A DNA stretch of 62,894 nucleotides from Bacteroidota bacterium (GTDB lineage Bacteria > Bacteroidota > Ignavibacteria > Kapaibacteriales > NICIL-2). Shown here piece by piece: positions 1 through 62,894 of this stretch. The translations under genes were made by a program, and so were the position numbers. Position 1 is the first letter of the stretch. Each line of letters opens with the position of its first letter. The stretch spans positions 1 through 62,894 of the forward strand of contig JBJOLU010000227.1 of the NCBI GenBank assembly GCA_046052705.1, in the 5' to 3' direction. The notes beneath the pieces were generated by a model. That model searched no databases, was not told where the DNA came from, and worked only from the letters and a program-made list of their open reading frames with translations.

Positions 1-121
1 GCCTGAAGAAGTAGAAAACACATCCCCGCCACGAATAGGCTGTTTATCCACAGGCCGTCCCTCGTAATCAAGTACCCGAGGTTCAAGAGCTTGTTGGACT
101 TCTGGAGCTTTCCGCTCAATA
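1..121. repeat. Terminal direct duplication, copy 1 (identical to 62774..62894); circular-assembly overlap or terminal redundancy
   Basis: First 121 nt read identical to last 121 nt; a long minus-strand ORF is in frame across the join. Confidence 0.95.
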
Positions 122-2127
122 ACCGTCGTTTCTGGTACGACCGGCCCAACCGACGGTTCTACGCGTTGACGATCTTCCGCAACGCTAGGCTCAATGCCAC
201 CCTCCGGTCGTACGGGACGACCTTCTTCAACTCTTGGGCTGACGGGAGTTTCTTGGACGACTTGGCTTGGCGCAGTAACTTCTGCTCGTACGGGTTGGGA
301 TGGAACTTGTCCACGAGGTTTCCTTTCTTTGATAAGTGCTTCCATCGCCTGATTTTCGGCGAAGATATCTTGCTCTCTCACAGGTGGCGACGGCAATTTA
401 ACGAAATCCGTAAAGCCCTGTGCCATCGTCATGATGTTCTGCACACGAGCACGCTCGCTATCGTCCAGCGGTGCTTCACCGATCATCTCAAACTTGCGAT
501 TGATGTCAGCAATAGCGGTACTTGCGAAAGGAATGTTCTGATCGATCAGCGATTGCACACGGCCTAACAATCGGCCTTCTCGGACACGACGATCAGCATC
601 TTGAGTAGCGGCCTCAATCGACTCCAACTGGCTCATGCGCTCTTGATTGGCGCGGGCTAAATCGGAGACTGCTTGCATCTTCTTGTCTTGCTCAAGAAGT
701 GAATTGATAACTGCTGTCTCGTGATCGTCCTTAATACGTGCGATGTCTTCTTGCGTAGTCATCGGTGCGGTTTTGATAGCACCTCGCACTTCCCCAAGGA
801 TATCTTCCGCTTTCGGCTGGCGTGACGCATACATCTCTTGCTGCATAGCCAGTTCGCGCTGCTCTGCCGGGGACAAGGGCGCTGTCTGCTCTGGCCCTGC
901 TTCAGGCGTGCTGATAGGCGCCTCTGCCTTCACCGGAGCACCAGAGTCCACCATAATGGGCTCTTCTTGCTCTTCTCCCTGCTTCGCTTCTACCGGTTTC
1001 GTCTTGACACCGCCAATAGCACCAGGCACCACAGACATTGCATATGACGCCGCAACTGCGTTAATGTATTCGTCGATGGCCTGCTGATCGGACAGGGACA
1101 ACTTCGCCCCGAATCTTTCGGCAAGAGACTGGATGATCTCGGTAGGCGCTTCTTTGGTGCCGGTAATTGCGATGCCCTTTGCCATGTCACCGGCCGTTCT
1201 CACCGCCTTTTGCAGCACTGTGCGAGTGGTGTCCTCCACCGCATCTTTAACTTCTTTCTTAAGCCCTTTCAGAGCACCAAAAGCAAGCTTATCACTGACA
1301 AACTCTGCTGCTGTGCTGACCATCCCGGCGGGAATGACACGGGCAAGATCAATGTCTTCTGGGTTTTCACCGCGCTCGATAGCAGATTCGACTGCACGAG
1401 ATGCCGTCTGACCAAAACCATATCCAGCCGCTTGTCCAGCAAGTGCCGCGTTCATACCGACCTTGCGTGCCAAGTCTTTTGTTACCGATAGCGTCTGATT
1501 CTCCACGAACTGCTTAGCGGCATCTTCGCCCTGTTCTTTGGCTATCTTCAGTGCTGCTTCTCGTACACCTTTTTTGACCAGTTCTTTCTGAACAGCACCT
1601 GTAATAGCACCGACTGCTGTCCCCGCACCTGGAGCTGCCGATCCAACGAGCGCCCCTGCTCCCATAACACCCAATGTTTCAAGCAAATTTGCCGCCCCGG
1701 AGCCGATCTGATAGGGCAACCATTCCGTCAGTACGGTGCCAACTCCCTTGTCCAGTGCGTCCGTAAAACTCGCCTCGCCTGGGCGTGTTGCGGCTTGCTG
1801 TTCAGCGCCCGCCGCTTGAATGCGCTCCACCCCGCTCTTGATAAGCGATGCCCCCGTTTCAGGCGCGATTGTTTCTGCTAACGCTTTACCTGTGAGAGCC
1901 TGCAAACCGCCGAAGGTTTCTCTCAGTTGTGGCCCATATGAAGCTAGGCCACGACCGAATGAGGAAAAGATGCCTTCTGGTGGGGCTGGTGGTTGCGGTT
2001 GAGGGGCGGCTTGAGACTCCAATTGCACCGCTCGTTCCAATGCCTGAGCTACCGCATCAAAATCCGGCGTGCCCTTTTTATCTTCATTATTCACAATCCA
2101 TTGTGCAAGTTCACGAGCGGCGGCCAT
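1..2127 (-). CDS. N-terminal 709 codons of a wrap-around ~1901-aa virion (internal/ejection-type) protein; continues at 62773
   Basis: ATG at 2127 overlaps TGA of upstream ORF (ATGA). The minus frame was spot-translated at five places without stops (MAAARELAQWIVNNEDKKG ... IERKAPEVQQALEPRVLDYE) and is open to base 1. 2127 nt = 709 codons, so the frame joins ORF 59195..62824 exactly. It is missing from the ORF track because it runs off the edge. Contains a Gly/Ala-rich hydrophobic stretch. Confidence 0.8.
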   Translation of the reverse strand, partial: MAAARELAQWIVNNEDKKGTPDFDAVAQALERAVQLESQAAPQPQPPAPPEGIFSSFGRGLASYGPQLRETFGGLQALTGKALAETIAPETGASLIKSGVERIQAAGAEQQAATRPGEASFTDALDKGVGTVLTEWLPYQIGSGAANLLETLGVMGAGALVGSAAPGAGTAVGAITGAVQKELVKKGVREAALKIAKEQGEDAAKQFVENQTLSVTKDLARKVGMNAALAGQAAGYGFGQTASRAVESAIERGENPEDIDLARVIPAGMVSTAAEFVSDKLAFGALKGLKKEVKDAVEDTTRTVLQKAVRTAGDMAKGIAITGTKEAPTEIIQSLAERFGAKLSLSDQQAIDEYINAVAASYAMSVVPGAIGGVKTKPVEAKQGEEQEEPIMVDSGAPVKAEAPISTPEAGPEQTAPLSPAEQRELAMQQEMYASRQPKAEDILGEVRGAIKTAPMTTQEDIARIKDDHETAVINSLLEQDKKMQAVSDLARANQERMSQLESIEAATQDADRRVREGRLLGRVQSLIDQNIPFASTAIADINRKFEMIGEAPLDDSERARVQNIMTMAQGFTDFVKLPSPPVREQDIFAENQAMEALIKERKPRGQVPSQPVRAEVTAPSQVVQETPVSPRVEEGRPVRPEGGIEPSVAEDRQRVEPSVGPVVPETTVIERKAPEVQQALEPRVLDYEGRPVDKQPIRGGDVFSTSSG

Positions 2128-3743
2128 CATTTGCTCCCAATAATCTGCAGACCTTTGGCGACTATCGGATCAACTTCCGACGCCCCCTGCGCTAACTGCG
2201 GATAGAATCTTTTTGCAAAGTCCTCGAATGTCTTAATGTTCGCCTGCTCCATTGCTGCTTTCTGCATCGGATCAAGCATGGCCTTGCGATATTCCGTCTG
2301 TGCAGCTTGCAGTCGACCTTCACGAGTCAGGTCTGCCTTAGCTCCAGTCTTGGCGCCATAAAGTTTCTCTGTGCCTTCCAAGTATCTGTTGGGATCACCT
2401 TGTGCATAACTTACCAGCCACTGTTCGTCTGGCGTGAGTTCGCGTTTTTGCTGCGCCTTGAGTTCAAGTTTGCGCAACTCCAACTCTGCCTGACGCAACT
2501 CCCGTTGCTGGGCTGCTCTGAACATTTCCGAAGCCGCGCCCGCTTGCAGTTCCCGCGCTTTACCAAATTCTCCACGAGCACGTTCCGCTCTTGCTTCCAT
2601 CGCTGCACGACGTTTTTCTTCCGTGCCAGCCATCAGCGCATCCATTTGTTTGCGGAACTCAAGATCGGATGCCCGTTCCGCTTCGATGGCTTGCAAATAC
2701 GCAGGACCTGCGCCTTCTAAACCACGACCTGCAATACCCCCCAACACGCGCATCAGACGTTCCATACCGCGCGGCTCCAGCATCTTCTGGCGTTCCGCCT
2801 GCATCTCTTGGACACGTTTCATGCGCTCATCGCCATAGGGCTGATCGATGCCGTAAACCTTAGCGATTTCCCGTTCTGTGCCGATCGCTTGTTGTGGAGA
2901 AGGCTCGGCCATTCTCTGTCGCATGAATTGAGCTGATTCTTCTGCGCCGGGCAACGCGGCAATACCTACAGCGGGCATCGGTCGTGCTGGCTGTTCGGGC
3001 TGCATGACCGGCGGACGCTGTGGTTGAGCCGTTTGCAGTTTTGGATTTCCCGCCGAAATTTCCTGTTGAAACTGCTCCTGAGCACGTTGCCGATCTGTCG
3101 GGTCTTGAATTGACGCAATCTGCCTAGTGATATCTGCTACGTTTCCCTGGAACCCAAACTCAGGTGCTTGTTGAGGGGCTTCCATCTCTGCAACAGGCAC
3201 TGAAACCGTTTTAGGCTCCGACGGTTGACGTTTCTTTATCACTTCTAAAATTGCATTCGCCACTACTGGCTTCCCCGCCCGGAGAGCACGTTTGTACTGT
3301 TCCTGTAATTCTTCAGTAGTAAGCACTCGTGACTCATAATCCGGTAGACCCCCAGCGGCATAACCGATAATTCCGCCTTCAGCAAAGTTGTACATACCTT
3401 CTGTCGGGAGTTCCGAAATTCCCTCAGCTTCGGGCTGACGCTGCGGAGTGGGCACTGGCGGAGCTGGTTGTGCGGCACCTGTCAGTGCCTGAAGTCCTTT
3501 GGCTTGCGCTTGCTTTTGGAGTGCTGCCAATCCTGCGGCCTGTTCCACTTGCTCTTTGACACTAGGTTGCTGGCCTTGCGCCATACCTTGTTGATTGGCG
3601 GCCGCTTTAGTAATGGACTCACGGCGCTGCAATTCTGCCAAGGCCAGATAGGGCGGAACCATCGGGTTCATCCCGTTGGCATATTGCATCAGGGCCGGGG
3701 TGGGTGTGTCTTTGAGACGTTCTTGAATTTGAACCAGATTCAT
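2127..3743 (-). CDS. Large virion-associated protein, Q/A/E/R-rich coiled-coil (putative internal/ejection protein)
   Basis: 538-aa ORF; stop overlaps next start; low-complexity Q/A-rich; motif MYNFAEGGIIGYAAGG shared with neighbouring virion proteins; sits in block of giant post-tail genes. Confidence 0.55.
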   Translation of the reverse strand: MNLVQIQERLKDTPTPALMQYANGMNPMVPPYLALAELQRRESITKAAANQQGMAQGQQPSVKEQVEQAAGLAALQKQAQAKGLQALTGAAQPAPPVPTPQRQPEAEGISELPTEGMYNFAEGGIIGYAAGGLPDYESRVLTTEELQEQYKRALRAGKPVVANAILEVIKKRQPSEPKTVSVPVAEMEAPQQAPEFGFQGNVADITRQIASIQDPTDRQRAQEQFQQEISAGNPKLQTAQPQRPPVMQPEQPARPMPAVGIAALPGAEESAQFMRQRMAEPSPQQAIGTEREIAKVYGIDQPYGDERMKRVQEMQAERQKMLEPRGMERLMRVLGGIAGRGLEGAGPAYLQAIEAERASDLEFRKQMDALMAGTEEKRRAAMEARAERARGEFGKARELQAGAASEMFRAAQQRELRQAELELRKLELKAQQKRELTPDEQWLVSYAQGDPNRYLEGTEKLYGAKTGAKADLTREGRLQAAQTEYRKAMLDPMQKAAMEQANIKTFEDFAKRFYPQLAQGASEVDPIVAKGLQIIGSK

Positions 3744-3751
3744 GTTTTACC

Positions 3752-5545
3752 TCACTTGGATGCAGGGGCTTGACCGAGGCCAGCTAGTGCCTGATAGAGA
3801 GCCAACAAACCTGTGCCGGAGCCGATGATGTTCTGCAACGGGCTCGTGTCCGCCGTGTATGAAGTCGCGGTAATCGGCAGTCCTTGGAGGAACGACTGCT
3901 GGTACTGGAGCATCTTGTACGGCCAATCGCGTTCTTCTTTGAACCGGTTGTAATCCGCCGCCAGCCCTTGCGACTCGATATCACGCTGCTGTGCGCCTGC
4001 GCCCAACTGGGCTTCAATGTTTCTCAGTCCTGCCGCTTGTCCGGCTTGTGCAAGATTCGCCCGCTGTGTTTGCGCTTGCAACGCGCCTTGGAGCCCTTGC
4101 ATACCGAACGTCGAACCAAACTGACGAGACGCTTCCGTAGCTTGTTGTGCGGCTGCTTTGCGTGCTTGATCTGCTTGGAACTGATTCGCTGCTTGTTGAT
4201 AAGCCTGGTTGTATCCTTGGCCGGTGATGTTTGCCAGATTCTGTTGCAGGTTACGCGCCAGTTCCGATTCCATGATTGCTTGACGTGACCCGCCAAATGC
4301 GCCTGCTTTGGTCAAACGCCCCGCTTGTTGAGCCCGCTGAATCTCAGCCTGACGACGGGCTTCTTCCAGTTGTGGATTCAAGGCCGCTTGAAGGTACGGG
4401 TTCATATACTGCTGAGCAGCGGCAGGAGTAAATTGCTCGTATCCGAACGTAGTAGGACGGTATGTCTGAGCGGCCATCTGTCCACCCAGACGTGCTGCTT
4501 CTTGCTCGGCTGCTCCGATCCCAGTCGGCGTAGTCAAACCTGATAACCCGGCAAATGCCTTCTGCTGGAGCCCGGATGCTTCAGGCGTAAGCGCACCGGT
4601 GTACGGCGTATACGGCATTTCTGCCAAAGCGCGCGCCCTGCCAAGCATGTCCGTGACGTATTCACCAGCCCAAGGTGCCAGCGTGCCGACCGTGCTTGTG
4701 CCTGTCTGCCCCACTTGTGTAGGACTGCTTAGACCCGGAATGTTCCCCGTCGCACCGGTAGTCGTGGCTGTGGGGACCAAGGCTCCGTTTGAAAATGCCA
4801 CGATGCCACCCTTGTTGTACTTGGGCATGTATTTCTCCGCTTTGATTTCTGGTGCTTGTTCCGTCTTTCCGGTACGCGCTTTTCGAACTCGATCCATCAT
4901 GTCGTAGAGTTTCTTGGCGCCCGCTTCGCTATTCCCATCTCCCAGATGTGACACCACATCGGCGGGCACAACGAACTCGCCGTGGCTCAACTTCGCTGGC
5001 TGTTGGTCGTCAATGGTTGTGTCTAACTCGTCCGCCATTCCACCTGTCGCGCCACGGAGATACCCACCTCCGGCACGGTACTGGACATCTGTCAGATATC
5101 GACCACGCGGCCCACCTGGTCTGCCTGCTGGTTGCTGTACGGCTTGCTGAGTCGCGGTGTAACGAGGGATATTCCCGGCATATCCGGCTGTTTGTTTCTT
5201 GTTCCCACCCATCAGAGAATACAAACCAGCAAGAGCCGTGAGCATGCCTGCGTTGTTCTGCAAAACTCCGGGCAGCGTGCTGCCGCCCAACAGCCCACTC
5301 AAACCTCCCGTACCGGAGGAGCCAGAACCGGACGATGTGCCGCCCTTGAAAAGACCGGAGAGCCAATCCTTGATCGTCGAAGACGAACCACCCGTTTGAG
5401 TAGGGTCATACGCGAAATTAAGAATATCGCCATATGTTGTACCTTCGGGCAGTTTGATGTTTGCCCAATCGATCACCGGTACATCTGGGTTATCGACCAC
5501 GATTTCCGTATCGTTTCCACCGCTGTTGTTAGACTCATCCATCAC
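3752..5545 (-). CDS. Large virion-associated protein (putative internal/ejection protein)
   Basis: 597-aa ORF; Gly/Ser-rich N-terminus, motif LSHGEFVVPADVVSHLGDGNSEAG and KYNKGGIVAF, Q-rich C-terminal half; start overlaps upstream stop. Confidence 0.55.
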   Translation of the reverse strand: MMDESNNSGGNDTEIVVDNPDVPVIDWANIKLPEGTTYGDILNFAYDPTQTGGSSSTIKDWLSGLFKGGTSSGSGSSGTGGLSGLLGGSTLPGVLQNNAGMLTALAGLYSLMGGNKKQTAGYAGNIPRYTATQQAVQQPAGRPGGPRGRYLTDVQYRAGGGYLRGATGGMADELDTTIDDQQPAKLSHGEFVVPADVVSHLGDGNSEAGAKKLYDMMDRVRKARTGKTEQAPEIKAEKYMPKYNKGGIVAFSNGALVPTATTTGATGNIPGLSSPTQVGQTGTSTVGTLAPWAGEYVTDMLGRARALAEMPYTPYTGALTPEASGLQQKAFAGLSGLTTPTGIGAAEQEAARLGGQMAAQTYRPTTFGYEQFTPAAAQQYMNPYLQAALNPQLEEARRQAEIQRAQQAGRLTKAGAFGGSRQAIMESELARNLQQNLANITGQGYNQAYQQAANQFQADQARKAAAQQATEASRQFGSTFGMQGLQGALQAQTQRANLAQAGQAAGLRNIEAQLGAGAQQRDIESQGLAADYNRFKEERDWPYKMLQYQQSFLQGLPITATSYTADTSPLQNIIGSGTGLLALYQALAGLGQAPASK

Positions 5546-8500
5546 GATCCCCTAATAATTTTCAACAATTCATCAATTGAGCCGCCTTCGGCCATTTTCG
5601 GTTTATATACGTTCTCAAGCAAATTTGTGCTGAACTGATAGGGCGTGATATTGCCTACTAACGGCAACGGAATCTCTGGCTGTTCCTTCTGCTGACCAGC
5701 GAGCCCTAGAATTGACAACAAGTTACCGAAATTAGCCTGTTGCTGCGCTTGCTGTATCTGTCTGTTGGTTGCCGACTGCGACAACGCTTGATTGATCGCG
5801 ATGCCAGCAAACCCCGGACCGAGGATATCGCGCAATTCTTTGAGAATGTCTGCACTTGTTCCGCCACCGATACCCGTTCCGGGCCCTGTGCCTGTGCCAG
5901 TCCCAGTACCTGTTCCGCCTCCAGTTCCACCGCCTGTGCCACCTGTGCCGCCGGTCCCAGTTCCACCTCCACCAATACCGCCGCCACCTGTACCTGTGTC
6001 AATTCCGGTGCCTCCAAGACCACCACCCGGCGTGCCACCAGGCTCTCCGCCTGTAGTACCTCCGGGAGTACCCCCCGGCGTGCCACCTGTAGTACCTCCG
6101 GGCTCTCCACCTGTTGTACCCCCCGGCTCTCCGCCTGTTGTACCACCTGTTATACCTCCGGGCGTGCCGCCCGTTGTATCGCCTGTCGTGCCGCCTGTCG
6201 TACCACCTCCCGGTGTAGGTGGAGGTGTAGGTGTTGTGCCTGCACCGCCTGATCCGCTACCAGTCTCCGGTGTTGGCGTGGGCACCTGTGGCGTTACCGG
6301 CGTGATGTTTGTATCGCCTGCACCCGGAGTTGGTGTAGGGGTAGGTGTCGGAGTTGTCGCTTCACCAATCGACCCTCCTCCCGGCGTAGGCGTAACCGGA
6401 GTTGGCGTAGGCGTTTCCGGAGTTGGTTGTGTCGTGCCTTCTCCACCCGTGGGCTTTTCCTCTGTCGGAGGAGTCGGAGGTTGCGTTGGCTGCTCAGGCA
6501 AAGGAGGCAGTTGCGGTTCTTTGCCTTCCAATATGTCCCGCAGCGCCTGAGATATAGCTTGCTGTTCTTTCTGTTGTTCGTTCAGAGCTTCTGACAGGGA
6601 TACCGTTTCCTCACCGTCTTTATCTTGGGTTTCTGAAACTTCCCGTCCAATATACGTTATGCCTCCCTTACCATCTGGAACCAGTATATTGAGATTGCCA
6701 TATAACGGCTCTTTTCCGACGAGGTTATATGCCTCCGCATTGGTCAACTTTCGGCCCGACGCATTTACATAGCCGGAGAACCCATTCGGATTCGTTCTGT
6801 TTGCCATCACCTGAGAATCGGTCAAAAATTCTCTTACTTTTTGCGAGTTATATTCTTGACGGATAGTTTCCCTAGCCACCGGCGCTATCCCAGCAGCTTC
6901 TGCCGACGGAATGATCGCTCCCAACGCGCTTTCCGCGATGCCCTTGATACGGTCCGTTAATGACTGTTCTGAGTACCTGCCCGCGATGCTATTGATCTGA
7001 TCTTTGGTCAGAGTAATGCCTAGCGCCTTCGCTTCTTTGGTAATGTCTGCTGCCGACGGGATAGTGCCGATTGTTCGTGGGAACAGCCCGGACAGCGCAT
7101 TCTTGGCATCTGCCAACAATCCAGATGTTGACACCTCTGAAATTGATTTCAGCGTTTCTGGATCAATCTTGGCGCCAGTCGTTGTGACAAACGCACCGGA
7201 CTCATCCTTTGTAACGCCAAATCCACCGACCTTGGCTTTGTATTCCAACACGTCGCGCATGGCGGCTATAAACTCTGGCGAGTTTCTACCGTATTTAGCA
7301 CCAACTTGATTGGCATACAGCGTCTTTTCATCTGCCAGTTGTTTCTCAACTGACCGAAGTTGCGACAAATACTCCTGCGCCCGTCTCTGCGCTACTTCTG
7401 GTGTCTCGCCGCGATCCGTGAATTTTTTAATCAGACTATCCGTAAGCGTTTGCTCTCGGACGAGCTTCGTTTGTTGATCTTTCTTTGATACCTCACCAAG
7501 TTTTTGCAAGTCTGCTGTGACTTTAGCTTGGTCATTTTGACCGATGAGTTTCTGTCTTTGGGCATCCGTCAGCGTTATCCCGGTTTCTTGCTCTAGCCGT
7601 GCGAGTTCGCTTTGAGTTACGGTTTTCTGGTCGTACCACTGCGCCAGAAACACGTCTGGGTTTGCCGAATCTTTTAATCCTTTGGCAACTTCATTTACTT
7701 CTTTACCCGACGCCGAATACCCAACGGATTTTAGTGCCTCATCCGCACCAGCCGCGTAGTTTGTAGGCAACTTTGCCTTGACGCCTTGCTCCAAAAAGTG
7801 AGCAAACGGGTCGCCCGCCACGTCATTCAGCTTGGCATAGGCTTCGGCATCAAACTTTGGATCAATGCTTTTGACCTGTTCGCGTTCTTTGGCGCCAACA
7901 GGCGTGATGGTGTCGCCGTAAGCTTTGATCGCGGCTCGTTTATCGGCTAAGTCCTCCCAACCCTGTTGCCGGGCTTGGTAATCCGCTGCCGTAATCTTGG
8001 GCCCGTACTGACTCTGCGCCGCCTGTTGTTGCGCGTAGTCTGCCCACCCTGCTTTTTGCGCGTTGGCATCATTGACCTGAAGCTGAATACCTGCCTTGGC
8101 TTGGTTGAGCAGTGATTTTTGCAGCACTGAATCCAATGGTTTGCCTTGGATGCCGCCTACGATCAAGTCCTTCGCAAACTGACGTTGCGACGCTGACAGC
8201 TTCATCGACTTGCCGAGCGTTTCCAGCGCCGATTCAGCGAATACTTCAGTCGCAAAGTTCTTAATCGTTTGTCCAACGTCCAACTTACCGCCTTGTGCCG
8301 CTCCCAGTGCGGCACTCGTAATGGCCTTCTGCTGCGTTGCGCTTAGATTTTTCCAGCCCGGTGCTGATTGCAGAGCAAGCGGAACCGCCGTGTTGATAAA
8401 CGCGTTTTTAGTAGCTGCTGGAATATCCTGATTCAACAGCATGGCACGAGTACCCTCTTTGGATACCGCCGTTGCAATCTGTTGCAATCCCTTAAATCCC

Positions 8501-9651
8501 GCTGTTTCGACTAACTGCCCTACGTATTCACCAACATTGAGCCCCGCCACATTCGCTGCGACGGTCTTCAGCACATCTTTAATATCACCGCCCGATGCTA
8601 ACGACGTGAAAGTTCCGCCTACGATTGCACCGGCCGTTGCAGCGGAAACGCCCAATACCTCGGATACCGTTTTCACGGACGAGGCAACTGCTGGAATTTC
8701 GAAAATGGTGCCTTCAACCGCTGACGCTCCGTCCGCACCGGGGATATTTGCCAGCGCAATCGATAGTGCGGCCTGCCCCCAGTTTCCGGTCACTGCCGAA
8801 CGGCCGATAGCCGAGCCAACAACGAACGGAACCCCGCCAACAATAGCGCCAATAATCTGTGTGACTGGGTTACTGAATAATCTTGGGAAAAAGCCGCTGC
8901 TACCTGACTTCCATCCTTTTGACTGATATGTATCTGCGTAAGTAGTAAGTTCTCCGGCGCTCTCTCCGCCGCGCAAACCGTAATACTGAAGCTTGCCATC
9001 GATTTCGGCCATGCCTTGTATGGGAACCGAATCCTTGGAGTTGCCTTTTACGCTGAAGGTGCTTTTGCGAGCGTATACTTGATTCGGGCTAAATATGTTT
9101 TTCCAAACATCCTTTTCGATTAAATACCCCGTGTTGGGGTTGTCTAGGTAATCATACCGAAACTTTCGACCCGGATCGCTTTCTGGAACCACATCAGATT
9201 CCAATTGAACTGGCTTCAAATACTGCCAATTATCTTTGTTCAAAAAGGCTTTGTTGTAGAACTGAATATCGCCTACCAAAGCACCTTTTTGGACATATGA
9301 TTCAGGTACAAAAATAGCGGGAACGCCGTTATATTGTAGCTGTACCGCGCTTCTGTTATAAAGGTCATCCTTGGACCAGCGTGACCAGTATTCAGACGCG
9401 TTCTTAGCCGCGCTTGAGTCAATAATGATCTGTTGACGCGGCGGCGGAGGCGGCGGAGGGGGTGGAGGCGGGGGTTCAGGTGTGGGCGGACGATACCCCA
9501 TAAGGGCGTTGTCGTCGCTCACCCAACCCGGAGGAGGTCTCCAACTACCTCCTTCTCCGCCCGTCCATTCCCAACCCGCCAGGTTCAGTTGCGCTTGGCT
9601 TGGGCCGCCCGATTCACCGGTAAGTTGCTCCCACCACTCAGACATAATCAA
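5542..9651 (-). CDS. Giant virion protein (1369 aa) with poly-Pro tract, hydrophobic Gly-rich segment and ~220-aa T/P/G low-complexity region (putative ejection/internal protein)
   Basis: Long ORF; 12 consecutive Pro codons; hydrophobic stretch IIGAIVGGVPFVVGSAIG...; TPTPTP and TTGG/GTG repeats; C-terminal KMAEGGSIDELL motif. Confidence 0.6.
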   Translation of the reverse strand: MIMSEWWEQLTGESGGPSQAQLNLAGWEWTGGEGGSWRPPPGWVSDDNALMGYRPPTPEPPPPPPPPPPPPRQQIIIDSSAAKNASEYWSRWSKDDLYNRSAVQLQYNGVPAIFVPESYVQKGALVGDIQFYNKAFLNKDNWQYLKPVQLESDVVPESDPGRKFRYDYLDNPNTGYLIEKDVWKNIFSPNQVYARKSTFSVKGNSKDSVPIQGMAEIDGKLQYYGLRGGESAGELTTYADTYQSKGWKSGSSGFFPRLFSNPVTQIIGAIVGGVPFVVGSAIGRSAVTGNWGQAALSIALANIPGADGASAVEGTIFEIPAVASSVKTVSEVLGVSAATAGAIVGGTFTSLASGGDIKDVLKTVAANVAGLNVGEYVGQLVETAGFKGLQQIATAVSKEGTRAMLLNQDIPAATKNAFINTAVPLALQSAPGWKNLSATQQKAITSAALGAAQGGKLDVGQTIKNFATEVFAESALETLGKSMKLSASQRQFAKDLIVGGIQGKPLDSVLQKSLLNQAKAGIQLQVNDANAQKAGWADYAQQQAAQSQYGPKITAADYQARQQGWEDLADKRAAIKAYGDTITPVGAKEREQVKSIDPKFDAEAYAKLNDVAGDPFAHFLEQGVKAKLPTNYAAGADEALKSVGYSASGKEVNEVAKGLKDSANPDVFLAQWYDQKTVTQSELARLEQETGITLTDAQRQKLIGQNDQAKVTADLQKLGEVSKKDQQTKLVREQTLTDSLIKKFTDRGETPEVAQRRAQEYLSQLRSVEKQLADEKTLYANQVGAKYGRNSPEFIAAMRDVLEYKAKVGGFGVTKDESGAFVTTTGAKIDPETLKSISEVSTSGLLADAKNALSGLFPRTIGTIPSAADITKEAKALGITLTKDQINSIAGRYSEQSLTDRIKGIAESALGAIIPSAEAAGIAPVARETIRQEYNSQKVREFLTDSQVMANRTNPNGFSGYVNASGRKLTNAEAYNLVGKEPLYGNLNILVPDGKGGITYIGREVSETQDKDGEETVSLSEALNEQQKEQQAISQALRDILEGKEPQLPPLPEQPTQPPTPPTEEKPTGGEGTTQPTPETPTPTPVTPTPGGGSIGEATTPTPTPTPTPGAGDTNITPVTPQVPTPTPETGSGSGGAGTTPTPPPTPGGGTTGGTTGDTTGGTPGGITGGTTGGEPGGTTGGEPGGTTGGTPGGTPGGTTGGEPGGTPGGGLGGTGIDTGTGGGGIGGGGTGTGGTGGTGGGTGGGTGTGTGTGTGPGTGIGGGTSADILKELRDILGPGFAGIAINQALSQSATNRQIQQAQQQANFGNLLSILGLAGQQKEQPEIPLPLVGNITPYQFSTNLLENVYKPKMAEGGSIDELLKIIRGS
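5860..6515 (-). repeat. Low-complexity coding repeat (TP, GGT(T/E)PGG, GTG units) inside the 1369-aa ORF
   Basis: Translation reads ...TPTPTPTPTPGAG...TTGGTTGDTTGGTPGGITGGTTGGEPGGTTGGEPGG...GTGTGTGTGTGPGTG...; the mirror plus-strand ORF 5792..6550 is P/V-rich for the same reason. Confidence 0.9.
9439..9474 (-). repeat. Run of 12 consecutive proline codons near N-terminus of the 1369-aa ORF
   Basis: Plus strand cgg cgg cgg agg cgg cgg agg ggg tgg agg cgg ggg = 12 x CCN on minus strand. Confidence 0.95.
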
Positions 9652-10997
9652 TCCGTCAAATCAATAAATGCAAGTCCGCCAATGGCGTCTCCCGTGCCCG
9701 ACAATACGCGCACGCCGATTGTGTAGATGTCGCTTACCCCGGCAAGGCTGGCACCTAGTTGCAAATCAAAGTTGTACCCTGTATCTCCTGTGGAGGAACC
9801 ACCTGATTGGTTTGTCGCTGAGGAGTATTCGACCTGCACCGTAGTGCCACCACTCATGGCTGTTGCTGTGATGTCGTATTCCACATTATTGAAGCCACTT
9901 GTCACCCACGATGCGCCAGTGAGGGTCGTGTTTTTGACCAACTGAATTTCGTAGTTGCCTGCACTTGTTGGGAACACTGACATCAGTTGAGGTAGCACAA
10001 TCGCCCCGAGCCTTGTGCTTTTGAGCCGAATAGATACCAGCGGTAGGAGCGTAGTGCCAATTGTTGCCAAGGCCGTCGTGCGCCGGGCAATCTGCTGTTT
10101 GACTTGCTGCTGGTAGCCGCCTTCTGACACGACCGTCGAGCAAATCTGCTTCATGGTCGATGAAGATGCAGTCACGCCTGTATTTGTAATCTCATACCTG
10201 ACCGGCAGAATAGCCGTGGTCATGTACACCTTATTGATGTCGTTCGCGTTGTTGAATGTGTGGCAGATAACGAATCGCCCGTTGATGACAAAGCCACACC
10301 GCACACTGCCTACGCCCAGCCACTCGAAGTCGGCAAAGAAAATTTGCGCTTTCGTAATGTCGAGCGTATAGCCGCTATCGCCGGTTCCATCCAACTTGTC
10401 ACCGTTCCAGTCTGCCTGATTTACGGTTCGTGTGTCGCTGGCGGTGCCGCTGGTGTAAGTGCGCAGCACGAAGGATTTCGTTGTTCCGTTCTGCTGGAAG
10501 AACACGCCGTTTTCGGTGTTGAAATAGCCTACGCGTTGCCGAAGGTTTTCTTTTCCGGCGTTCATCACAAATGTCGCCATGACTTGCAGGCTCTTACCCG
10601 GCTGATATGGCATGGAACGATAGGTCTGTCGCACCACTTCACTACCGGAGCTTGTCGTCACATTGAGATCGACCGTGCTCTCATTGGCTTGATACGTTGT
10701 GCTGCCGCCTGTAGCCGTAGAGGTGTCGAACTGGTCATCGGCCGCAAACCGATTCTGGCTATCGAATAATGTATACGGCTCGCTAAAACGAGCGCGTCCG
10801 AACGCATCAATGGCTCCGCCGTAGAAGCCAACTTCATAAGGGCCTTGGTTTGCCACGAGCTGATCCACCACGTAGTTGAGTTGATTGAAATACAGCCGCA
10901 AGACGTTTGCGAACTGATCCATGAACTTTTTGTCGTATTGCACCGGACCTAGTGGCAGGCTCGGCACAGCGGGCATGCGTGCATCTACGAGAGCCAT
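9648..10997 (-). CDS. Virion structural protein (putative tail tube/nozzle-associated)
   Basis: 449-aa ORF, beta-rich, overlaps downstream start; adjacent to 624-aa structural ORF upstream of the giant proteins; function by position only. Confidence 0.45.
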   Translation of the reverse strand: MALVDARMPAVPSLPLGPVQYDKKFMDQFANVLRLYFNQLNYVVDQLVANQGPYEVGFYGGAIDAFGRARFSEPYTLFDSQNRFAADDQFDTSTATGGSTTYQANESTVDLNVTTSSGSEVVRQTYRSMPYQPGKSLQVMATFVMNAGKENLRQRVGYFNTENGVFFQQNGTTKSFVLRTYTSGTASDTRTVNQADWNGDKLDGTGDSGYTLDITKAQIFFADFEWLGVGSVRCGFVINGRFVICHTFNNANDINKVYMTTAILPVRYEITNTGVTASSSTMKQICSTVVSEGGYQQQVKQQIARRTTALATIGTTLLPLVSIRLKSTRLGAIVLPQLMSVFPTSAGNYEIQLVKNTTLTGASWVTSGFNNVEYDITATAMSGGTTVQVEYSSATNQSGGSSTGDTGYNFDLQLGASLAGVSDIYTIGVRVLSGTGDAIGGLAFIDLTD

Positions 10998-10999
10998 GT

Positions 11000-12874
11000 T
11001 TACCGCCTGCCGTCAGGTCTGAGGTCGATTCGCGGGGCACCCAACTGCCATTGCACACCCAGCCCAGTGCTCTCCATCTTGATCGACATCTGCCTGCCAC
11101 GTACCCGCGTAAATACTTGGCCGGTGAATTGTTCAATAGGCACTGTTGCCGTACGCGTTACTGCCGCAGAGTTACTACCCCCGACTGACGCGGGGTTGTT
11201 ATAGCCCGAGCCCGAGTTGGCGAGAGGCAACAGATACATGGTTGCGCTTGGACTCACGGCCGTCGATCCTCGGAATGTCACGTCCGGCAGCATGCGGTAG
11301 ATGAACGCAAAGTTATGCCCGTCGTCGATGTCGAATTCCGACGAGGTAATGTAGGCGTTGATGGGCGCGGGCACGCCAGTGGAATTGTCATCCACTCCAG
11401 TTTCGTGATTCACCAAGTTGTTCAGGTATGTCGCTGCAACTGGGTAAGTGCGCAACCCGCTGTCGATCCAAGCTGTGCGCGCCATGGTGCCGTAGTACCA
11501 GACATCTTCGAGGTAGTTGTACACCACGTACCGGTCGATTGTCGTAGAGTTGGCGCTGCAATAAAACCACCAGACTTCGTTGAAGCCTTCGTTTGTACTG
11601 GCAAAGACTTGGCCGCGCTGCGCCGCGTTGAAATCGCTGAATACGAACTGCTTCAAATCGCAACGTAAAGTGTCGACCCGGCCGTCGTATTTGTAAAACT
11701 TGTCGATGCCCATCCAATACACTACGCCGCTGCCGATTGCTCGGGCGTTTTGTCCGGCCAAGGATAGGTTGTCGCCCAGAAGCTGTGTCCCCCAGACTTC
11801 GGGTGCGCCTAGGTACTGCAACGCGTAGAGCGCCGAATCAGTCCAGACGAGAATTTCCTGACGAGTTTGCAGGCACGTCACAATCTCTGACCCATGCGAC
11901 AACCGCACACTACCTGCTTGGTTCGTGGCAGCAGGCGTCCAATTCACCGCGCTTTCCTGATCTGACCAACGAATCAGCATCGGATCATAAGTCGATGACA
12001 AATAATCTGTCGTTCCGAAAGCGAATACAAACCGGCTCGTGTCTGACACAAACACAAAGTTGGCTTGCGTGGGTACGTTAGACGCCCCGGATAAGGAAGA
12101 CAGCGCGACGCCTCGGGTTGTAAGACCTGCCGATGCGTCCCAATAGTAGATGCCACCACCGCGCGGATTGAAGATCAGGTCCTCGCCAAAATTGTTTTGG
12201 CTCCACACACGCAAGCTGTCTGGCAACGCGGACGCCGTGATGCCCCACGAACCACTGCCCCATGTTCCCGCGCCCCAGCCGGTTAGTGGTACTGTAAAAG
12301 CTGGGCCTGTTGGAATCTGATACGCTGCCGACACGGACGCCCCGCCGCCGGGCGACCCCGCCACGTCTGTGGCATTAGCCGTAGCCGCTACGGTAATCGT
12401 GTAGCTGTTACTGTTGATTACGGTAACTTGATATTCCTGATTCAGCACTGATGCACTGATGTTCCCCCCTAGCCCGACTGCGCTACTGAAGGTCACAAAG
12501 TCTCCTGTGGAACAGCCATGCGCCGTGTGCGCGACGGTAATTACCGATGAATTCAGTGTGGCCGTGAAAGGATTATTCAGCGTAACTGTGGCCCGGATCG
12601 GCGTGATGTCGTAATACGCCCCGCCCGACTCGATATAAAACTTGAGATTAGTGCCGACGCCCATCAGGTTCAAATTAGCGAGCGTGACCCAATTCCACAG
12701 GCTCCGGCACACCCCTAAATAGGTGTTGGCGGAAATACGCTCCCACCCACCGATCTTTTCGGGCGTACCTTGGCGAAACCGGATTTTATCTCCGTCATAC
12801 CAGCCGCCCTCCGCCGTATATCGCGTTCCTTCTCTCCACATGCCCGGTCGCAACTGTAACTTCTTAAGAGCCAT
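11000..12874 (-). CDS. Virion structural protein (putative tail tubular/nozzle protein)
   Basis: 624-aa ORF. The N-terminus MALKKLQLRPGMWREGTRYTAEGGWYDGDKIRFRQGTPEKIGGWERI is a motif I recall from podovirus tail proteins; position supports the call. Confidence 0.45.
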   Translation of the reverse strand: MALKKLQLRPGMWREGTRYTAEGGWYDGDKIRFRQGTPEKIGGWERISANTYLGVCRSLWNWVTLANLNLMGVGTNLKFYIESGGAYYDITPIRATVTLNNPFTATLNSSVITVAHTAHGCSTGDFVTFSSAVGLGGNISASVLNQEYQVTVINSNSYTITVAATANATDVAGSPGGGASVSAAYQIPTGPAFTVPLTGWGAGTWGSGSWGITASALPDSLRVWSQNNFGEDLIFNPRGGGIYYWDASAGLTTRGVALSSLSGASNVPTQANFVFVSDTSRFVFAFGTTDYLSSTYDPMLIRWSDQESAVNWTPAATNQAGSVRLSHGSEIVTCLQTRQEILVWTDSALYALQYLGAPEVWGTQLLGDNLSLAGQNARAIGSGVVYWMGIDKFYKYDGRVDTLRCDLKQFVFSDFNAAQRGQVFASTNEGFNEVWWFYCSANSTTIDRYVVYNYLEDVWYYGTMARTAWIDSGLRTYPVAATYLNNLVNHETGVDDNSTGVPAPINAYITSSEFDIDDGHNFAFIYRMLPDVTFRGSTAVSPSATMYLLPLANSGSGYNNPASVGGSNSAAVTRTATVPIEQFTGQVFTRVRGRQMSIKMESTGLGVQWQLGAPRIDLRPDGRR

Positions 12875-13628
12875 TTGTTTTCTCCGCCCTTTTTTTGTCC
12901 CAATATGCTTTTTTAGCCGCGCTCAACCGGTCGCGCGTTTCTTGACTTACATTGCCTTTAATCTCTTTCAGCTTGGCAATGGTTTCTGCGCTGTGCTTGC
13001 GTCCGGTCATAATTTCCCGCAGTTTTTGTTTTGCCTCTTCGGGGTACGGCCCGCGTTTTGACCCGGTCTGTCGCGCCGTAACCGCTTGGCCGAACTCTGG
13101 AGGTCGCTTCCATTTCGAGGATGCTTCGGCGATTTTCCGTTTCCACTCTTCAGAAAACGGCGCCCTTTTAACGCCAAGTTTTGATTGCCTAATTTTTTCT
13201 TTGGTTTCTTGGGACGTTGGCTGGCGGCTTTCTGCACTCCAGCGTCTTAATGCCGCCAAATGTTCGGCAGAAAGTTTTTTGCCTTTGTTTGCTGCGCTGA
13301 TTTTTTGGCGCACTTCTTGGGTGTAGACAACAGCGCCATTCACGTTGAGGTTGTAACACGCTATTCCCTCATCTAACATTTTACGGATTAATAATGACTC
13401 AAATTTCCGACAATCGTCATATGATCCGATAGCAATAATTTGTCGTGAAAAATCTTGAGGTCGAATTTTATACTGCGCTTTAACATGCTTTGATGAGCAA
13501 ATGTAACCATCATCTACGCTCCCCTTGTGGAAGCCGACGTATAGCTTGTCACTTTCTTTATCCGTCCAGCAATAAACAAAACAATTTTGCTCTTTGGTTT
13601 GGAAGTTTTGCATGTTTTTTGCCGGCAC
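12864..13628 (-). CDS. Free-standing GIY-YIG homing endonuclease with NUMOD3-type repeats
   Basis: N-terminal FVYCWTDKESDKLYVGFHKG (GIY-YIG-like); C-terminal repeated S/T-x-E-x-K-x-K-I/L units (NUMOD3-like); GTG start preceded by AAGGGGG; wedged between endolysin and tail genes. Confidence 0.75.
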   Translation of the reverse strand: MPAKNMQNFQTKEQNCFVYCWTDKESDKLYVGFHKGSVDDGYICSSKHVKAQYKIRPQDFSRQIIAIGSYDDCRKFESLLIRKMLDEGIACYNLNVNGAVVYTQEVRQKISAANKGKKLSAEHLAALRRWSAESRQPTSQETKEKIRQSKLGVKRAPFSEEWKRKIAEASSKWKRPPEFGQAVTARQTGSKRGPYPEEAKQKLREIMTGRKHSAETIAKLKEIKGNVSQETRDRLSAAKKAYWDKKRAEKTNGS

Positions 13629-13637
13629 GTTGCCCCC

Positions 13638-14150
13638 TTATGCAGTCATGTCGGTGGCGTCATGTTTAACCTCGGCCACCCGACGGCCCCACCCTCGCCC
13701 GAAGGTGTCCCACGTAGGCAGGTCTTGCAAGAACGCTAGGCGGACGGCGTTATAGCCCACAACCAGAAGCTGTGGGTCGGCCGCTTTTGCGGCAGCCAGC
13801 GTTTTAGGGCCCAACGCCCCATCCTGCGTGACACCGAGAGATTGTTGAAGCCATTTGATCGCGCGGCCCGGTCCACTATTTACCGCCGCATCGAAGACGC
13901 AATAATCCACCCCGGCAGGCAGATCATCACCGCAGATTTTGTCCCAGTATTTGCGTTTGTAGAGCGGTTTCACCATCTCCGGGGTGAGCCCCCGCATGGT
14001 CCGCTCGTCTACCGCATGGCCGACCCACTCTTCCCACACGCGTTTGGTGACGCCGTACATTGTGACGCCCCCTTTATCTTGCGGATGGTTTGAGTAAGTC
14101 CCTTCATGCCGGATGAGCTTGGCAAACGCCTTGTCGAAGTTTTCTTTCAC
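13638..14150 (-). CDS. Endolysin, GH108 lysozyme domain + PG_binding_3 domain
   Basis: HEGTYSNHPQDKGGVTMYGVT motif (GH108 EGGY-type) and C-terminal peptidoglycan-binding-like half; next to holin. Confidence 0.85.
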   Translation of the reverse strand: MKENFDKAFAKLIRHEGTYSNHPQDKGGVTMYGVTKRVWEEWVGHAVDERTMRGLTPEMVKPLYKRKYWDKICGDDLPAGVDYCVFDAAVNSGPGRAIKWLQQSLGVTQDGALGPKTLAAAKAADPQLLVVGYNAVRLAFLQDLPTWDTFGRGWGRRVAEVKHDATDMTA

Positions 14151-14206
14151 TGGTCAGTCCGTGATCGTAGAAGGTTTAGTCCCACTGGCACGGCTGACTG
14201 CAAGAC

Positions 14207-14230
14207 GATGGGCAGGCCGGACTGCCCATC
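14207..14230 (-). promoter_or_regulatory. Perfect 9-bp stem hairpin between small ORF and endolysin start
   Basis: GATGGGCAG-gccgga-CTGCCCATC; no U-tract on either strand, so not a canonical terminator. Confidence 0.4.
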
Positions 14231-14243
14231 GCTATTCTACCGC

Positions 14244-14399
14244 TTACTCCGCCTGTGGCTGTTCCGCCGCAGGTTGCACTTGAGGTTGCGCTTGCGCCTT
14301 GATCTTGTCAATCAGCCCAGCTACCGCTTCATACGGCAACTTCGATACACCGACCAAAACAATTTGGGTTTCTTCCAACGACAGTTCCAGCTTAATCAT
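14244..14399 (-). CDS. Small hypothetical protein (51 aa) between holin and endolysin
   Basis: ATG 14399 just after holin stop; MIKLELSLEETQIVLVGVSKLPYEAVAGLIDKIKAQAQPQVQPAAEQPQAE; below ORF-track size cut-off; no TM segment. Confidence 0.35.
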   Translation of the reverse strand: MIKLELSLEETQIVLVGVSKLPYEAVAGLIDKIKAQAQPQVQPAAEQPQAE

Positions 14400-14402
14400 G
14401 AA

Positions 14403-14585
14403 TTACTCCACAGTTTGACTTGCACGTTTCTTATCATAAATCGACCAACCGACGCCAGCAGCGGCAGCCGCGCCACCAACGAGGGCGTCCATGGTAGCGC
14501 CATCGATACCATATTTCACAGCAAACCCGCCCGCGATTGCGGTGAGGATGTGCCTGACCAATGCCTGAATCAGTACCGGGTTCAT
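14403..14585 (-). CDS. Putative holin (2 TM segments, charged C-terminus)
   Basis: 60 aa, LIQALVRHILTAIAGGFAV and LVGGAAAAAGVGWSI hydrophobic segments, KKRASQTVE tail; upstream of endolysin. Confidence 0.6.
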   Translation of the reverse strand: MNPVLIQALVRHILTAIAGGFAVKYGIDGATMDALVGGAAAAAGVGWSIYDKKRASQTVE

Positions 14586-14595
14586 ATCAATCTCC

Positions 14596-17061
14596 TTAAG
14601 CAGTCACCGCTTTAACCACCGCAAAACTGAATACTGGCTGCTCTGTCGTGGTGCCGCCCGTAGTAGCAAACGTGATTTGAAAACTTCCTGCGGCAACATT
14701 GGTCACGGACAAAATATATTTGTCTGTCCCCGATTTCTGGCATACAAACACCACATCAGTCGCTGCCACGGTCGAGTTCGTAACCGTGAAAGTCTGGTAT
14801 GAAGTAGTCCCCGCCGCACTTACCAATGTAATTGCGCCATTGGTTTTATTCAACGTCACGCCTGTTGTGCGCGATGTCGCCTGTGTGACTGCGCCGCCTG
14901 AGCCTGTGCCGTAGCCAAGGCCGCCTACGCCGGTCACTAATACGTTCCCGGAAGTATCAATCCGCATCCGCTCGGTCGCGGTGCGCAGCGTGGTACCAGA
15001 TGCACCTGCCGCAGCCGTCGAAAACACAATCGGGCCACCGGCGCCTGAGCCCGTTGGTTGACCACCCCGAATCGTCAGCGTTGCGCCGGCAATATCGGTT
15101 CCCAAGCCGCCAGTTGCGGACAGCAAACCATTGGTAGGCGTAGACATGGTTTCGCCGTTGCCGATGAACACCGTGCCCGTTGAGTTGATCCGCATGCGCT
15201 CAACCGCCAACGTGCTGGCCGTGTTATCGGAGGTGCCGAAGATCATCGCTGTGTCGGGCGCTGTCGTTTCCGCGATGAGCGACAGATACCCTTTTACCCC
15301 TGCACCGGGCGTGCCTGAATCCGAACCATAGAATTCAATTGCACCGATTGGCTGCACCGCTGCCGATGATGTATCGGTATCTGTAATTCGAAAGACATTG
15401 GCACTTGCTGCGAATGCTGACACCGTGCCGCTCGCGACAGTCTGTGAATTGTTTATCGTATAAGTGCCCGTGCCGCCTGTGCCTGTACCAAGCGCGGTGA
15501 CTACGGTATTGAAGTCGATTCCGGCTCCGAAAATTCGATCGCCCACTGCTAATGTGCCGCTTGATACCGATGTCACATCCAAGGTCGTGCCAGTAATCGA
15601 AGCGGTGCCAATAAATGTCGTGTTTGTGGTGCCGCTCAACTCAAGCGCAGTTGCGGGTGTGGTGGTGCCAATCCCTACGCGTCCTGCCGACGTGATTCGC
15701 ATGCGCTCAGTTGCAGTGCGCAACGTCGTGCCTGCCGCACCTGCGGCCGATGTGCCAAATACTACTGCGCCGCCAGCACCCGATCCGGTGCTGTATCCGC
15801 CGTACAAATTGAGATTAACGCCCGCGATGTCTGTGCCTGAAGCTGCGGTCGGCAAGATTGTTACAGCGGACGGCGTTGCTGAACTTACGCCTTGCCCCAA
15901 CCAATAAGCGGTCAGCGGAATCGTATCGCTGCCGAACACCACTTGTTGAGTGTTAGTAGACGTGGCATTTCGACCAATCGCAACAGAATTGGTATAGGCT
16001 ATAGCACCGTAGCCGAGGGCCACTGACGATGACGACGCTGAAGTATCTCGGCCCAGTGCAACTCCGACGTTCCCAGCCGCTGAATTTTGCCCAACAGCCA
16101 CGCCCCCTGCCGCTGTTGCCGCCGCCGCATTCCCGATTGCCACTGCATTCGTACTCGTTACGGTCGCGGAGTTACCGACTACAGTACTGTTAGTCTGACC
16201 ACCTGTGCCAACAGTAAGTCCATCAATCAGGGCCGACGAAGCCACTGTAAGCATGGCGCTTGGCGCTGCGGTTCCAATCCCCACGTTACCGCTATTTAGG
16301 ATTCGCATCGCTTCTGTGGCGCCGTTATTCCCGGTCTGGAAAATAATGTCCGCGCCCGTGGTACCGACGCCCGATGTCGAGCGCAGCGTCAGCGTGCTAG
16401 TCGTGCCTGTGCCGCCGATATGCAGCGGGAATGTCGCCGAGGTGGTGAATGTCGGCGTTGCGATCGTGGGGCTGGTGGCGCGAACCACGTTTCCTGTGCC
16501 TGTGCTGGATACCCACTCTGGGGCCGTCGCGCCGGCATTCACTTGCAGAACTTGAGCGGCGGTGCCGAGGCTCAAGAAGGTCGTAACCCCTGCGCCTGTT
16601 TGATAGGGCACGGAGCCAGCCGCACCCCCTGCTAGGTTGGTGGCAGTAGTCGCTGTAGCCGGAGCGACTTCAACGAAGTCTGAACCATTCCAAATTACGA
16701 TAGCCGTCTTGCCGTTAGCCACTGTCACGCCAGTCGTAGGGCCTGCACCCACAATTTTCACGGCGAAGCCGCCGGTGGTGTTATTCACCACGGCATAAAT
16801 CTTGGACTGTGCCGGCGCCGTGATAGTCCGTTGCGCTGTCCGGGCGCCGGAGCACAGCAAAATCGCCTGACGCGCCTGATTAGACGCGCCTGTAGTGGTG
16901 CTAAGAGTGACGTCCGCATCAGTAGACAGCGTCGTGGTGCCCGCAATCGCGGTGTCCAGCAGCGAGGTGATGGAGTTATTTACCGTGTCGCCCCACGTGC
17001 CGGCCAATTCGCCAGTGACGGGCAAGGCCAGACCAAGGAGGGATGTGTAGGAAGTAGCCAT
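14596..17061 (-). CDS. Tail fibre protein 2 (821 aa), modular, shares two modules with the 1107-aa fibre
   Basis: T/G/S/A-rich beta-repeat ORF; repeated E-R-M-R-I-x3-G-N-V-G-I-G-T motifs; the last ~115 aa are a diverged paralogue (near-identical blocks interspersed with substitutions) of the C-terminus of ORF 18019..21342. Confidence 0.7.
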
Positions 17062-17070
17062 ATTTCGTCC

Positions 17071-18018
17071 TTATTGCTGCCAATTCGGTGTTTGTACATC
17101 ACTGACTGGAGTCCATCCAGCCACCTGTGCATCCGTCACGGTATTCCATGCAGGACTTTGCGTGTCATCGATTGTCGCCCAAGTACCCGACCCCGTGGCA
17201 ATTTGACTCCACCCTGCCGTCTGACTGTCGTCGATTGACACCCACCCCGTTGCAGGCGTCGTGATATGCGCCCAACCGGGGTTCTGAGAATCATCCACCA
17301 ACAACCATGTTGTAACCGGAGTTGAAATGCTAATCCATCCGGCGGTCTGCGAGTCTGTAATCGGTGTCCAGATACCCGATGGCGTTGTGATCGGCGCCCA
17401 GTTCGGTGTTTGGGAATCATCGATCACTCCCCACACATTGACCGAATGTACTGTCGCCGTGGCACTGACGCCTGTGACATAAACAATCTGGTCGACGGTT
17501 ACCGTGACGATTCCGACCGCCCCCGTCGCGCTTACTCCGGTGACGGGCACTAAAATGCCGATCGAAACCGTTACGGAATTTACCGTTGCGGTTGCTGCCA
17601 CTCCCGAAACAGAAACAGTCGCTGTGCCGGTTACGGATACCGATCCTACATTCCCGGTCGCGGACACTCCTGTCGCTACAACAACCGCATCGGCCTCAAC
17701 CGATACTGTTCCTACTGCCGCAGTAGCCGAGACGCCCGTTACCGCTACATTTGCCGTCCCTGATACCGCGACATTTCCAACAGCGCCCGTTGCCGATACG
17801 CCCGTCACTGCGACCAGTGCCGCCGCGCTGACTGATACTGTTCCTACTGCTGCGGTGGCCGAAACGCCTGTAGCCGTGACATTGGTGTCCCCCGACACTG
17901 TGTAGGGGCACGCGTAGCTAACTACATAACCGTCATCCCAATACCCAACCGCTACATACTCGGCAAACGTCGTGTATGCGGCGGGGACAGGCGCAAGAAA
18001 AACGATAACGTCAGTCAT
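17071..18018 (-). CDS. Tandem-repeat tail-associated protein (315 aa)
   Basis: Seven 22-aa repeats with TGVSAT core at exact 22-aa spacing, then ~5 DDSQ-x3-W repeats; located between the two fibre genes. Confidence 0.6.
   Translation of the reverse strand: MTDVIVFLAPVPAAYTTFAEYVAVGYWDDGYVVSYACPYTVSGDTNVTATGVSATAAVGTVSVSAAALVAVTGVSATGAVGNVAVSGTANVAVTGVSATAAVGTVSVEADAVVVATGVSATGNVGSVSVTGTATVSVSGVAATATVNSVTVSIGILVPVTGVSATGAVGIVTVTVDQIVYVTGVSATATVHSVNVWGVIDDSQTPNWAPITTPSGIWTPITDSQTAGWISISTPVTTWLLVDDSQNPGWAHITTPATGWVSIDDSQTAGWSQIATGSGTWATIDDTQSPAWNTVTDAQVAGWTPVSDVQTPNWQQ
17431..17877 (-). repeat. Seven tandem 66-nt (22-codon) coding repeats
   Basis: TGVSAT at residues 50,72,94,116,(138 SGVAAT),160,182 of the 315-aa ORF. 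Confidence 0.85.
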
Positions 18019-21000
18019 CTAGCTCGTCACTGCTTTGATTACAGAAAAATTAAACACAGGCTGCTCGGTTGTCGTGCCGCCCGTAGTCCTAAAAGAAACT
18101 CTGAAACTACCTGCGGATACCGCCGTAATGTGGATTTCGTAAAGGTTGGCCCCAGATTTTTGACCAATAATTACAGTATCTGTTGTCGCCACTGTGTTGT
18201 TAGTTACCGTAAAAGACGTCCAAGCGGTAGTTCCAGCAGCAGAAACTAACGTGATAGCACCGTTTGTTTTATTTAGTGTCACGCCGGTTGTTCGCGAAGT
18301 TATTTGCGTAACAGCGCCGCCCGAGCCAGTGCCGTACCCTAATCCCCCAGAGCTGGTAATTAGAAAATTTCCATTAGAATCTAAAACTACTCGTTGAGTT
18401 CCGCTGTTTAAAATATCGGTATTGTAATAATCTAAACCAGTCCTAAATGTAATTGGCAACGAACCTTCGGAGCCAATAACCATTTTTGACCCATCATTTC
18501 CAAAAAACGAAGTATTAACGTTCGTTTTTGAAAACGCAAAAATCATATTTTTAGTATTAACACCAGACCCAAACTGAACAACTGAGCCGGTTTCATTTGG
18601 TGGAGCAAAATTCTCGCCAAAAGTAATTCTGTAATCTGCGTTGTAATTAAAATTCGGATACGTGGTTGTGTTCGAACAAATTGAACCTACGACGTCCAAC
18701 TTAGAAGATGGCGAACTAGTGCCTATCCCAACGTTTCCATCAGCTTTAATCCGTAACTTTTCGGATACTGACGTTGTGTTGGTTGGTGTCGTAAAAAACG
18801 CTATATCCGTCCCGTTTGCGGTGCCTGTCCAATTTTGTGACGCTAAAATTGACATATATCCGCGCGAAGCTGTCCATGCCGTTCCTGTATACCCTCCGGC
18901 AGTAAAGTATGTAAGCGTATCATTAGCTAAAACTGCGGTTGGAACAGTCAAAGAACCCCTGGATTTTCGACCAAAATAAGCAGGGCCATCTGCTGTTGAT
19001 ATTGAAACGGTGGACCCAAAATTAAAGCCCCCAGATGAATTTGCAGACTCTAAAACAGCGACTGGATTTGTTGTCCCGATACCGATATTTCCATTATTAA
19101 GTATCCTCATTGCTTCCGTTGCGCCATTATTTCCGGTTTGGAAAATAATGTCTGCGCCTGCGGCGCCTACGCCGGAAGTGGATCGCAATCTCAGCGCGCT
19201 AGTGGTGCCGGTGCCGCCGATAATAAGCGGGACGGTTGCGGATGTGGTAATGGTCGGCGTGGCGATGGTGGGGCTGGTGCCAAATACTAATGCGCCGCTG
19301 CCAGTTTCGTCAGAAATTACGCCAGCAAGCTGTGAAGAAGTTGTGGGTGAAAATTGAGCAAGCGTACCTCCCGTGGTCGCCATCGTACCGGCTTGAAGCG
19401 TGGTATTACCGTCTGCGAGCGTTATGGTTCGAGACGCCGTGAGCGTCGTAGGTGTAAGCGTTACCGAATATGATGATGTTCCGCCGGAACGCCCTTGAAG
19501 CTGCACCCCGTCCTGCGTTGCCGCTGCGCGAACCAATACTGTGCCGCCGGTTGCAGCGAGCGAAGTGCCAGTTGCTGCGCCAATATTGGGCGTGGTCAAA
19601 GACGGGGTGTTTGCAAACACTAAAGAACCCGAACCAGTTTCATCTGTAACTGCGGCAGCCAGGTTAGCACTAGATGGCGTGGCAAGAAACGTATCGATGC
19701 CGGTGCCAAGGCCGGACACACCTGTTGAAATCGGCAACCCGGTGCAGCTTGTCAGCGTACCAGACGACGGCGTACCAAGCGCGCCGCCATTAACAACAAA
19801 CGCGCCAGCGGTGCCAGTATTAACGCCCAGAGCAGTTATTACACCAGTGCCGGTCGTGATAGTAGATGGCGCTGCTCCTGCGCCCCCACCAACCATAAGC
19901 GCGTTAGCAGTAAGCACTGCGGAGCTTGCCAACGTTCCGGTATCTGAGTAATAAAGAACTCCGCCTGACGTCCCGGCAGTAAGTCCGGTTCCGCCGTTGG
20001 CAACTGGCAAAGTGCCGGACACATGAGTTGTCAGGCCGATCTTGCCCCAGCTCGGCGCAACACCGACACCGCCCGAAATGAGGGAATTGCCCGTGGCGAC
20101 ATCCGCAAGTTTTGCCAACGATGTTGCTGTATTTGCATACAACAAATCGCCAACTGTGTAACTAGTTTGTCCAGTTCCACCAAGCGCCGCAGTTACTGGA
20201 GACGTTAAGCTAAACTGCGTTCCCGTGAGCGTAAGACCTGTTCCTGCCGTATATGAACTTGGCGAGGCAACTTGAACAAATACAAGAGAAGTTGTTCCGA
20301 TTGTGATTGGGAAATCAGTCGTTTGAACCCACTGCGTGTTTGCATTGATTGTCCCTTTCAAAATGTAGGTTATATCGCCAGGCGCAACTTCATTTTGACC
20401 TGTTCCCACTTGGTCAAAATCCGTTGCCCGAGTTAATACCCAATTTGTTGAGACTGACCCTTGATTAGTTAAAACATAAATGCCGTTTTGTGATGCAATG
20501 GATTGGTTTTTCACCAAAATACGAACTGCGTTGGTGACATCTGCCGCAGTCATGGTGTATCCATCAACAACCAACGCCGCTTGCGTACCAGCATTTGTCA
20601 AAGTTGCCCCAATGCCAGACGAGCCATTGTTGTACGTCACCGACCCCAAGTCAGCCGTCGTTGCGTAGCTAGACGCGGCGTGATAATTAGTGTTGCTTAC
20701 TGCTGCATCAACATATTGCTTTGTTGCGACTTGCAACGCTGATGTTGGGTCCGCCGTAAGCGTTACTGAATTTAAGCCAGAAATCGTTGTGCTAGTCGCG
20801 CCGAGTGCTACTGACGTCGTTCCAATTGTCACTGAACTATTAAGCAATGAAGAATTTCCAATATTGCTTAGAGTATTATTTGCTCCACTGATTGTTTTAT
20901 TAGTAAGCGTTTGTGTACCGGACAAAGTGGCGACTGTTCCGTCAATCGAGATTGTTACTGGAGATGAACCGTTATACGATGCCCCAGATAAACCTGTGCC

Positions 21001-21342
21001 GATTGTGAGCGCGTTGGCAACATTTCCTGATTGGCCTGTTGTGTTTTGATTAAAAGTCGGCCATGTAAATGTGCCAGTGCTGAAATTGCCAGACGTAGGC
21101 GTTCCGAGTGCAGGCGTGACTAATGCGGGGCTTACTGATAGCACCACTGCGCCACTTCCAGTGCTAGAAGTTACTCCTGTTCCGCCACTCAGCACGGGCA
21201 GCGCGGAAGCCAATGTCAGCGACGCCAATGACGCCGCTGACCCCGACTGATACTTGTCAGTATTTAGATTGGTAAAGTTTGAATCGACCTCGGCGTAGGT
21301 AAGCGCCGATCCCTTACCCGCTCGCGTAACGATTGTCGACAT
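18019..21342 (-). CDS. Tail fibre/spike protein 1 (1107 aa)
   Basis: N-terminus MSTIVTRAGKGSALTYAEVDSNFTNL (typical fibre N-terminus); T/G/S-rich; shares internal and C-terminal modules with ORF 14596..17061. Confidence 0.7.
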   Translation of the reverse strand: MSTIVTRAGKGSALTYAEVDSNFTNLNTDKYQSGSAASLASLTLASALPVLSGGTGVTSSTGSGAVVLSVSPALVTPALGTPTSGNFSTGTFTWPTFNQNTTGQSGNVANALTIGTGLSGASYNGSSPVTISIDGTVATLSGTQTLTNKTISGANNTLSNIGNSSLLNSSVTIGTTSVALGATSTTISGLNSVTLTADPTSALQVATKQYVDAAVSNTNYHAASSYATTADLGSVTYNNGSSGIGATLTNAGTQAALVVDGYTMTAADVTNAVRILVKNQSIASQNGIYVLTNQGSVSTNWVLTRATDFDQVGTGQNEVAPGDITYILKGTINANTQWVQTTDFPITIGTTSLVFVQVASPSSYTAGTGLTLTGTQFSLTSPVTAALGGTGQTSYTVGDLLYANTATSLAKLADVATGNSLISGGVGVAPSWGKIGLTTHVSGTLPVANGGTGLTAGTSGGVLYYSDTGTLASSAVLTANALMVGGGAGAAPSTITTGTGVITALGVNTGTAGAFVVNGGALGTPSSGTLTSCTGLPISTGVSGLGTGIDTFLATPSSANLAAAVTDETGSGSLVFANTPSLTTPNIGAATGTSLAATGGTVLVRAAATQDGVQLQGRSGGTSSYSVTLTPTTLTASRTITLADGNTTLQAGTMATTGGTLAQFSPTTSSQLAGVISDETGSGALVFGTSPTIATPTITTSATVPLIIGGTGTTSALRLRSTSGVGAAGADIIFQTGNNGATEAMRILNNGNIGIGTTNPVAVLESANSSGGFNFGSTVSISTADGPAYFGRKSRGSLTVPTAVLANDTLTYFTAGGYTGTAWTASRGYMSILASQNWTGTANGTDIAFFTTPTNTTSVSEKLRIKADGNVGIGTSSPSSKLDVVGSICSNTTTYPNFNYNADYRITFGENFAPPNETGSVVQFGSGVNTKNMIFAFSKTNVNTSFFGNDGSKMVIGSEGSLPITFRTGLDYYNTDILNSGTQRVVLDSNGNFLITSSGGLGYGTGSGGAVTQITSRTTGVTLNKTNGAITLVSAAGTTAWTSFTVTNNTVATTDTVIIGQKSGANLYEIHITAVSAGSFRVSFRTTGGTTTEQPVFNFSVIKAVTS

Positions 21343-21767
21343 TAACCCACCTGAATAATTGCCGACCCAGCCGTAGCTGCCGGGAAGTTAATTGTGAAAT
21401 CGCCCGATGTCGAAGTCTTATCCGACCCGAAGTCCAGCACAGCGATAGCCTTATTGGATTTGCTGCTGTTATAAATCAACGCGCCCCTCGCGGTAATCGT
21501 CGAACTAGACCATGTTGTGTCGTTGAAATCCACCACAGCCGTCGTGCCATCGAGCGTTACAGCCGCACCTGTCAGCGTGTTTCCACCTGCCGTGTAGTTA
21601 GTACCGGAGGAAGACACCTCATTAGACGTGGTGTACGCAGTGGTTGCTGCGCTCAGTGTCGCGCTGCTGGTGTACAACGCGATTTTGATTACATCAGTAT
21701 CCAGATCATGTTCGCCAAGCAAGATTTGCTGCTTGAACGAAGAACACATCGCCTGTGTGATAGCCAT
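21342..21767 (-). CDS. Small conserved tail/fibre-associated structural protein
   Basis: 141-aa ORF, stop/start overlap with fibre gene; beta-rich; family recognised only as a recurrent phage protein. Confidence 0.45.
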   Translation of the reverse strand: MAITQAMCSSFKQQILLGEHDLDTDVIKIALYTSSATLSAATTAYTTSNEVSSSGTNYTAGGNTLTGAAVTLDGTTAVVDFNDTTWSSSTITARGALIYNSSKSNKAIAVLDFGSDKTSTSGDFTINFPAATAGSAIIQVG

Positions 21768-21775
21768 ATTCCACC

Positions 21776-22426
21776 TTAATTAACTTGTACTCGGACTTGT
21801 CCATCTCTGTAGGCGTCTTGACGCTGCTTGCCATCACCCAGGTTCTTGAGCAACGCGATCGATTGCAGATACATATCCTGATATAGCTTGACCATATCAG
21901 GCTCGCCTTTCATATATCTGATGGCTTCTACCATTACACCGTTCAGCAACACTGAATCAAAATTGTCCCCGAGCCATGTTGTATTAGCTGTAACAATCGA
22001 CTCTGGGTAATAATAATAATGCAACTCTGTCGTATACGATGCGTTCGGTGTCGGCCCGACGATAAATGTCAGTTCATTGACACTACTGGAGTCTGGCCCA
22101 AACAAGGCATAGTGTCTAGGCAATCCCGTACTCGTTGGCGACGGGTATGCTTCTCGGATGAAGTTTACATCCTTGTTCAACAAATAACTGAAATTACCCG
22201 AGCCATCAATGACTGCAATCGAGTACACCGACAAAAAATCATTGGGCGCGGCTAAGTATTTGTTATTTGCTGTGAAGTTACCTTGTACGTTCTTCCTTAA
22301 ATTTGCAAGCTGAACTGTATTGTAAATACGTTGCTCGGCCTGACGGATCATTGTATTCATGTCCGTCGTATTAAACGTATTCTCGCAATAATCACTAACC
22401 GCAGTCACCAACTCAGAATAATTCAT
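21776..22426 (-). CDS. Putative head-tail adaptor/connector protein
   Basis: 216-aa ORF just upstream of fibre genes; helical N-terminus plus beta C-terminus pattern; assignment by position and general resemblance. Confidence 0.4.
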   Translation of the reverse strand: MNYSELVTAVSDYCENTFNTTDMNTMIRQAEQRIYNTVQLANLRKNVQGNFTANNKYLAAPNDFLSVYSIAVIDGSGNFSYLLNKDVNFIREAYPSPTSTGLPRHYALFGPDSSSVNELTFIVGPTPNASYTTELHYYYYPESIVTANTTWLGDNFDSVLLNGVMVEAIRYMKGEPDMVKLYQDMYLQSIALLKNLGDGKQRQDAYRDGQVRVQVN

Positions 22427-22430
22427 GGAA

Positions 22431-22688
22431 TCACCCCATCGGGCCGCGAGCCATTACACCTTTGGTAGCTGCACCTGTGCCACGAATCTTGATACCAGTC
22501 GTTTTGACTTCATCATTCAGGGTCAATGACACGCCGTCCATCGGTGTCCAGTTTTTCTTTTGGTTGAAAGGCATCTTGCGACCTGCCTCAACATTCGACA
22601 ATTTCTTACCTTGCATGGTATGTGGCTCCGCATATACGTTGGCTTGACCAACTTCTTTGCCCATTAGCTTATGGCTGTACTTAGGCAT
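22431..22688 (-). CDS. Small basic hypothetical protein (85 aa, start trimmed to MPKYSH...)
   Basis: Track ORF 22431..22757; ATG 22688 overlaps upstream stop by 8 nt. Confidence 0.45.
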   Translation of the reverse strand: MPKYSHKLMGKEVGQANVYAEPHTMQGKKLSNVEAGRKMPFNQKKNWTPMDGVSLTLNDEVKTTGIKIRGTGAATKGVMARGPMG

Positions 22689-22875
22689 TTGTCTTCTGAC
22701 CCTTGTAGGTGAAAGATGACTTTTTCTGGTTGGCAACTTTTGCCAAGCCACGGCCAAGCTGCTTGCGCTGAAGGCTCGTCACGCCGCCTTTGGCATAGCC
22801 CTTGGCGTGCATGGACTTCTCGTGCGCCTTCACAGCTTTCTTCGCTTCCGTCTTTGCAACTTCTTTCATGCCCAT
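22681..22875 (-). CDS. Lys-rich mini-protein with A-K-G-G motif
   Basis: 64 aa, ~25% Lys, HAKGYAKGGVTS. Confidence 0.5.
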   Translation of the reverse strand: MGMKEVAKTEAKKAVKAHEKSMHAKGYAKGGVTSLQRKQLGRGLAKVANQKKSSFTYKGQKTNA

Positions 22876-22884
22876 GATTTTCTC

Positions 22885-23271
22885 CTAAACCGTTACTGTT
22901 ACCTGCCCCACTCGGCCCCTAGCCACCAGATCATTCGGCGTGAGGCCAAATGCATTCAAGCTTGCACCACCAACCGGTGCCCATCCCCACTGGATAACAC
23001 GACTTCCTTCGCCAATTGATCCATCTGTTGTGATCCCGGACTGGATATAAGACAAATCTCGCCGTGGGTTACGCAACGCTTGTGGGTCTTCAACCGGATA
23101 CATCCCTAACTGAAGCTGAGGATGGTCTGGCGACCAGCACTCGGGACATGCCAACACGTTAATCTGCTTCGTCTTTACAACTTGCGTCTTCAATTGTTTC
23201 AGCTTGTACCGCTGTCCGCAGATGTCGCATTCCGCGATAGCAAACTTGCCGGATGCAAATCTGTTTGCCAT
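22885..23271 (-). CDS. Zn-ribbon (CxxC...CxxC) virion-module protein
   Basis: 128 aa; CDICGQ ... CPECW. Confidence 0.5.
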   Translation of the reverse strand: MANRFASGKFAIAECDICGQRYKLKQLKTQVVKTKQINVLACPECWSPDHPQLQLGMYPVEDPQALRNPRRDLSYIQSGITTDGSIGEGSRVIQWGWAPVGGASLNAFGLTPNDLVARGRVGQVTVTV

Positions 23272-23985
23272 TTAGAACACGCCACCAATGAACGACTGTC
23301 TCGGAACGAATCGGACCGGCGCCTTCTCTCTGTCCTCGCCCGCTGCCAGTTCGAACTGCTTCTCATATTCTGCTTGAAGCATGGGAACACGTTGCATCAA
23401 CTCTGGTGTTTTCAAGGCGATGTAGTACGCCAACCCCGCGATCAACACTGGCAGAAAACGGAAATTGACGTCCTGCGTCTCGATACCGCTACCTGCATCC
23501 TGGATTCGTCTCATACGCCAATAAACAAGCGTGTAGTACGGACTTGCCAGTGTGCCTTGGTCTGGAACAGGCCACACAGTAAATTGTGGGGCGTCTCTTA
23601 AACGCTGTATCCAAATCTGGATCGGTCGGGCTTGTACCAGTTTGTTCGGGATGCTGGAATAAGTCGATACACTAATCCGCGAGATTGTGATGTCTGCCTG
23701 TGAATTGGTAACACCTGGGCTGGTACGAATTACCTGATCGAGAAGATCAATCGTATCGGCTGGCAACGTATATGTTGCCACTCCTTGTTCCAAGGCTTTG
23801 GTGCCCTGCTCGATTGTCCACATGTTGATGCCACGATTAGCCAACTCAATCGTCATCATGTTCATGCAGAAACGGGCAAGTCTAAGGTCAAACCCCGAAC
23901 GCATCTCCCGGCCAGCCTGCGCCCACGCCATTTCCGCAATCTCTGTAAATTCTGGATTGAACGCAGTTGTACCGGATGTGGTCAT
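23272..23985 (-). CDS. Putative head-tail adaptor / head completion protein
   Basis: 237-aa ORF; N-terminal pattern EIAEMAWAQAG-x-E-x6-LRLARFCMNMMTIELANRGINMWT resembles podovirus adaptor proteins as I recall them. Confidence 0.4.
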   Translation of the reverse strand: MTTSGTTAFNPEFTEIAEMAWAQAGREMRSGFDLRLARFCMNMMTIELANRGINMWTIEQGTKALEQGVATYTLPADTIDLLDQVIRTSPGVTNSQADITISRISVSTYSSIPNKLVQARPIQIWIQRLRDAPQFTVWPVPDQGTLASPYYTLVYWRMRRIQDAGSGIETQDVNFRFLPVLIAGLAYYIALKTPELMQRVPMLQAEYEKQFELAAGEDREKAPVRFVPRQSFIGGVF

Positions 23986-24162
23986 TTACTTACCCATTTT
24001 CTTGAGAGTTTGGGCCAAACGTGCGCGTTTCCCTGTGACACCAGGCTTCTTCGCCGCTGCCGCCAGTTTTCCGGCAGGAATAGTCTCACCCTTTTTGACA
24101 CCCAAGGTCTTCCGCAGCGAGCCTTCCTTACCAATCGCCTTTTGAATCCATTTCTCAGCCAT
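23986..24162 (-). CDS. Small basic protein (58 aa), not in ORF track
   Basis: MAEKWIQKAIGKEGSLRKTLGVKKGETIPAGKLAAAAKKPGVTGKRARLAQTLKKMGK; fills the gap exactly; stop abuts next start. Confidence 0.5.
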   Translation of the reverse strand: MAEKWIQKAIGKEGSLRKTLGVKKGETIPAGKLAAAAKKPGVTGKRARLAQTLKKMGK

Positions 24163-24164
24163 AA

Positions 24165-24422
24165 CTATCTCTTTGCTGTAAGTGCTGACCGCTTGAATGC
24201 TGCCGCCGTGGGAGCGCCTTTTGTACCTGGCTTACGCATCTTCTCGCCTGAGCCCGCCGCGATACGCTCACGTTTCTTGTGAATGTTCTCGTACAGGCCA
24301 ACCTTGCCACCCTTCTGATACATCGTTACATCCTGCGGGTGATCCTTGCGCACAATCTTCTTCGCCTTCGGCATTTTGCTGGGGTTGATCGCCCCCATCC
24401 CACGGCTTGCCATCATCATCAC
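24165..24422 (-). CDS. Lys/Arg-rich mini-protein with Q-K-G-G-K-V motif
   Basis: 85 aa; YQKGGKVGLYENIHKKRERIAAGSGEKMRKPG, a motif I recall from aquatic podovirus small proteins. Confidence 0.55.
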   Translation of the reverse strand: MMMMASRGMGAINPSKMPKAKKIVRKDHPQDVTMYQKGGKVGLYENIHKKRERIAAGSGEKMRKPGTKGAPTAAAFKRSALTAKR

Positions 24423-24428
24423 ACCCCA

Positions 24429-24719
24429 TCAAATGATCTTGCCTTTGGTCTTGCCCCGCTGAGCAATACCATCCGCACGTTTGGAGGCAGAACCTACTTT
24501 ACCGCCTTTGGCAAATGGCCTGCTCTGACGCGGGGTAGATGATCGGACTGGTGCTGTTGGACCTTCATCAGGAGACGGTGGCGTACCCATATCGGCTGTA
24601 TAAACATCCGGCATAGGACGACGTACCATCGGTTTCTTGGCCGGCTTTTTCTTCACCGGTGCGCCTTCGTCCGGAGACGGGGGGTTGCCCATATCAGCAG
24701 TGTAGATGTCGCGTGGCAT
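24429..24719 (-). CDS. Basic mini-protein with internal duplication and A-K-G-G-K-V / ADGIAQRGKTKGK tail
   Basis: 96 aa; DIYTADMGNPPSPDEG and DVYTADMGTPPSPDEG duplicated. Confidence 0.55.
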   Translation of the reverse strand: MPRDIYTADMGNPPSPDEGAPVKKKPAKKPMVRRPMPDVYTADMGTPPSPDEGPTAPVRSSTPRQSRPFAKGGKVGSASKRADGIAQRGKTKGKII

Positions 24720-24720
24720 A

Positions 24721-25098
24721 TCAGCACTTCCCGCCTTTTTTCATGACAATCTGTTTGGCCTTGGTCTTGCCCTTTTTGGCAACGCCGTCAGCCGACTTGG
24801 TAAAGCCGCCAGCCGCGTAACACTTGCCGCCCGACTTCATGCCTTTGGCTTCCTTCTCTTCGTGCTTGACCATGGCTTTGGGAGCGCCCTTAGCTTTCAT
24901 AAAGGCCACTTCCTTCTTCATCATCGCTTTGGATTCTTTCATGTCACCGCCCTCTTTGAATTTGCGGCCTTTATCGGCCTTTACGAACTCTTTTCCCACC
25001 GACTGCGGAATGCCAACACGTTTAGCTGCCGCCGGATCGTTTGCTACCATTGCCATCAGATTATGCTGTTTAATCGATTTAGACGGCATCGTCTTCAC
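24721..25098 (-). CDS. Lys-rich mini-protein, DUF3008-like N-terminus, ADGVAKKGKTKAK tail
   Basis: 125 aa; PSKSIKQHNLMAMVA resembles the KSKAQQ-type DUF3008 motif (from memory); KEGG, AAGG, KKGGKC motifs. Confidence 0.5.
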   Translation of the reverse strand: MKTMPSKSIKQHNLMAMVANDPAAAKRVGIPQSVGKEFVKADKGRKFKEGGDMKESKAMMKKEVAFMKAKGAPKAMVKHEEKEAKGMKSGGKCYAAGGFTKSADGVAKKGKTKAKQIVMKKGGKC

Positions 25099-25273
25099 TG
25101 TCCTTTCGACCTAGCATGTTCTGCACCGTATCCGTTTCCCAGATACGGATGGCAGTCCAGACTATCGTAAATACTGCGGCAATTGAAGGCAGCATATCGA
25201 CCAGGGTTCCGACCACAGTCACAATTGATAAAGCATCAACTACATGCTTTATCGTTTCGCTTGTATCACTCAT
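25079..25273 (-). CDS. Small membrane protein (1-2 TM)
   Basis: 64 aa; ALSIVTVVGTLVDMLPSIAAVFTIVWTAIRIW. Confidence 0.5.
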   Translation of the reverse strand: MSDTSETIKHVVDALSIVTVVGTLVDMLPSIAAVFTIVWTAIRIWETDTVQNMLGRKDSEDDAV

Positions 25274-25542
25274 TTACAGCCCCACCGTTTAAGACTAGCA
25301 GCCTTGCGTGTCGGGCGCCCTTTCTCATCCTTCATCGGTCCGGGCATGCCGCTCATTCGCGCGCAAAAAGATTTCTTGCGACCAGCGTCTGCTTTGGTTT
25401 TGGGATTGGGCGCCGGGGCCTTGAGGTTTGACCCCGTGGCTGCGTTATAACGAGCACGTCCCTTGGCAGTTAAGCCAGCTCCCTGAGAAACCGGAAGTTT
25501 CTCACCTCGACCTACCGCCAAAGAGACGTTCTTCTTAGCCAT
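25270..25542 (-). CDS. Basic mini-protein (90 aa; start trimmed to MAKKNVS...)
   Basis: C-terminal KSFCARMSG-x11-GRPTRKAASLKRWGC motif recalled from phage/giant-virus small proteins; ATG 25542 overlaps upstream stop by 8 nt. Confidence 0.45.
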   Translation of the reverse strand: MAKKNVSLAVGRGEKLPVSQGAGLTAKGRARYNAATGSNLKAPAPNPKTKADAGRKKSFCARMSGMPGPMKDEKGRPTRKAASLKRWGCK

Positions 25543-25813
25543 AAAACACCGTGACTTTAGCGTTTGACAGCGTGGCATAAGCACTCGCCTCGAACAACAC
25601 GCCCTCGGCAGGGATGACCACGTTAAATGGCGCTCCCTCCGCTCTCGTGTTAATCGTCAGCACGGTTGTGCCGCCAGAGCCTCCATCTTTGAGCACCACA
25701 CTGCCGGCCGTCGCGCCGGGCTCGATTACCATGCCGCGCACGCGAGTGCGAGTATCGGTGATCGCCCCGGACGCATCCAGCGACTTCGCCTTTACATCAG
25801 TTTGCATCGCCAT
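25535..25813 (-). CDS. Small beta-rich head-module protein
   Basis: 92-aa ORF in structural block. Confidence 0.45.
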   Translation of the reverse strand: MAMQTDVKAKSLDASGAITDTRTRVRGMVIEPGATAGSVVLKDGGSGGTTVLTINTRAEGAPFNVVIPAEGVLFEASAYATLSNAKVTVFYG

Positions 25814-25826
25814 GATGCGCTCCTAA

Positions 25827-26360
25827 TTAGGCGTCAGCGAACGGCGTAGCGATCGTGCCAGAGCCAAGCAACACGCCTTGCACGAGGTATTCGAGCGAAG
25901 ACAGCGCGGTGATGGTGATGATCGAGCCAACAGCGCCGCCCGTGGTGCTGCCGTCGAGGTTGATGACGTCGTTAGACGCAGCAGGCGCGAAGCCAGTCAT
26001 TGCACCAGAAGAATCGGTATCAACCACCAGCAGGGAGCCGATGAACTTGTCGGTGCCGTTCGTCTTGATAGCAACAGCAGTCGCCGCTGTATCAATCACG
26101 ATGGTGTACGTGGTGCCGATGTTGTTCAGCGTGTTGGGGTCCGAGCCGGGGCCGGCACTAGCCGAATCAGCCGTGGCAATGATCGCGGGCAGCGTCAGAA
26201 TCAGCGTTGCGTCGTTGGTGCGAATCACCTTGCCGGCGTGAGCCGCAACGGTCAGAGAAAGAGTATTGGTGTTGTTAGCGACGTTAACAACAGAGCCGGG
26301 GCCTTGGGCATAGAAGCCGTTCAAGGAGCGTACCGGGCCTTGGAAAGTGGTAAGAGCCAT
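25827..26360 (-). CDS. Structural protein (177 aa; start trimmed to MALTTFQGPVRS)
   Basis: GAGGGA SD 4-5 nt before ATG 26360; beta-rich, T/A/S-rich. Confidence 0.5.
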   Translation of the reverse strand: MALTTFQGPVRSLNGFYAQGPGSVVNVANNTNTLSLTVAAHAGKVIRTNDATLILTLPAIIATADSASAGPGSDPNTLNNIGTTYTIVIDTAATAVAIKTNGTDKFIGSLLVVDTDSSGAMTGFAPAASNDVINLDGSTTGGAVGSIITITALSSLEYLVQGVLLGSGTIATPFADA

Positions 26361-26469
26361 ATTGTCCCTCATGCGGTTAGGTATATGCGTCTGCATGAAG
26401 TCAGCCGGGTCTGTCGCATATACCGGGAACTCCCGGATGGCCCATTTTTATCCCGCACTACAATTCATG

Positions 26470-27216
26470 TCAAGGAAATTCAGTACCTTTTTCCATCTGT
26501 GAGATTGTGCTCTTAATCATCGGTTGCAATACTTGTTTTCCAAAATGCCCTGTGAATTCAGTAGAGCCATAGTGTCCCAAGTTAATGTCTGGATCAATGT
26601 AAATCTTAAACCCCATCTCTCTGGCTCGGTCGCAGAACAAATAGTCCTCTCCCATATACCCCTGCTCCGTAACTGCAAAATCAAAGATGGCGTAGTGATG
26701 CTTGTGCTCTACATCTACCCAGTATTTCCATTCTGGATGCTTATCGCGCAACGTCTCTAATACGTGACGACGGATATACATAAAGCCTGTACCAATACGA
26801 TTGAGTCGCATTAGACCTTCCTCTGTGATTTCTATTCCGCCGTGTTCGTTGTAGTAAATGTCTGCAAAAAACATTTGATCCTTCGCACGTCTCGGATATG
26901 CCCCGGCCAGCACATCTTTGTCCCCACCCAGAGCCATAATCCGCAATACATCACGTTCAGTAAAGTTGATGTCTGCATCTACAAACAACATCTCGGTGCA
27001 GTCGGACTCCAGAAACTGATTGACCAAAGAATTCCTGGCCCTGGTGATGATTGAACACCCAGACAAGTGAGCAAGATGAATCTCGAAGCCATGTTTGACC
27101 GCAGCTAAAGCCAACTTCGGTAGCGCAAACGCAGCCGCGATGTTGATCTTGCCGTCATAGGCCGGAATTGCAATCATCAGCTTACGGCCAGCCAAGGTAA
27201 TTTTCTTCTCTGTCAT
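26470..27216 (-). CDS. GT-A fold (family-2-like) glycosyltransferase
   Basis: MIAIPAYDGKI ... MLFVDADINF (DxD) architecture; 248 aa. Confidence 0.7.
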   Translation of the reverse strand: MTEKKITLAGRKLMIAIPAYDGKINIAAAFALPKLALAAVKHGFEIHLAHLSGCSIITRARNSLVNQFLESDCTEMLFVDADINFTERDVLRIMALGGDKDVLAGAYPRRAKDQMFFADIYYNEHGGIEITEEGLMRLNRIGTGFMYIRRHVLETLRDKHPEWKYWVDVEHKHHYAIFDFAVTEQGYMGEDYLFCDRAREMGFKIYIDPDINLGHYGSTEFTGHFGKQVLQPMIKSTISQMEKGTEFP

Positions 27217-27251
27217 GCTTCGTCCTCGTTGTTGATGGAGAGTTGTTATTA

Positions 27252-27890
27252 TCAGGTAGATTCGGTGGGGTCAACAGCGTTTAGAAATGCCAAAGCCACG
27301 GAGTCATCTGGAATTGCGTTTGACTTACGCAAATTCTCCTCTCGCGTAATGACCCGTAAATTCCACGGCACATGTAACCCACATACGGTTTCTGATCGTA
27401 GGGGATAGATATGATCTACGACGTACAACTCTCCCGTGGTTTTAGACATAGTGATAGCAATCTGATACAACTCGCGCATCTCTGATTTCTGTTTGCGAGT
27501 TATCCATGGCGGGGTGGATTGTCTATGTTTACGGCGACGGGCTTTGGTATCTGCCCTAACCCACACAAGATTGCGCTCTTTCCATGCTGTCTGATACTGC
27601 CGTTTTTGCTCTCGCGTTTGCGTCTTTGCTCGTGCGATAACCTCCTCCCGGTGAGCTAAGTACCATTCGTGCTTTTTCTGTTTGACCGCCTCATCGCGGT
27701 TGCGTTCCGCGAAGTAGTCGGCTCGTTTCTCATTGTTTGTCATCCATTCCAAACGCAGGCATTCAACACAACTACCTTTTGTCTTGCGCGGCGCCACATG
27801 CCCGTGCTTGCAAGGTTGTCCCGTGAAATAGTGCGTTGCCCCGATCGCCTTCGCTTCAGCTCGTGTTTTTGGCAAAGTTTTTACGTCCAT
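27252..27890 (-). CDS. HNH homing endonuclease
   Basis: VVDHIYPLRSETVCGLHVPWNLRVITREENLRKSN (H-N-N/H core); GGAGGA SD. Confidence 0.8.
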   Translation of the reverse strand: MDVKTLPKTRAEAKAIGATHYFTGQPCKHGHVAPRKTKGSCVECLRLEWMTNNEKRADYFAERNRDEAVKQKKHEWYLAHREEVIARAKTQTREQKRQYQTAWKERNLVWVRADTKARRRKHRQSTPPWITRKQKSEMRELYQIAITMSKTTGELYVVDHIYPLRSETVCGLHVPWNLRVITREENLRKSNAIPDDSVALAFLNAVDPTEST

Positions 27891-27927
27891 GAGTCCTCCG
27901 AGATTTAGTTACTGGTAACGTCAATAC

Positions 27928-27956
27928 ACTGTAACAAAGTCTTTGCAAGAAATCAA
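27928..27956 (-). promoter_or_regulatory. Possible sigma70-like promoter for the HNH gene (TTGATT-17-TACAGT)
   Basis: Read on minus strand between MCP terminator and HNH start. Confidence 0.3.
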
Positions 27957-27963
27957 TAGGCGT

Positions 27964-27991
27964 AAAAAACCCCGCCTTTTTAGGGGCGGGG
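27964..27991 (-). terminator. Rho-independent terminator after the major capsid gene
   Basis: Minus strand CCCCGCC-CCTAAAAA-GGCGGGG followed by TTTTTT, about 28 nt past the MCP stop. Confidence 0.8.
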
Positions 27992-28018
27992 TTCCAAGCT
28001 AACTGCTTGATTTTACTA

Positions 28019-28930
28019 TCAGGACGAACCGGGCGAACCGAAGATACCGAGCGGGTCCGACGCACCAAAACTGTACCGCTCCCTCGCTTTATATCTTACA
28101 TTACCGGTGTCAAAGTCTCCATCCATTCCGGTTTGCATCGGAGTACGGACGAAGTGCTTCAGACCGTTGGGCACGTCGGTGATAAGGAACCACGCGTTTG
28201 TATCGGTCAGCCAATGGTTGATCGTATAGCCTTCGGGGATCGAGCCGTTGTTCTTCAGCGCGTTGATATCGTTGTCAGCCGTACCGACGCGGAGTTCGGT
28301 TTCCAGCAGACGGGTAGCAACGAACTGGAGTGCGGGCGGCACGACCAGCTTACGGGGCTTGGCGGCGATCAGCAGACCACGCTCGTCGGTCCAGCCGGCG
28401 ATCTGAATGACCGCATTTTCCAGCGCGGTTTCGTTCAGGTCGGTACCGACTGTAGGACGGTTGCTGTTGGTGCCACCGGAGATCAGCGGATGGGCTGTGT
28501 TACACAGTGTCACACCGTCACCGTAGGTCACGGCTGTGTTGAACGCGTTGTTCAGCACATAAGCGGCCTTAACTTGCTTGGTGTAGGCCATGGCGCGAGC
28601 CAGAGCCTTGGTGTAACGAGACGAGAGGCTGTCGTACAGATTGTCTTCGATCGCTTCTTCGGTGATCGAGAAACCCATAGCGATAGTTTCGTGGTTGTAA
28701 CGAGCCGTCCAAGCTTCTTGGGCGTTGTCGTAGGAGATTGCAGAACCTTCGTTCTTTACCGGAGCAGCGGAGAAACCGGACAGCTTGGTTTCTTCTTCGA
28801 AGCTACGCTCAGAAGTTTCGGTTTCGTAGATTTCCTTATGCTCTTCGCCATAACGATCATATTCAATACCGAACAGAGCGTTCAGGCCGGGGAGCAGTTC
28901 TTTGAGTAGCTGCGCACGAGAAATAGCCAT
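28019..28930 (-). CDS. Major capsid protein (HK97-fold inferred)
   Basis: 303-aa ORF after scaffold and before strong terminator; N-terminus MAISRAQLLKELLPGLNALFG typical of capsid families I recall; gene order. Confidence 0.75.
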   Translation of the reverse strand: MAISRAQLLKELLPGLNALFGIEYDRYGEEHKEIYETETSERSFEEETKLSGFSAAPVKNEGSAISYDNAQEAWTARYNHETIAMGFSITEEAIEDNLYDSLSSRYTKALARAMAYTKQVKAAYVLNNAFNTAVTYGDGVTLCNTAHPLISGGTNSNRPTVGTDLNETALENAVIQIAGWTDERGLLIAAKPRKLVVPPALQFVATRLLETELRVGTADNDINALKNNGSIPEGYTINHWLTDTNAWFLITDVPNGLKHFVRTPMQTGMDGDFDTGNVRYKARERYSFGASDPLGIFGSPGSS

Positions 28931-28941
28931 GACTTAGCTCC

Positions 28942-29538
28942 TTAGACACCAGTGGTGCTGTTGTACTGATGGGTGTTGATCTTAACAATGACTTCCGCGA
29001 ACGCATTCGCGCCAGTCGCTGTTTCGGGCACCACATCGATCACTCGCACCGGCAGGGTGTTTGTTGTCGATGTGCTTGTGGACAGAACCGCCACAGCCGA
29101 GTCACCGGTTGTGGTGGAGCCAGTGTTTTGCACCAGTTCCATGTTGGAGCCCACCACTGTACGACCCACGGTCGCCATGGTTGTGCCGGTCGAAACCACT
29201 GCCACCTTGAAGGCGGCCATAGGATCGTCGATCACATAGGCGATGGCGTTGTTAGCTGTCGTCGAAGCGGCAGCCGGGTAGAACTGGCCCTGAATCTTTT
29301 GGCCGGACGAATTGACATACTGACAGCCAACCAGCACGCCCACGGGGGTCGCGTTGTTTGTGCCGGTGTCTGCCACCAGGAAACCTGTGCTATCCAGTTT
29401 CACTGTGTCGCCATTGAAGATTGCTGTGGCATAACCCACCGCGATGGGGATTTGCCGGGTTTGACCCGCGTAGGGCAGGCCGTCAATACGATTGACGGGC
29501 ACCAGACCATACGGGGCAGAAACGGTCGGATAAGCCAT
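28942..29538 (-). CDS. Putative capsid decoration/auxiliary head protein
   Basis: 198 aa, beta-rich, immediately upstream of MCP. Confidence 0.4.
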   Translation of the reverse strand: MAYPTVSAPYGLVPVNRIDGLPYAGQTRQIPIAVGYATAIFNGDTVKLDSTGFLVADTGTNNATPVGVLVGCQYVNSSGQKIQGQFYPAAASTTANNAIAYVIDDPMAAFKVAVVSTGTTMATVGRTVVGSNMELVQNTGSTTTGDSAVAVLSTSTSTTNTLPVRVIDVVPETATGANAFAEVIVKINTHQYNSTTGV

Positions 29539-29554
29539 GTTTCGCTCCTAGAAT

Positions 29555-30004
29555 TTATCTTTGTCCAAATGTTGTCCGCGAGTCCCTGTTCTTGAACAGA
29601 GGCATACGCGGATCGCCTTCTCGCATAAAGTTGCTGTCTACGGCGCGCATATCGGATTCAGTCTTTTGCTCAAAATACTGACTCCGCTGCTCCATAAACT
29701 CCGCCGGAATCTTGCAAAGCAACAAACCACCGATTTCGATACTGTCCGGGAAGCGGTTGTTGCCCGCGTTGAACAGACGAATCTCAGGATGTTCTGATGC
29801 CTTGACCGGCTCCCAACCTTCGCCAAGACTAGTGGAAATGTTCTTTGGATCATCCATGCCAAGCATCGCAACACGAACCCAACGGAACGTATAGCCCGGC
29901 TCCGGATTCGGATTGGGCAACAGACTTTGCGGACGCCACGAAGTCGGGCGCTCGAAGGCTGCACGCTGTTCCTGTTCTCGCGGTGTTCTTACTTGCTTTT
30001 CCAT
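29555..30004 (-). CDS. Conserved head-module protein of unknown function
   Basis: 149 aa; PGYTFRWVR ... GEGWEPV motif recurrent in phage head modules. Confidence 0.45.
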   Translation of the reverse strand: MEKQVRTPREQEQRAAFERPTSWRPQSLLPNPNPEPGYTFRWVRVAMLGMDDPKNISTSLGEGWEPVKASEHPEIRLFNAGNNRFPDSIEIGGLLLCKIPAEFMEQRSQYFEQKTESDMRAVDSNFMREGDPRMPLFKNRDSRTTFGQR

Positions 30005-30924
30005 TAGACATTTCCTCTATTAAGTTTCGCAACCTCTTTGGCATAGGCTTCCGGAGAAAGACCCAGCCGGCGGGCGATATTGACCTGCGTTTGAGTCAGC
30101 ACGATCTTTTTGGACGCTGTGCTTCTCGTGGCAGGGGCCACAACTGTTGATTTCTTCGGAGGAGGCGCATCCGAATCAAACCTATCCGGGAATCTCTCAC
30201 GCATTTCTGCGTCGATTTTCCGATAGTATTCATCGCTGGTAGGATCAATATGCTCTACCGATGTAAGCTCATCGTGGAGTGACAAGGCATAAGCAGTCAT
30301 ACGACGGTCTTGCCCGAACCACTGATTGTCATTACGCCATTTCTCAGCACGTTGATCTGGCTGTTGTTTTGGCGCTTGAGGTATTTGTAACGCAGGCTCT
30401 TCTTGCTGTAAAGAGGGCAGCGTAAAGTTAGCAACTCTTTCTGCTTTAATCTTTGCCGATGTCAGGTTTTCCTGTGCGGAAGCCAAGGCTTCGGAATCAC
30501 CCATATCATAGGCTTTACGGAATTCCTCTTTGGCCTTCTCCAGCTCTTGCGCAGTAACCCGTTTTGCCTGCTCAAGCAATGCTTGCTGATTTTCGGATAC
30601 TGTGGATTTCAGTCGTTTATTTTCTTCAATAATTGACTGAGCCAGTTTTAATGCTTCCTCACGCTCGCGCAGTGCTGCTTCCTTTGCACGACGCTCTTCG
30701 TGATAACCCTTAGTAAAATGCTTGATACGTTTCTGGACGCTCTCATGGTATTGAGAAATCTCGTCCTCGGAAAATTCCTTGGGCGGTTCCTCCATGGGCT
30801 TACGGCCGCGATCCTTCTCGGGCGTGTCGTCAATAATTTCTAGCTCAGGTTCAGGCGTTTTTGTTTCCGTTTGAGATTCCTCGCTCTGAATCTCAAATTC
30901 AACTTTATCGTCACTCATAATCAA
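30004..30924 (-). CDS. Scaffolding protein
   Basis: 306 aa, acidic N-terminus, long coiled-coil, between portal and MCP. Confidence 0.6.
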   Translation of the reverse strand: MIMSDDKVEFEIQSEESQTETKTPEPELEIIDDTPEKDRGRKPMEEPPKEFSEDEISQYHESVQKRIKHFTKGYHEERRAKEAALREREEALKLAQSIIEENKRLKSTVSENQQALLEQAKRVTAQELEKAKEEFRKAYDMGDSEALASAQENLTSAKIKAERVANFTLPSLQQEEPALQIPQAPKQQPDQRAEKWRNDNQWFGQDRRMTAYALSLHDELTSVEHIDPTSDEYYRKIDAEMRERFPDRFDSDAPPPKKSTVVAPATRSTASKKIVLTQTQVNIARRLGLSPEAYAKEVAKLNRGNV

Positions 30925-31325
30925 GCCCTCTTGATACCGCGCGGATCGTCCACCACTGCTTCAACGGAATCGTCAACGATGATTCGGAATTCACGGCCAT
31001 GAATCTTGACGCGAGTGCCGGTATTGGGACGGACCAATACAAAATCACCAACCTTGCAGGACGGCCCTTGCGGGAATCGTGACTTATCGGCGTAGGCATC
31101 CGGACCCATCTTGACTACAAACAAAACTGGGGACAAAACTTCCTCAAAGTGAATACTCTGGGCGGATTTTAGAATCCCACCTTCAGTAGCTTCCTCAACT
31201 TCTGGCAAAGCACACAGCAAGTGATAGGTCACGGGGTCCGGCAACTGCTTAGCTTTCTCTTCAGGCGTATTTGGAAGCACCGTTTCGTTCTGACCGTCAC
31301 TGATTAACAGCTCACTCATCATCAA
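30921..31325 (-). CDS. GroES (Cpn10)-like protein
   Basis: HLLCALPEVEEATEGGILKS ... VVKMGP ... KVGDFVLVRPNTG-x-RVKIHGREFRIIVDDSVEAVV aligns by eye with GroES (RVIVKRKEVETKSAGGIVL...VGDIVIF...ILAIV). Confidence 0.5.
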   Translation of the reverse strand: MMMSELLISDGQNETVLPNTPEEKAKQLPDPVTYHLLCALPEVEEATEGGILKSAQSIHFEEVLSPVLFVVKMGPDAYADKSRFPQGPSCKVGDFVLVRPNTGTRVKIHGREFRIIVDDSVEAVVDDPRGIKRA

Positions 31326-31509
31326 AATCCCTTAGTTTGCGCACGAGGTCTTCTATTTCTGATTGTGCGAACGCAAGACCTCGGATCGTGCCGCACAAGT
31401 ACCGGTATTCGGAGTGGTCTTTAACCGCTCCGTCTGCCAGTGATTCAATCAATTGAGTTCTTCGTTCCTCAAGCCTTGAGGTAAGCAGCATCAACAGCTT
31501 GTTTTCCAT
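31312..31509 (-). CDS. Small helical hypothetical protein
   Basis: 65-aa ORF directly after portal. Confidence 0.45.
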   Translation of the reverse strand: MENKLLMLLTSRLEERRTQLIESLADGAVKDHSEYRYLCGTIRGLAFAQSEIEDLVRKLRDFDDE

Positions 31510-31512
31510 GAT

Positions 31513-33909
31513 TTACCGTGTCTCGGGTGATTGCATATCGGTAATACGATCGACAAAATCGCGTACCTGCTCGTCTTGCTGTTGTTGCGCCTGAAGCGCG
31601 ATGCGCAACCTGTCTGCTTCGGCCTGATTTGCCGCGCGCTGCGACTCCAAAGCCAGTCTTGCCTGCGCAATTTGCCCGTCTTGAGCGTCTTTCTGGGCTT
31701 TTCTCTGGATTTCCTGCGCTTTGATCTGCATTTCCTGTTGTTGCAACTGGAAAAGCGGGTCTTGTGCCTGTTGTTGGGCCTGTTGCTGTGCCGCTTGTCC
31801 CTTGCTTTGCGCCAAAACCTGTGTTGCAGCCTGGGCCACGAGTCTCGACAACTGGACTTCTACGTCTTCCGGTAGTTCTTCGTTGGGTTTTGGCATCGGA
31901 ACACCCAATTGTTCTTCCACACGCTTGCGATACAGGAATGCCAAGTGCTCTGCCACGTGCGACATAATCGCCGCCTGCATTTGTTGGGCCATTGGAGACT
32001 GTCCAATCTGCGCCATCAGCACCGGGTCTTGCATCATCGACATGTGACACGCGATATGCGCGTCGTGATCCTGATAAATGAACGCCTTCGTGGGTTTGCC
32101 GGACAGGAAAGCCATGTTTTCGCTGATCGGATCACGCGGTTTCATGTCATCTTCAAGCGGCACCAGCTTATCGGCGTTCTTGACACCCAAAACTTCGAGC
32201 ATTTGGCGGTGAAGTTGAGGAAGATCGTAGATTTGGGGCGCACCTTGAGCCAATTGGATAGCCGCTTGGTACTGCATAATCCGTTGCGCCATCGTTGCGC
32301 TGTTCGGATCGCTCACCGGAATTACTTCAACGAGGTCATAGTCCTCGCGTTTTGCCTTCCGGTCGGCTTTCTCCGGCGTGTATTCGTACTGGCTTGGGGT
32401 GAAATCACGAATAATCGCCTTGAGCAGCTTGAATTCCTGCTTCATGGCGAAATGAACACGAGCCTGAACCGCACTCATGGTCTTCAGTTGCCGTTCCAAC
32501 AATGCCAACGTCGTACCCACTGGGGCATTCGCTGACATGTCGCTAATCTTCATGTCCGAAATTGCACCCAATCTTCGGGCTTCTTCGGTGATATTGCCCA
32601 AAAGTGCCATCAATACTTGGCTTGGCTCCTTGTAGGGCAACGGCATGATGTTGTCCCGGATGCTCCCAGACGGCACATCCACATCACGGAACTCACCTGG
32701 GGCGATGGGCGTGTCGTCACCCTTGACGCGCAGGCCGCGAGATTTCAATCCGCCGGGCAAATTTGCCAAGGAACCGGCATCAATCAATTGCCGAATGAGC
32801 ATCGTGCCCGCTCGGGCATAGCCACCGATCAGATGGATCAGGCCAAAACCGTACGCACCGAAGCCAGGGATATAGGTGTATTGAACGAAGTGCTGACGTT
32901 TGGCGAAGGTCGGGTCATCTTCGGCGTAGTTCCTGCGAATTGCCAGAACTTTGTTGCTGCCACGGTCGATTGTAATTACATATGGCAGAGCAATTCCGTC
33001 TTCGTTCTCGTAGCCGGGGAGGTCGTAATCGACGTGGATTTCGAGAATCTGATAACGCTCGTCATCTGTGATTGAATAGCCTTCTTCCTCGGCTTTCTTC
33101 TTCTCGATATCAGTCGGAATCTGGATTGGCTCGCCAAGATCGATGTCGCGGTAGAAGCCTGCTACTTGCAGTTTGCGTATTTCGTTCTTGGTCTTGCGCA
33201 TCAGGTGGGTCACGCGCTCTGCGGTGAGAACGCCTGACGAGCCATACGGCATGATGATGTCTTCAGCCGGGATGTACATGGATACTTGTCGATCAAGCGC
33301 CGGGTCAAAATAGACCTTTTTGAACGCGGCTCCTGACAGGCCAAGATTAAACAGTGCGCGCTCATGTTCTGGGCGGTACTCTTGCATCACCTCCGTAAGC
33401 TGGTAGTTCATGTCATCTCTGACACGCTCTGACGCTTCGGTCTTTTGCTGGGTTATTTCCCCGATGATGAGGGTTTTAACAGGGCCGGCTGCTGGGAAGG
33501 TTTCGGTAATACACTCACTTTGAAACCGAATTGCCGCTTCGGTGAGCACAGTAGAAAACACACCACAGGCACCGTTCCATGGCTCTGTTCTTTCTTCATA
33601 CTTCATCCCCAGAACTTCTAAGCCTTTGACGAATGTCTCCGACCAGTCTTTGCGACTGCTTATGTCAGCATCCACCAGAGCAACAAGATCACCAGCAACG
33701 CTTTCAAGAGCACCTTCCTCCATGAACTCAGCCAAGTTGCCATCAAAATCATCCGCCGTTGTTTCTTCTGAAGAAAGATTAATCTCAAGGCCGTCAATCC
33801 CAAGTGATGTTTCAGGAAATTCGACTTCCACTTCGATTTCTGGCGCCTCTTCAGCCAGATTTAGTGGAGGCACGTCACTGTATAACGCTCGGTCAAAATT
33901 TGTTGCCAT
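31513..33909 (-). CDS. Portal protein
   Basis: 798-aa ORF immediately downstream of TerL; Q-rich C-terminal coiled-coil; size and position. Confidence 0.75.
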   Translation of the reverse strand: MATNFDRALYSDVPPLNLAEEAPEIEVEVEFPETSLGIDGLEINLSSEETTADDFDGNLAEFMEEGALESVAGDLVALVDADISSRKDWSETFVKGLEVLGMKYEERTEPWNGACGVFSTVLTEAAIRFQSECITETFPAAGPVKTLIIGEITQQKTEASERVRDDMNYQLTEVMQEYRPEHERALFNLGLSGAAFKKVYFDPALDRQVSMYIPAEDIIMPYGSSGVLTAERVTHLMRKTKNEIRKLQVAGFYRDIDLGEPIQIPTDIEKKKAEEEGYSITDDERYQILEIHVDYDLPGYENEDGIALPYVITIDRGSNKVLAIRRNYAEDDPTFAKRQHFVQYTYIPGFGAYGFGLIHLIGGYARAGTMLIRQLIDAGSLANLPGGLKSRGLRVKGDDTPIAPGEFRDVDVPSGSIRDNIMPLPYKEPSQVLMALLGNITEEARRLGAISDMKISDMSANAPVGTTLALLERQLKTMSAVQARVHFAMKQEFKLLKAIIRDFTPSQYEYTPEKADRKAKREDYDLVEVIPVSDPNSATMAQRIMQYQAAIQLAQGAPQIYDLPQLHRQMLEVLGVKNADKLVPLEDDMKPRDPISENMAFLSGKPTKAFIYQDHDAHIACHMSMMQDPVLMAQIGQSPMAQQMQAAIMSHVAEHLAFLYRKRVEEQLGVPMPKPNEELPEDVEVQLSRLVAQAATQVLAQSKGQAAQQQAQQQAQDPLFQLQQQEMQIKAQEIQRKAQKDAQDGQIAQARLALESQRAANQAEADRLRIALQAQQQQDEQVRDFVDRITDMQSPETR

Positions 33910-33917
33910 GCTTCACC

Positions 33918-36422
33918 TCAATAATATGCCTTTTTTCGCCGCCATCCGATTTCCTCGTCAGGCTCGTCGGTCTGTAACCGCAAAAATCCACCCTGCCTAA
34001 ACCGGATGAGGGCCTGCACCGAGCTATCCAATAAGTCATCGTGCTCCGCATTAGGAAATCTCGCCATTTCCTCAATTACTTCATCAGCCCACCTCGCGTC
34101 CGGTGCCCATACTTTACCCGAGGCAAACAAATCTGTAACCGAATTGAGACGCGCAAATTTGTCATTACCGCGCGATGGCGTATATTCACTAACCGGAATA
34201 CCCATACGCCTTAACTCAAATATCAACGGCGCCCCAGCTGCCTTCGCTTCAATAATAAATGCGTCAGGCTCCCATTCTTTCCACGAATTAAATGCTGCTT
34301 GTTTTAATTCCGGGAACTCCCATTTATCCTTAAACGCATCCAGCAATATGATATTCACATCATTGGGGTCTTCGTTAAGATTAAAAATACCCCAAGTCGT
34401 ACAGGCCGAATAGTCCGACCTCTCGCCTTTGGTAAAGGCTGTATCCCAAGACTGGATAATGAATTCACAATTAGGCGGACGATCTTTATTCCATATACGC
34501 CACCACTCACGCTTAATAATCGCACCCGCTTCGCCAGTCGGCTGTTGCTGGTACTGTGCGTTCCACTTGTAGGAAGGTAACTCTTCTTTAAGAGCAAGAA
34601 GCTCTTCGAGACTCCAGAACTCAGGCCATAGAGGTGCGCCCGATGGAAGGATGGCCGGTAGCTCGATCACTTCCCATTCGTCCTCGTGTCGTGAGTTCCT
34701 AATGATCTTGCCCGTTAAGTCCTTGTCACTCCAGCGAGTCATAATTACGACAATGGCCGCCCCTGGCTGGAGACGTTGCCGTGGTCCGGAGGTGTACCAT
34801 TCATACACGCCGTCAAATACGGTCGGGTCGCCTTGGGCTAACTTGGCCTCTTGCTCGCTGTGCGGGTCATCGATGATAAGAAGGTCAGCACCTTTACCTG
34901 TCACCGTACCTCCAACGCCGATAGCAAAATAGCTACCCCCACCCGAGGTATCCCAGCGTCCAGCCGCTTTGCTATCAGCCCGAAGATCAACACTCGGAAA
35001 CACTTTCTTATAGTGATCCGACCCAACCAGGTTTCGAACCTTCCGTCCGAAGCCAACAGCCAATTCCGCCGTGTTTGAACATTGGATAACTTTCTTCTCC
35101 GGGTACTTTCCTAAAAACCAAGCCGGCAAAAGAAACGAGCCAAACTCGGATTTGGTGTTGTGCGTACAAATGTAGCCTTCTCCGGCCAAAAACAAACCGT
35201 CTTGACGAGCTACCTTGATACATTGCGTACTGCCAGTTTCGTTTAGTTTTTCTACTTTGATGTACCTTCCGAATGCTGGCTTGTACTTGATCGTCCGATT
35301 TTCTTTCCTGTCTAAATGAGCAATGTTGGAAGCATAAAAGCTAATCCTCCATGTCTTGCCGTAGCTTTTGTCTCCAATTTTTGCCTCGGTAGAGATCAAT
35401 GAGTTCTTAATCCCAAGGCTGGCTAGAAGTTCGCGCACTTGATTGATGAGACTCAAGTTGCTTTGCGCGAAGAAACATTGACCTGCTTTTGACACGTTGC
35501 CATCCGTGTCCATCAGACCTTTGAGCAACCATCTACGTTGATCTACGCTACCCATCAGATACGCCTGCGGGATGTGTTTGTTCCCTAACACACCAAGATC
35601 GCGGAGTTTTTCTTTTAGACCCAAAACTCCGAACGTCATCGGGGTAGATTGGGCAGTCGTTCTGTACCCAAGCGCCTCGAACATTTGCCGAATGCCAACC
35701 TGATCGTCATCGTGACAGGTAATTACCCCTTGATTCTTGTGCCCATCACCGAGCCATACACCAAGAACATAGGGTGCTATCGGCAAGGATTGCCGTTCGT
35801 AAATGACGGGATTCACGTCAGGCAATCTTGGCAATCGTGGATTTTTGACATGCCCCGCCAAGAAGTGTGTGCTCCCACCTCTACCCATTCTCAGCACTTC
35901 ACCGTTCTGCCTACGCCATAACTCTTCAGTCGTGAAGTCGTGATAGACATCGTGCTTTCGGTGCAACCTAACCGTCCAAAGATGCTCGCCATCAACATCC
36001 AGGCTGAATCCATCATCCGTAGTCACGCGATAAATGTCTCTATCGTGAAACACTTCTGATTTTCCAATTACCTCTGTTGGAATCCCATCAGGCCCGAAAA
36101 CATAATCGCCAACCAATAAGTCGGCCATCGTTTTCCATCCGTTCAATGTTGGTATCTTCATATCTAACCTTATCGCGTGCCGAGGGGCCATGTTGATGAT
36201 GAGTCTCTTCACCTTCCCCGCCGCGATTTCCTCGAACTTCTTCGCCATCAAAGCATGGTGCCGACCGTGGATAAACGACGGCCACATCATCTTCACAAAC
36301 GCCATGAAGTCCGCTTGCGCCTTCTCCCGCTCCAGCGCCTCTTTATATGCGCCTACCTGAGCCAACAACTTCTGTTGCTCATTCTCAGGCAGCTTAGAAA
36401 TCAACGCGGCCAAGTCGCTCAT
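33918..36422 (-). CDS. terL: Terminase large subunit interrupted by a 340-aa intein
   Basis: Exteins: INMAPRH|TKSE (P-loop), LLIIDDPH (Walker B), C-terminal RNase-H-like nuclease motifs (QSWDTAF, IIEAKAAG, EHDDLLDS); 494 aa after intein removal. Confidence 0.9.
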   Translation of the reverse strand: MSDLAALISKLPENEQQKLLAQVGAYKEALEREKAQADFMAFVKMMWPSFIHGRHHALMAKKFEEIAAGKVKRLIINMAPRHAIRLDMKIPTLNGWKTMADLLVGDYVFGPDGIPTEVIGKSEVFHDRDIYRVTTDDGFSLDVDGEHLWTVRLHRKHDVYHDFTTEELWRRQNGEVLRMGRGGSTHFLAGHVKNPRLPRLPDVNPVIYERQSLPIAPYVLGVWLGDGHKNQGVITCHDDDQVGIRQMFEALGYRTTAQSTPMTFGVLGLKEKLRDLGVLGNKHIPQAYLMGSVDQRRWLLKGLMDTDGNVSKAGQCFFAQSNLSLINQVRELLASLGIKNSLISTEAKIGDKSYGKTWRISFYASNIAHLDRKENRTIKYKPAFGRYIKVEKLNETGSTQCIKVARQDGLFLAGEGYICTHNTKSEFGSFLLPAWFLGKYPEKKVIQCSNTAELAVGFGRKVRNLVGSDHYKKVFPSVDLRADSKAAGRWDTSGGGSYFAIGVGGTVTGKGADLLIIDDPHSEQEAKLAQGDPTVFDGVYEWYTSGPRQRLQPGAAIVVIMTRWSDKDLTGKIIRNSRHEDEWEVIELPAILPSGAPLWPEFWSLEELLALKEELPSYKWNAQYQQQPTGEAGAIIKREWWRIWNKDRPPNCEFIIQSWDTAFTKGERSDYSACTTWGIFNLNEDPNDVNIILLDAFKDKWEFPELKQAAFNSWKEWEPDAFIIEAKAAGAPLIFELRRMGIPVSEYTPSRGNDKFARLNSVTDLFASGKVWAPDARWADEVIEEMARFPNAEHDDLLDSSVQALIRFRQGGFLRLQTDEPDEEIGWRRKKAYY
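35157..36176 (-). mobile_element. Intein (residues 83-422 of TerL) with LAGLIDADG homing-endonuclease domain; Ala1, class-3-like WCT signature
   Basis: Starts AIRLDMKIPTLNGWKTMADLLVGDYV (block A with Ala1), DGEHLW (block B His+Trp), LGVWLGDG and LLKGLMDTDG (LAGLIDADG x2), TQCIKV (block F Cys), GYICTHN|T (block G, +1 Thr). Confidence 0.85.
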
Positions 36423-36694
36423 TTGCGAGACTCAAGAATGTCAGCCACCAACGTGGCATAGCCAGCAATGTCTCTCCACGAGTCGGCGTAATTCGGGTCG
36501 CCGCAGACAATCCTGGATAGTTTATTGGCGATCATGTCCAACGCTTCCCGCTGATAGTGGGAGAACGCTGCATTTCGCGGAACATTGTACAAAGTTGATT
36601 TAAGCAACTGGCTCACCATAGAGTTCTTTGAAAACTCGCCGTACTTGGAGCCACGCTCAGCCAACACTTCTTCCAGATCAGTCATCTCTTCCAT
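36419..36694 (-). CDS. Conserved small phage protein (DUF6378-like by recollection)
   Basis: 91 aa; ERGSKYGEF ... REALDMIANKLSRIV ... DSWRDIAGYATL. Confidence 0.45.
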   Translation of the reverse strand: MEEMTDLEEVLAERGSKYGEFSKNSMVSQLLKSTLYNVPRNAAFSHYQREALDMIANKLSRIVCGDPNYADSWRDIAGYATLVADILESRK

Positions 36695-36716
36695 TCCAAT
36701 TCACTCTTCGAGTTCA

Positions 36717-37139
36717 TCACTCAAACTCCCTAGCGTGAAATTTCATGTACGACGGCCTAACACTCCGCTCCATACCCGCTACACGCTTCACCACACCCAA
36801 CTTCACCAACGCATCCACCAACCGCTTCACATTCCCCAAACCCTTCACACCCCTCAACTGCTCCAACTCCCGGTACGTCGGACCACACCCAAACCGCTTC
36901 CAAAACTCATCTATCAAAATGTACATCTCCCGCTGAACCGGAGTCATACTCACCGCCTCACATTCCGCCGCCGTCAAAGACGAACGCGTCCAAGTCATCA
37001 CCGGGTTGTAATCAATCGGACGACCACACACCTTCCGCCACTGAATTTTCTTACCTACGCCTTTATCCATTCCACGGTTCCATACAAGGGGGGCACCCCC
37101 CATACAGCAGGGGTGGGGTAGCTCCCGAACAAAAAACAC
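36717..37139 (-). CDS. Winged-helix (LexA-N/MarR-like) DNA-binding protein; true start probably internal (ATG 37070, 36998 or 36947)
   Basis: MTPVQREMYILIDEFWKRFGCGPTYRELEQLRGVKGLGNVKRLVDALVKLGVVKR resembles LexA DNA-binding domain; first ~20 codons of track ORF overlap G/C-tract hairpins. Confidence 0.5.
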   Translation of the reverse strand: MFFVRELPHPCCMGGAPLVWNRGMDKGVGKKIQWRKVCGRPIDYNPVMTWTRSSLTAAECEAVSMTPVQREMYILIDEFWKRFGCGPTYRELEQLRGVKGLGNVKRLVDALVKLGVVKRVAGMERSVRPSYMKFHAREFE

Positions 37140-37464
37140 ACCCCTACCCCACCAAAACTATGACCTTCGGCACTAGTTGCCCGATACTCCGCTATTACAA
37201 AAGTCATACTCCACTCCAAAAACAGTGCCCAAAGACACTAGCAACGCACGCCGTCAGGCGACTCTCCTTACCCGTCCCGTCTGGGGGAATACACAGGCAA
37301 AAAACGTAAGTGATTGATTTTGTGGGAGATTTGTGTGGAGTTGGTAATCGTTTGTGTGGAGTAATATGTAGAGCCGAACACGGAGTCCCTTTGCTGCCGT
37401 GGGGGGTGGGGTGCCGGTGGGGATACAACCCCGTGTTTTTCGACACCCGTCCCTGTAGAATCAA
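37088..37464. promoter_or_regulatory. Non-coding TerS-TerL spacer with phased GTGGAGT repeats and G/C-tract inverted repeats (candidate pac/cos or late control region)
   Basis: TTTGTGTGGAGT at 37330 and 37351, degenerate copy at ~37319, inverted ACTCCAC at 37208; GGGGGGCACCCCCC 37088-37101; GGTGGGGTAG 37112 / CTACCCCACC 37144; G-tracts 37399-37422. Confidence 0.4.
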
Positions 37465-38190
37465 TCACTTAGCATTTGTGCTGTCGGTGCTGGCTGTGCC
37501 TGGCGTGTCTTGTGGTGCTGATAGCTCGGCCAGTAGCGATGAGGCGTCCTGTTCGATGCGCTCACCATCTATAGTCTTGCCCGACATCAATGCCTGTAAT
37601 TCGCCCATTATCTTTGTGCGCAACGCATCTGAGCTATGATGTACAATTGATTCTTTCCGCTCAGTAAATGCAGCGACTTCTGTGACCTGACCGAGCGTTT
37701 TTACAGCCTGAGTACGTATCGCCGGAGGTGTTTCGGGATCGATCACTTGCTGTACAAGTGTTTGAATTACAAGGTTTCTTAGCTGCTCAGGGGTGCGATG
37801 TTTCGCCGCTTCATTAGCTAGCTGATACGCTTCTATTTCCGCCTGTATTCGGGCATCGCGTTTCAATCGGCTGGCATGATCCCCGATTGTTTTTGGTTTT
37901 CCTGTGCAGTTGTACGCTTTCCTGTAGGCATCTGCGCCTGTGTGTCCCATTGCGACGTTGTATGCGTATGCTCTTTGCTTTGGTGTGAGTGTTGATTTGC
38001 TTACTCCTACGACGTGGAGCATTTGATCTGGGGACATCTCTTTAAGTGTCTGTCTTGTTTCTTGTATCTGTCTGCGTGTGAGCCGTTTCGCTTCGCTACT
38101 CTTTTTCTTTTCCGCGCCCTCACTCCCACCTGACAGCCCGCGCTTGCCCCTACCTGCTGGCTCGATCTTGTCCCACTTGTCTTCGCTCAT
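37465..38190 (-). CDS. terS: Terminase small subunit (Terminase_2/P27-like); start trimmed to MSEDKW
   Basis: LTPKQRAYAYNVAMGHTGADAYRKAYNCTGKPKTIGDHASRLKRDARIQAEI; GAGGGGGG SD before ATG 38190. Confidence 0.75.
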   Translation of the reverse strand: MSEDKWDKIEPAGRGKRGLSGGSEGAEKKKSSEAKRLTRRQIQETRQTLKEMSPDQMLHVVGVSKSTLTPKQRAYAYNVAMGHTGADAYRKAYNCTGKPKTIGDHASRLKRDARIQAEIEAYQLANEAAKHRTPEQLRNLVIQTLVQQVIDPETPPAIRTQAVKTLGQVTEVAAFTERKESIVHHSSDALRTKIMGELQALMSGKTIDGERIEQDASSLLAELSAPQDTPGTASTDSTNAK

Positions 38191-38313
38191 CTTTTCCCCC
38201 CTCTTGCCTGTCCTGTACTGCATCGCACTTGATCTTAGCATGAGAACGGAATAGGAACGTACGTAACAGCCCTAATGCACACAGGCACATATCACCTGAC
38301 CTGATAGGTTACA

Positions 38314-38342
38314 TTGACTATCATCAGGTGTGTATCTATCAT
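38314..38342 (+). promoter_or_regulatory. Sigma70-like promoter of the plus-strand early operon (TTGACT-17-TATCAT)
   Basis: Near-consensus -35/-10 with 17-nt spacer, overlapped by inverted repeat CACCTGA/TCAGGTG; downstream leader has CTGGTGGCGC x2 and GCCCC-TTCG-GGGGC hairpin (38441-38454). Confidence 0.55.
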
Positions 38343-38475
38343 CCATTCATGCGCTGCACCTGGTGGCGCTGGCATTCGGTGCTGTGTATGTCGGAGCGCA
38401 TGCCTATATCTGGTGGCGCATGGGCGCTCTTTAACCTTTCGCCCCTTCGGGGGCTTTCACTGGAGATACAAGAAA

Positions 38476-38688
38476 ATGAAAATCACAGTCACTCTCAAAA
38501 ACGTGTATGGCAACCAGTCCGTCTACCCGCTCGACGAACACGCCCACCGATTTGCAAAGATTGCCGGAACTAAGACACTTTCGCGCGATGCGCTGGCGAA
38601 TGTCCGCGCCCTTGGGTTCGAAGTGGTCTTCGTTGATCCTGCGGCCGTCGCCCTGAGTGAATCTATCAATGGGGGTAATAATGTATAA
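38476..38688 (+). CDS. Small early protein (70 aa)
   Basis: GGAGA SD; MKITVTLKNVYGNQSVYPLDEHAHRFAKIAG... Confidence 0.6.
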   Translation: MKITVTLKNVYGNQSVYPLDEHAHRFAKIAGTKTLSRDALANVRALGFEVVFVDPAAVALSESINGGNNV

Positions 38689-38938
38689 ATTTATTTCCGA
38701 TCCCGGCCATAGCTGGTTGGAAGTTCCCTTGACCGAATTACACGCTCTGGGCATCGCCAATAAAATCAGTAGCTATAGCTACCAAACCGGCGATCTAGTT
38801 TATCTAGAGGAAGACTGTGACGCTGCAATTTTCGCGCAAGCAAAAAAAGCGCGGAATGAGCCCCTGCCAATTGAAGAGGTGTTCCAAGAAAACACATTTA
38901 TTCGCAATCTGCCACGCTTTGCGGGGGTGCAGTCATGA
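38681..38938 (+). CDS. Small early protein (85 aa), MYKFISDPGHSWLEV family
   Basis: Start overlaps previous stop; recurrent phage family of unknown function. Confidence 0.6.
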   Translation: MYKFISDPGHSWLEVPLTELHALGIANKISSYSYQTGDLVYLEEDCDAAIFAQAKKARNEPLPIEEVFQENTFIRNLPRFAGVQS

Positions 38939-39210
38939 AACACACCCCCGGACCTTGGCTGTTTCAACAATGTGGGAGCCCTGGATACTTTGCCATTGTC
39001 ACTACTCAAGGGAAACCCGTTCCATTGATCGGACCAACGGCTATCCACAATGCTCGTTTGATCGCTGCCGCTCCCGACATGGCCGATTTGCTACTTGCTG
39101 CCCTACCCTATGTCGAAGAGGGCGAAGAGTTCAACAAACCCAACTGTCGCACCTTGTCCCGTGATATCCGGGCGCTGTTGCGCGTGATCGATCCTGAATG
39201 TGGGGTTTAA
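38935..39210 (+). CDS. Small early protein (91 aa), TPGPW...NARLIAAAPDM family
   Basis: ATGA overlap with previous gene; recurrent phage family. Confidence 0.6.
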   Translation: MKHTPGPWLFQQCGSPGYFAIVTTQGKPVPLIGPTAIHNARLIAAAPDMADLLLAALPYVEEGEEFNKPNCRTLSRDIRALLRVIDPECGV

Positions 39211-39211
39211 C

Positions 39212-39694
39212 ATGAAACAAATTTCCGTTTTCACTTTTGACGAATTAAGTGATGATGCTAAAGAGCATGCGCGCCAGTGGGGACGTGAAATGCTCGCGCT
39301 TAATCCTTGCTGGGTTGATGAGTCCAGCGATTCCATAGACTCTTTCCTCACCCACTTTGGCGCGCGCTTGCGTTCGTATGATTTCGACCGACTGCACTAT
39401 GACGTGGACGCACCGAATGACATTTTTCGTGGATTGCGTCTAAACGCATTTACGCGTGATGCGATGCCCACAGGATATTTCCTTGATTGTGTGCTGTGGG
39501 AGACTTTTTACGACAGTTTCAAACGTACCGGAAGCGCAAAAATCGCCTTTCATGATGCGCTACATGCTGCGCTTGTCGCGTTTCGTGATGATCTTGAAAG
39601 CCAACAATCGGACGACTACGTAGACGATTTCCTAATTGCCAACGAGTATTTTTTCTTGGCATCTGGTGATCGCGTTCCAGCCTCTGTTGCGTGA
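39212..39694 (+). CDS. Early protein (160 aa), FTFDELSDDAKE...ANEYFF family (unknown; seen next to anti-restriction genes in plasmid leading regions as I recall)
   Basis: ORF with start 1 nt after previous stop. Confidence 0.55.
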   Translation: MKQISVFTFDELSDDAKEHARQWGREMLALNPCWVDESSDSIDSFLTHFGARLRSYDFDRLHYDVDAPNDIFRGLRLNAFTRDAMPTGYFLDCVLWETFYDSFKRTGSAKIAFHDALHAALVAFRDDLESQQSDDYVDDFLIANEYFFLASGDRVPASVA

Positions 39695-39757
39695 TCCCTT
39701 AAAGCCCGGCGTGCTGGGCTTTCGGGGCGACATGCCCACAACTGGAGATAAAACAAA

Positions 39758-40273
39758 ATGGAAACACCATCTGTATACGTCGGCACCTATGCCAAATATA
39801 ACTCGGGCAGTATCAAGGGCGCGTGGATCAATCTCGAAGACTACGCAGGAGACCGCGAGGGCTTCTATGCCGCATGCGCCGAGCTGCATTCGGACGAAGC
39901 TGACCCTGAATTTATGTTTCAAGATTTCCAATGTTTCCCGCGTGAGTTTTACTCTGAAAGCGGCCTGCCCGAAGAATTGTTTGAATGGCTGGAGCTTGAT
40001 GACTATGACCGCGAGTTGCTGGAAAAGTACGCTGAGGCAACCGGGTACGACATCACCGAACTAACGATAGAGAATGCCCGTGAAGCATTCTGGGGCCGGT
40101 TCGATTCTGGCGCGGATGCTGCCCAGCAGATTGCAGAAGAGTCTGGCGCGGTTCCGAAAGACTTACCGTGCTGGATCGTCATTGACTGGCAAGATTCGTG
40201 GGACAGTAACCTTCGTCATGATTATTGCACGGCTGGTCGGCATGGCGATCTGTGGATTTTCTCGAATCGCTGA
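39758..40273 (+). CDS. ardA: ArdA-type anti-restriction protein (DNA mimic, anti type I R-M)
   Basis: VYVGTYAKYNSGSIKGAWINL ... EADPEFMFQDFQCFPREFYSESG ... acidic; matches ArdA signature from memory. Confidence 0.85.
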   Translation: METPSVYVGTYAKYNSGSIKGAWINLEDYAGDREGFYAACAELHSDEADPEFMFQDFQCFPREFYSESGLPEELFEWLELDDYDRELLEKYAEATGYDITELTIENAREAFWGRFDSGADAAQQIAEESGAVPKDLPCWIVIDWQDSWDSNLRHDYCTAGRHGDLWIFSNR

Positions 40274-40300
40274 CCACAACAATAAAGGGAGATAAAAACA

Positions 40301-40498
40301 ATGCAAGCGCAACTGATAGCACGTTTCACGAATCACCGCGACGGACTCGAAGGCCGTGTGTATCGTTTGAATGACGGCCGTTTGTCCGTAGTGTTGTTTG
40401 ACCTGGGCGCCTTCGAAGCGGTGCCCTCTTCCCGTATCTATTCGCCCGAGAAACTTGACGCGGCGCACACCTACGCTCGTTTGATTGCGGGGGTTTGA
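40301..40498 (+). CDS. Small early protein (65 aa)
   Basis: ORF in operon. Confidence 0.5.
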   Translation: MQAQLIARFTNHRDGLEGRVYRLNDGRLSVVLFDLGAFEAVPSSRIYSPEKLDAAHTYARLIAGV

Positions 40499-40499
40499 C

Positions 40500-40685
40500 A
40501 TGCTCTATCTTTATGGTTTGATCTTTGCATCGTCCCTCGCGGGGTCCTGTGTTACCGTTTTTCTGTGGGGGGAGTACGTCCTGAGTGATCTATCTGCCGT
40601 GGTGCTGGTGATCGCGCAACTGATGATTGCCAGTCTAGCTGCCGTTATCATCGACGAAAGGGAAAAAAAATGTTCTGGATTGTGA
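40500..40685 (+). CDS. Small membrane protein (2 TM)
   Basis: MLYLYGLIFASSLAGSCVTVFLW ... VVLVIAQLMIASLAAVII. Confidence 0.5.
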   Translation: MLYLYGLIFASSLAGSCVTVFLWGEYVLSDLSAVVLVIAQLMIASLAAVIIDEREKKCSGL

Positions 40686-40876
40686 CCGATGCCGGCATCT
40701 ATGCCTCCCCGAAAATCTCTCGCGCTCTTACGGGCGACATGATCGGGCACTCGTTTTTCATCGACGAACACGCCTTTTTAGTAGATGCTGCTGTGTCTCG
40801 GGAGCATGCTTTTGACGGAGCTATCTCGTTTCTTGTGCGCTGGCAAAAAAAGGTTAATGCGAAAAATGACAGATAA
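40670..40876 (+). CDS. Small early protein (68 aa)
   Basis: Last ORF before terminator. Confidence 0.5.
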   Translation: MFWIVTDAGIYASPKISRALTGDMIGHSFFIDEHAFLVDAAVSREHAFDGAISFLVRWQKKVNAKNDR

Positions 40877-40940
40877 AGAGAGCATTTTTTACCTTGTCAT
40901 CTTCGCACTTTTCCTATTATATGTTTTCCGATAATGCTTT

Positions 40941-40968
40941 ACCCCGCCATGCGCGGGGTTTTTCTTTT
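40941..40968 (+). terminator. Rho-independent terminator of the early plus-strand operon
   Basis: ACCCCGC-catgc-GCGGGGT followed by TTTTTCTTTT. Confidence 0.8.
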
Positions 40969-41072
40969 GGTGCCCTATGAATCCTAAAATCTTTACCATC
41001 CACCTCATCGAATCTGACGGATACATCACCGCTCACGCTGACTACACTGGCGAAGGTGAAGCGGTGCTAGAA

Positions 41073-41978
41073 CTAGGGCTTGACCTGATCGGACAACTGG
41101 CGGCACTTGATGCTGCTGGCGAACGTGTCAGGGTCTCTCCGATTCTCCGGTGCACGCTTGTACAGTGATCGCCAGAGGTTACTGGCTGCGCGAAACAGTC
41201 CGTGCTCTTGATGGTAGTCATTAAAATCCTGGCCGACTGTGGGACTGATCCAGTACGGCCACCCTGTTTTTTTGGCGATTGTCTCGCCCGTACCGCTTTT
41301 GTCATTATCCGCGACCACAAGACCCGGTTTCAAACGACTAGCGATTGTTAGCAGGTTGTTCGCACTGAAACATACGTGAATTTTCCATAGGTGTTTTAGT
41401 GACTGCATCGCGGCGCGGATAGATAAGCCTGTCGCGTATCCTTCACAGAGTATGTCTGGCCCTTGCCGTCCGATGATGAACTCTGCGCCTTTTGTGCGCT
41501 GTCCGTACAGGAACTTTTTATTCCCTTCGGCGTCGATTGTTTGCATTCCTATCAGACGGTTAAGCTCATCGTACATTGGAACTACAAAATGCTCCGTCTG
41601 ATCGTGGCACCAGATCAACCCCTTCTCGTCTGGAAATCCTTTCTTCCGAAGGTAGTCGTGTCTTCCATAGACGCATCGATTTAAGATCATCGAGGCCCGC
41701 ATCGCGGCGTTTTCCTGTAGCCGTTTGCGCTCTTCTTGGGCTTGGGTCAGGGCTTGCATGGTGACGCGCGGATCAATCTTGATCGGCTTGTCTTCACGCC
41801 AGAAGATTACCTCCGTGTGGACAGCGTGATCCTGTAGGAATCCGTGGTCGCCCATCCACTTCACGGCACCGTTCTTTTTCTTGGGGTGTGACTCGGTGGG
41901 GAACCGCTCCCACACTCCCAGGCGAGGCGGGTGCGTGATGATGATGCCGTGAGCACAGCAAAATTCGATGAAGGTCAT
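41073..41978 (-). CDS. Toprim-domain primase-like protein
   Basis: ILCEGYATGLSI (Toprim Glu) and VVADNDKSGTGE (DxD); 301 aa, upstream helicase. Confidence 0.7.
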   Translation of the reverse strand: MTFIEFCCAHGIIITHPPRLGVWERFPTESHPKKKNGAVKWMGDHGFLQDHAVHTEVIFWREDKPIKIDPRVTMQALTQAQEERKRLQENAAMRASMILNRCVYGRHDYLRKKGFPDEKGLIWCHDQTEHFVVPMYDELNRLIGMQTIDAEGNKKFLYGQRTKGAEFIIGRQGPDILCEGYATGLSIRAAMQSLKHLWKIHVCFSANNLLTIASRLKPGLVVADNDKSGTGETIAKKTGWPYWISPTVGQDFNDYHQEHGLFRAASNLWRSLYKRAPENRRDPDTFASSIKCRQLSDQVKP

Positions 41979-43447
41979 GCTGCCCTCACCTTCCGAAGGT
42001 AAGCCCTCAGAAGCTTATTTACGAACCGGTCAAACTCAATGTCCGGGACTAGGATTGTCTCGTTGTCCAAGAGCCGGGGCCATACCGAAAATCTTGCTCT
42101 GTACGTGTGCGCTGCTCGCCCAGGCGACCAACCCTCAATCATTACCTTGTATCGGCACATGGACCAGAACTTCTGTTTCTCGTCTTTACTTCCGACGGTT
42201 AGCTCTTCCATCTGGCCGGGGACGGATTCAACCATGCTCGGGCGCTCACGCATGAATCCGCAGTGCCCACAATTTCTCCAGCCCTTAACCCATAAGGTCT
42301 GACAACTGGGGCATTTACTGTCTTCCTTTTCCTTCGGCGTGGGCTCTTTCTTTACACGCTCTTTGTTGTCGTTCAACGAATCTACGCCATTTTCGTAGAT
42401 GTTTTCCCAGTCTTCACGGAACCGGAGATAGTTGCCGCTGAAGTCCAGCCAAACGCCGAAGGATTTATTGGGAGCGCCGCGCATGACACGCCCCATCTGC
42501 TGAATGTGTGAAGATAGCGACCGAGCGAATGGCCTTGCTGACACGCCCATGAGAACGTCGGGACAGTCAAATCCTTTGGTTAGAATGTCCGTTGCGATCA
42601 GGCCGTGTATTTCTGTATCCGGCTTCTGAAAATCTGCGATCAGGTCTCTTTTGAACTCCGAATCATCCCGGTATGAAACACAGATAAAGTTATACCCTTG
42701 CTCCTGAAACTTCCGAGACAACTCCGTACCATGTGCGACACCACTACTGAACACGATAGTCTTGACAGGCCGGCCGAAGATTTCGTGAGTCTTCTTGATC
42801 CACTCAGCTACTACGTCTCCGACGATCTTGATGCCGCGCTCGCCTGCCTCGGCACCCGACCACTCCCCAGCGACCTTCTTGGCTCCGGTCATATCAACTT
42901 CTTTTGATATGAACACCTTCAGTGGTACGAGCACGCCCTGATCGACCAATTGTTTCGTGGTGCAGGTACTGACGATTCCGTCATAAGTTTTTGCCAGCCC
43001 CTTGGTGAAAGGCGTGGCCGATAGACCGATTACCTTCACTTGTGGATTATTCTTGATCCACTCCAGCGTCTGCGCCCTGGTGCAGTGGGCCTCATCGACC
43101 ACCACGAGGGTGAGATTTTCCATCTGGCCTCGACGCTCAAGGGTCTGTGCTGAGCACACCTGGATGAACTCATAGGGCCGGTAACGCCAGTGTCCAGCCT
43201 GTAGGACACCGTGCTCGATGCTGTACTTATCCAGCCTCTCAGACATCTGATTGACCAGCACCACACGGTCCAGAATCATGGCTGACCTGTTGCCCTTCTC
43301 TCGGGCTTTGTCGAGCATGTAAGCCGCGACTTCGCTTTTGCCTCCACCCGTCGCCAAGTACAGCATCTGAGCCTTCTTGCCGGCGGCGAATCCCTCCCTC
43401 AGTTTGCGAATGGATTCTTCCTGATAGTCACGTAGCTTGAGGATCAT
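41975..43447 (-). CDS. SF2 DEAH-box helicase with C-terminal Zn-ribbon
   Basis: LATGGGKSE (Walker A), VVVDEAHC (DEAH), SAT-like, QQMGRVMRG; CPSC...CGHC. Confidence 0.85.
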   Translation of the reverse strand: MILKLRDYQEESIRKLREGFAAGKKAQMLYLATGGGKSEVAAYMLDKAREKGNRSAMILDRVVLVNQMSERLDKYSIEHGVLQAGHWRYRPYEFIQVCSAQTLERRGQMENLTLVVVDEAHCTRAQTLEWIKNNPQVKVIGLSATPFTKGLAKTYDGIVSTCTTKQLVDQGVLVPLKVFISKEVDMTGAKKVAGEWSGAEAGERGIKIVGDVVAEWIKKTHEIFGRPVKTIVFSSGVAHGTELSRKFQEQGYNFICVSYRDDSEFKRDLIADFQKPDTEIHGLIATDILTKGFDCPDVLMGVSARPFARSLSSHIQQMGRVMRGAPNKSFGVWLDFSGNYLRFREDWENIYENGVDSLNDNKERVKKEPTPKEKEDSKCPSCQTLWVKGWRNCGHCGFMRERPSMVESVPGQMEELTVGSKDEKQKFWSMCRYKVMIEGWSPGRAAHTYRARFSVWPRLLDNETILVPDIEFDRFVNKLLRAYLRKVRAA

Positions 43448-43692
43448 TTGCGCCCCTCCAAAGCTGCGATCCTACGCTTCAGACGCCTGTTGTCCGCCTG
43501 GAATGCGTCGCGGGACTTGGTGAGTGCGCTTACTTCTACTTCAAGTACTGCGATTACATCTCTCTGTTCATTGAATAACTGCTCCGCGTATCTCTTGTCC
43601 TCTTCGGTTGCATCCATGAAATGCAACGCGAGGCGCTTGCGCAGTTGGTTGTTCTCTTCGGTCAGTGCTTCAATCAAACTATCTTTATCCAT
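43444..43692 (-). CDS. Small coiled-coil protein
   Basis: 82 aa, heptad-like. Confidence 0.5.
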   Translation of the reverse strand: MDKDSLIEALTEENNQLRKRLALHFMDATEEDKRYAEQLFNEQRDVIAVLEVEVSALTKSRDAFQADNRRLKRRIAALEGRK

Positions 43693-43753
43693 TTTCGGCT
43701 CAGTTTTAATTTATTTATCGGTACTGAACTACTGATGAAGCGACGATGGTTTG

Positions 43754-44287
43754 TTACTTGATGGCCTCCAATATGAAATAGAAAGTATTTTCTTTTATAT
43801 CTGCAAACAAAATCTCGAAATCTGCTCGATAGCAGTATCTGAAATCGCTGATAGATGTTTTACCTACCTGCTCTTCGTATGTCTTTTGTCTCAGGAACGT
43901 AAGCCAGTTCGGGTGGAAGATTCTCGTATGACTCGGATCACCCCATGCCCATTCAGAATCCGGTGACGGAACTGAGGCGAAGAATTTACCCGACGGCGCT
44001 AGGATACGATGAAACTCCTCAAACTGGCGGAATAAAAACTTGTAATCTCCTTGCGTTCCTACGTGTTCCAGCACCTCATATGCGTGTATCTCTTGGAACT
44101 CATTATCTGCGAATGGTAACCTGACCAAGTTCAAATCCCATACTACATCCGGCTTGTGATGATGGTTGATATCCAGTGTTACTAGGTTATTCCATGTATC
44201 TTTGCCCGGCAAAAACAGTTTCTTTCTGTGATCCCTGCCACATCCGATGAGCAATTCTTTTGATATAACTTCTGAGTTATATGTCAT
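43754..44287 (-). CDS. Class I SAM-dependent methyltransferase (Methyltransf_11-like; substrate unknown)
   Basis: LIGCG...VTLDIN...PFADNEFQEIHAYEVLEHV...RILAPSGKFFASVP; no DPPY/NPPY DNA-MTase motif. Confidence 0.65.
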   Translation of the reverse strand: MTYNSEVISKELLIGCGRDHRKKLFLPGKDTWNNLVTLDINHHHKPDVVWDLNLVRLPFADNEFQEIHAYEVLEHVGTQGDYKFLFRQFEEFHRILAPSGKFFASVPSPDSEWAWGDPSHTRIFHPNWLTFLRQKTYEEQVGKTSISDFRYCYRADFEILFADIKENTFYFILEAIK

Positions 44288-44463
44288 TCGTCATCTACTC
44301 CGAAATTGAAGTACTCGCATATCTCGAACATAATTCCTTCTTCGATAAATCTTTTAATCTGTTCCGCCGTTGGTGTGGCTGAGTGCTTATGTGCTTTCCC
44401 CCACCCTCTGTTTATGCCAGCCTCGATGCAGTCCCGCAGGACTTGGTATTCATTCACTTTCAT
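44284..44463 (-). CDS. Small protein (59 aa; start trimmed to MKVNEYQ)
   Basis: ATGA overlap with upstream stop. Confidence 0.5.
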   Translation of the reverse strand: MKVNEYQVLRDCIEAGINRGWGKAHKHSATPTAEQIKRFIEEGIMFEICEYFNFGVDDE

Positions 44464-44735
44464 TCTTGCCCCCTGGCTCGGATGGTTTGCGCGAGTGCAT
44501 AGCCTTCGTCGCTCCATGCACCTGTGTAGTGTTCGACCACCTTCGCACACGCCTCTCGCTCAAATTCCATCGCGCACTGGATGGCGTGCTCTGCGGCTTC
44601 GAGCATTTCGTCACGCAACATACTGGCAAACCGTGTCATTTGCTCAATCACGGCTTCATGCGGCATGCCAAGATGGAAACTCATGCCGGACTCGCGGATC
44701 AATCGCGCTACTTCTTCGCGCGGCATATCATTCAT
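44460..44735 (-). CDS. Member (divergent) of the REAG...RFA...ERE.CA...IRARG paralogue family
   Basis: MPREEVARLIRESG ... MTRFASMLRDEMLEAAEHAIQCAMEFEREACAKVV ... TIRARGQE. Confidence 0.55.
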   Translation of the reverse strand: MNDMPREEVARLIRESGMSFHLGMPHEAVIEQMTRFASMLRDEMLEAAEHAIQCAMEFEREACAKVVEHYTGAWSDEGYALAQTIRARGQE

Positions 44736-44943
44736 CTGCCACCTCTAAGAGTGCTTTCTTTGCTCGCTCTAGCAGCCACAACATATCGCCTCCGTCGGCA
44801 TAAGAAGACGCGAATTATTCCTGCCCGTCTTTGTCGTAACCAAGGATGACTACCCCCTCCAGCTTGCCAAGAGCGGACTCGATGACATGATCGGCAGGCA
44901 TATCCAGCTTGGTGATGCCTGTGAATCGCACGACATTGGTCAT
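44728..44943 (-). pseudogene. Small conserved gene interrupted by an in-frame TAA (44815..44817)
   Basis: MTNVVRFTGITKLDMPADHVIESALGKLEGVVILGYDKDGQE * FASSYADGGDMLWLLERAKKALLEVADE; both ends translationally coupled to neighbours. Confidence 0.6.
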
Positions 44944-45203
44944 GCTCGACCCCTAATCATCCTTGCCACCATCTCATAACTCAGCATCATCTGCCGGCGC
45001 AGCGGGTCTTTTATGTATTGATCGTGCAACGCGTCCCACTGGCTTGCGATGCGCTCACGCTCGGCAGCAGAAACAAGGGCGGCGAAGCGTTCAAGGTCTT
45101 GCGTATTGCTGATAAAAATGTCGTCGCGCATTTCAGAATCAAATTCACGCAGGTCTTTACATCCAGCCTCACGCGCCATACGGATGATGTCATCGCGGTT
45201 CAT
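44940..45203 (-). CDS. Paralogue family member (MNRDDIIRMAREAG...)
   Basis: GGGGGA SD before ATG 45203; N-terminal ~40 nt closely similar to that of ORF 45190..45471. Confidence 0.6.
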   Translation of the reverse strand: MNRDDIIRMAREAGCKDLREFDSEMRDDIFISNTQDLERFAALVSAAERERIASQWDALHDQYIKDPLRRQMMLSYEMVARMIRGRA

Positions 45204-45471
45204 TTTGTCCCCCAATTCCATGCGCGCGCTCCACGGCCCGAACTAATGCTGCTCCATCGCATTCCCAATTTGCAAATACTTCGCCCTCAACCCAATGTTT
45301 TTTAAACGAGCTATATCTCGTAACAAGAAAATCCACGTCTTCTTGTATTAGCGGCTTGCGCGAAAGTACGGCAGCAGCGACAAGAGCGGCAAAGCGTTGG
45401 AACAAATCAGAGTCATACCCTGACAAAACCCCAGCTTCCCGCGCCATGCGGATAATGTCGTCGCGGTTCAT
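45190..45471 (-). CDS. Paralogue family member (MNRDDIIRMAREAG...)
   Basis: 93-aa ORF. Confidence 0.6.
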   Translation of the reverse strand: MNRDDIIRMAREAGVLSGYDSDLFQRFAALVAAAVLSRKPLIQEDVDFLVTRYSSFKKHWVEGEVFANWECDGAALVRAVERAHGIGGQNEPR

Positions 45472-45795
45472 TTAATTGTTCTCCTGATCCGTTTTTCGAC
45501 CTATCGAAATACTCCCTGCGTAGCGGCTGGTGTTGTCATAGACGCAGCCCCCGACGTGAATTTCGTAATCAATGTCCATTGAGGTGTCGTGCATAACATC
45601 ATGCTCAGCCCAATAGCGGTAATATCCTTTGACCGTGCCAAGAAGCTCCCCGGTTTCTAAATTGTATAAATCTTCACCGATGGCGAATTTTGCGTACTTT
45701 GGCATGCGCTCGTCGAGCCACGCAGTTCTCGCTTCAATTGCACTTTCTACCGCTTCGTTTAACAACTCTAATTGCTGCTCATCTTCGTCAGTCAT
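45472..45795 (-). CDS. Hypothetical protein (107 aa)
   Basis: ORF, tightly packed. Confidence 0.55.
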   Translation of the reverse strand: MTDEDEQQLELLNEAVESAIEARTAWLDERMPKYAKFAIGEDLYNLETGELLGTVKGYYRYWAEHDVMHDTSMDIDYEIHVGGCVYDNTSRYAGSISIGRKTDQENN

Positions 45796-46082
45796 TGTTT
45801 ACCCCTTGCTCTAATCGCATTTCTGCACAATTCCGCGCCGTGGGCTATACCATGGTTCCAATCGTCGTACTGATCGTCCGCGTTTTGGAATTTGTTTTGC
45901 ATTTTTATTTCATGACAGATAAGTTCACACGCCTGGCGTTCGGTGGCGGCACCAGCGGCGTAAGCTAATGAGGCAAAGCGCAAGAAGTCCTTCTCTTGCA
46001 TGGCAATTTTCATTAGAGGTTTGGAATAAATGCCATTCCACCCCGCCTCGCGCGCCCAGCGGATGATGTCTTCGCGGGTCAT
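45792..46082 (-). CDS. Paralogue family member (MTREDIIRWAREAG...IRARGKQ)
   Basis: 96-aa ORF. Confidence 0.6.
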   Translation of the reverse strand: MTREDIIRWAREAGWNGIYSKPLMKIAMQEKDFLRFASLAYAAGAATERQACELICHEIKMQNKFQNADDQYDDWNHGIAHGAELCRNAIRARGKQ

Positions 46083-46306
46083 TTCTTATCCTCCCAATCA
46101 CAGCTTATGGCTCTGTTGGCGTAGCCACTAACAAGCACCACAAGACAACGAGTTCCGTCAGGCATTTTTATTGGCGCGACATAGGTAGTCAAACTAACGT
46201 CACTTTCCAGCTTTATCCAATCATCGGGAGGGATTCGTGGAGGGCGAGATTCGCCGCAACCTGCCAACGCTGCGACACATAGCATCAAAAATATCTTGTT
46301 AGTCAT
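46079..46306 (-). CDS. Lipoprotein (75 aa; start trimmed)
   Basis: MTNKIFLMLCVAALAGCGES: signal peptide + lipobox LAGC; ATGA overlap with upstream stop. Confidence 0.65.
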   Translation of the reverse strand: MTNKIFLMLCVAALAGCGESRPPRIPPDDWIKLESDVSLTTYVAPIKMPDGTRCLVVLVSGYANRAISCDWEDKK

Positions 46307-46530
46307 CTCAACCTCTTCCCGCCGATCCCGGCCACGTAAGTATCCTCGCCGCACTTGTAAAACTGCATCAATCCCGCTGGCCCAACACCCCATGTGCCGT
46401 CGGACTGGAGATACTTAGATGGCCCGCTCTGCTCAATCACATGCTCACCCCCGCACGTTGGGCAGGTGATGGTGTCGCCAAGTGCGCCGCCTAGCTCGTC
46501 GTTACCGATAGCAATAAATGGCTCAGACAT
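46303..46530 (-). CDS. Small Cys-containing protein (75 aa)
   Basis: CPTCGG ... KCGED. Confidence 0.5.
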   Translation of the reverse strand: MSEPFIAIGNDELGGALGDTITCPTCGGEHVIEQSGPSKYLQSDGTWGVGPAGLMQFYKCGEDTYVAGIGGKRLR

Positions 46531-46850
46531 TGTTATTTTCTTTCTGAGTTTTAATAGATTGAATTGTCGTGTGAGATATATAACTTAATCAATGTTTTAT
46601 CATTTACTTGAATATTATCCACCCGACGACCGATCCAATGATCCAACCAATCAATCCGCCGGTTATTGCTATGAGAAAGTTGTAATACTCACACATCGTT
46701 TTTTCCCTTCAGCCCGATCTGCTTCAATCTCTGTTGTTTCCGACGCGCTCTCTGTGCCAGCTTCGTCATAAGCTTTTCCGTCTGGCGTCTGGCTACTTGC
46801 TTACGGCGTAGCCCGCTTCGACTGTGCCGGTTACGCCCTGCGCTCACGTG

Positions 46851-47024
46851 TTATTCCCCCTTTAGCCGCTCATATTCCGGCACCAGTGCGATTGCTTCCT
46901 CTGGTTTGGTCATGATCCACACGATCAGCTTGTTAAGCTCAAGCGGCAAAGTTCCGTAATCAATCTCAATGCTGCTTTTGCCGGGGATGCTGGCTTTGTA
47001 TTTAGCTTTTACGGTTTCGGTCAT
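46851..47024 (-). CDS. Small protein (57 aa; start trimmed to MTETVKAKYK)
   Basis: ATGA overlap with upstream stop. Confidence 0.5.
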   Translation of the reverse strand: MTETVKAKYKASIPGKSSIEIDYGTLPLELNKLIVWIMTKPEEAIALVPEYERLKGE

Positions 47025-47509
47025 GTGTTCTTTTCCTTTAGCTTGGATTCGATAGCGCGAGTTTGTGCTTGATAGTCGGCGTTGTACGAGTCCTGAACTT
47101 CTTCTAGCGTCAGCCCAACCCACTCGCGGCGAGATGGGCGGGTGTAATACGGAATCTCTTCCAGCCCCATATCGCGTGCTTCTTCCGGATAAATGGCTGG
47201 CTCCTGCTCCATCTCCTGCTGCACATCTGTAAGCCGCTGCATGGCAAGTTCAGACCTGAGCCGATGAATCTCGGCCATGTGCTCTCGCAAACTTTCGCGC
47301 AGGGCTTCTACTTCAGACCAGTCTTGCTGCGCATCCGTAAGCCCAACCCACTCGCGGCTCGGACGCAGCGGCAGGAGCAGCTTTGATAGATTAACCGAAA
47401 AGTCGTCGCATCCCGGCTGCCATCTCTGTGCTTGCGCTTCAATGTTGTCCCAGTAATAGGTTGTAGTGCCATCTGCGTTGATGCGACAAATTTCAGTGTT
47501 TTCCGTCAC
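47021..47509 (-). CDS. REWVGLT-repeat protein (162 aa)
   Basis: Two REWVGLT(D/L) units, ends AIESKLKEKNT; shares TDVQQEMEQEP block (28-nt exact repeat 47199..47226 = 47744..47771) with next ORF. Confidence 0.6.
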   Translation of the reverse strand: MTENTEICRINADGTTTYYWDNIEAQAQRWQPGCDDFSVNLSKLLLPLRPSREWVGLTDAQQDWSEVEALRESLREHMAEIHRLRSELAMQRLTDVQQEMEQEPAIYPEEARDMGLEEIPYYTRPSRREWVGLTLEEVQDSYNADYQAQTRAIESKLKEKNT

Positions 47510-47892
47510 GAGTTCTTTTCCTTCAGATTGGCTTCAATGGCGCGGGCAAAGTCTTCAAACTGCACATTAAGTGTTCCTCTAAACTCGCGCTTAATCCACA
47601 AAATATCGTTATCCGTCAGCTCAACCCATTCGCGGTGGGGTGGGTCAATTTCTTTCGCCCATGCTCCGCAGTGAATGCATCGAGACTGCCCCGGTTCCAT
47701 GCCGCCCGTTCTGAACCATTCGTGCTTGTGCTGCAACGCCACCGGCTCCTGCTCCATCTCCTGCTGCACATTCGTAAGCTGCTCGGCCTCGGCTATGGCG
47801 GCGCGAAGGGCGGTGATTTCATCCTTTACGTCGTATTCACCGTCAAAGTACTCCAACGCCTCAAGCGCCATCTTCATGGCTTCGATGCTCAT
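47506..47892 (-). CDS. REWVELT-motif protein (128 aa), paralogous to previous
   Basis: TNVQQEMEQEP, REWVELTDNDI, ends AIEANLKEKNS. Confidence 0.6.
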   Translation of the reverse strand: MSIEAMKMALEALEYFDGEYDVKDEITALRAAIAEAEQLTNVQQEMEQEPVALQHKHEWFRTGGMEPGQSRCIHCGAWAKEIDPPHREWVELTDNDILWIKREFRGTLNVQFEDFARAIEANLKEKNS

Positions 47893-48242
47893 TTCTTGTC
47901 CTTCAAGGCGTATGAGATGCAGGTATATGCGGCGAGGAAGTCATACGCCCTAAGCCCTTCGACTGACCACTCATCCGTGCGCTCGGTGCGATCCATTTTC
48001 GTATGAATGGTGCCGTAGGGCTTGCTGCAATCGCTTATATGCACTTTCCAGCGCCATGACTGGCTCGGCGTCGATACACTCCACTGCGCGACCAGCAGTT
48101 TGTTTTCCATCCGCATGGAACTGGGCATCAGGGTGAAGGTCGCATCCTCAACGGTGAAGGTGTGGAATTGATCCGCCTGTGCCCAGCCAGACGTGGGGAT
48201 GAACAGCAGTGCCAGCAGGCAGTGTCTAATCGTAAGACTCAT
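47889..48242 (-). CDS. Secreted protein (signal peptide)
   Basis: MSLTIRHCLLALLFIPTSGWA|QAD. Confidence 0.6.
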   Translation of the reverse strand: MSLTIRHCLLALLFIPTSGWAQADQFHTFTVEDATFTLMPSSMRMENKLLVAQWSVSTPSQSWRWKVHISDCSKPYGTIHTKMDRTERTDEWSVEGLRAYDFLAAYTCISYALKDKK

Positions 48243-48409
48243 CTGAGCCTCGCTTGTTCTTCCTCAAAAACCGCTTTCCACTTTTTGTATCTTTCTTGGC
48301 ACTTCTCACAGTCGCACTCCCAGAGCAATTCATCGGGGTTACGAATTCCCCCTTCGAATTTCACCGGCATCAGCCCAAACCCAAACATGTTGTCTTCATT
48401 CATTCCCAT
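48239..48409 (-). CDS. Small protein (56 aa), not in ORF track
   Basis: AAGGAGAGA SD; MGMNEDNMFGFGLMPVKFEGG...; ATGA overlap with next gene. Confidence 0.5.
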   Translation of the reverse strand: MGMNEDNMFGFGLMPVKFEGGIRNPDELLWECDCEKCQERYKKWKAVFEEEQARLR

Positions 48410-48530
48410 CTCTCCTTATTGCCTCTGCGATAGTGTTGGCATCAAGCCCTTGGCACATGTCGGCTACCCATGAGGCGATGATCTCGCGCTGATCGTCCAA
48501 GGCAAGATTGATTGTTGTATTCATCCCAAT

Positions 48531-48722
48531 TCATTTATCAATCTCCAAACCGTTTTTGCAAACGTCCAGTATCCGATTGCGCTCGGCCTCAGCTCCAGCG
48601 GCGAATACCATGTCGGCAAACTTAAACATCTCGTGCGGGTTGCACACTACTACTCCAAGTGGGTGTCGCAGGAAACCAGCTTCTTTTGCCATTCGCACTA
48701 TTTCATTTTCATTCGGTTTCAT
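48531..48722 (-). CDS. Paralogue family member, short (IVRMAKEAG...FADMVFAAGAEAERNRI)
   Basis: 63-aa ORF. Confidence 0.55.
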   Translation of the reverse strand: MKPNENEIVRMAKEAGFLRHPLGVVVCNPHEMFKFADMVFAAGAEAERNRILDVCKNGLEIDK

Positions 48723-48972
48723 CGTTCGACCCCTTCACTTCTTTATAAAAATCTCCAAACCTAATCCGCTCATCAATCAAGGTGTCCACATCTTCTCCTT
48801 CCTTGCCTTGCAGTAGATACAATAAATTTGCTTCGAAATTAGCCATCAAGTACGCATACCGTCGAGCCATTACCAACGTATCCATTTGGTAGCCCAGCCA
48901 CTTTTCCTGTTTCTTAAGCACTTTCTTGCGAAGCTTCTTTTCGTGAAATGAGTCCTTAGGCGTTTTCATCAT
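48709..48972 (-). CDS. Hypothetical protein (87 aa)
   Basis: ORF. Confidence 0.5.
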   Translation of the reverse strand: MMKTPKDSFHEKKLRKKVLKKQEKWLGYQMDTLVMARRYAYLMANFEANLLYLLQGKEGEDVDTLIDERIRFGDFYKEVKGSNDETE

Positions 48973-49315
48973 TCACTCCTTCCAGCACAATAGAAAAGCC
49001 GCCGTAGTATCCGTTGTGCTCATTATGGGTAGCAATTGTGAAACAGCCTTTGCTGGTCTTTATTTCGAGGAATTGCACTTCGTGCGTATTGCCGTCTACA
49101 TCTTCGGTATAGGGCGCTTGCTTGATCTCAAGCCCTAGAAAGTCAGCCCCGGCAAAATCCTGCAAGTTATCGTCAGTGGTCATGTACCTGTGCTCACAGC
49201 AGCTCTGTCCGTCGTCGCTAATCTTTAATGCACCTCGCCATTTAAAATCAATATAAAGCGCGTCGTCCTCGCCCAACCGCACTGATTCGATAGTTTCGCC
49301 AAAACCTTTAATCAT
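48956..49315 (-). CDS. Conserved hypothetical phage protein (119 aa)
   Basis: QSCCEHRYM ... NEHNGYYGGF motif recurrent in phages. Confidence 0.55.
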   Translation of the reverse strand: MIKGFGETIESVRLGEDDALYIDFKWRGALKISDDGQSCCEHRYMTTDDNLQDFAGADFLGLEIKQAPYTEDVDGNTHEVQFLEIKTSKGCFTIATHNEHNGYYGGFSIVLEGVNDENA

Positions 49316-49482
49316 TTCTCAATCTCCACTTCTGTCCATGCTGCTAGGTGAACTACGTTGCCGGCATCGTCGGTGCAATAGCTGTACATGCCATCGATGT
49401 GGCTAAAGTTCAGTTTTTCTACGGTGCCATCGTCTAGCTTGACGGCGATGCGTGTATCTCTCGGGACGTCGTATAGTTTCAT
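49312..49482 (-). CDS. Small conserved protein (56 aa), not in ORF track
   Basis: MKLYDVPRDTRIAVKLDDGTVEKLNFSHIDGMYSYCTDDAGNVVHLAAWTEVEIEK; ATGA overlaps at both ends. Confidence 0.6.
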   Translation of the reverse strand: MKLYDVPRDTRIAVKLDDGTVEKLNFSHIDGMYSYCTDDAGNVVHLAAWTEVEIEK

Positions 49483-50030
49483 TTTGCTTTTAGATATTTG
49501 TTAGCCATCTTTAGATAAAGTTTTGCGTCAACTTCGAGCCCAGCACGCTCGTATTTCTTGGCAAGCTTAAGCATGTGTTGTGCTGCTTTATGCTTCGCCA
49601 TCTCATGCTGATGATTAACTTGGGGTGGCTTGTGGTATTTCTGATACAAAAGACATGCGACAACATACGTCACCGCAAGCCCGGTGAATATAAATGACGC
49701 GGGCCCCATTGGTACAAACAAAGCCGCCGACACTAGGAATCCCGCGCAAAAAGCGGATACCATTTTATCGCCATCAATCATTAGTGCTTTTTGCCACCAC
49801 TTGTACTTCGGAGCAGTGAGTTTTATTTGTGGCGATACTCGTTCTATGGGCCGCACCTCGGCTGCTCTGATCTTTGCCTCGATGCGGCGTACTTCATGAG
49901 TGTTGAGCAACGGCTTTGTATCCCATTCGTGCTCGTTATATACCCGGACTTCTGGTCTTCCGAAATTAACCCTGGTCGGACTATTTCTGATGATGCCAAC
50001 CGGATATGTCTTGCTGACGCCGTTGCCCAT
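49479..50030 (-). CDS. Membrane protein (2 TM)
   Basis: 183 aa; FCAGFLVSAALFVPMGPASFIFTGLAVTYVVACLL. Confidence 0.55.
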   Translation of the reverse strand: MGNGVSKTYPVGIIRNSPTRVNFGRPEVRVYNEHEWDTKPLLNTHEVRRIEAKIRAAEVRPIERVSPQIKLTAPKYKWWQKALMIDGDKMVSAFCAGFLVSAALFVPMGPASFIFTGLAVTYVVACLLYQKYHKPPQVNHQHEMAKHKAAQHMLKLAKKYERAGLEVDAKLYLKMANKYLKAK

Positions 50031-50040
50031 AACTTTTTCC

Positions 50041-50466
50041 TTAGACCTTACAAGCTACGCCCAAGATAGCACCGCCGACGACGAACGCGCCCACCGCGAT
50101 TGCCAATCCGATCGGTCCGATAGCAATCACCGATAACGCCGCTGCAAGCGCCCCAGGCACCGCGATGAGCATTCCTAAGCCCATCAATGTAGCCCGTGCG
50201 ATCTTTCTCAACTTAGACTCTGTAGGCTGTGTGGTCTCGGGCTCTACAGGCTGTTGTGACGGCCGCTCTATGGGAGCCGTACCTCTTTGTGCGTTTACCC
50301 TGGACATCCTTAGCACCATGCGGATCGCATCGTTCGTAGGTGCCAGACTGTCTGAGTTTGTCCAGACTGTTGAAACAGATCGTTCCGGTTTAGCCGGGGC
50401 CTCTGGGATGTTGACTGACCATTCACTAGCCGCAGGTGCAACCGACAACGATGAGACTGATTTCAC
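50041..50466 (-). CDS. Membrane-anchored protein (C-terminal 2 TM)
   Basis: 141 aa; LMGLGMLIAVPGALAAALSVIAIGPIGLAIAVGAFVVGGAILGV. Confidence 0.55.
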   Translation of the reverse strand: MKSVSSLSVAPAASEWSVNIPEAPAKPERSVSTVWTNSDSLAPTNDAIRMVLRMSRVNAQRGTAPIERPSQQPVEPETTQPTESKLRKIARATLMGLGMLIAVPGALAAALSVIAIGPIGLAIAVGAFVVGGAILGVACKV

Positions 50467-50720
50467 TTTAGTTTCTCCTTAAGGTTTATTAAGCGCCGCA
50501 TGAATGCTGCCTCTCCGATGCGGCTCGGAGGATGGATGCGCAATAACTCAAGTACCGAATCAATTGCGTCATTCCAAATCTTCTTTTGCTCTTCAGTCAT
50601 CGAATCACCATTACGTAGAACAAACCAATACCGCATGTCAGAGCGATACCAAACAACACGCCTATCGCTACACCCGTTTTCATTCCCTCTTCGAAACCTT
50701 GTTCGAACAGCTCGTACCAA
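50463..50720 (-). CDS. Small hypothetical protein; start uncertain (50636 or 50600 more likely)
   Basis: Track ORF; N-terminal 28 codons Arg-rich and unsupported. Confidence 0.4.
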   Translation of the reverse strand: MVRAVRTRFRRGNENGCSDRRVVWYRSDMRYWFVLRNGDSMTEEQKKIWNDAIDSVLELLRIHPPSRIGEAAFMRRLINLKEKLK

Positions 50721-50735
50721 CCCATTGTGTTTTAC

Positions 50736-50936
50736 CTATTGTTTGTTGTTATTCCCCTCACGCACTTCCTCAACAATTCGTCCGGCATTTATCAACTTCA
50801 TCGTTGCCGATCTTGCTTCATCAACTGTTCCATAACTTGTATTCGTGGCAGGAATCCAGAACGGCCACCACCAATACTTAACATCGATACTGAAACTGCC
50901 TATCTCTGTGCTTTTGATCCGATACCTATTCTTCAC
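50736..50936 (-). CDS. Small hypothetical protein (66 aa)
   Basis: ORF. Confidence 0.45.
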   Translation of the reverse strand: MKNRYRIKSTEIGSFSIDVKYWWWPFWIPATNTSYGTVDEARSATMKLINAGRIVEEVREGNNNKQ

Positions 50937-50944
50937 CTATCACC

Positions 50945-51241
50945 TCAAATCAACCCCGCCATGCGTTGTTGTACCGCGTGCTCTGCCTCCGCAACTGCGG
51001 CCGTACCCTGTTCCTTCTCCATGATCCTCTTGAAGTGCTGCCACTTCGATGCCTCCCATTGAAGATGAGCCATCATGGGCTGCTGGCTCAAGATGATCGC
51101 GTGCTGATGATCCACGATATCCTGCAGCCGACGAACTTCATCCTGTAGCTTGTCACATTTCTGCCGCAACTCTCCGTATGTAAAGTTACGCTCTGGCTTC
51201 GACAGAACAGGGATGTTAGGTACTGACGGGATGCGGTTCAT
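50945..51241 (-). CDS. First gene of leftward early cluster, coiled-coil (98 aa)
   Basis: GGAGAG SD; ORF. Confidence 0.55.
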   Translation of the reverse strand: MNRIPSVPNIPVLSKPERNFTYGELRQKCDKLQDEVRRLQDIVDHQHAIILSQQPMMAHLQWEASKWQHFKRIMEKEQGTAAVAEAEHAVQQRMAGLI

Positions 51242-51345
51242 ACAGACTCTCCAAGTTCATGCCCCGTGGCATGTGTTGTAATGAGTAGCATGCTAACAGG
51301 TAGGAACACAGTAACAATAGTGCACTGTGGCACTCAGTACTTCCC

Positions 51346-51475
51346 CCAACACGGCTGGCGACTGGCTATCTGGCTCACCGCATCCGAAGAATACCTCTAG
51401 CGCCAGGACTTCGGACTATTGATGGGCTTACCAAGATTTCGCGCTATCTTAGAGTCCAATCGCCATGCGTGTTGG
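51346..51475 (-). ncRNA. Structured RNA candidate, copy U1 (130 nt, Y-shaped, 5 helices); family not recognised
   Basis: CCAACACG...CGTGTTGG closing stem; helices covary with copy U2; wobble pairs are G.U only on minus strand. Confidence 0.6.
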
Positions 51476-51476
51476 T

Positions 51477-51588
51477 TGTTGATGACGGGATTCAAACCCG
51501 CAACCGTCCCCTGCCGAGGCCGCTCTATCTTTCGTCTGCCGACTAGCTGGTTTCAATATATGCCAGCTTTCAGTTGAGCTACACCAAC
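51477..51588 (-). ncRNA. tRNA-like element / degenerate tRNA (112 nt)
   Basis: Acceptor GTTGGTG/CATCAAC (one G.U), U8, T-arm GCGGG-TTTGAAT-CCCGT. Between them there are ~45 extra nt, a 6-bp stem AGCTGG/CCAGCT with a 12-nt loop, and no canonical anticodon loop. The T-loop has U where C56 is expected. Confidence 0.45.
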
Positions 51589-51706
51589 ACGGCTGAGTAC
51601 TGGCTATCTGGTCAGTTTCATTCGAAGTTTCCTAGGACTGTCGGAATTATTAACTGGCTTACCAAGGGTTCGCGCCCCCTCGGACTCCAATACTCATGCG
51701 TGTTGG
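51584..51706 (-). ncRNA. Structured RNA candidate, copy U2 (123 nt), paralogue of U1
   Basis: Same architecture as U1 with compensatory substitutions; its 3' strand overlaps the tRNA-like acceptor stem by 5 nt. Confidence 0.6.
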
Positions 51707-51943
51707 ATGTTGGCGAAATAGGACTTTCTTAACGCGCCATGACAGCGCCCCGCCCCGTAACGCCAACAAGGAAGCAAGCCAGAAGCCACGAATTCTATCC
51801 CCTGTAGTTGAGGATACTCCTGACTTGCTTTCCTGTTAGCCCCCGTCTCTCCGGGGTGTCCGTTGTCATCTGTGGATCACACGCCTCGCCATGGTTCGAG
51901 TCCGACAACATGACATATTGTAGTACGTTAACCCACAAGTCTA

Positions 51944-52366
51944 CTACCCGTTGATGATCGACCTGATATGACTTAACTGCTCAGGACTGACTTCAACTCT
52001 AGCCCGTAGAACGTGTTCGCATTCCTCCCACGGCGGACACGAACAACCCGTGTCAGGTAAAGAGAAGTCCGTTCGTGAAGTCATCGGGCCAACAATCAGA
52101 CTCGCGTTCTTCTGTGCCAGTCTGTTCATGGCGTTCTCATAAGCCTTCTTAGACTTCACTTGCTTACTTCGTTTAGCCGTCTTGGTCTGTGCTGTAGGCT
52201 GAGTGTTCTTAACAGGCCGCTTAAGATGAGCAGGCATCCACTTCATGAACGGCCACAACTCCACAGCGTCGATCACATACCAAGTCTTTTTGATTGCATC
52301 CCATCTAGCGCCTAATCTTTTGGCACTCTCTTTTTCAGCATACGGTACGTTTAAGTCGACTCGCAT
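51944..52366 (-). CDS. DUF5710-like domain protein (140 aa; start trimmed to MRVDLNVPY)
   Basis: LNVPYAEKESAKRLGARWDAIKKTWYV matches the L-x-VP-x-x-EK-x-x-AK-x-LGARWD-x3-K-x-WY motif from memory; basic linker; C-terminal CSCPPWEECEH. Confidence 0.55.
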   Translation of the reverse strand: MRVDLNVPYAEKESAKRLGARWDAIKKTWYVIDAVELWPFMKWMPAHLKRPVKNTQPTAQTKTAKRSKQVKSKKAYENAMNRLAQKNASLIVGPMTSRTDFSLPDTGCSCPPWEECEHVLRARVEVSPEQLSHIRSIING

Positions 52367-52800
52367 ATTCAGTCTCGTCAGGATCACGTGGCATGCGGGA
52401 TAGGAAACGCATAGGAACTCTGGGCAAAACCTTCCCAAGGGCAGCCTACGAAGGCAACCCTCGGGATGTATCCAATGGCTCATGCTAGATTAGGTATCCG
52501 CTGAGTCACCCCATCGCTCAACCCCGGCCTAACCCGTGTTGAGTCGCAGTCTTTTGCCTATCAGGAGGCTCACACCGAGCACTGCGCCACTCGATACTTT
52601 GAGTGCATCCCGCTCTTGCTGGTCTGGTGCGATTGTTCCAGCTTTAAGCTACTGCCCACCGTTTCCATACGTCCGTCCTAAGGTACTACCCTTTCGCCGC
52701 CGCCATGACGCTTTACGGTTACTCAGTTCCTACCCGAGGTATCGGGACTTAAGTGACTCTTAAACAGAAGCCGAGTTGAAGCGAGCCAGAAAAGCAAAAA

Positions 52801-52932
52801 CCCCAGAGTGCTTAAGTGGGGCATGGCCCTGGCATGGGCAACCAACAATGCGATAGGAACAACGCACCACTGATTACACATGCCCCACTTGAACATTCTG
52901 GGGTAAGTTATTGTTCCTATAGACATTGTTGG
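52801..52932 (+). repeat. Two interleaved long inverted repeats (A/A' ~25 bp, B/B' ~21 bp): pseudoknot or mutually exclusive hairpins
   Basis: A 52801-52825 CCCCAGAGTGCTTAAGTGGGGCATG vs A' 52879-52903 CATGCCCCACTTGAACATTCTGGGG; B 52842-52862 CCAACAATGCGATAGGAACAA vs B' 52911-52932 TTGTTCCTATAGACATTGTTGG; order is A-B-A'-B'. Confidence 0.6.
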
Positions 52933-52972
52933 GATGCCGCCCAACAGGAGAAATCTTGCCTAACCTCACGTA

Positions 52973-53002
52973 TTACGTCAAGAGGGTGACGTAACTTTTT
53001 TT
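52973..53002 (+). terminator. Terminator-like hairpin + T7 on the plus strand
   Basis: TTACGTCA-agaggg-TGACGTAA-C-TTTTTTT; no plus-strand CDS upstream. Confidence 0.45.
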
Positions 53003-53005
53003 ACT

Positions 53006-53045
53006 TCTATGAGTCTCTATGGGAGTTCTATAAGGTTCTATGAGG
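53006..53045. repeat. Four iteron-like direct repeats TCTATRRG phased 10-11 bp
   Basis: CTAT at 53007, 53017, 53028, 53038 (TTCTATGAG, CTCTATGGG, TTCTATAAG, TTCTATGAG); adjacent to T7 tract; between convergent hairpins. Confidence 0.6.
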
Positions 53046-53064
53046 TTTCTGCTAGAACTTCAGA

Positions 53065-53086
53065 CCGCCCACCCGGAGATGGGCGG
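53065..53086 (-). terminator. GC-rich hairpin just 3' of the Cys-rich peptide ORF (weak U-tract)
   Basis: CCGCCCA-cccggaga-TGGGCGG, 8 nt after the stop. Confidence 0.4.
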
Positions 53087-53093
53087 GCGTTGC

Positions 53094-53249
53094 TTAGAAA
53101 CAGCGCGTGACGCACTGACCCTCTGGTGTGCAGCATATGGTACATGGCACCACACGATCTCCGACCATCATCGTGAAGTGAGTGCAGTTAGCCCATGCCG
53201 CCAGCGGGATGCCGACTAAGGCGAGGCCAACTAAGATTTTGCGTTTCAT
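53094..53249 (-). CDS. Secreted Cys-rich mini-peptide (51 aa precursor, ~31 aa mature, 6 Cys)
   Basis: AAAGGAAAATC-ATG; MKRKILVGLALVGIPLAAWA|NCTHFTMMVGDRVVPCTICCTPEGQCVTRCF; below ORF-track cut-off. Confidence 0.55.
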   Translation of the reverse strand: MKRKILVGLALVGIPLAAWANCTHFTMMVGDRVVPCTICCTPEGQCVTRCF

Positions 53250-53255
53250 GATTTT

Positions 53256-53328
53256 CCTTTCTCGGTTTCACTGGCAGATACCAGTGAGAGTAGGCACTGT
53301 GCATACTGACTGCGCATCCCGAGAAAGG
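53256..53328 (-). promoter_or_regulatory. Leader with 10-bp stem that sequesters the SD of the Cys-rich peptide gene
   Basis: CCTTTCTCGG (53319-53328 on minus) pairs perfectly with CCGAGAAAGG (53256-53265), which contains the SD; inner hairpin CACTGG-n6-CCAGTG 53269-53286. Confidence 0.45.
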
Positions 53329-53353
53329 ATTGGCGCACAATGCCCACTCTGAC

Positions 53354-53428
53354 TGGTGCTCCCTCTAGGAATCGAACCCAGATAAGCTGATTACAAATCA
53401 GCCGTAATAACCGTTATACGAAGGGAGC
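53354..53428 (-). tRNA. tRNA-Thr (anticodon UGU), CCA encoded
   Basis: GCTCCCT acceptor / AGGGAGC, D-arm with A14 G18 G19 A21, anticodon arm GCTGA-TTTGTAA-TCAGC, T-arm CTGGG-TTCGATT-CCTAG, ACCA end; 75 nt. Confidence 0.9.
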
Positions 53429-53534
53429 GGATCAAGCTGGACAGCATTCCCCCAGGCACCGACGCCTGGGGGGACACCGCTCTCATGGAGGACGAGATAA
53501 CAACGAGCACAACCGAAAGGAAAGTTGCCTCTAA

Positions 53535-53563
53535 AAGATAGCTTGAGTCCCTGTATCGGTCAA
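53535..53563 (-). promoter_or_regulatory. Sigma70-like promoter for the tRNA unit (TTGACC-17-TATCTT)
   Basis: Read on minus strand directly after terminator 53568-53595. Confidence 0.45.
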
Positions 53564-53567
53564 GAGC

Positions 53568-53595
53568 AAAAAAAAGGCCCTCAACTAAGAGGGCC
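53568..53595 (-). terminator. Rho-independent terminator after the VRR-NUC-like gene
   Basis: Minus strand GGCCCTC-TTAGTT-GAGGGCC followed by TTTTTTTT. Confidence 0.8.
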
Positions 53596-53631
53596 AAAAC
53601 TCACTCGAACCGGAGATACAACCCCACTACT

Positions 53632-53910
53632 TTACACCACGCCCTTCATAACTGCAAGGGCCGCCTGGATGCTATCTACTACATATGCCGGACCACCTGT
53701 CCACGTGTCGAAGAACTTCTGCTCGTTCTCTGTTAGCTTCCGCGCCGACGGTGGCTTGTTGCCATCTTTCACTTCAAACAACAGCGTTTTTCCCTCGTAA
53801 CCTACGATCAGATCACAGGGTTGATCGATGAAATACACCGTGGCGCCCGCGTCACGCAACGCTTTCACAATAGATGATTCGTTATCGTCCCGCCTCGCTG
53901 CTCTTCGCAT
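53632..53910 (-). CDS. VRR-NUC / PD-(D/E)xK small nuclease-like protein
   Basis: 92 aa; ESSIVKALRDAG ... CDLIVGYEGKTLLFEVKDG ... pattern. Confidence 0.5.
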   Translation of the reverse strand: MRRAARRDDNESSIVKALRDAGATVYFIDQPCDLIVGYEGKTLLFEVKDGNKPPSARKLTENEQKFFDTWTGGPAYVVDSIQAALAVMKGVV

Positions 53911-53942
53911 ATGTCTTAGGACACCATGTTACCAGATAGTTC

Positions 53943-53971
53943 TTGCATGATGCTGACTGTTGCCTTACAGT
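53943..53971 (+). promoter_or_regulatory. Possible sigma70-like promoter of the rightward recombination operon (TTGCAT-17-TACAGT)
   Basis: Divergent intergenic region; same TACAGT -10 as candidate at 27928. Confidence 0.3.
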
Positions 53972-53989
53972 GACGTTTCAGGAGGACAC

Positions 53990-54913
53990 ATGAAACTCAC
54001 CAACCGACATAATTTGCCAGAGACAATTATCAATGTCTTGAGGCGCCCACAGTATAGCAAGGGTGGTGCTCACGTAAGTGCCACTGAATTATTATCTTCT
54101 CCGCGAATCGTGCAGCTTCGTCGCCAGCACTGGAATGATATTGAAGAAGATGCCAGTGAGATGGTGTGGAGTTTGTTTGGGTCTGCGCTGCATAACGTCC
54201 TTGAACACGGCAAGGATCGCAACCACGTTGTTGAAGAAAGATTGTTTGCTGAAGTGGATGGCTGGTCGTTGAGTGGGGCCGTTGATCTTCAAGAGTTCTT
54301 TGACGATGGCATCGTCATCAGTGATTACAAGGTAACCTCTGTTTGGTCGGTCATGAACGACAAGCTGGACTGGCATCGCCAGTTGAATGTCTATGCTTGG
54401 TTGATCGAGACAATCAAACATCGTCCGATCAAGTCTTTACAGATCGTGGCGATCCTCCGTGACTGGAATCGGCGCGACGCCGAACAGAAACAGGATTATC
54501 CTTCGGCCCCGATTGTTGTCGTTCCTATCCCTCTCTGGCCGATTGAGGCTCGTGAAGAGTACATCCGCAAGCGTATCCATCTCCACGCCGAAGCTATGTT
54601 CCAGTCGGAGGTGGGGGGCGATCTCCCAGAGTGTTCGAGCGAAGAGATGTGGGAGAAGCCGACCACTTTCGCCATCAAGAAGAAAGGCAACAAGCGTGCG
54701 AATTTTGTGTTTGTTGAAGAAGATAAAGCCAACGCCAAAGTTCAGGAGATGGGTGAGGCGTATGTTATTGAAAGGCGTCCAGGTGAGAGAACCCGTTGCG
54801 AGAAGTTCTGCACAGTCTCTCCGTGGTGTAACCAGTATCAACTCTACAAGGAATCAATGAATGTCAGTGCACAAGAAGCTGATGAAAGCGCGAGTGAAGC
54901 TACAGTCGCGTGA
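53990..54913 (+). CDS. Cas4/RecB-like PD-(D/E)xK exonuclease with Cys cluster
   Basis: AGGAGG SD; GAVDLQEF...VISDYKVT core; CSS ... C-x3-C-x5-C (CEKFCTVSPWC); upstream of Erf. Confidence 0.7.
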   Translation: MKLTNRHNLPETIINVLRRPQYSKGGAHVSATELLSSPRIVQLRRQHWNDIEEDASEMVWSLFGSALHNVLEHGKDRNHVVEERLFAEVDGWSLSGAVDLQEFFDDGIVISDYKVTSVWSVMNDKLDWHRQLNVYAWLIETIKHRPIKSLQIVAILRDWNRRDAEQKQDYPSAPIVVVPIPLWPIEAREEYIRKRIHLHAEAMFQSEVGGDLPECSSEEMWEKPTTFAIKKKGNKRANFVFVEEDKANAKVQEMGEAYVIERRPGERTRCEKFCTVSPWCNQYQLYKESMNVSAQEADESASEATVA

Positions 54914-55502
54914 CCTGAAGAAAAGCGGCCATAACAAGTTCAGCGGTTATCACTACTTTGAACTGGGTGACTTCCTTCCCCACATCCAGTCGATCTTTTA
55001 TGACCTTGGCTTGTGTGGTGTTGTCACTTTCGGACGCGACTATGCCGAACTTAGCATCGTCGATACGGAAGATGGCAGCTTGCTGAACATCACCTCTCCG
55101 ATGGCCGCTGCTGAACTGAAGGGCGCTCACCCAATCCAACAGCTTGGTGCTGTCCAGACTTACCAGCGCCGTTACCTGTGGATGACCGCCTTGGAAATCG
55201 TTGAGCACGATGCCATCGATGCAGGTGATAGCAAACCCGAAGTTCGGCCCGAGCCTAAGCCGGAACCTAAGTCCGACAAGCCCGCCTTCGGTTCACTCCA
55301 CATTCCGCCCAAGGTGTCTAACTGGGCACAGGCTGTGGTGGATGCAACCGGAGTGGCTCTTGATCTGTGCAAGACTCCCGATGATGTGATGAGCGTGTTC
55401 AAGGTCAATCGTCAGACCTACGACAAACTCAAAGCTGAAGATGCCGACACGTATGAGAACGTGATGGCCCTGTTCAAAACCATGAAAGAGAGTTTCAAGT
55501 GA
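54861..55502 (+). CDS. erf: ERF-family single-strand annealing protein
   Basis: KKSGHNKFSGYHYFELGDFLPHI ... GAVQTYQRRYLWMTALEI. Confidence 0.8.
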   Translation: MSVHKKLMKARVKLQSRDLKKSGHNKFSGYHYFELGDFLPHIQSIFYDLGLCGVVTFGRDYAELSIVDTEDGSLLNITSPMAAAELKGAHPIQQLGAVQTYQRRYLWMTALEIVEHDAIDAGDSKPEVRPEPKPEPKSDKPAFGSLHIPPKVSNWAQAVVDATGVALDLCKTPDDVMSVFKVNRQTYDKLKAEDADTYENVMALFKTMKESFK

Positions 55503-55786
55503 CCACGCTTTACCCTAACTCTGGTGCCCTGTTTCAGAATGACCGCAAGGTTCATGAGAAATCCCCTGACTTCCAAGGCGATGTTTCAATCGAAGTGTCT
55601 CTGCTTCAGGACCTCATCAAGAATGCCGATAACGGTCTTGTCAAGATTCGTCTCGGTGGCTGGCGGAAAGAATCTTCGCGCGGCTGGTTTGTGAGTCTTA
55701 AGGTCGGTGCACCTTTTGTGTCGCCTAACCGTCCTGCACCTCAAACTTATTCGCCCCCTCAACAAGACGAAGACGTGCCGTTCTGA
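55499..55786 (+). CDS. Small phage SSB-like protein with acidic DEDVPF tail
   Basis: GALFQNDRKVHEKSPDFQGDV...GGWRKESSRGWFVSLKV and C-terminal QQDEDVPF (SSB-tip-like). Confidence 0.55.
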   Translation: MTTLYPNSGALFQNDRKVHEKSPDFQGDVSIEVSLLQDLIKNADNGLVKIRLGGWRKESSRGWFVSLKVGAPFVSPNRPAPQTYSPPQQDEDVPF

Positions 55787-55787
55787 T

Positions 55788-56207
55788 ATGAAAACCTCAC
55801 AATTTGAAGCCGTGAAGATTGCCTTGAAACAAGATGCCAAGAATGGTTTCGTACTTTCTTTCGGCATTCACCCTGATGAACTCCCGGACGAAATTATCCG
55901 TGACTTCGTTGGGGCTCGGTATCAGGTTGTGATGGTTCGTCTCAATGAGGATGAACGCCCGATGGAACGTGAGAAAGAACTGTCTCATGATTACGTCCGT
56001 CTGGCGGGAATCCTCTGTCGAGACAAAAAGTTTCATCAGTTTTTAGTAGAAGCAAACCAAGTATTCGAAGCCTCCGAAGAGAGTGCTGCGCAGTGGCTGA
56101 AAGATGAATTGGGAGTGAAGTCACGCACGGAGATACCACAGCATCAACACGCCGTGAGTCGGCTTATTTCAATTCAACAGGAGTTTAATTTATGGAAAAG
56201 CGATTGA
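55788..56207 (+). CDS. Hypothetical protein (139 aa)
   Basis: ATG 1 nt after previous stop. Confidence 0.55.
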   Translation: MKTSQFEAVKIALKQDAKNGFVLSFGIHPDELPDEIIRDFVGARYQVVMVRLNEDERPMEREKELSHDYVRLAGILCRDKKFHQFLVEANQVFEASEESAAQWLKDELGVKSRTEIPQHQHAVSRLISIQQEFNLWKSD

Positions 56208-56467
56208 TCCCTTATTCTGTGCATCTTCCCGAACATATCTACAACCAGATCAAACAGGCTGCTGAAGGCCGCAAAGCATCTGGACTGGTAAGACAAGCCA
56301 TCACTGCATTCATTGAGAATGGCGACCTCTATAATCAAGGATATGCTACCGGCCTAGCTGATGCAGCCAATAAAGTCTCTAGCAACAAACTTGCTAAAGC
56401 ACTCGCTTATGAAGGACAAGTAGTTTCTGATGTGTTGGTGAAGGAAATCAAATCTCTTAACAAATAG
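56192..56467 (+). CDS. Ribbon-helix-helix (CopG/Arc-like) DNA-binding protein
   Basis: IPYSVHLPEHIYNQIKQAAEGRKASGLVRQAITAFIE. Confidence 0.65.
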   Translation: MEKRLIPYSVHLPEHIYNQIKQAAEGRKASGLVRQAITAFIENGDLYNQGYATGLADAANKVSSNKLAKALAYEGQVVSDVLVKEIKSLNK

Positions 56468-56475
56468 GAGCCGTT

Positions 56476-56688
56476 ATGAACGATCACATCTGGACCCCGA
56501 GTGGCACTGATATTACTGAACGCTGGAGACGCTTGGGCTGGCTGCCACCTAGCGAAAATCCGGTTTATCAAGAAAAGTGGTCGTCATACAAAGAACTCCC
56601 GCTCCGAACATTGAGCGACTTAGAAAGAATTGCATTCGAAAAAATGCTCAACTCAAACATCATTCCATATCCGGGGAGCCGTCGGTGA
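56476..56688 (+). CDS. Small hypothetical protein (70 aa)
   Basis: AGGAG SD. Confidence 0.5.
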   Translation: MNDHIWTPSGTDITERWRRLGWLPPSENPVYQEKWSSYKELPLRTLSDLERIAFEKMLNSNIIPYPGSRR

Positions 56689-56936
56689 TTCCCAAAGTTG
56701 TTATCAATGACGCCGCAGAGAAGGCTGGATTCGGTAGCATTCTGCGTTCTCGGCATTCCACATCTTTAGTACAGTTCGCTGTTTTGATCGCTCAATGGCA
56801 ACTAGAAAAAGACTCTGCCATCTGTAACGCGAAGGGCAATGAGTTCAGTGCTTTCCGGAATGACTTCATGGACGGCAAAATGGACGGCGCCTATATGTGT
56901 GCTGAACTTATCAAGGATCAATATGCGGGTTCTTGA
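56685..56936 (+). CDS. Small hypothetical protein (83 aa, GTG start)
   Basis: GTGA overlap, GGGGAG SD. Confidence 0.45.
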   Translation: MIPKVVINDAAEKAGFGSILRSRHSTSLVQFAVLIAQWQLEKDSAICNAKGNEFSAFRNDFMDGKMDGAYMCAELIKDQYAGS

Positions 56937-57120
56937 TCCTACCTTCGTTGCCTTGGCGGAAGCTAGTGGAATTGAAATTGATGAGAATCAACAGGTTAGC
57001 TTTGATGATGACCCTTTGATTAACTTAATCAATTTCTATCGAGCCGTTTATCGTAACGAGAGGCGGCAATTCGGTGATTTAATTACAAGGATGATTGAAC
57101 GTGAAAGGCAAAGTTACTGA
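56923..57120 (+). CDS. Small hypothetical protein (65 aa)
   Basis: Trimmed to MRVLDPTF. Confidence 0.45.
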   Translation: MRVLDPTFVALAEASGIEIDENQQVSFDDDPLINLINFYRAVYRNERRQFGDLITRMIERERQSY

Positions 57121-57250
57121 TCCTTTATCTTTGGCCGCAATGTTGATGCGCGTTCCAACTTTATCGCCCGTCGAATTATCCCGGCAACGGGAAAGAGAAC
57201 GGGAACGAGCTCGGTCTAAGAAACTACCTTCCAAAAAGAAACCGTCATGA
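57101..57250 (+). CDS. Possible small Arg/Lys-rich ORF (49 aa, GTG start)
   Basis: Fills gap; stop overlaps next ATG (ATGA). Confidence 0.3.
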   Translation: MKGKVTDPLSLAAMLMRVPTLSPVELSRQRERERERARSKKLPSKKKPS

Positions 57251-57510
57251 AACATCAATTGTTACGCGCCGGCTATTACAATATCCGGGAATTCCCTGTC
57301 GGGACGACTGCGCTTCGTGATTATGTGAACACCGTAGATATTGTTGTCGGAATCAAAGGCACTTCGTACCAACGTCGGTATAGTTACGATACTGCGTCAT
57401 TAGCGGAAGAAGCACTCAACAAATGGAATGGCGTTGGAGACCCTAGCGGGCCGTGGTTGAAATGCAAAGCCCCTGACGAATTGCGACTCGGGCCGGGGTG
57501 GAAGGATTGA
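57247..57510 (+). CDS. Hypothetical protein (87 aa)
   Basis: ORF. Confidence 0.55.
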   Translation: MKHQLLRAGYYNIREFPVGTTALRDYVNTVDIVVGIKGTSYQRRYSYDTASLAEEALNKWNGVGDPSGPWLKCKAPDELRLGPGWKD

Positions 57511-57511
57511 T

Positions 57512-57640
57512 ATGTCTTTCAGTCAGTCGTTTTATAGTGGTTCTTTGGTGTGTGGATGTTTGTTGTTCTATGCGTGCGTAGTAGCATTACCTTTGGTTGT
57601 TTTACATTTCCTCAGACGGAAAAGAGATACGAATGACTGA
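57512..57640 (+). CDS. Possible TM mini-peptide (42 aa)
   Basis: MSFSQSFYSGSLVCGCLLFYACVVALPLVVLHFLRRKRDTND; coupled to both neighbours. Confidence 0.35.
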   Translation: MSFSQSFYSGSLVCGCLLFYACVVALPLVVLHFLRRKRDTND

Positions 57641-57800
57641 AGAATGGTGGAATAATATCTATCGGAAAGCTGGCAACGACATCTTCGATGCCATGACTCA
57701 ACGACTCTTACAAGAATTCTCTGTTTTAGGCAACTGTGAGAAAACGATCCCGCCGAACGATGCGCCCAGTGATCCTTCCGCTGGGGATGAAAAGGCTTGA
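57633..57800 (+). CDS. Small hypothetical protein (55 aa)
   Basis: Trimmed to MTEEWWNNIY. Confidence 0.45.
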   Translation: MTEEWWNNIYRKAGNDIFDAMTQRLLQEFSVLGNCEKTIPPNDAPSDPSAGDEKA

Positions 57801-58101
57801 ACTGATCGAGATGCCAGGCCATGTTGGGCTTATGGCACTCGGTCAAGATTGGATGACAGAGCGGCATTACTACGATCTGATGACGGCCTGTTGTTTGGGA
57901 TATGATATGTCCCAGCCTGGAGACGAGATACATGAGTTGTCTCTGCGCGGCACCGAACTACTCACCAGCAAAAGTACCAACTATGATGAGATGCGTTCCG
58001 TCATAGGTACTGTCGTGCAGTGGATAGCGACACAACCGAATCAGAAAATTTGGAACGCCACGATGCGGCGCCTCAAACTTTCGAGGAAAGATAATGGATG
58101 A
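57787..58101 (+). CDS. Hypothetical protein (104 aa)
   Basis: Trimmed to MKRLELIEMPGH. Confidence 0.5.
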   Translation: MKRLELIEMPGHVGLMALGQDWMTERHYYDLMTACCLGYDMSQPGDEIHELSLRGTELLTSKSTNYDEMRSVIGTVVQWIATQPNQKIWNATMRRLKLSRKDNG

Positions 58102-58246
58102 GGCATACGAAATCTTGCAGGACTGCATCATCAAGCTGGAACATCTAGCCGACCAGCCGTTTATCGAAGCTACGCCATACGCTATGTGGTGTGCCGCAAT
58201 CGCTGAAAACTTAGTCACTGTTCTGGAAAAACTCGATTATGAATGA
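58094..58246 (+). CDS. Possible small ORF (50 aa)
   Basis: MDEAYEILQDCIIKLEHLADQPF...; overlaps neighbours by a few nt. Confidence 0.35.
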   Translation: MDEAYEILQDCIIKLEHLADQPFIEATPYAMWCAAIAENLVTVLEKLDYE

Positions 58247-58418
58247 TCCCGCCCTGCATGTTGTACGTATCGGACAGATTTCTAGGAAACTCAGAGACTT
58301 ATTCGCTGCAATGAGTCTCACTGCGAAACAGCGTGATGAGATTCGGGAACTTACTCAAGAGTTGAGACACTGTACTGATGAAATCAATCGTTGGCTCGAT
58401 GGAAAAGAAGTTCTGTAG
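58239..58418 (+). CDS. Possible small ORF (59 aa)
   Basis: MNDPALHVVRIGQISRKLRDLFAAMSLTAKQRDEIRELTQEL... Confidence 0.35.
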   Translation: MNDPALHVVRIGQISRKLRDLFAAMSLTAKQRDEIRELTQELRHCTDEINRWLDGKEVL

Positions 58419-58581
58419 TTCGTGCGGGCAGGATAAGCCTCTGAATGGTGGCGCACACATCTATCGCCGTGGGAAACATGTTCGATGGCGCTGTGCCGGA
58501 TGCCACAAGAATGCGATAGCGCATGGCGAGAAATCAATCCAAGATAGCTTTGTAATAACAAAGTCTAAAACAGAAAACTGA
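58399..58581 (+). CDS. Zn-ribbon mini-protein (60 aa)
   Basis: CSSC ... CAGC. Confidence 0.45.
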   Translation: MEKKFCSSCGQDKPLNGGAHIYRRGKHVRWRCAGCHKNAIAHGEKSIQDSFVITKSKTEN

Positions 58582-58643
58582 TTTACTTTTGAATCAAGTT
58601 TATTTTACAATCCGTTCCCCTTTAACCCTCTATGGAGAGTGCT

Positions 58644-58943
58644 ATGTCTAACTATCAAGAACTGAAAAATCAAGCTGAAGAACTTCTGCGTCAAGCGGAA
58701 CAACTCCGTGCCGAAGAACGTGCTCGCGTTCTGGCCGAAACCAAAGATGCTGTCGCTGAGTGGAACTTCAGTGCCAACGAACTCGGTCTCAAGCTGGGTC
58801 TTGTGGATAAGCGTGCGAAGGCTGCTGCCAAGTACAAGGACCCCGTAAGCGGTAAAACATGGTCCGGCCGTGGCAAAGCCCCTCAGTGGTTCTCTGCCCG
58901 CCTGAACGAAGGTGTGGATAAAGCTGAACTGCTGGTCGCTTGA
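58644..58943 (+). CDS. H-NS-family DNA-binding protein (xenogeneic-silencer-like)
   Basis: N-terminal coiled-coil, C-terminal KYKDPVSGKTWSGRGKAPQWF (TWSGRG-x-P-x-W motif); GGAGAG SD. Confidence 0.8.
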   Translation: MSNYQELKNQAEELLRQAEQLRAEERARVLAETKDAVAEWNFSANELGLKLGLVDKRAKAAAKYKDPVSGKTWSGRGKAPQWFSARLNEGVDKAELLVA

Positions 58944-59206
58944 ATAATCAGCTAACCAATAAACAACGGGAGCACTTGGCAAGAGTCAAGTCGCTCCCTT
59001 GTTCTGTATGTGATGCCTATCCACCTTCGGAGGCCCACCACATCAATCAAGGCGATCAATACACCTGTGTCGCCTTATGTGCCGACTGCCACCGAGGTAG
59101 CCTAAACGGACTCCATGGGCAGCGCCGGATGTGGAAAGTTAAAAAGATGGATGAATTGTCGGCGCTCAACGTCACCATCGAGCGCCTTCTGGACTCACTC
59201 CTTTAG
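58940..59206 (+). CDS. HNH-type nuclease resembling P1 Ref (RecA-dependent nuclease) family
   Basis: LPCSVCDAYPPSEAHHI ... ALCADCHRGSLNGLHG. Confidence 0.55.
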   Translation: MNNQLTNKQREHLARVKSLPCSVCDAYPPSEAHHINQGDQYTCVALCADCHRGSLNGLHGQRRMWKVKKMDELSALNVTIERLLDSLL

Positions 59207-62200
59207 AGCCACCCGCAGTTCTTCAGCCTGACGTGCGATCTCTGCGATGATGAGTTTCGCACGATCAATCTCTTGCCTCTTTTCTGCTCCCGTCATATTC
59301 GGATTGGCCGTGATGATGCTGATGTACTTCCGCATCCTCGACATGTCATCCGATGCTTTATCGTAGAACTTAGCCAGCTTGATCTTATCGGCCTGGTCGA
59401 TGGCGATCTTCTGCGCTTTCTCAATTTCTCCCAGTGTTGCATAGTGGCGCATGTCCGCCATGGCTTGTTGAATCTTCTGGTTATTGTCGTAGAACGAAGT
59501 AACAAACTTCGATTGAGTCGCCGGAAGTTCTTTGACGAAACCCATTGAGAACGTATCCGCGTACTTCATGTCTGGATACGCGCCCTTGGAGAACGGCATC
59601 GCTGCGTAATGGGCTGTGGAGGTAGCCATGGCTCCCAGCCATCCAAAGTATCCCTTGATGAGATATTCAATCTGGACGGGAGACAGTTCCGCTTTCTCCG
59701 TGGTCACGGTTGCGATGGCCTTACTTACCCCGCCAAGCCCTTTGCCGATCCAAGAAGTCGAATCTGCAACACGTTCTTGTTTGGACAATTTCTCCATGCC
59801 CGCCGTTTCAATCGGCGCACCGGTAAAGCTGTCTTTGTTGGCGTAGATATCTAGAACAGGCTTGAACATCTGCGGGATAGGATTAATCGCAAAGGTATCG
59901 GATAGCATCCGTGTCATCGCCTCACCGAACACTTTGCCTTCTGCCCCTTGATCGACAATCTGCTCCAGCGATCTTTCGACCAACGTCCCGAACGCACCCA
60001 GTTCGAACGGTTTGGGGATACGGAAGGCATGTTCCATCCCAGGGAATTTTATCCACCAGAAGTTGTCACGGTCCCACTGTTCGCGCTTCTTGAACTCTTC
60101 GTCATCCTTAAAGGCATAGTACAACGCGGCAGAGGCCAAACCTACTCCGGCCAGAACAATCGCAAATCTTTCGCCCTTTTTCTTGTCGGACTCACTGATT
60201 TCTTTGCCCGTCAGACTGCTGTAAATGAGCCTATAGGTCGGAGTAATCCCGTCACGACCCAATTTGTACAGCCCTTGGACTCGCGCATTCAAGAACGGAA
60301 TCACCATCGTCAAACGACGGAATGCCGGGAACGAACCATGCAGGGTGAAATCCATCAGGTCTTTGGCATGGAACGACGCTTCCAAGTGCGACATCCCTTT
60401 GGCTCGGGCCTGTTGATAGATCGCCAGACGGTTGGCGTTTTCCATCTTGTTGCCCCACTCTTCGTACTTGTTGTACAGGTACTTGAGCCCGTTCTTGATC
60501 TTCTCTGGGGAGTCCAGAATGGTATTGTCTGGGACACCGGCTTTGACGAGACGCTTGATATTCTCGGACATCCCGCCTTCCATCGCGGCCCCGAACTTCA
60601 TCATGCCACCACCCGCCAAGGCGCCGATGTAATTCGGGTCTTTCGGGTCGTAGAAGTTCATGCCTTCGATAGCATTCATCACCGGGTTCTTTTTGATGTC
60701 TGCGATCGAGATAGCCGACACCGAATCGCGGATCAAGTTACGAACCCGGAATGCTGGAGAAATGGTCACGCCGAACTGAAGCATGTTCTTGAAGTTCTTG
60801 GCGACATCCAGCCACTTTCCTTGTGGCCCTAACCAGGTGATGCCAGCGATGGAATCCAAGAGGAGCGGATCATTAACTTCGTAGTACACCGGCATCCCGT
60901 CTTTGATTACGCTGACTGTGCCTGGCTTCTTGGTTGTGTGCCCCGGCAACAACTTACCGAGTACTTCTCTGCCATCTTTCGTTACCTTGTAGACAAGCCC
61001 GTTTTCGTACTCATACTGCGCTTTCATACTTGGACGCACTACATCCAGCTTTGACTGCTCAGCGGCCTGCAATACTTTGGTAGCTGCGATGTTCTTCATC
61101 GAAGCTGAAAGGATGTGAGACCAGTTCTGTACGATGTTCTGCATCAGATCGCCAAAGGCCAACTCTTTATTGCCCTTCAATTCTTTGCTGAAGAATTGAT
61201 CGGTCAGCTTCTCCCCCGACGTGGGAACGAGTTCGCCTTCCTCTGTGATCTTGTACATAGGAACGTAGTACAAGTCGCTGCTGAATCTTTTGTATCCTTC
61301 TTTGTCGATGATTCCTGCTTCCTTGGCAACATCAAGCACGGACTTGTTTAGCGCGTTCATCTTGCGCCGCACTTCGTTGTAGACCTCTGCACGCGGCCGA
61401 CCGCCTACATCGCCTTCAATCATTTCATCCTTAGCCTGCAACGCCTGGCTGGAGAATGAACGCTTTTCTTCTGGCAGATTTGCATCACGGCTCATCGCCA
61501 TCCAGACCAAGAACCGATCAACCTCTTTCCCTAAAGGTCTGAACGCTTCGTAAAGTCCTTCCGTGTTGGGTTTGATATTCAGCGCACCGCCGTCATTGAA
61601 CACCTGTCCATGAAACAGAAGCCCTTCCACTGCACCATCCACGGTGTTGGACATCCGCGCCAGCATGTATCCTTCGTCGCTGTACTTTTTGATCGCGCGA
61701 TACTTATCTAAGAATCCTTGTGCCATGCGCTCCCAGAATTTTTCACGCATGGAATTGATGCGATCGACTACGGTCTCTGGCTTAGGATTAAATCGACGCT
61801 GGATTTCCGCTTTGAGAGCATCGCTCTTAATGTCGCTGAACGATTCTGTTTCGATCTTTTCTTTCGGCGGCAGAACTTTGGCTTCGACCTTCCGGGCGAT
61901 TTCTTCTACTTTGCCCGGAGCACGGAGGCTCTTTGCCTCGCTTGTTGCGCGCCGCTCACCCGTTTTCAACTCACCGCGCTCAACCTTGCCGAAAATTTGT
62001 TCCGGCGATTCCACCTTGGTGAGCGCCGACTTGATTGCTTGGAACAGATTACGCAAGCGCGTCAGCAACGACTGGATCAATCCTGACGGAGCTTTCTTGG
62101 CATCGAAGTCAGCGAAAGCATCGGCCACCGCTTCTTCGGTGATCTTCTCCATGTCGCCGTTGTACTCACGCATGTAGGCGTCGTAGCGAGACTCTTCTCC

Positions 62201-62894
62201 GGCTCTCAGTGGCTTTCCATCTACGTCACGTTGCTTCAGATACTGGTCAATCCACTTGTCCTTAGCCATCTTGGACAGCGTTTTCCACTGGGCATCGGTG
62301 AAGAAGCCTAGCTCCCGGAGAGCATGGATAGCTTCATGGCGCAGATCACGGATGGGGTTGGCAGAGTCCGACGCGATCTTGATAAGTTGCTGTGCGTAGG
62401 AGCCTGCTTCCTTCAAGCCATCCACAAGGTTCAGACCAACATCTTTCAGGCCGAACTTGTTGAGCGTGGTGCGGAGGGTTTGTTCGAAGTCTGCGACTTG
62501 TTGTGCACGCTCTCCACCGAGGGATTTCTTTTCTTTCGGTTGAATTGGCTTGAGAAATGGAGCTGGAACTGCGGGCTGTTGTCCAAATAGATATTCCTGC
62601 ATCGATGCAATACTTGCCGGAGGGATGGTTCCTCCTTTTCCCGGTGTTTCACTTTTGAATGCCTGTGAGTTGAACCGGTCGCCTCTTGATTCTGCTTCGG
62701 CAATGGCATTGTCAATGAGCCACTGTGTTGCGTATTTTTCGCTTTTCTGTTTTGGGTATGGCGTCGTAAATCTGCCTGAAGAAGTAGAAAACACATCCCC
62801 GCCACGAATAGGCTGTTTATCCACAGGCCGTCCCTCGTAATCAAGTACCCGAGGTTCAAGAGCTTGTTGGACTTCTGGAGCTTTCCGCTCAATA
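59195..62894 (-). CDS. C-terminal part of the wrap-around ~1901-aa virion protein (unique portion 59195..62773 = 1192 aa + stop; track ORF 59195..62824 starts at an internal GTG)
   Basis: Frame remains open upstream of 62824 to the window end and joins 1..2127. It is large, helical and polyvalent-protein-like. Its stop overlaps the convergent gene 58940..59206 by 12 nt. Confidence 0.8.
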   Translation of the reverse strand, partial: IERKAPEVQQALEPRVLDYEGRPVDKQPIRGGDVFSTSSGRFTTPYPKQKSEKYATQWLIDNAIAEAESRGDRFNSQAFKSETPGKGGTIPPASIASMQEYLFGQQPAVPAPFLKPIQPKEKKSLGGERAQQVADFEQTLRTTLNKFGLKDVGLNLVDGLKEAGSYAQQLIKIASDSANPIRDLRHEAIHALRELGFFTDAQWKTLSKMAKDKWIDQYLKQRDVDGKPLRAGEESRYDAYMREYNGDMEKITEEAVADAFADFDAKKAPSGLIQSLLTRLRNLFQAIKSALTKVESPEQIFGKVERGELKTGERRATSEAKSLRAPGKVEEIARKVEAKVLPPKEKIETESFSDIKSDALKAEIQRRFNPKPETVVDRINSMREKFWERMAQGFLDKYRAIKKYSDEGYMLARMSNTVDGAVEGLLFHGQVFNDGGALNIKPNTEGLYEAFRPLGKEVDRFLVWMAMSRDANLPEEKRSFSSQALQAKDEMIEGDVGGRPRAEVYNEVRRKMNALNKSVLDVAKEAGIIDKEGYKRFSSDLYYVPMYKITEEGELVPTSGEKLTDQFFSKELKGNKELAFGDLMQNIVQNWSHILSASMKNIAATKVLQAAEQSKLDVVRPSMKAQYEYENGLVYKVTKDGREVLGKLLPGHTTKKPGTVSVIKDGMPVYYEVNDPLLLDSIAGITWLGPQGKWLDVAKNFKNMLQFGVTISPAFRVRNLIRDSVSAISIADIKKNPVMNAIEGMNFYDPKDPNYIGALAGGGMMKFGAAMEGGMSENIKRLVKAGVPDNTILDSPEKIKNGLKYLYNKYEEWGNKMENANRLAIYQQARAKGMSHLEASFHAKDLMDFTLHGSFPAFRRLTMVIPFLNARVQGLYKLGRDGITPTYRLIYSSLTGKEISESDKKKGERFAIVLAGVGLASAALYYAFKDDEEFKKREQWDRDNFWWIKFPGMEHAFRIPKPFELGAFGTLVERSLEQIVDQGAEGKVFGEAMTRMLSDTFAINPIPQMFKPVLDIYANKDSFTGAPIETAGMEKLSKQERVADSTSWIGKGLGGVSKAIATVTTEKAELSPVQIEYLIKGYFGWLGAMATSTAHYAAMPFSKGAYPDMKYADTFSMGFVKELPATQSKFVTSFYDNNQKIQQAMADMRHYATLGEIEKAQKIAIDQADKIKLAKFYDKASDDMSRMRKYISIITANPNMTGAEKRQEIDRAKLIIAEIARQAEELRVALKE
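62774..62894. repeat. Terminal direct duplication, copy 2 (identical to 1..121)
   Basis: Direct comparison. Confidence 0.95.

Follow-up and report, generated by a model that had tools for sequence, protein, structure and literature searches.

The eight small genes located between positions 38,476 and 40,876 of the window (the whole stretch of 62,894 nucleotides that was analysed) form an ordinary ArdA-bearing accessory island of the moron type. They belong to an uncultured tailed phage of roughly 62.8 kb, apparently non-integrating, for which no near-identical DNA was found among cultured phages. We consider it likely that the cassette is a moron-type accessory-gene unit sitting in the variable slot of this phage, in which ArdA is accompanied by a candidate second factor, encoded by orf4. 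The unit lies between the replication (helicase, primase) and packaging (terS, terL) modules, on the strand opposite to theirs, and appears to bring along a host-type promoter and a terminator as well as a candidate operator. The features of the locus are as follows.

37465..38241, minus strand: terS, small terminase subunit (phrog_51), the divergent left flank of the cassette
38293..38330, unstranded: imperfect palindrome across the -35 hexamer, candidate operator (arms of 13 bp, the left one with a 2-nt bulge)
38314..38342, plus strand: sigma-70-type promoter, TTGACT-17-TATCAT (10/12 match)
38343..38475, plus strand: untranslated leader with two copies of CTGGTGGCGC, a UUCG hairpin and a translation-initiation box
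38476..38688, plus strand: orf1, 70 aa, best conserved of all genes in the slot
38681..38938, plus strand: orf2, 85 aa
38935..39210, plus strand: orf3, 91 aa, phrog_1273 / PF27050 (Phage_P22_Y8K6), with a homologue in one related locus (L023)
39212..39694, plus strand: orf4, 160 aa, an acidic protein (net charge -14) from a large superfamily that is uncharacterised
39696..39753, plus strand: spacer between the two gene blocks, with a 13-bp hairpin, UUUC and a second copy of the box
39758..40273, plus strand: orf5, ArdA anti-restriction protein, 171 aa (PF07275, phrog_2059)
40301..40498, plus strand: orf6, 65 aa, orphan (coding score 0.228)
40500..40685, plus strand: orf7, 61 aa, two predicted membrane-spanning segments (GRAVY 1.22)
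40670..40876, plus strand: orf8, 68 aa, orphan (coding score 0.166)
40941..40969, plus strand: intrinsic terminator (7-bp stem with 6 G-C pairs, T-run)
40977..41168, plus strand: orf9, 63 aa, beyond the terminator (coding score 0.195)
41073..41978, minus strand: Toprim-type DNA primase (phrog_2249 at 1.1e-34), the convergent right flank

Coding-like codon usage shows that the ORFs of the cassette are real genes. The annotated frame was the best of six for all eight, with scores of 0.13-0.23 compared with 0.225 +/- 0.08 for the long genes of the phage, and a purine-rich sequence lies upstream of every one. The gaps between consecutive ORFs are, in order, -8, -4, +1, +63, +27, +1 and -16 nt, and translation is probably coupled within two blocks, orf1 to orf4 and ArdA to orf8. 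Each block is headed by the same motif, a hairpin and UUUC, then ACTGGAGATAMAA-N4-AUG. In the leader, the hairpin GCCCC-UUCG-GGGGC (38441-38454; -11 kcal/mol, z = -3.45) precedes the box ACTGGAGATACAA (38459-38471), and in the spacer the 13-bp hairpin (39696-39727; -20.1 kcal/mol) is followed by UUUC and further on by the second copy, ACTGGAGATAAAA (39741-39753). The cassette thus has two exact copies of the box, where chance would give 0.09 matches over the window as a whole.

Several other candidates were discarded. A third ACTGGAGATAMAA box, at 53609, has one mismatch, is not followed by a start codon and stands beside a minus-strand terminator. The two copies of CTGGTGGCGC, at 38360 and 38410, are not Chi sites, because no G precedes either of them and neither therefore reads GCTGGTGG. 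The leader as a whole does not qualify as a riboswitch or structured RNA (whole-leader fold z = -1.37, no Rfam family), and an ORF overlapping it (38314-38475) scored as non-coding by its codon usage.

The arms of the palindrome (CACCTGA(CC)TGATAG at 38293-38307 and CTATCATCAGGTG at 38318-38330) fold well as DNA (z = -3.43, with 1 of 200 shuffles equally good), and the element, a second copy of which is absent from the genome, may act as an operator. Promoter-like and terminator-like matches are not commoner than chance in the surrounding 5-kb stretch (6 against 4.5 in shuffles, and 9 against 5.7, respectively), so that the support for both sites comes from where they stand. The arrangement supports an independent transcription unit oriented opposite to terS and the primase. 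The earlier note had described eight tightly coupled small ORFs, transcribed against both neighbouring modules and bracketed by a near-consensus promoter and a strong terminator, with an inverted repeat over the promoter and a doubled CTGGTGGCGC and UUCG hairpin in the leader. All of these elements were found again at the coordinates listed above: terS and the primase both lie on the minus strand, and the arms of the repeat span the -35 hexamer.

ORF 39758 is, by its profile matches, a bona fide member of the ArdA family, which bears out the name first given to it. The Pfam model PF07275 matched over profile positions 1-135 of 155 (E 4.8e-16, 60.2 bits, cut-off 27), and phrog_2059 'anti-restriction protein' matched at 5.6e-15. 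The protein is similar to known members (Tn916 Orf18, ColIb-P9 ArdA) in its size (171 aa, against about 165 aa for the family) and in the extreme acidity of a DNA mimic, with 37 D+E versus 12 K+R, a net charge of -25 and a pI of 4.10. The ArdA dimer has an elongated three-domain fold that mimics B-form DNA, as in PDB 2W82 (Tn916 Orf18). From this solved structure the phage ArdA is very diverged (full-length pairwise match to 2w82_A weak, E 0.23, residues 2-138 against 2-132), and its likeness to a mimic is read from the sequence. It is borne by a phage and not by a conjugative element, and about 100 relatives were found in viral contigs.

As a DNA mimic, ArdA should bind the methylase/specificity core of the host Type I restriction-modification enzymes, and unmodified phage DNA would thereby be protected. 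Among 41 genomes related to the bin of the contig, 24 carry the specificity gene HsdS (PF01420), including four of the six from the same genus. It is absent from the bin holding the contig itself, and binning is a weak guide to the host of a phage. A similar arrangement is known from the class I early region of T7, where gene 0.3 (Ocr), also a DNA-mimic anti-restriction gene, is transcribed from a host-RNAP promoter amid small genes, with hairpins between coding blocks. The likeness has its limits, as Ocr belongs to a protein family unrelated to ArdA, and the hairpins of the cassette (5-13 bp) are too short for RNase III sites.

The comparison with related phages defines the slot. The gene order helicase-primase-(opposite-strand island)-terS-terL is kept in 20 related phages, whose islands measure 3.0-6.2 kb and whose island proteins form 140 clusters, 85 of them singletons. 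The backbone of these phages is thus conserved and the slot in which the cassette sits is hypervariable, and such a slot filled by an opposite-strand unit has the look of an accessory or counter-defence island. Among the genes of our cassette, only orf1 (13 of the 20 islands) and orf2 (eight of the 20, in seven independent contexts) recur, while ArdA, orf4 and orf6-8 are absent from all. Judged by this distribution, orf1 and orf2 count as conserved residents and not as arms-race cargo, and ArdA, orf4 and orf6-8 are exchangeable cargo particular to this phage. Other islands encode proteins with the ArdA C-terminal domain (L025 and L030), a DNA methyltransferase, DUF7227, DUF6884 and DUF7249. 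A larger group of 'ArdA-like' proteins (cluster c10) was rejected, as single-linkage had merged two unrelated groups, of which L025 and L030 alone carry the domain.

These features are those of phage morons and accessory slots: an own promoter and terminator, an orientation opposite to the neighbours, a fixed position between backbone genes, and content that differs between relatives. Morons usually comprise one or two genes, and eight to nine are found here. Furthermore, no tyrosine integrase was found on the contig, and the genes would therefore be expressed during lytic infection, not from a prophage. Islands of small genes anchored by ArdA are common and already recognised in phages and plasmids, so that the island itself adds little. 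The main gain is one of prioritisation: of the seven unnamed genes, orf4 has an independent comparative link to anti-restriction and DNA-entry contexts.

The protein encoded by orf4 belongs to a superfamily with 2,174 representatives of 160-220 aa, which share an N-terminal 'F-x-ELS-x-x-AK' helix and a C-terminal 'ANEYEF-x-x-G' strand; no Pfam or NCBIfam model matched the scanned members. Its model is confident (pLDDT 97) and found no match in the PDB by Foldseek. Strong acidity is a trait of the family, with a mean net charge of -14.9 +/- 4.5, versus -1.2 for island ORFs, and acidic columns are conserved at positions 11, 37, 92, 127, 134-135, 139 and 145. When the orf4 profile was run over 80 ArdA-centred viral loci, three proteins matched, with merely 23-45% mutual identity, and each was the immediate same-strand neighbour of ArdA; in 26 primase-selected loci there were no matches. 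A family member and an ArdA also stand 0.9 kb apart on a separate contig (L041). The orf4 superfamily is thus seen with ArdA in five contexts. None of the other cassette genes travels together with orf4.

Outside phages, the link is with plasmids and is visible through the profile only. A tblastn search of plasmids with orf4 returned nothing, and the narrow orf4 family has no plasmid member. At the level of the superfamily, the orf4 profile is homologous (hhalign 99.1%) to a family present in 105 plasmids, where the homologues stand amid SSB, DUF932, RadC and methyltransferase-helicase genes in leading-region-like arrays. The earlier statement that the family of ORF 39212 neighbours anti-restriction genes in the leading regions of plasmids therefore holds for the superfamily, including its ArdA-adjacent viral members, but not for orf4 itself. 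In jumbo phages, homologues lie within the annotated terminal repeats. A search of 400 other genomes of the class of the host found no copy besides that in the window, and the family is therefore not widespread in prophages or plasmids there.

The combination of ArdA with small unknown genes follows the logic of the anti-defence islands in plasmid leading regions (Samuel et al. 2024, PMC11541004), and the orf4 superfamily is common to plasmid arrays with SSB and methyltransferase-helicase genes. The resemblance is one of gene content only, as the cassette, part of a phage genome, has no oriT, relaxase or single-strand promoter hairpin, whereas leading regions adjoin oriT on the first-transferred strand and use single-strand promoters.

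Among the unnamed genes, these contexts single out orf4 as the one real candidate for a novel role in counter-defence, and as the likeliest to be a second counter-defence or establishment factor of the cassette. Its product might be, for example, a second nucleic-acid mimic, directed against another restriction or DNA-sensing system. A counter-defence role would account for the ArdA adjacency, for the plasmid arrays and for the location in the terminal repeats of jumbo phages, which enter first. The broader idea, that phages and conjugative plasmids share in this superfamily a new and widespread group of counter-defence or establishment proteins, acting with ArdA or parallel to it, is tentative and we regard it as rather doubtful. 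If the function of orf4 were shown, an annotation could be given to thousands of proteins that now go under the wrong label of 'antitoxin' or 'hypothetical'.

The remaining genes bear on a serious possibility, if short of a probable one: that the cassette is a generic early or host-takeover unit in which ArdA is the sole counter-defence gene, and the rest adjust host physiology, phage replication, transcription or exclusion. The two hydrophobic segments noted earlier in the protein at 40500 were confirmed (Kyte-Doolittle peaks at residues 4-22 and 33-51), and orf7 could be, for instance, a superinfection-exclusion or membrane factor. Likewise, orf1 and orf2 could be conserved regulators or housekeeping early proteins, as both are conserved across the phage group and not variable. 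For orf1, no Pfam, PHROG or PDB match was found. The orf2 family comprises at least 237 proteins, some of which are encoded elsewhere beside antirepressor-like and RadC genes. Its invariant residues (D7, H10, W12, S33, L42, E43, E44, D45, D47, R75) and an invariant D/H/E/D/C cluster give it an enzyme-like or metal-binding look. With a confident AF2 model (pLDDT 95.5) that has no PDB match by Foldseek (best E 0.055), and with its relatives and its invariant acidic/His cluster, orf2 is a second cheap target. Moreover, neither relatives in IMG/VR nor a family match were found for orf6 and orf8, and searches of Pfam, PHROGs, NCBIfam, PADLOC and the PDB tied none of the seven unnamed ORFs to a known family of anti-defence or defence proteins. 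The models of orf2 and orf4 also showed no fold likeness to a described anti-defence family in the PDB.

Against this stand the turnover of the slot, which is typical of arms-race cargo, and the repeated placement of orf4-superfamily members directly beside ArdA and beside plasmid establishment genes, which is hard to ascribe to chance. The earlier proposal that the unnamed neighbours are counter-defence candidates is supported for orf4, by its comparative context, and weakened for the others: no known family is matched, and orf1 and orf2 are conserved residents.

It is unlikely that the cassette is not early at all, being constitutive or late, or silenced by antisense transcripts that run on from the minus-strand operons, with ArdA acting on progeny or co-infecting DNA or being packaged. 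The divergent spacer yielded no promoter for terS on the minus strand, a promoter-like site on that strand (41333-41304) is directed antisense into the cassette, and most relatives do not share the promoter of the cassette, as a match of at least 10/12 occurs in the equivalent divergent spacer of five of the 20 related loci. However, ArdA and Ocr are useful only when made at or before DNA exposure, and the host-type promoter, with its operator-like palindrome and own terminator, also argues for early expression. We therefore expect that the accessory unit would be transcribed early in infection.

Least of all do we expect orf4 to be the antitoxin of a toxin-antitoxin pair and the cassette an addiction or stability module: the plasmid homologues bear the NCBI label 'antitoxin of toxin-antitoxin stability system' (on which a literature search found nothing relevant) and one of them adjoins a Phd-family antitoxin gene, but the label has no underlying Pfam or NCBIfam model, a marginal ParD match occurs in only one of 81 orf4-family members (E 0.0056), no toxin-like partner recurs across about a dozen contexts, orf4 lacks both the antitoxin domain and the conserved adjacent toxin of type II antitoxins, and its family is all but missing from cellular genomes (in none of 400 other genomes of the class), in contrast to a stability system.

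Just beyond the terminator of the accessory unit lies a further small, conserved gene, orf9, which shares 96 nt with the 3' end of the primase gene, a part that is not conserved. Homologues of orf9 are found at the same place in two related loci (L010 and L014).

The result to follow up from this analysis is the orf4 superfamily, not the island that carries it. The phage genome is a single entire contig (C227) within a 2.15-Mb metagenome bin, and the 121-bp repeat at both of its ends (1-121 and 62774-62894) indicates a circularly closed assembly of ~62.77 kb. Two further contigs, one from JGI (62,769 bp) and one from Logan (18 kb), encode identical cassette proteins. The contig carries a tailed-phage gene set (terS, terL, portal, virion proteins, helicase, Toprim primase, exonuclease and Erf) and no tyrosine integrase. 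Nearly all of its genes lie on the minus strand, and the cassette forms a plus-strand block between terS and the primase:

37465-38241, minus strand: terS, flanking the cassette
38293-38307 and 38318-38330: imperfect palindrome CACCTGA(CC)TGATAG ... CTATCATCAGGTG, spanning the -35 hexamer
38314-38342, plus strand: promoter TTGACT-17-TATCAT, 10/12 match
38360 and 38410: two copies of CTGGTGGCGC in the leader
38441-38454: hairpin GCCCC-UUCG-GGGGC, fold z -3.45
38441-38471 (orf1) and 39696-39753 (ArdA), plus strand: copies of the head motif
38476, 38681, 38935, 39212, 39758, 40301, 40500 and 40670, plus strand: starts of orf1 to orf4, ArdA (ORF5) and orf6 to orf8
40941-40959, plus strand: terminator, 7-bp G+C-rich stem and T-run
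40977-41168, plus strand: orf9, 63 aa, directly beyond the cassette terminator
41073-41978, minus strand: primase, the convergent cassette flank

The promoter, inverted repeat, CTGGTGGCGC pair, UUCG hairpin, terminator and eight ORFs had been described in an earlier note, and all were recovered at the same positions. Across this 5-kb stretch, promoter-like and terminator-like matches are no commoner than in shuffles. The palindrome folds with a z of -3.43, equalled by only 1 of 200 shuffles, and has no second copy elsewhere in the phage genome. The leader taken whole is not unusually structured in the fold test and matches no Rfam family. A purine-rich ribosome-binding sequence precedes all eight ORFs, which follow each other at spacings of -8, -4, +1, +63, +27, +1 and -16 nt. 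In a codon model trained on the long genes of the phage (training windows score 0.225 +/- 0.08), the annotated frame scores best for each ORF (0.13-0.23), and an "ORF" overlapping the leader scores -0.28.

Two details are new relative to the earlier note: a two-block layout with a shared head motif, and orf9. The blocks, orf1-4 and ArdA-orf8, are both headed by a hairpin, UUUC, ACTGGAGATAMAA, four bases and AUG. The ACTGGAGATAMAA box occurs twice without mismatch in the cassette, where chance would give 0.09 matches in the whole window, and the hairpin-UUUC-ACTGGAGATAMAA motif was not found in related loci. This motif may act at both heads as a module for translation initiation or mRNA stability, or mark a cassette junction. 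The orf9 gene overlaps the last 32 codons of the primase gene, an unconserved stretch, and has homologues at the same position in two relatives (L010 and L014). Neither a ribosome-binding site nor a promoter is evident for orf9 itself.

The naming of ORF5 as ArdA holds, as indicated by matches to PF07275 (60.2 bits, cut-off 27) and phrog_2059 ("anti-restriction protein"), and by the net charge of -25 of this 171-aa protein (pI 4.1). About 100 relatives, with identities up to 61%, are present in IMG/VR. ArdA-anchored islands of small uncharacterised genes are a familiar pattern, to which this island adds another; the counter-defence roles proposed for the neighbours of ArdA are putative. None of orf1-4 and orf6-8 has a functional match in Pfam, PHROGs, NCBIfam, PADLOC or PDB sequences. 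The orf3 protein falls into phrog_1273/PF27050, a family without assigned function, orf7 has two hydrophobic segments, and no relatives were detected for orf6 or orf8. The orf2 family comprises at least 237 small proteins of about 85 aa (family alignment A5), with D7, H10, W12, S33, E43, E44, D45, D47 and R75 invariant and C46 nearly so. Its model is confident (pLDDT 95.5) and has no counterpart in the PDB (best E 0.055). This compact acidic/His/Cys cluster suggests a metal or catalytic site.

For comparison, we used 26 viral contigs with a primase 35-54% identical to that of the window, 20 of which span the region. All 20 keep the gene order helicase-primase-[opposite-strand island]-terS-p140-terL, around islands of 3.0-6.2 kb whose ORFs fall into 140 clusters, 85 of them singletons. 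A promoter of at least 10/12 occurs in the equivalent divergent spacer of five of the 20 relatives. This pattern as a whole is typical of a moron-type accessory slot with fast turnover. ArdA, orf4 and orf6-8 are absent from all the related islands, orf3 and orf9 recur occasionally, orf1 recurs in 13 of the 20 loci, and orf2 in eight, representing seven independent contexts. The slot fits the island proposed earlier, except that orf1 and orf2 are its stable residents and not cargo; for these two, a conserved function in the slot is more likely than counter-defence. Other cargo includes a DNA methyltransferase, DUF6884, DUF7249, and an HTH/sigma-70 region 4 protein. The commonest large cargo is a DUF7227 protein (223-248 aa, PF23872 at E 7e-74, Cys-rich N-terminus), found in seven of the 20 islands (L010, L011, L013, L015, L020, L021 and L033). 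Two proteins (L025 3388-3870 and L030 5582-5959) have the ArdA C-terminal domain alone; they may be variants of ArdA, truncated or remodelled, that occupy this slot in related phages. In both, an acidic helical N-terminus precedes the ArdA domain (phrog_25535; PF07275 at 2e-6).

The most telling point on orf4 is its association with ArdA. A search of 80 ArdA-centred viral loci (600 kb) with the orf4 profile yielded three proteins, all directly adjoining ArdA on the same strand. Their net charges range from -12 to -20 and their mutual identity is 23-45%. The profile has no match in the 26 primase-selected loci. On one additional contig, a family member lies 0.9 kb upstream of ArdA, which brings the independent pairings, window included, to five; no other cassette gene travels with orf4. 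The orf4 superfamily is a candidate for a new partner or analogue of ArdA. The family itself has 2,174 members (profile search, 1.84 billion representatives), with no informative name in the source databases and no credible Pfam match in any of the 81 scanned. It is uniformly acidic (net -14.9 +/- 4.5), at -9.2 charges per 100 aa versus -1.9 for island ORFs. AlphaFold predicts the orf4 structure with very high confidence (pLDDT 97); the model matches nothing in the PDB (best E 4.7), and in BFVD only uncharacterised phage proteins. None of 400 other genomes from the class of the host contains the family.

By profile comparison, orf4 is linked to a family of 195-215-aa proteins (99.1% probability, E 1.2e-18). 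This family occurs in 105 plasmids, of which 41 are conjugative, and carries the name "antitoxin of toxin-antitoxin stability system", a label with no HMM behind it. Its plasmid neighbours (SSB, DUF932, RadC, DUF6878 and a 1,450-aa methyltransferase/DEAD-helicase gene) resemble the gene set of the leading regions described in PMC11541004. The plasmid link made in the earlier note stands at superfamily level, but not for orf4 itself, which has no plasmid match by tblastn. Overall, that reading is partly supported: ArdA, the island character and this link hold. The 195-215-aa family also has 107 phage records, repeatedly within annotated direct terminal repeats of jumbo phages, which gives these phages one copy of the gene at either genome end, two in all. 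Such phages infect, for example, Caulobacter, Escherichia and Pectobacterium (MZ574430, MH588546, OQ718158, KU574722 and others). Elsewhere, orf4-type genes always lie within arrays of small same-strand genes, twice again beside an opposite-strand terS, followed on the far side by a primase (L037) or by other genes of replication type (L045). On an unrelated 40-kb contig, one small-gene array (L048 2577-6141) combines orf4-superfamily, orf3-family (PF27050) and Macro-domain proteins.

In the most likely working of the cassette, transcription by host RNA polymerase would begin at the sigma-70-type promoter, and the palindrome over the -35 hexamer could serve as the site for a putative repressor. 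The ArdA produced would titrate Type I enzymes. Possible roles of the two hairpin-plus-box heads are to set relative expression or to stabilise both mRNA halves, and the terminator would close the unit ahead of the primase gene. HsdS (PF01420) is encoded in 24 of 41 genomes related to the bin, which makes Type I enzymes common in the presumed host lineage. The phage-holding bin has no HsdS gene: either Type I systems are missing from this strain, or the assignment of the phage to this host, for which binning is weak evidence, is unreliable. The spacer 38242-38475 shows neither a minus-strand promoter for terS nor an obvious sigma-70 promoter for the late genes. Together with a sigma-70-like site within the primase 3' end (TTGAAA-18-GATAAT, 10/12, 41304-41333, minus strand), antisense into the cassette, this makes an antisense shut-off late in infection conceivable.

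Elsewhere in the genome, the 834-aa terL (33918-36422, minus strand) has a LAGLIDADG_3 match, and in relatives its match is interrupted, being confined to residues 4-83 and 421-834. An intein or homing-endonuclease insert that is missing from related phages would fit this pattern. The open-ended ORFs 1-2130 and 59195-62893 (minus strand) fuse across the circle into one gene of ~1,940 aa, the C-terminal part of which matches phrog_18222, phrog_9854 and phrog_14770, very large virion-type proteins without assigned function.

Follow-up and report, generated by a model that had tools for sequence, protein, structure and literature searches.

The window analysed here (the whole 62.9-kb stretch of DNA) contains, from position 51242 to about 53630, an ORF-poor stretch of 2.2 kb. 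A first-pass annotation had described it as nearly ORF-free and as rich in non-coding RNA adjoining tRNAs, and both descriptions hold: there are only two small genes, and a single ORF, at 51944-52366 on the minus strand, matches a protein family. Apart from this gene and a 51-aa ORF, all ORFs of at least 30 aa have negative codon-usage log-odds under a model trained on the genome's own genes. All features of the island lie on the minus strand. Rather than forming the one entity that had been proposed, the island is a mosaic, not a single large RNA. It consists of several predicted transcription units (a terminator, a promoter/operator patch, two small genes) and one array of ∼520 nt made of separate 60-135-nt modules; outside this core array it holds ordinary phage intergenic furniture, namely a tRNA-Thr, the two small genes, an operator/iteron patch and a terminator hairpin.

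Read in the minus-strand direction, the island opens with the intrinsic terminator (53568-53595) of the upstream VRR-NUC-like gene (53632-53910), a GGCCCUC-loop-GAGGGCC hairpin followed by U8, which was found in a terminator scan and coincides with sub-threshold Rfam terminator-type alignments. Next comes tRNA-Thr(UGU) at 53354-53428, a bona fide tRNA as first annotated, which is called by ARAGORN, scores 60.2 bits against the Rfam tRNA model and has its CCA encoded, as read from the junction sequence. Between this CCA and the next ORF lies a 104-nt structured leader (53250-53353) of two hairpins that includes inverted repeat I22 (MFE -44.7 kcal/mol, z = -4.6); an nhmmer search of related loci returned no homologue of it. 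The 51-aa ORF itself (53094-53249), from the ORF list, has a signal-peptide-like N-terminus, the Cys-rich C-terminus already remarked upon, and no Pfam match. It is supported as a gene by tblastn homologues of 42-50% identity beside L arrays (described below) in two other loci, L137 and L146.

Further along, sequence reading and repeat scans identify a protein-binding-type patch of DNA of operator/iteron character (52973-53044), for which we infer a promoter role. Its palindrome, TTACGTCA-N6-TGACGTAA at 52973-52994, overlaps a weak minus-strand -35 element (TTGACG), and the iteron-like repeats that had been reported are four copies of TCTATRRG at 53006-53044 with a spacing of 10-11 bp. The reported inverted repeats are likewise present: I1 (52800-52825/52879-52904) forms the 26-bp stem of a giant hairpin at 52790-52904 (z = -5.5), which reads ACCCCAG...GUGGGGCAUG / CAUGCCCCAC...CUGGGGU and is followed by UUUUUGCUUUU. 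Homologues in five loci (L025, L062, L317, L341, L398), with conserved stem and variable interior, place this hairpin, which resembles a terminator or a small RNA, in a separate small family. The adjoining spacer of about 300 nt (52484-52789) has negative coding scores, no tblastx homologue in about 420 related loci and one marginal nhmmer match (L050, E = 0.003). The gene at 51944-52366 encodes 141 aa from an ATG at 52366 and carries the DUF5710 domain suspected at first reading (PF18974, E = 1.4e-17); tblastx and tblastn found no homologue in the related loci.

The island had also been called packed with stable hairpins. Demonstrably structured RNA accounts for roughly 1.0-1.1 kb of its 2.2 kb, but the spacer (52484-52800, minus strand) folds no better than shuffled sequences (z = +1.3). 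The five hairpins that had been named all exist, although three had been placed 5-10 nt too high and lie at 51709-51767, 51770-51833 and 51841-51856. Among the related loci compared, individual modules recur, with covariation, but the island as a whole is not syntenic. Related phages carry homologous RNA modules rather than protein genes; the region is therefore not a graveyard of decayed protein genes, the counter-explanation raised at the outset.

Alternating modules at the core of the island

The ∼520-nt core (51861-51346, minus strand) is best read as a predicted polycistronic array of small structured RNAs laid out on the plan of a tRNA operon, in which long hairpins (L modules) alternate with tRNA-sized units (S modules). 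The predicted fold of the array includes both L hairpins and has an energy of -211 kcal/mol (z = -4.8). It is headed by two leader hairpins (51770-51856), one of the form CCCCG-n6-CGGGG at 51841-51856 and the other 64 nt long at 51770-51833. S module 1 (51708-51768; fold z = -3.0) follows, a minihelix closed by UGUUGGCG/CGCCAACA and succeeded by U-CCA, the start of the next L module; it has homologues in L099 (two copies), L101, L322, L342 and L347. L module B (51584-51706) combines the conserved basal stem with a three-way-junction cargo, and after S module 2 the array ends with L module A (51346-51475), which has the same basal stem. These two L modules are the RNA paralogues (51582-51708 and 51344-51477) first described as covarying, and they do covary: they are 76% identical with 10 of 37 pairs compensated, and their fold z-scores are -4.6 (A) and -4.5 (B). 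No other L-module copy occurs in the window.

S module 2 (51477-51589), the tRNA-like element (51477-51588) of the first-pass annotation, lies above the Rfam tRNA gathering cut-off (31.2 bits against 29) and is not called by ARAGORN, which gives the tRNA-Thr only. The module has an acceptor-like helix of 8 bp, a D stem whose loop carries 46 inserted nt, and a T arm of canonical form, and A-CCA comes directly after it; in place of the 17-nt anticodon arm there are 14 nt forming a 4-bp stem and a 4-nt loop, and there is no 7-nt anticodon loop. It is thus a tRNA mimic, not a decoding tRNA, and it has homologues with compensatory changes in three loci (L178, L186, L331).

GOLLD and ROOL, the large RNAs suggested as candidates for the island, resemble the array in being phage-borne, tRNA-adjacent and of unknown function, but they are single RNAs of 400-800 nt with Rfam models, whereas the array is a chain of 60-135-nt units. 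Neither covariance model matches, whether in the whole window at the gathering threshold or in 50900-53700 at E ≤ 10. Over the latter interval cmscan returned tRNA and chance-level terminator-type alignments and nothing else; in the island no Rfam family besides tRNA reaches E ≤ 0.01, and the two paralogues match nothing. Any single multi-domain RNA of more than 400 nt was likewise rejected, the array being a chain of independently closed modules, each with homologues elsewhere.

The L/S family and its linkage to tRNAs

The L/S arrays are a large, phage-specific family that has no entry in Rfam 15 and was previously uncatalogued; our literature search found no paper with the L arm sequences, and Rfam gives no match at E ≤ 10 over the window's L modules and none in 22 related loci. 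Each L module is one long hairpin of 40-140 nt, and in the final census a locus has as many as four of them. Its near-invariant basal stem, CCAAsACG-CA-UGrGGAUUG…CAGUCyyCA-Gy-CGUGUUGG, comprises ∼20 bp (9 bp, a 2x2 C·C/A·G loop, and 9-11 bp including a conserved U·G wobble) and bears at its tip a hypervariable structured cargo of 10-110 nt. IMG/VR scans, whose totals are all lower bounds, gave at least 312 L modules (at least 285 unique) in at least 247 of the 314 viral loci examined, with at least 156 cargo classes (apical inserts), and a 29-base exact pattern found at least 120 matches in JGI metagenomes. No L module was found in GenBank phages, and in 596 Gb of bacterial genomes the true copies number only about five, each on a small betaproteobacterial MAG contig (Burkholderiales or Sterolibacterium). 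The family is confined to uncultured phages, probably those of betaproteobacteria. It is abundant in three separate scans of public collections, by counts that are minima, in a field where phage non-coding RNAs are poorly catalogued.

Conservation of the arms is extreme, even across phages whose adjacent proteins are just 53-62% identical, although the sample was gathered via exact arm patterns and arm invariance is therefore partly imposed by the search; loci gathered instead through anchoring proteins (L001-L080) have the same arms. Among 140 basal stems, 90% of cells are paired, compared with 84% in shuffles and 32-46% when the partner strand is slid; both sides change in 12 of 20 pairs, and none of 500 shuffles reaches any of these measures. 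The U·G wobble is retained in 124 of the 140, and G·U is favoured over A·C. Because G·U pairs are frequent and non-pairs rare, the fold is strand-specific. Position 11 of the 5' arm shows an uncompensated G·G mismatch in about one third of copies. The cargos are structured in their own right: the class found in the window has 15 members with 15 of 36 pairs compensated and invariant single-stranded stretches such as AGAUAGCCAG, and the L105 and L188 cargos contain a T arm.

The arms are also in register with tRNAs. In six loci (L025, L146, L149, L160, L165, L198) the encoded CCA of a real tRNA is the CCA of the L 5' arm, and of 22 ARAGORN tRNAs in L loci, 19 lie 0-350 nt from an L module and 20 are on the same strand. 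In general the CCA of the preceding tRNA or S module opens the 5' arm, and the 3' arm is the 5' acceptor strand of the following S module. With its arms shared in this way with both tRNA-like neighbours, each L hairpin is a complete spacer between two units. S modules are 62-145 nt long (median 83 nt). Some are near-canonical tRNAs and others minihelices, with T-arm-only and kissing-loop mimics in between; the L188 copy (40.9 bits), like that of the window, exceeds the Rfam tRNA cut-off. They share an acceptor-like helix, UGUUGGUG/CACCAACA, followed by A-C-C. Within 200 nt downstream, 178 of 252 L modules have a CCAACA; the corresponding counts are 9 for shuffled sequences and 33 for the upstream side, and 149 of the 252 show the full 8-bp closure. 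The bases after the closure are A in 114 of 133 cases (86%), then C in 105 (79%), then C or T in 118 (89%). Successive L modules are 23-140 nt apart, with tRNA-like content between them. In a survey of the neighbours of 131 loci, flanking genes were co-oriented with the arrays and no protein was a constant neighbour; terminators around the arrays number 30 on the sense strand against 6 on the antisense strand.

Predicted processing and possible roles

From the genomic anatomy of the L/S array we lean towards the view that it is a polycistronic, tRNA-derived RNA array of alternating L and S modules belonging to a phage-specific family. It would be transcribed together with its flanking genes and fold first into a state in which each L hairpin sequesters the ends of both neighbouring tRNA-like units. 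Host tRNA-processing enzymes would then cut at the tRNA-like punctuation, with RNase P acting 5' of the S acceptor, which bears the A73-C74-C75 determinant, 3'-end trimming and the CCA-adding enzyme acting at A-CC, and RNase III possibly cutting the 20-bp L stem. The S modules have the layout of a predicted RNase P substrate (an acceptor-type helix, its 8-bp closure present in 149 of 252 cases, followed by a single-stranded R73-C74-C75) and the L stem that of a predicted RNase III substrate, about two helical turns arranged as 9 bp, a 2x2 loop and 9-11 bp. The products of such processing would be stable tRNA mimics together with hairpin RNAs; at a guess, these would most likely work in trans, on the defences of the host or on its tRNA-recognising machinery. 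Several features count against this scheme. One and the same GUUGG is needed for both the L basal helix and the S acceptor helix, and the MFE favours the L state with the S acceptor unformed; the L 5' arm reads CCA in only 58% of cases and CUA or UCA in the remainder, which fits pairing better than a mature tRNA end; and terminal S modules mostly carry ACC-U, not ACCA. Pfam scans of 50 window ORFs revealed no TROVE, RNA ligase, RNase or nucleotidyltransferase domain.

The plan has precedents. MHV68 TMERs consist of viral tRNA-like units followed by hairpins and are cut by tRNA-processing enzymes, and MALAT1/mascRNA is likewise tRNA-punctuated. As there, a single predicted transcript would have hairpin RNAs interspersed with non-decoding tRNA-like units, and the borders are tRNA 5' and 3' ends. 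The present array differs in belonging to a bacterial virus, without pol III or Dicer, and in that its processing is predicted; moreover, conservation is here highest in the hairpin stem itself, in which the CCA end of a unit is paired with the leader of its successor, and cargo classes run into the hundreds. To our knowledge, tRNA-punctuated non-coding RNA arrays have so far been described in eukaryotic viruses and genes only, and the present modules, if cut out by tRNA enzymes, would supply an example from a bacterial virus. Among phages, the T4 species 1 and 2 RNAs and the P1/P7 C4 RNA are co-transcribed with tRNAs or processed by RNase P. They too are small stable RNAs of unknown or regulatory function that lie beside phage tRNAs and are matured by tRNA enzymes, but they are single genes in single phages, without a shared scaffold stem, array logic or hypervariable cargo.

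The most serious alternative, which we consider possible but doubtful, is that the L hairpins are cis-only processing, stability or insulator elements that separate the tRNA-like units and shield the flanking mRNA ends, their tips and the S bodies being functionless. On this view they would resemble the RNase III sites that lie among the T7 early genes, or rRNA-operon processing stems. The stem, ∼20-22 bp with an internal loop, is of RNase III substrate size, the arrays lie between operons with a sense-strand terminator upstream in 19 of 104, transcription is predicted to read through into downstream genes (e.g. terminase or early genes), and tip variability is extreme (156 or more classes). 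Among known cis elements, the HK022 put antiterminator RNA (two neighbouring stem-loops, ∼70 nt in all, shortly after an early promoter; PMC9378689) was rejected as a match, the L module being one long variable-tip hairpin of 40-140 nt that has only its leader position in common with put. T7-type RNase III hairpins are closer, with a ∼20-bp stem and internal loop between cistrons of a polycistronic phage transcript, but the L stem is near-invariant across unrelated phages, its tips are large, selected and structured, and it is fused to tRNA-like ends. RNase III does not need 40 near-invariant nucleotides. In the window's cargo class, moreover, loops are conserved and stems covary (15 of 36 pairs compensated), and S classes are kept across unrelated loci; tips and S bodies are therefore under selection.

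It is improbable that the hairpins act instead as folded single-stranded DNA, either as recombination sites or as single-strand initiation or priming signals. In integron attC sites a variable terminal structure is flanked by conserved R and L boxes, and the L modules share with them paired outer boxes with AAC/GTT, an unpaired central spacer, a terminus varying from a few nucleotides to a branched structure, a strand-specific fold and arrangement in arrays; the island also lies between replication and recombination genes, beside the DUF5710 (primase-associated) gene. Against this, the Pfam scan of 50 ORFs found no tyrosine recombinase or other integrase, the elements are 23-140 nt apart with tRNA-like RNAs rather than ORF cassettes between them, and the symmetric 2x2 loop has none of the extrahelical bases or bulges of attC. 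The elements are always co-oriented with transcription and fused to the tRNA CCA, and the register of the 5' arm with a real CCA and of the 3' arm with acceptor strands makes sense at the RNA level only.

Slightly less credible still are functionless selfish MITE-like palindromic repeats, or decayed remnants of tRNA genes, in a tolerant intergenic hotspot. The modules are multicopy with inverted-repeat ends at variable intergenic sites, the rest of the island's content is unconserved among relatives, and S modules resemble degenerate tRNAs. Yet stems and cargos carry compensatory substitutions, G·U is preferred to A·C, orientation is strictly single-stranded and placement with respect to tRNA ends is fixed, arm conservation is extreme beside proteins only 53-62% identical, and the window has no further copy.

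Least probable, and very unlikely, is a Y-RNA-like role in which the stem binds a Ro60/Rsr-type or other ring protein and the tip tethers an effector: YrlA RNAs, known from phages, do share a long conserved terminal stem built from the 5' and 3' ends and a variable or tRNA-mimicking apical domain (PMC4201824), and a few L cargos (L105, L188) contain a T arm, but YrlA genes have Ro60 as a same-strand neighbour no more than 4 kb away (PMC4201824), whereas no TROVE/Ro60 gene occurs among the 50 window ORFs or the array neighbours (131 loci), the modules match YrlA neither in sequence nor by covariance model (no Rfam family at E ≤ 10), the GNCGAA motif is not in register on sequence reading, and tRNA mimicry (S) and long stem (L) are here divided between separate modules that alternate.

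Returning to the tRNA-derived array, phages with little else in common keep a 40-nt scaffold nearly base-for-base constant. It is fused to the CCA ends of tRNAs, and more than 150 structured inserts, unrelated to one another, are mounted on it. Such a design implies a highly conserved putative recognition partner and modular evolution of new small RNAs. We tentatively suggest that the array could be a phage RNA-display system, in which an invariant scaffold and acceptor helix are read by a conserved host factor and let phages produce and mature a fast-diversifying repertoire of small structured RNAs acting in trans. That repertoire might conceivably comprise tRNA mimics, aptamer-like tips and decoys directed against tRNA-targeting defences or the translation/RNA-decay machinery. 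On that view the locus would be the RNA equivalent of a hotspot for accessory genes (morons), or an all-RNA arms-race locus. If the modules are indeed cut out as tRNA-derived RNAs, the family would offer many candidate tRNA mimics with tRNA-directed anti-phage systems as possible targets, and its scaffold would be a potential RNA-expression tool.

The L-module family and its basal stem

The window holds an island (about 51242-53630) with few credible ORFs, bounded by orf98 (50945-51241) on one side and the VRR-NUC-like gene (53632-53910) on the other, within which the minus strand carries an array of RNA modules (51861-51346) that is co-oriented, strand-specific and structured, with tRNA-type borders. 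Two leader hairpins at the head of the array are followed, 5' to 3', by S1 (51768-51708), L_B (51706-51584), S2 (51589-51477) and L_A (51475-51346), after which come orf98 and the early genes. L_B and L_A, correctly recognized as covarying paralogues in the first-pass annotation, are L modules, i.e. hairpins in which a near-invariant basal stem of about 20 bp, built from two arms, carries a variable tip (the cargo). S1 and S2 are S modules, tRNA-sized RNAs closed by a shared acceptor-like helix.

The two L copies served to build a covariance model, which was run on 80 IMG/VR loci chosen via a neighbouring PD-(D/E)XK exonuclease, 53-62% identical to that of the window. The basal stem was recovered in 11 of the 80, on the same relative strand throughout and 0.5-3 kb upstream of the exonuclease, with an interior that differed or was much shorter. 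In IMG/VR the pattern ACGCATG-N(25-55)-CAGYCGTGTTGG matched at least 120 loci and the same arms with N(86-116) at least 119, while a 29-base exact pattern matched at least 120 loci in JGI metagenomes. Among the matches listed, 247 of 314 viral loci hold at least 312 L modules, 40-140 nt in length and at most four per locus in the final census (a looser earlier count, before de-duplication, gave five in each of two loci). The invariance of the arms is partly imposed by the search patterns, but the same arms recur in the loci reached through the exonuclease. A pattern drawn from the window's cargo loops had zero matches in IMG/VR; the conserved part is the arms and not the loops.

Bacterial genomes (596 Gb) yielded 112 pattern matches, fewer than the roughly 270 that chance alone would give. 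The stem test leaves only some five of them, each on a small MAG contig of Burkholderiales or Sterolibacterium, and the L module is thus not a host element. GenBank phages are without L modules, since blastn with the island, the consensus L module and the array returned only tRNA-Thr or T-arm matches. Searching the text of 8 million papers and preprints for the arm sequences gave chance matches only; the motif may be among the 10,006 unnamed candidates of the IMG/VR csRNA survey (PMC10690425). Neighbour clustering of 131 element-bearing IMG/VR loci placed the terminase large subunit (52, downstream) and the VRR-NUC-like gene (27, upstream) at the top. In a second phage group, comprising 52 of the 131 loci, the L/S unit lies directly upstream of the small and large terminase genes and not of early genes, and the two placements point to a family common to phages with different genome layouts.

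Pairing was counted in 140 trimmed L elements (alignment A3), in which 90.1% of stem cells are paired, compared with 84.0% in column shuffles and 32-46% with slid partners. Both sides change in 12 of the 20 stem pairs, and none of 500 shuffles reached any of five pairing measures. Covariation is free in the upper stem (at one position 83 elements have G-C, 42 A-U and 12 G·U), a U·G wobble is retained in 124 of the 140, and C-to-U opposite G is common, with 0-5 non-pairs per position. The exception is columns 11/52, where 82 copies have C-G and 54 an uncompensated mismatch, usually G·G. That G·U is favoured over A·C means that it is the array strand that folds, as a single strand; the basal stem is under selection as a strand-specific fold. 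The tips, too, are structured and under selection, and they are numerous. At least 285 unique L modules fall by sequence into at least 156 cargo classes, 104 of them singletons, and the class found in the window (15 members) is a three-way junction with compensation in 15 of 36 pairs and conserved single strands, e.g. (C/U)AGAUAG(C/U)CAGU.

tRNA fusion and the S modules

In six loci the two kinds of element are fused outright: a real tRNA (Met, Gly and Thr, twice each) encodes its CCA, and with this same CCA the L 5' arm begins, so that N-CCA runs directly into A(C/G)ACGCAUG. More generally, of 22 tRNAs called by ARAGORN in element-bearing loci, 19 are 0-350 nt away from an L module and 20 share its strand. 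Between consecutive L modules there are 37 distinct spacers; almost every one has the closure (U)GUUGGUG...CA(C/U)CAAC(A), after which come A and the next CCA. In 178 of 252 cases the 200 nt downstream of an L module contain CCAACA, whereas upstream only 33 do and in shuffles only 9; the full 8-bp S closure was present in 149 of 252 by an exact-core test, which replaced a version allowing G·U anywhere that was too permissive (45% in shuffles). The median S module is 83 nt long. S modules without an L module behind them are still followed by A (114 of 133), C (105 of 133) and C/T (118 of 133), which is the R73-C74-C75 determinant known from substrates of bacterial RNase P.

The S bodies include near-tRNAs (in the related viral loci L116, L198 and L191), minihelices, a class with two complementary hairpin loops (GGCUGAU/AUCAGC) and tRNA-like bodies with large inserts. 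To the last type belong S2, already flagged as a tRNA-like element and confirmed as such by Rfam (tRNA, 31.2 bits), and an S module of L188 that scores 40.9 bits. Homologues of S2 with compensatory changes occur in L178, L186 and L331, and those of the minihelix S1 in L099, L101, L322, L342 and L347. The clearest array is that of L188 (300-1000, minus strand), with three L modules alternating with two S modules and a strong intrinsic terminator at the end. Its tRNA-like S module has canonical D and T arms and an 83-nt insert replacing the anticodon arm, and L188 would be a good model locus for L/S arrays.

tRNA-like units are known to punctuate or accompany small RNAs in MHV68 TMERs, mascRNA, T4 stable RNAs and YrlA. 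We found no described counterpart for the invariant scaffold, the CCA fusion, the alternating L/S logic or the breadth of cargo, and there is a real chance that the L/S family is a distinct system.

Proposed processing of the array and alternative readings

The predicted fold of the 546-nt window array (-211 kcal/mol, z=-4.8) has both L hairpins fully formed. Because the GUUGG of the L 3' arm is also the 5' strand of the S acceptor, L and S helices are mutually exclusive, and the thermodynamic fold favours the L state. Terminators around arrays number 30 on the sense strand versus 6 on the antisense strand; in 19 of 104 cases the sense-strand terminator lies upstream and in 11 of 104 downstream, an excess that puts arrays at the head of transcription units.

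We propose that the transcript would fold into L hairpins and that host enzymes would process it at its tRNA-like borders: RNase P would cleave at the 5' end of S, and 3' trimming and the CCA-adding enzyme would act at A-CC. RNase III might also cut the L stem, and such a cut would release the GUUGG strand for closure of the S acceptor. Small stable RNAs would in this way be set free from the array, and our guess is that they would mimic tRNAs or serve as decoys for host factors that recognize tRNA. Neither Pfam searches of 50 window ORFs nor neighbour clustering of the 131 loci revealed an RNA-binding or RNA-processing protein or an integrase; the factor that keeps 40 nt nearly constant is presumably host-derived.

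A purely cis-acting role for the L hairpins, in processing or stability, would suit both the size of the stem and its leader position but leaves the selection on tips and S bodies unexplained, and we consider it unlikely. It is quite improbable that they are attC-like or priming ssDNA sites: the box-spacer-variable-tip anatomy would suit such sites, but no integrase was found among the 50 ORFs, cassettes and extrahelical bases are missing, and the modules are fused in register to tRNA CCA ends. Covariation, strandedness and fixed register contradict MITE-like repeats or tRNA junk, to which we give very little credence, and Y-RNA-like binders, without Ro60 linkage in the ORFs scanned or a model match in Rfam, are the least credible.

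Known RNA families were searched with Rfam 15, in the window at the gathering threshold, in the island at E<=10, and in 22 related loci and L188. The matches were of tRNA type only, to the exclusion of GOLLD, ROOL, Y RNA, ribozymes and riboswitches, and in the window and island tRNA alone was found; the GOLLD- or ROOL-like identity entertained in the first-pass annotation is therefore not upheld, and the island is not one large RNA. The YrlA motif was rejected on comparison with its published description, and put-like antitermination RNA, compared in the same way, has the leader position alone in common. Nor is the island a graveyard of protein genes, the alternative that had been raised at the outset: tblastx (about 300 loci) and nhmmer (about 420 loci) found no decayed genes and no protein-like homology beyond the VRR-NUC gene and a Cys-rich ORF, and stray ORFs (all but the latter and a DUF5710 gene) have negative codon log-odds when trained on the window's own genes.

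Other elements of the island and phage gene content

As an RNA island, covarying and adjoining tRNAs, the stretch is much as first described: the observation was largely right and its interpretation right in spirit, but wrong on identity and extent. The five hairpins originally named all exist, three of them 5-10 nt lower than placed. Structured RNA takes up about half of the 2.2 kb and not all of it.

On the minus strand the island opens with a terminator (53595-53568), followed by the tRNA-Thr (53428-53354), real by both ARAGORN and Rfam. A structured leader (53250-53353, minus strand, 104 nt, z=-4.6) starts directly after the tRNA CCA and stops at the Shine-Dalgarno of the Cys-rich ORF, a Shine-Dalgarno that an alternative 11-bp pairing (53255-53265/53319-53329) would sequester; nhmmer found no homologues of this leader among about 420 related loci. 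The ORF itself (53094-53249, minus strand, 51 aa) encodes a signal-peptide-like N-terminus and has homologues, 42-50% identical, in two loci (L137 9232-9378 and L146 698-844), where they likewise adjoin L arrays. Its poor codon score means that annotation could easily miss it.

Next lies a patch (52973-53044) that looks like a putative operator or iteron patch, in which the palindrome TTACGTCA-N6-TGACGTAA adjoins TCTATRRG repeats at helical (10-11 bp) spacing. The iteron-like repeats noted earlier are these four copies (53006-53044), within 40 bp, of seven in the window; the long inverted repeat noted with them is also present. There follows a giant hairpin (52904-52790, minus strand, z=-5.5), with a 26-bp conserved stem (ACCCCAG..GUGGGGCAUG / CAUGCCCCAC..CUGGGGU), a variable interior and then a U-tract. 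It forms a small family of its own, a second scaffold-type RNA, with homologues at L025 4768-4908, L062 5891-6025, L317 575-719, L341 6821-6961 and L398 1601-1741. In the window it lies directly downstream of the palindromic operator and of a weak promoter, and so may be a small RNA in its own right or else a terminator of unusual size. The unstructured spacer of about 300 nt that comes next (segment 52484-52800, minus strand) folds no better than shuffles (z=+1.3). Last before the array is the DUF5710 gene (51944-52366, minus strand), the sole island ORF with a family match (Pfam, E=1.4e-17); the claim of an ORF-poor stretch stands, with this match and the homologues of the Cys-rich ORF marking its two genes.

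The window is a phage of about 63 kb without a close relative in GenBank. Pfam identifies a capsid protein, terminase, SU10-type adaptor proteins, helicase and primase, and nearly every gene between 2 kb and 53.9 kb is on the minus strand. The terminase large subunit (33918-36422, minus strand) has Terminase_6C at its C-terminus, and a LAGLIDADG_3 domain in its interior points to an inserted intein or homing endonuclease; a NUMOD3-motif ORF amid the structural genes (12864-13628, minus strand) is probably a free-standing homing endonuclease. An ArdA antirestriction protein is encoded at 39758-40273 (plus strand), and an LPD38 'large polyvalent protein' domain occurs in a protein of more than 1209 aa (59195-62824, minus strand); proteins of these two types are typical early or injected anti-defence equipment.

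Follow-up and report, generated by a model that had tools for sequence, protein, structure and literature searches.

Organization of the noncoding region

Within the window (the whole 62,894-nt stretch of DNA analyzed here), positions 51242 to 51943 of the minus strand form a 700-nt noncoding gap between phage genes, with a DUF5710 gene upstream and a gene for a 98-aa protein downstream. The first-pass annotation had described two paralogous Y-shaped RNA candidates flanking a tRNA-like element in this gap. Both copies are present on the minus strand where it had placed them, U1 at 51475->51346 (130 nt) and U2 at 51706->51584 (123 nt), and they belong to a larger noncoding region, which it had offered as one possibility, the parts of which are as follows in the direction of reading.

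51857 to 51943, minus strand: 5' leader of the noncoding region, following the stop codon of the DUF5710 gene; structure uncertain, any promoter putative
51841 to 51856, minus strand: minihelix CCCCGGAGAGACGGGG, in which a 5-bp stem carries a purine-rich hexaloop; a G lies between it and U3
51763 to 51839, minus strand: U3, a degenerate third unit (CUAACAGG...CCUUGUUGG), read from the sequence and present in the global fold
51707 to 51768, minus strand: small acceptor-type element (UGUUGGCG...CGCCAACA), with a U between it and the CCA of U2
51584 to 51706, minus strand: U2, a clamp (P1, 2x2 loop, P2) with a three-way-junction cargo, class M1
51476 to 51589, minus strand: tRNA-like acceptor-type element between U2 and U1, with an Rfam tRNA match
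51346 to 51475, minus strand: U1, a clamp with a three-way-junction cargo, class M1, of a subtype common to loci L064, L068, and L097
51242 to 51345, minus strand: 3' tail, extending to the ribosome-binding site and start codon of the 98-aa gene

The minihelix and U3, just upstream of U2 and U1, had been overlooked in the first reading. The leader holds no credible open reading frame, and a promoter scan of it found none; in L064 and L069, the stretch preceding the minihelix matches the last ~25 to 30 nt of this leader. The minihelix itself recurs in other arrays: the same hairpin (CYYCGGAAAGACGRGG) ends 0 to 1 nt before units in L053/56, L059, L064 (twice), L065 (twice), and L069, as do related forms in L068 (GCCGGAAAGACGGC) and L097 (CCUUGGAAAGACAGGG), and in L051 a copy comes after the last unit instead. 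U3 combines a ~20-bp clamp-like stem, lacking the 2x2 loop, with a small hairpin cargo, and its segment gives a weak match, confined to the clamp, to the U1/U2 covariance model. The small acceptor-type element overlaps U3, its 5' strand sharing bases with the 3' strand of U3, and over 60 nt it has 96.7% identity with the linker at the same position in the L068 array. In the 3' tail we noted a weak terminator-like hairpin (51340->51322). A 9-bp helix that would enclose the whole array, pairing 51299-51291 (CCUGUUAGC) with 51840-51832 (GCUAACAGG), was considered and set aside, as chance alone would supply about one pairing of this kind and other loci do not conserve it.

U1 and U2 are structured RNAs

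The Y-shaped elements U1 and U2 are real structured RNAs, and their structures are under selection. On the minus strand, U1 folds with a free energy of -54.1 kcal/mol (z score, -4.64) and U2 with -45.3 kcal/mol (z score, -4.13), and none of 200 shuffled sequences folds as well, while the plus strands fold less well (z scores of -3.4 and -3.5). The two copies had been described as roughly two-thirds identical, in agreement with the 85 of 130 aligned columns (65%) that are the same. RNAfold gives both the same architecture, in which P1, a 2-nt/2-nt loop, and P2 lead into a three-way junction bearing P3 and P4-P5. All five helices proposed in the first-pass annotation are present and shared, but P4 had been drawn too short: it comprises 7 to 8 bp rather than 4 bp, pairing alignment columns 48 to 55 with columns 97 to 104. 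The joining strands that had been listed as conserved, GGUAAGCC, AAUA, and CCAGAUAGCCAGU, are found in both copies. Applied to the window, a covariance model of U1 and U2 recovers these two sites alone, with 153 and 135 bits; no other match exceeds 10.7 bits.

Seven further distinct homologues of this fold, called M1, were found in other viral and metagenome contigs, giving an alignment of nine distinct sequences. In this alignment, 95.6% of cells are paired, compared with 26 to 43% when the 3' partners are slid by 1 to 3 columns, figures that are favored by the alignment having been fitted to the structure of the covariance model; the P4 extension lies outside that model yet still pairs across the alignment. 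Fourteen pairs are changed on both sides, so the compensatory changes first seen between U1 and U2 are real, and none of 500 shuffles reaches the observed covariation score. The units of L052 and L054 differ at only two positions, which together make a single compensatory U-A to C-G change in P4. The stems covary around junction strands that do not vary (AGAUAGCCAG and GGUA[A/G]G), and the P5 loop carries the self-complementary sequence CCUAGG in eight of the nine sequences. In our reading, U1 and U2 represent a single type of cargo, a three-way-junction RNA, in two copies that have diverged.

The first reading had not recognized the RNA family, and no described Rfam family fits U1 or U2. A search of positions 51000 to 52200 with Rfam 15 returned, even at E values up to 10, no family besides tRNA, which matched the central element; the models included YrlA, Y RNA, ROOL, GOLLD, and riboswitches. 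Likewise, the Rfam ribozyme models (hammerhead, twister, twister-sister, pistol, hatchet, hairpin, and HDV-like) gave no match to U1 or U2 at E values up to 10.

A clamp shared by many unrelated RNA units

The outer part of U1 and U2, which we term the clamp, consists of P1 (CCAACACG/CGUGUUGG, 8 bp), a C.C/A.G 2x2 loop, and a 9-bp P2. When used as a probe, this outer stem identified 23 viral loci and 33 metagenome loci (56 in total), containing 61 distinct units of 64 to 149 nt; the viral probe was a 24-base clamp pattern, for which ~0.01 loci are expected by chance, a value scaled from a scan with inner motifs that yielded chance matches only. That scan, with the inner-motif probe GGTAAGCC..CCAGATAGCC in viral contigs, produced 38 matches, all attributable to chance and lacking the structure, and a three-block pattern that added the GCGCGAA loop to the inner motifs produced none. 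The inner motifs are specific to one cargo subtype, and the outer clamp was the productive probe. The interiors of the 61 units fall into 37 classes without detectable similarity to each other, the U1/U2 fold being one of them. At the boundaries of units, the clamp repeats seem to interrupt metagenome assembly.

P1 and the 2x2 loop are near-invariant across the family, a property partly built in by the search pattern. P2 is 92 to 100% paired and covaries, and it contains 73 G·U pairs compared with 2 A·C pairs, in line with the earlier proposal that the RNA is read from the minus strand. P2 pairs at 6.8 of 7 positions within its own unit and at 5.75 of 7 with the neighboring unit; since it pairs better inside its own unit, we rejected a long linker-enclosing stem in which the 3' clamp half of a unit would pair with the 5' half of the unit after it. 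Arrays are intergenic, often lie just upstream of a ribosome-binding site, and are co-oriented with the downstream open reading frame in 32 of 35 cases, the placement expected of a cotranscribed RNA; 28 of 42 consist of one unit only. Their neighbors vary by locus (TerS/TerL, helicases, DNA polymerase A, and a PD-(D/E)XK nuclease among them), and no protein partner is consistently linked to them. Synteny led to seven viral loci with homologues of the downstream 98-aa gene and one with a DUF5710 relative; in the 98-aa-gene loci inspected, the stretch upstream is coding sequence, and the covariance model found no unit in any of the eight loci.

Among 185,579 species genomes, a 19-mer clamp probe hit no more than two short MAG contigs; a Burkholderiales contig among the hits gives the sole hint of a host. 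With so few matches and with abundant structure-preserving changes, the units do not behave as a multicopy MITE carried by host genomes, an origin that the first-pass annotation had allowed for. A BLAST search of 50,697 GenBank phage records gave no match to this region of the window, and a typical unit gave none even at E values up to 10. None of the 61 units belongs to a family in Rfam 15. We found no description of the clamp family in the literature, but it could be among the 8,495 unnamed candidate RNAs that were cataloged from IMG/VR in 2023 (PMC10690425). Judged by sequence alone, the shared clamp with its unrelated interiors defines a large, undescribed family of phage noncoding RNA cassettes. 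The first reading had overlooked the clamp common to the 61 units, their exchange, and the position of CCA at tRNA-like ends.

Units are exchanged as discrete cassettes

Units that are 90 to 100% identical sit in unrelated flanks, and the similarity breaks at the first C of CCAACACG on one side and at, or 1 to 3 nt past, the last G of CGUGUUGG on the other. The L054 and L061 arrays differ by exactly one linker and one unit, with a copy of the 3' clamp half on either side. We saw no target-site duplication. The clamp units appear, from these comparisons, to move between unrelated phages as exact, discrete cassettes. The PeSLs of T4-type phages are mobile regulatory cassettes of a related sort, promoter-terminator motifs with stem-loops that flank protein-coding open reading frames (PMC2839356, PMC4122927). 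In both systems, short conserved motifs flank variable modules, which are shuffled, inserted, and deleted between phage genomes, but the conserved clamp halves, unlike PeSLs, pair together as RNA and the modules they enclose are structured noncoding RNAs.

Clamp units abut tRNA-like ends

Units begin with CCA, usually one purine after an acceptor-like helix, which may be a tRNA, a tRNA-like element, or a minihelix, and they end with UGUUGG, which is often also the 5' strand of the next acceptor-like helix. In L060 and L065, respectively, a genuine tRNA-Thr and a genuine tRNA-Leu have their discriminator base exactly 1 nt before the CCA of a unit. A local hairpin ends 0 to 2 nt before CCA in 30 of 60 units, compared with 26% in controls, and by manual reading ~17 further units are preceded by ..ACCAACA-A. 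Of 63 cases, 52 have a purine at position -1 and 46 have U at position +1. Forty-nine linkers contain a CCAACA-like partner downstream of UGUUGG, forming a helix longer than random partners allow. Because P1 and the downstream acceptor-like helix compete for one UGUUGG, the two are mutually exclusive. Among the linkers, only the central element of the window passes an Rfam search at E values up to 1. The single minimal hammerhead in all fetched loci occupies an array slot in L065, with a P1-like stem as its stem I, and cleavage at clamp boundaries is plausible for this reason.

In the window, the element between U2 and U1 is one of these tRNA-like ends. Its 112 nt match the Rfam tRNA model (RF00005) with 31.2 bits at 51588->51477, a small margin above the gathering score of 29. 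It has an acceptor helix (UGUUGGUG/CAUCAACA) and a T-arm (GCGGG-UUUGAAU-CCCGU), carries 46 nt inserted in the D-loop, and has an anticodon arm of 14 nt instead of 17 nt, which is not a normal one; the purine A51476 precedes the CCA of U1. The earlier description of a tRNA-like element between the copies stands as far as the Rfam cut-off goes, but the element cannot be called as a canonical cloverleaf: ARAGORN does not report it at default settings and at thresholds of 70 to 80% gives only forced, contrived intron models. No homologue of it occurs in the other clamp loci. As had been noticed, the element shares 5 nt with U2, GUUGG being common to it and the 3' strand of U2 P1, and the 8-mer thought to permit alternative pairings does allow an alternative acceptor-like helix, which recurs in other arrays. 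We rejected a split tRNA-Ser(GGA) with a 204-nt intron containing U2, proposed by ARAGORN at the 80% threshold only, because its D-arm is poor, its acceptor is mismatched, its 5' half has a perfect partner of its own, and there is no group I intron match. A tmRNA-like reading was also set aside, ARAGORN offering only forced permuted models at the 70% threshold, in which no tag could be identified.

A candidate RNA operon with tRNA-type punctuation

The reading that we favor, with a probability of about 0.45, is that positions 51242 to 51943 are a noncoding RNA operon in which exchangeable cassettes are set off by punctuation for processing of the tRNA type by the host. The array would be cotranscribed with the downstream genes and cut by host enzymes at tRNA-style punctuation marks, with RNase P cutting 5' of UGUUGG and 3' trimming halting at CCA, and RNase III might also cut in the clamp. 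These cuts would release nuclease-protected small RNAs, and the mutually exclusive pairings of P1 and the acceptor helices might set the order in which they are made. The repeated clamp halves may in addition serve as short homologies for the gain, loss, and swapping of cassettes between phages. Processing punctuated by tRNAs is a feature of the MHV68 TMERs (in which a viral tRNA-like element is joined to pre-miRNA hairpins), of plant mitochondrial t-elements, and of the mitochondrial punctuation model. As in those systems, acceptor-like purine-CCA helices in the arrays abut stem-closed RNAs in one transcription unit, and genuine tRNAs can replace the mimics. The arrays differ from them in their sequence-conserved clamp with interchangeable cargo, in having CCA inside the neighboring helix, and in their bacterial host, and cleavage of the arrays is only inferred. 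Several observations speak against the punctuated operon as a full account. Most linkers are not recognized as tRNAs, and P1 cannot coexist with the acceptor-like helix that draws on its UGUUGG. When P1 is formed, CCA is base-paired, so that RNase P recognition of the upstream element would be hindered, not helped; and because 28 of the 42 arrays hold a single unit, punctuating a long array is not the whole story.

Several features of the clamp recall elements that work as DNA. If its halves were imperfect inverted repeats that fold in single-stranded DNA and act as recombination sites (attC- or transposon-end-like), the interior would be passenger DNA, and the exact cassette boundaries at the ends of the inverted repeats, the arrangement in arrays, and the indels bounded by repeats would follow. 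An integron attC site likewise has an outer box, an unpaired spacer, an inner box, and a variable terminal structure, which the 8-bp and 9-bp boxes and the 64- to 149-nt length of the units recall, and P1 contains AAC...GTT. As with attC, conservation is limited to the base. The match to the attC cores (RYYYAAC/GTTRRRY) is partial: CCAAC...GTTGG is always present, while the flanking positions fit in some units only, AUCCAAC before U2 agreeing with the consensus and AACCAAC before U1 not. Integrons also differ in having an integrase and in cassettes that carry open reading frames, whereas the clamp cassettes carry none; the open reading frames scanned across the window yielded no integrase, transposase, or reverse transcriptase, and no protein consistently accompanies arrays elsewhere. 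The phages that carry the units seem to be lytic (no integrase found), and in bacterial genomes the units are nearly absent, as the two matches among 185,579 species genomes attest; they leave no visible target-site duplication. Their interiors show RNA-type structural selection, with conserved junction strands and compensatory changes that are unexpected for passenger DNA, and they start at the CCA of real tRNAs, an RNA-level landmark. The G·U over A·C asymmetry fits RNA too, though a specific folded DNA strand would give an equal bias. We consider a DNA-level element quite improbable. A somewhat better, though still unlikely, alternative is that the clamps are processing or stabilizer hairpins of the RNase III type, in which a ~20-bp stem with an internal loop is cut once, so that transcripts are separated and a protective hairpin is left, and the tRNA-like contexts are incidental. 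Phage T7 sites such as R1.1 are intergenic hairpins with a small internal loop, and the clamp resembles R1.1 by analogy: 8 bp, the 2x2 loop, and 9 bp would make about two helical turns in an intergenic hairpin, repeated in a phage. The clamp has the ~20-bp stem, internal loop, and intergenic setting of such a site. The co-orientation of arrays with downstream genes, often just before a ribosome-binding site, and the hammerhead in an equivalent slot point the same way. Such sites, however, need no near-invariant sequence across unrelated phages of the kind the clamp has, and the helix-purine-CCA rule, the large conserved multihelix cargos, and the alternative acceptor pairing would all go unexplained.

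The first-pass annotation had proposed decoys, and sponges that mimic acceptor ends and CCA could indeed soak up host factors acting on tRNA, such as tRNA- or CCA-targeting defense toxins, Ro60/Y-RNA-type partners, or processing enzymes. Many tRNA top-half mimics in a purine-CCA context, T-arm-like hairpins in several cargos, fast cassette turnover of the sort typical of arms-race genes, and the presence of other counter-defense genes in the window, e.g., ArdA, are in keeping with this idea. Yet without processing the CCA would stay internal and paired; U1, U2, and many other cargos do not resemble tRNA; and nothing ties the arrays to any defense system. We rate decoys no higher than a DNA-level element. 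The related notion of a Y-RNA-like module is not supported: Pfam and PHROGs searches of the larger open reading frames of the 62.9-kb window found no TROVE/Ro60 gene, and no YrlA or Y RNA model matched in related loci at the gathering score or at E values up to 1. YrlA is a permuted tRNA mimic whose stem binds Ro60, encoded by a gene adjoining that for the RNA, and some Y RNAs are phage encoded (PMC4201824). It shares with the clamp units a long basal stem, a multihelix module that is tRNA-like in some members, and a length of 80 to 150 nt, and it differs from them in its Ro60 gene, its covariance model, and its tRNA likeness, most clamp cargos not being tRNA-like. Invariant junction strands amid covarying stems would also suit ligand- or protein-sensing elements or a new self-cleaving ribozyme, with the three-way-junction core as active site and P1 as switching or cleavage helix. 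The conserved downstream partner of the P1 3' strand recalls riboswitch expression platforms, and a related array holds the hammerhead. We think this very unlikely: no known ribozyme or riboswitch model matches at E values up to 10, no terminator or platform sequestering the ribosome-binding site is evident, and the same clamp and switching sequence occur with 37 dissimilar interior classes, so that the clamp is not specific to the U1/U2 core. Least credible of all is a single large ornate RNA of the ROOL or GOLLD kind that spans the entire ~600-nt region, with U1 and U2 as internal domains. The region is a long noncoding phage stretch 1.6 kb from a tRNA gene, its global fold has a z score of -3.9 with an enclosing 9-bp helix, and the CCUAGG of the P5 loop (in eight of nine M1 sequences) could mediate multimer contacts. 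Against these points, neither ROOL nor GOLLD matches at E values up to 10, the enclosing helix is at about chance level and missing elsewhere, and the domains are found singly and in varied combinations and contexts in other phages.

Implications

Beyond the punctuated operon itself, a broader and rather doubtful possibility is that the family acts as an "RNA integron" without an integrase. A universal clamp would package any structured RNA, plug it into host tRNA processing, and supply the homologies for trading it, and the cargos, U1 and U2 among them, would be a diversifying arsenal of small RNAs directed against host factors or defenses. If the proposed reading is correct, the clamp units represent a widespread, undescribed class of phage noncoding RNA. 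Its organizing principle appears to be new, in that one conserved closing helix serves many unrelated RNAs, with tRNA-like ends and exchange as exact cassettes. The family would add a new layer to the accessory gene content of phages, made of RNA rather than protein, and would give a natural example of the "scaffold plus processing signal" design that engineered tRNA-scaffold and tRNA-gRNA arrays resemble. Moreover, it would offer dozens of new structured RNA folds, the U1/U2 junction included, for functional and structural study.

Phage genome and setting of the RNA array

The window represents a phage genome whose genes lie mostly on the minus strand. Its structural and packaging genes include a large terminase with a LAGLIDADG insertion, portal, capsid protein and SU10-type adaptor proteins, and it further encodes primase, helicase, an Erf annealing protein with a PD-(D/E)XK exonuclease, and ArdA. 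The JGI metagenome contig Ga0485236_0000046 (62,769 bp) is essentially identical to it, and no close relatives were found among 50,697 GenBank phage records. Within the 834-aa large terminase subunit (33918-36422, minus), the LAGLIDADG domain occupies residues 294-350, between the ATPase and nuclease parts, which suggests an intein or homing-endonuclease insertion; a 254-aa ORF amid tail and structural genes (12864-13628, minus) carries NUMOD3 motifs, typical of homing endonucleases. Two products point to a counter-defence repertoire: the ArdA-type anti-restriction protein (39758-40273, plus) and a protein of 1,209 aa (59195-62824, minus) that contains the large polyvalent protein domain LPD38.

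ORF inspection left a gap that holds an array with the full junction pattern, in the following order.

Features of the gap and its array
51944-52483, minus: DUF5710 gene, one border of the gap
51242-51943 (702 nt), neighbours on minus: gap without credible ORFs
51856-51841, minus: minihelix
51839-51763, minus: U3, a degenerate unit
51768-51707, minus: small acceptor-type element, 96.7% identical to its counterpart in L068 (a related contig)
51706-51584, minus: U2
between U2 and U1, minus: tRNA-like element
51475-51346, minus: U1
after U1, minus: tail
50945-51241, minus: 98-aa gene, other border of the gap

The first-pass annotation described U1 and U2 as Y-shaped units of common fold, bracketing a tRNA-like element without a normal anticodon loop, and both descriptions were borne out. 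U1 and U2 are 65% identical. Folded independently, they take one shape, in which P1, a 2x2 loop and P2 lead into a three-way junction that carries P3 and P4-P5; the z-scores are -4.6 and -4.1, respectively, with weaker values on the plus strand. The tRNA-like element scores 31.2 bits with the Rfam tRNA model, barely above the cut-off of 29; its D-loop is enlarged by an insertion of 46 nt, it lacks a proper anticodon arm, and ARAGORN makes no call on it. Apart from this match, Rfam at E<=10 listed only an 11.5-bit plus-strand snoRNA match in 51000-52200, which was taken as chance.

A family of clamped RNA units

When used as probes, the inner conserved motifs of U1 and U2 gave chance matches only, and the RNA is absent from syntenic relatives of the window phage. 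The productive probe was the outer ends, identical in U1 and U2: CCAACACGCATG and CAGCCGTGTTGG separated by 85-115 nt matched 23 viral contigs (~0.01 expected by chance, as scaled from the yield of an earlier chance-only motif scan), and with a gap of 80-110 nt they matched 33 metagenome contigs. Local search of these loci, allowing <=2 mismatches, gave 80 units, 61 of them distinct, of 64-149 nt. A typical unit had no match in cultured phages, and a 19-mer clamp probe matched just 2 short MAG contigs among 185,579 bacterial species, a near absence that rules out the multicopy host MITE considered in the first pass. Contigs L040 (Logan SRR35181309, starting 2 nt into U1), L072 and L090 start or end within a few nt of a unit boundary, probably where assemblies were broken by near-identical cassettes of co-occurring phages; if any sample is a metatranscriptome, such ends may be true RNA ends.

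All units have in common an 8-bp P1, a C.C/A.G 2x2 loop and a 9-bp P2, together called the clamp; the search pattern accounts in part for how little P1 and the loop vary, a bias from which P2 and the interiors are free. The conserved feature is this clamp, not the Y shape. P2 is paired at 92-100%, covaries at pairs 3-7 and 9, and pairs at 6.8 of 7 positions within its own unit versus 5.75 of 7 with the neighbouring unit. It has 73 G.U pairs versus 2 A.C pairs, which indicates that one strand is functional, and a covariance model always scored the unit strand above its opposite. In the window the functional strand is the minus strand, in agreement with the original proposal of a minus-strand RNA.

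A recurrent P1 variant, CCAAGACG, carries an uncompensated G.G mismatch at position 5. It was seen in the first array units of L049, L051, L065, L068, L072, L081 and L084 and in the second unit of L054, mostly in the promoter-proximal unit and often directly after a terminator or -10-like sequence.

Interiors of the units

The interiors enclosed by the clamp (the cargo) make up 37 classes, between which no sequence similarity was detectable, and folded class representatives form three- or four-way junctions, some with T-arm-like hairpins or near-cloverleaves. The Y fold is one such class, M1, in which U1 and U2 are joined by a single sequence from each of L052, L054, L064, L066, L068, L097 and L104, making nine distinct sequences. 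In the M1 alignment, which was fitted to the model, a procedure that favours the structure, 95.6% of cells are paired versus 26-43% with slid partners, 14 pairs are changed on both sides, and no shuffle reaches the covariation score, in line with the compensatory changes first noticed between U1 and U2. Independent support comes from the L052 and L054 units, whose only two differences together make a compensatory U-A to C-G change in P4. The shared fold proposed earlier stands, with P4 extended from 4 bp to 7-8 bp. Practically no variation is seen in the junction strands AGAUAGCCAG and GGUA(A/G)G, and the P5 loop carries self-complementary CCUAGG in eight of the nine sequences; these motifs suggest a specific tertiary fold for U1/U2 RNA, perhaps with RNA-RNA pairing.

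Junctions resemble tRNA ends

Units start with CCA, and in L060 and L065 a genuine tRNA (tRNA-Thr and tRNA-Leu, respectively) has its discriminator base exactly one nt before it. A purine directly precedes CCA in 52 of 63 cases, and U directly follows the unit in 46 of 63. A local hairpin, often the conserved minihelix CYYCGGAAAGACGRGG, ends 0-2 nt upstream of 30 of 60 units versus 26% in controls. By our own reading, ..ACCAACA-A lies upstream of about 17 more units and pairs back to the UGUUGG ending the previous unit, giving an acceptor-like helix; because UGUUGG is shared by both, P1 and this downstream helix are mutually exclusive.

An acceptor-closed element starting UGAAUGCGCAGGCUGAUGCGCA recurs after units (L055, L064, L068, L076, L077, L081, L084, L097 and L103) and ends in a covarying hairpin (GCCGG/CCGGC, GCUGG/CCAGC, GUGGG/CCCAC), with a conserved 9-nt loop, A(G/A)AUCAG(C/U)(A/G), stacked directly on ..CACCAACA-A; it resembles a tRNA top-half mimic and is a family in its own right. 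In L065, a complete minimal type-I hammerhead core (CACGG-CUGAUGA-GUC..GAC-GAAA-CAC GAAA GUG-UC|CCGUG; locus minus strand, 7869-7912 in reverse-complement coordinates) takes a unit slot in a four-unit array, directly after a minihelix, and its stem I is a P1-like stem. Among all fetched loci this is the sole copy; it is not called by Rfam, and it fits the idea of unit boundaries as cleavage points. The window encodes a genuine tRNA-Thr(UGU) with CCA (53354-53428, minus) 1.6 kb upstream of the array, preceded by a hairpin of terminator type (53595-53576) and a site resembling a promoter (53563-53535); unlike the tRNA-Thr of L060, it is not followed by a clamp unit. A second non-coding-looking stretch of ~550 nt (52484-53030, minus), upstream of the DUF5710 gene, has a small hairpin, UGUUGGGCGGCAUCCCAACAA, near 52945 with UGUUGG/CCAACA ends as in the array and a terminator-like hairpin with a U-run near 52810, and may hold further small RNA genes.

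Cassette exchange and interpretation

Units with 90-100% identity to one another turn up in flanks and gene neighbourhoods that are unrelated, with terminase genes, helicases, DNA polymerase A and PD-(D/E)XK nuclease among the array neighbours. On one side similarity ends at the first C of CCAACACG, on the other at the last G of CGUGUUGG or 1-3 nt beyond. Some locus pairs share a unit and its 5' flank and have the downstream element swapped; L054 and L061 differ in one linker and one unit, with a copy of the 3' clamp half at either end; and one ~85-nt module lies within a clamp in L062 and L065 and is an acceptor-closed linker in L049. The repeated clamp halves could plausibly provide short homologies for cassette exchange; the window phage encodes the Erf and exonuclease pair.

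Arrays lie between genes, and in 32 of 35 cases the downstream ORF has the same orientation, from which we infer that they are transcribed together with downstream genes. Host tRNA-type enzymes would then process the transcript at the punctuation marks, with RNase III perhaps cutting in the clamp instead or in addition, and protected small RNAs would be released. We hold this reading tentatively, at a probability of about 0.45. A purely DNA-level recombination site would account for the exact cassette boundaries, but no recombinase was found among the ORFs scanned across the window, the cargo shows RNA-type selection and the tRNA CCA landmark does not fit, so that we consider it unlikely; a decoy function, suggested in the first pass, seems equally doubtful. 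A ribozyme or riboswitch core in M1 has no positive support and is improbable. Still less probable is a single ROOL/GOLLD-like RNA, since the domains occur separately elsewhere and an enclosing helix is at chance level. The Y-RNA-like role also envisaged for U1 and U2 fails, there being no Ro60 among the ORFs scanned across the window.

Overall, U1 and U2 are real and their structure is well supported, and what is shown is a widespread new family of structured RNA modules that share a clamp, have junctions like tRNA ends, are asymmetric between strands and behave as cassettes. The finding opens onto something larger than was first seen in the window; the architecture of the family, too, appears to be new.
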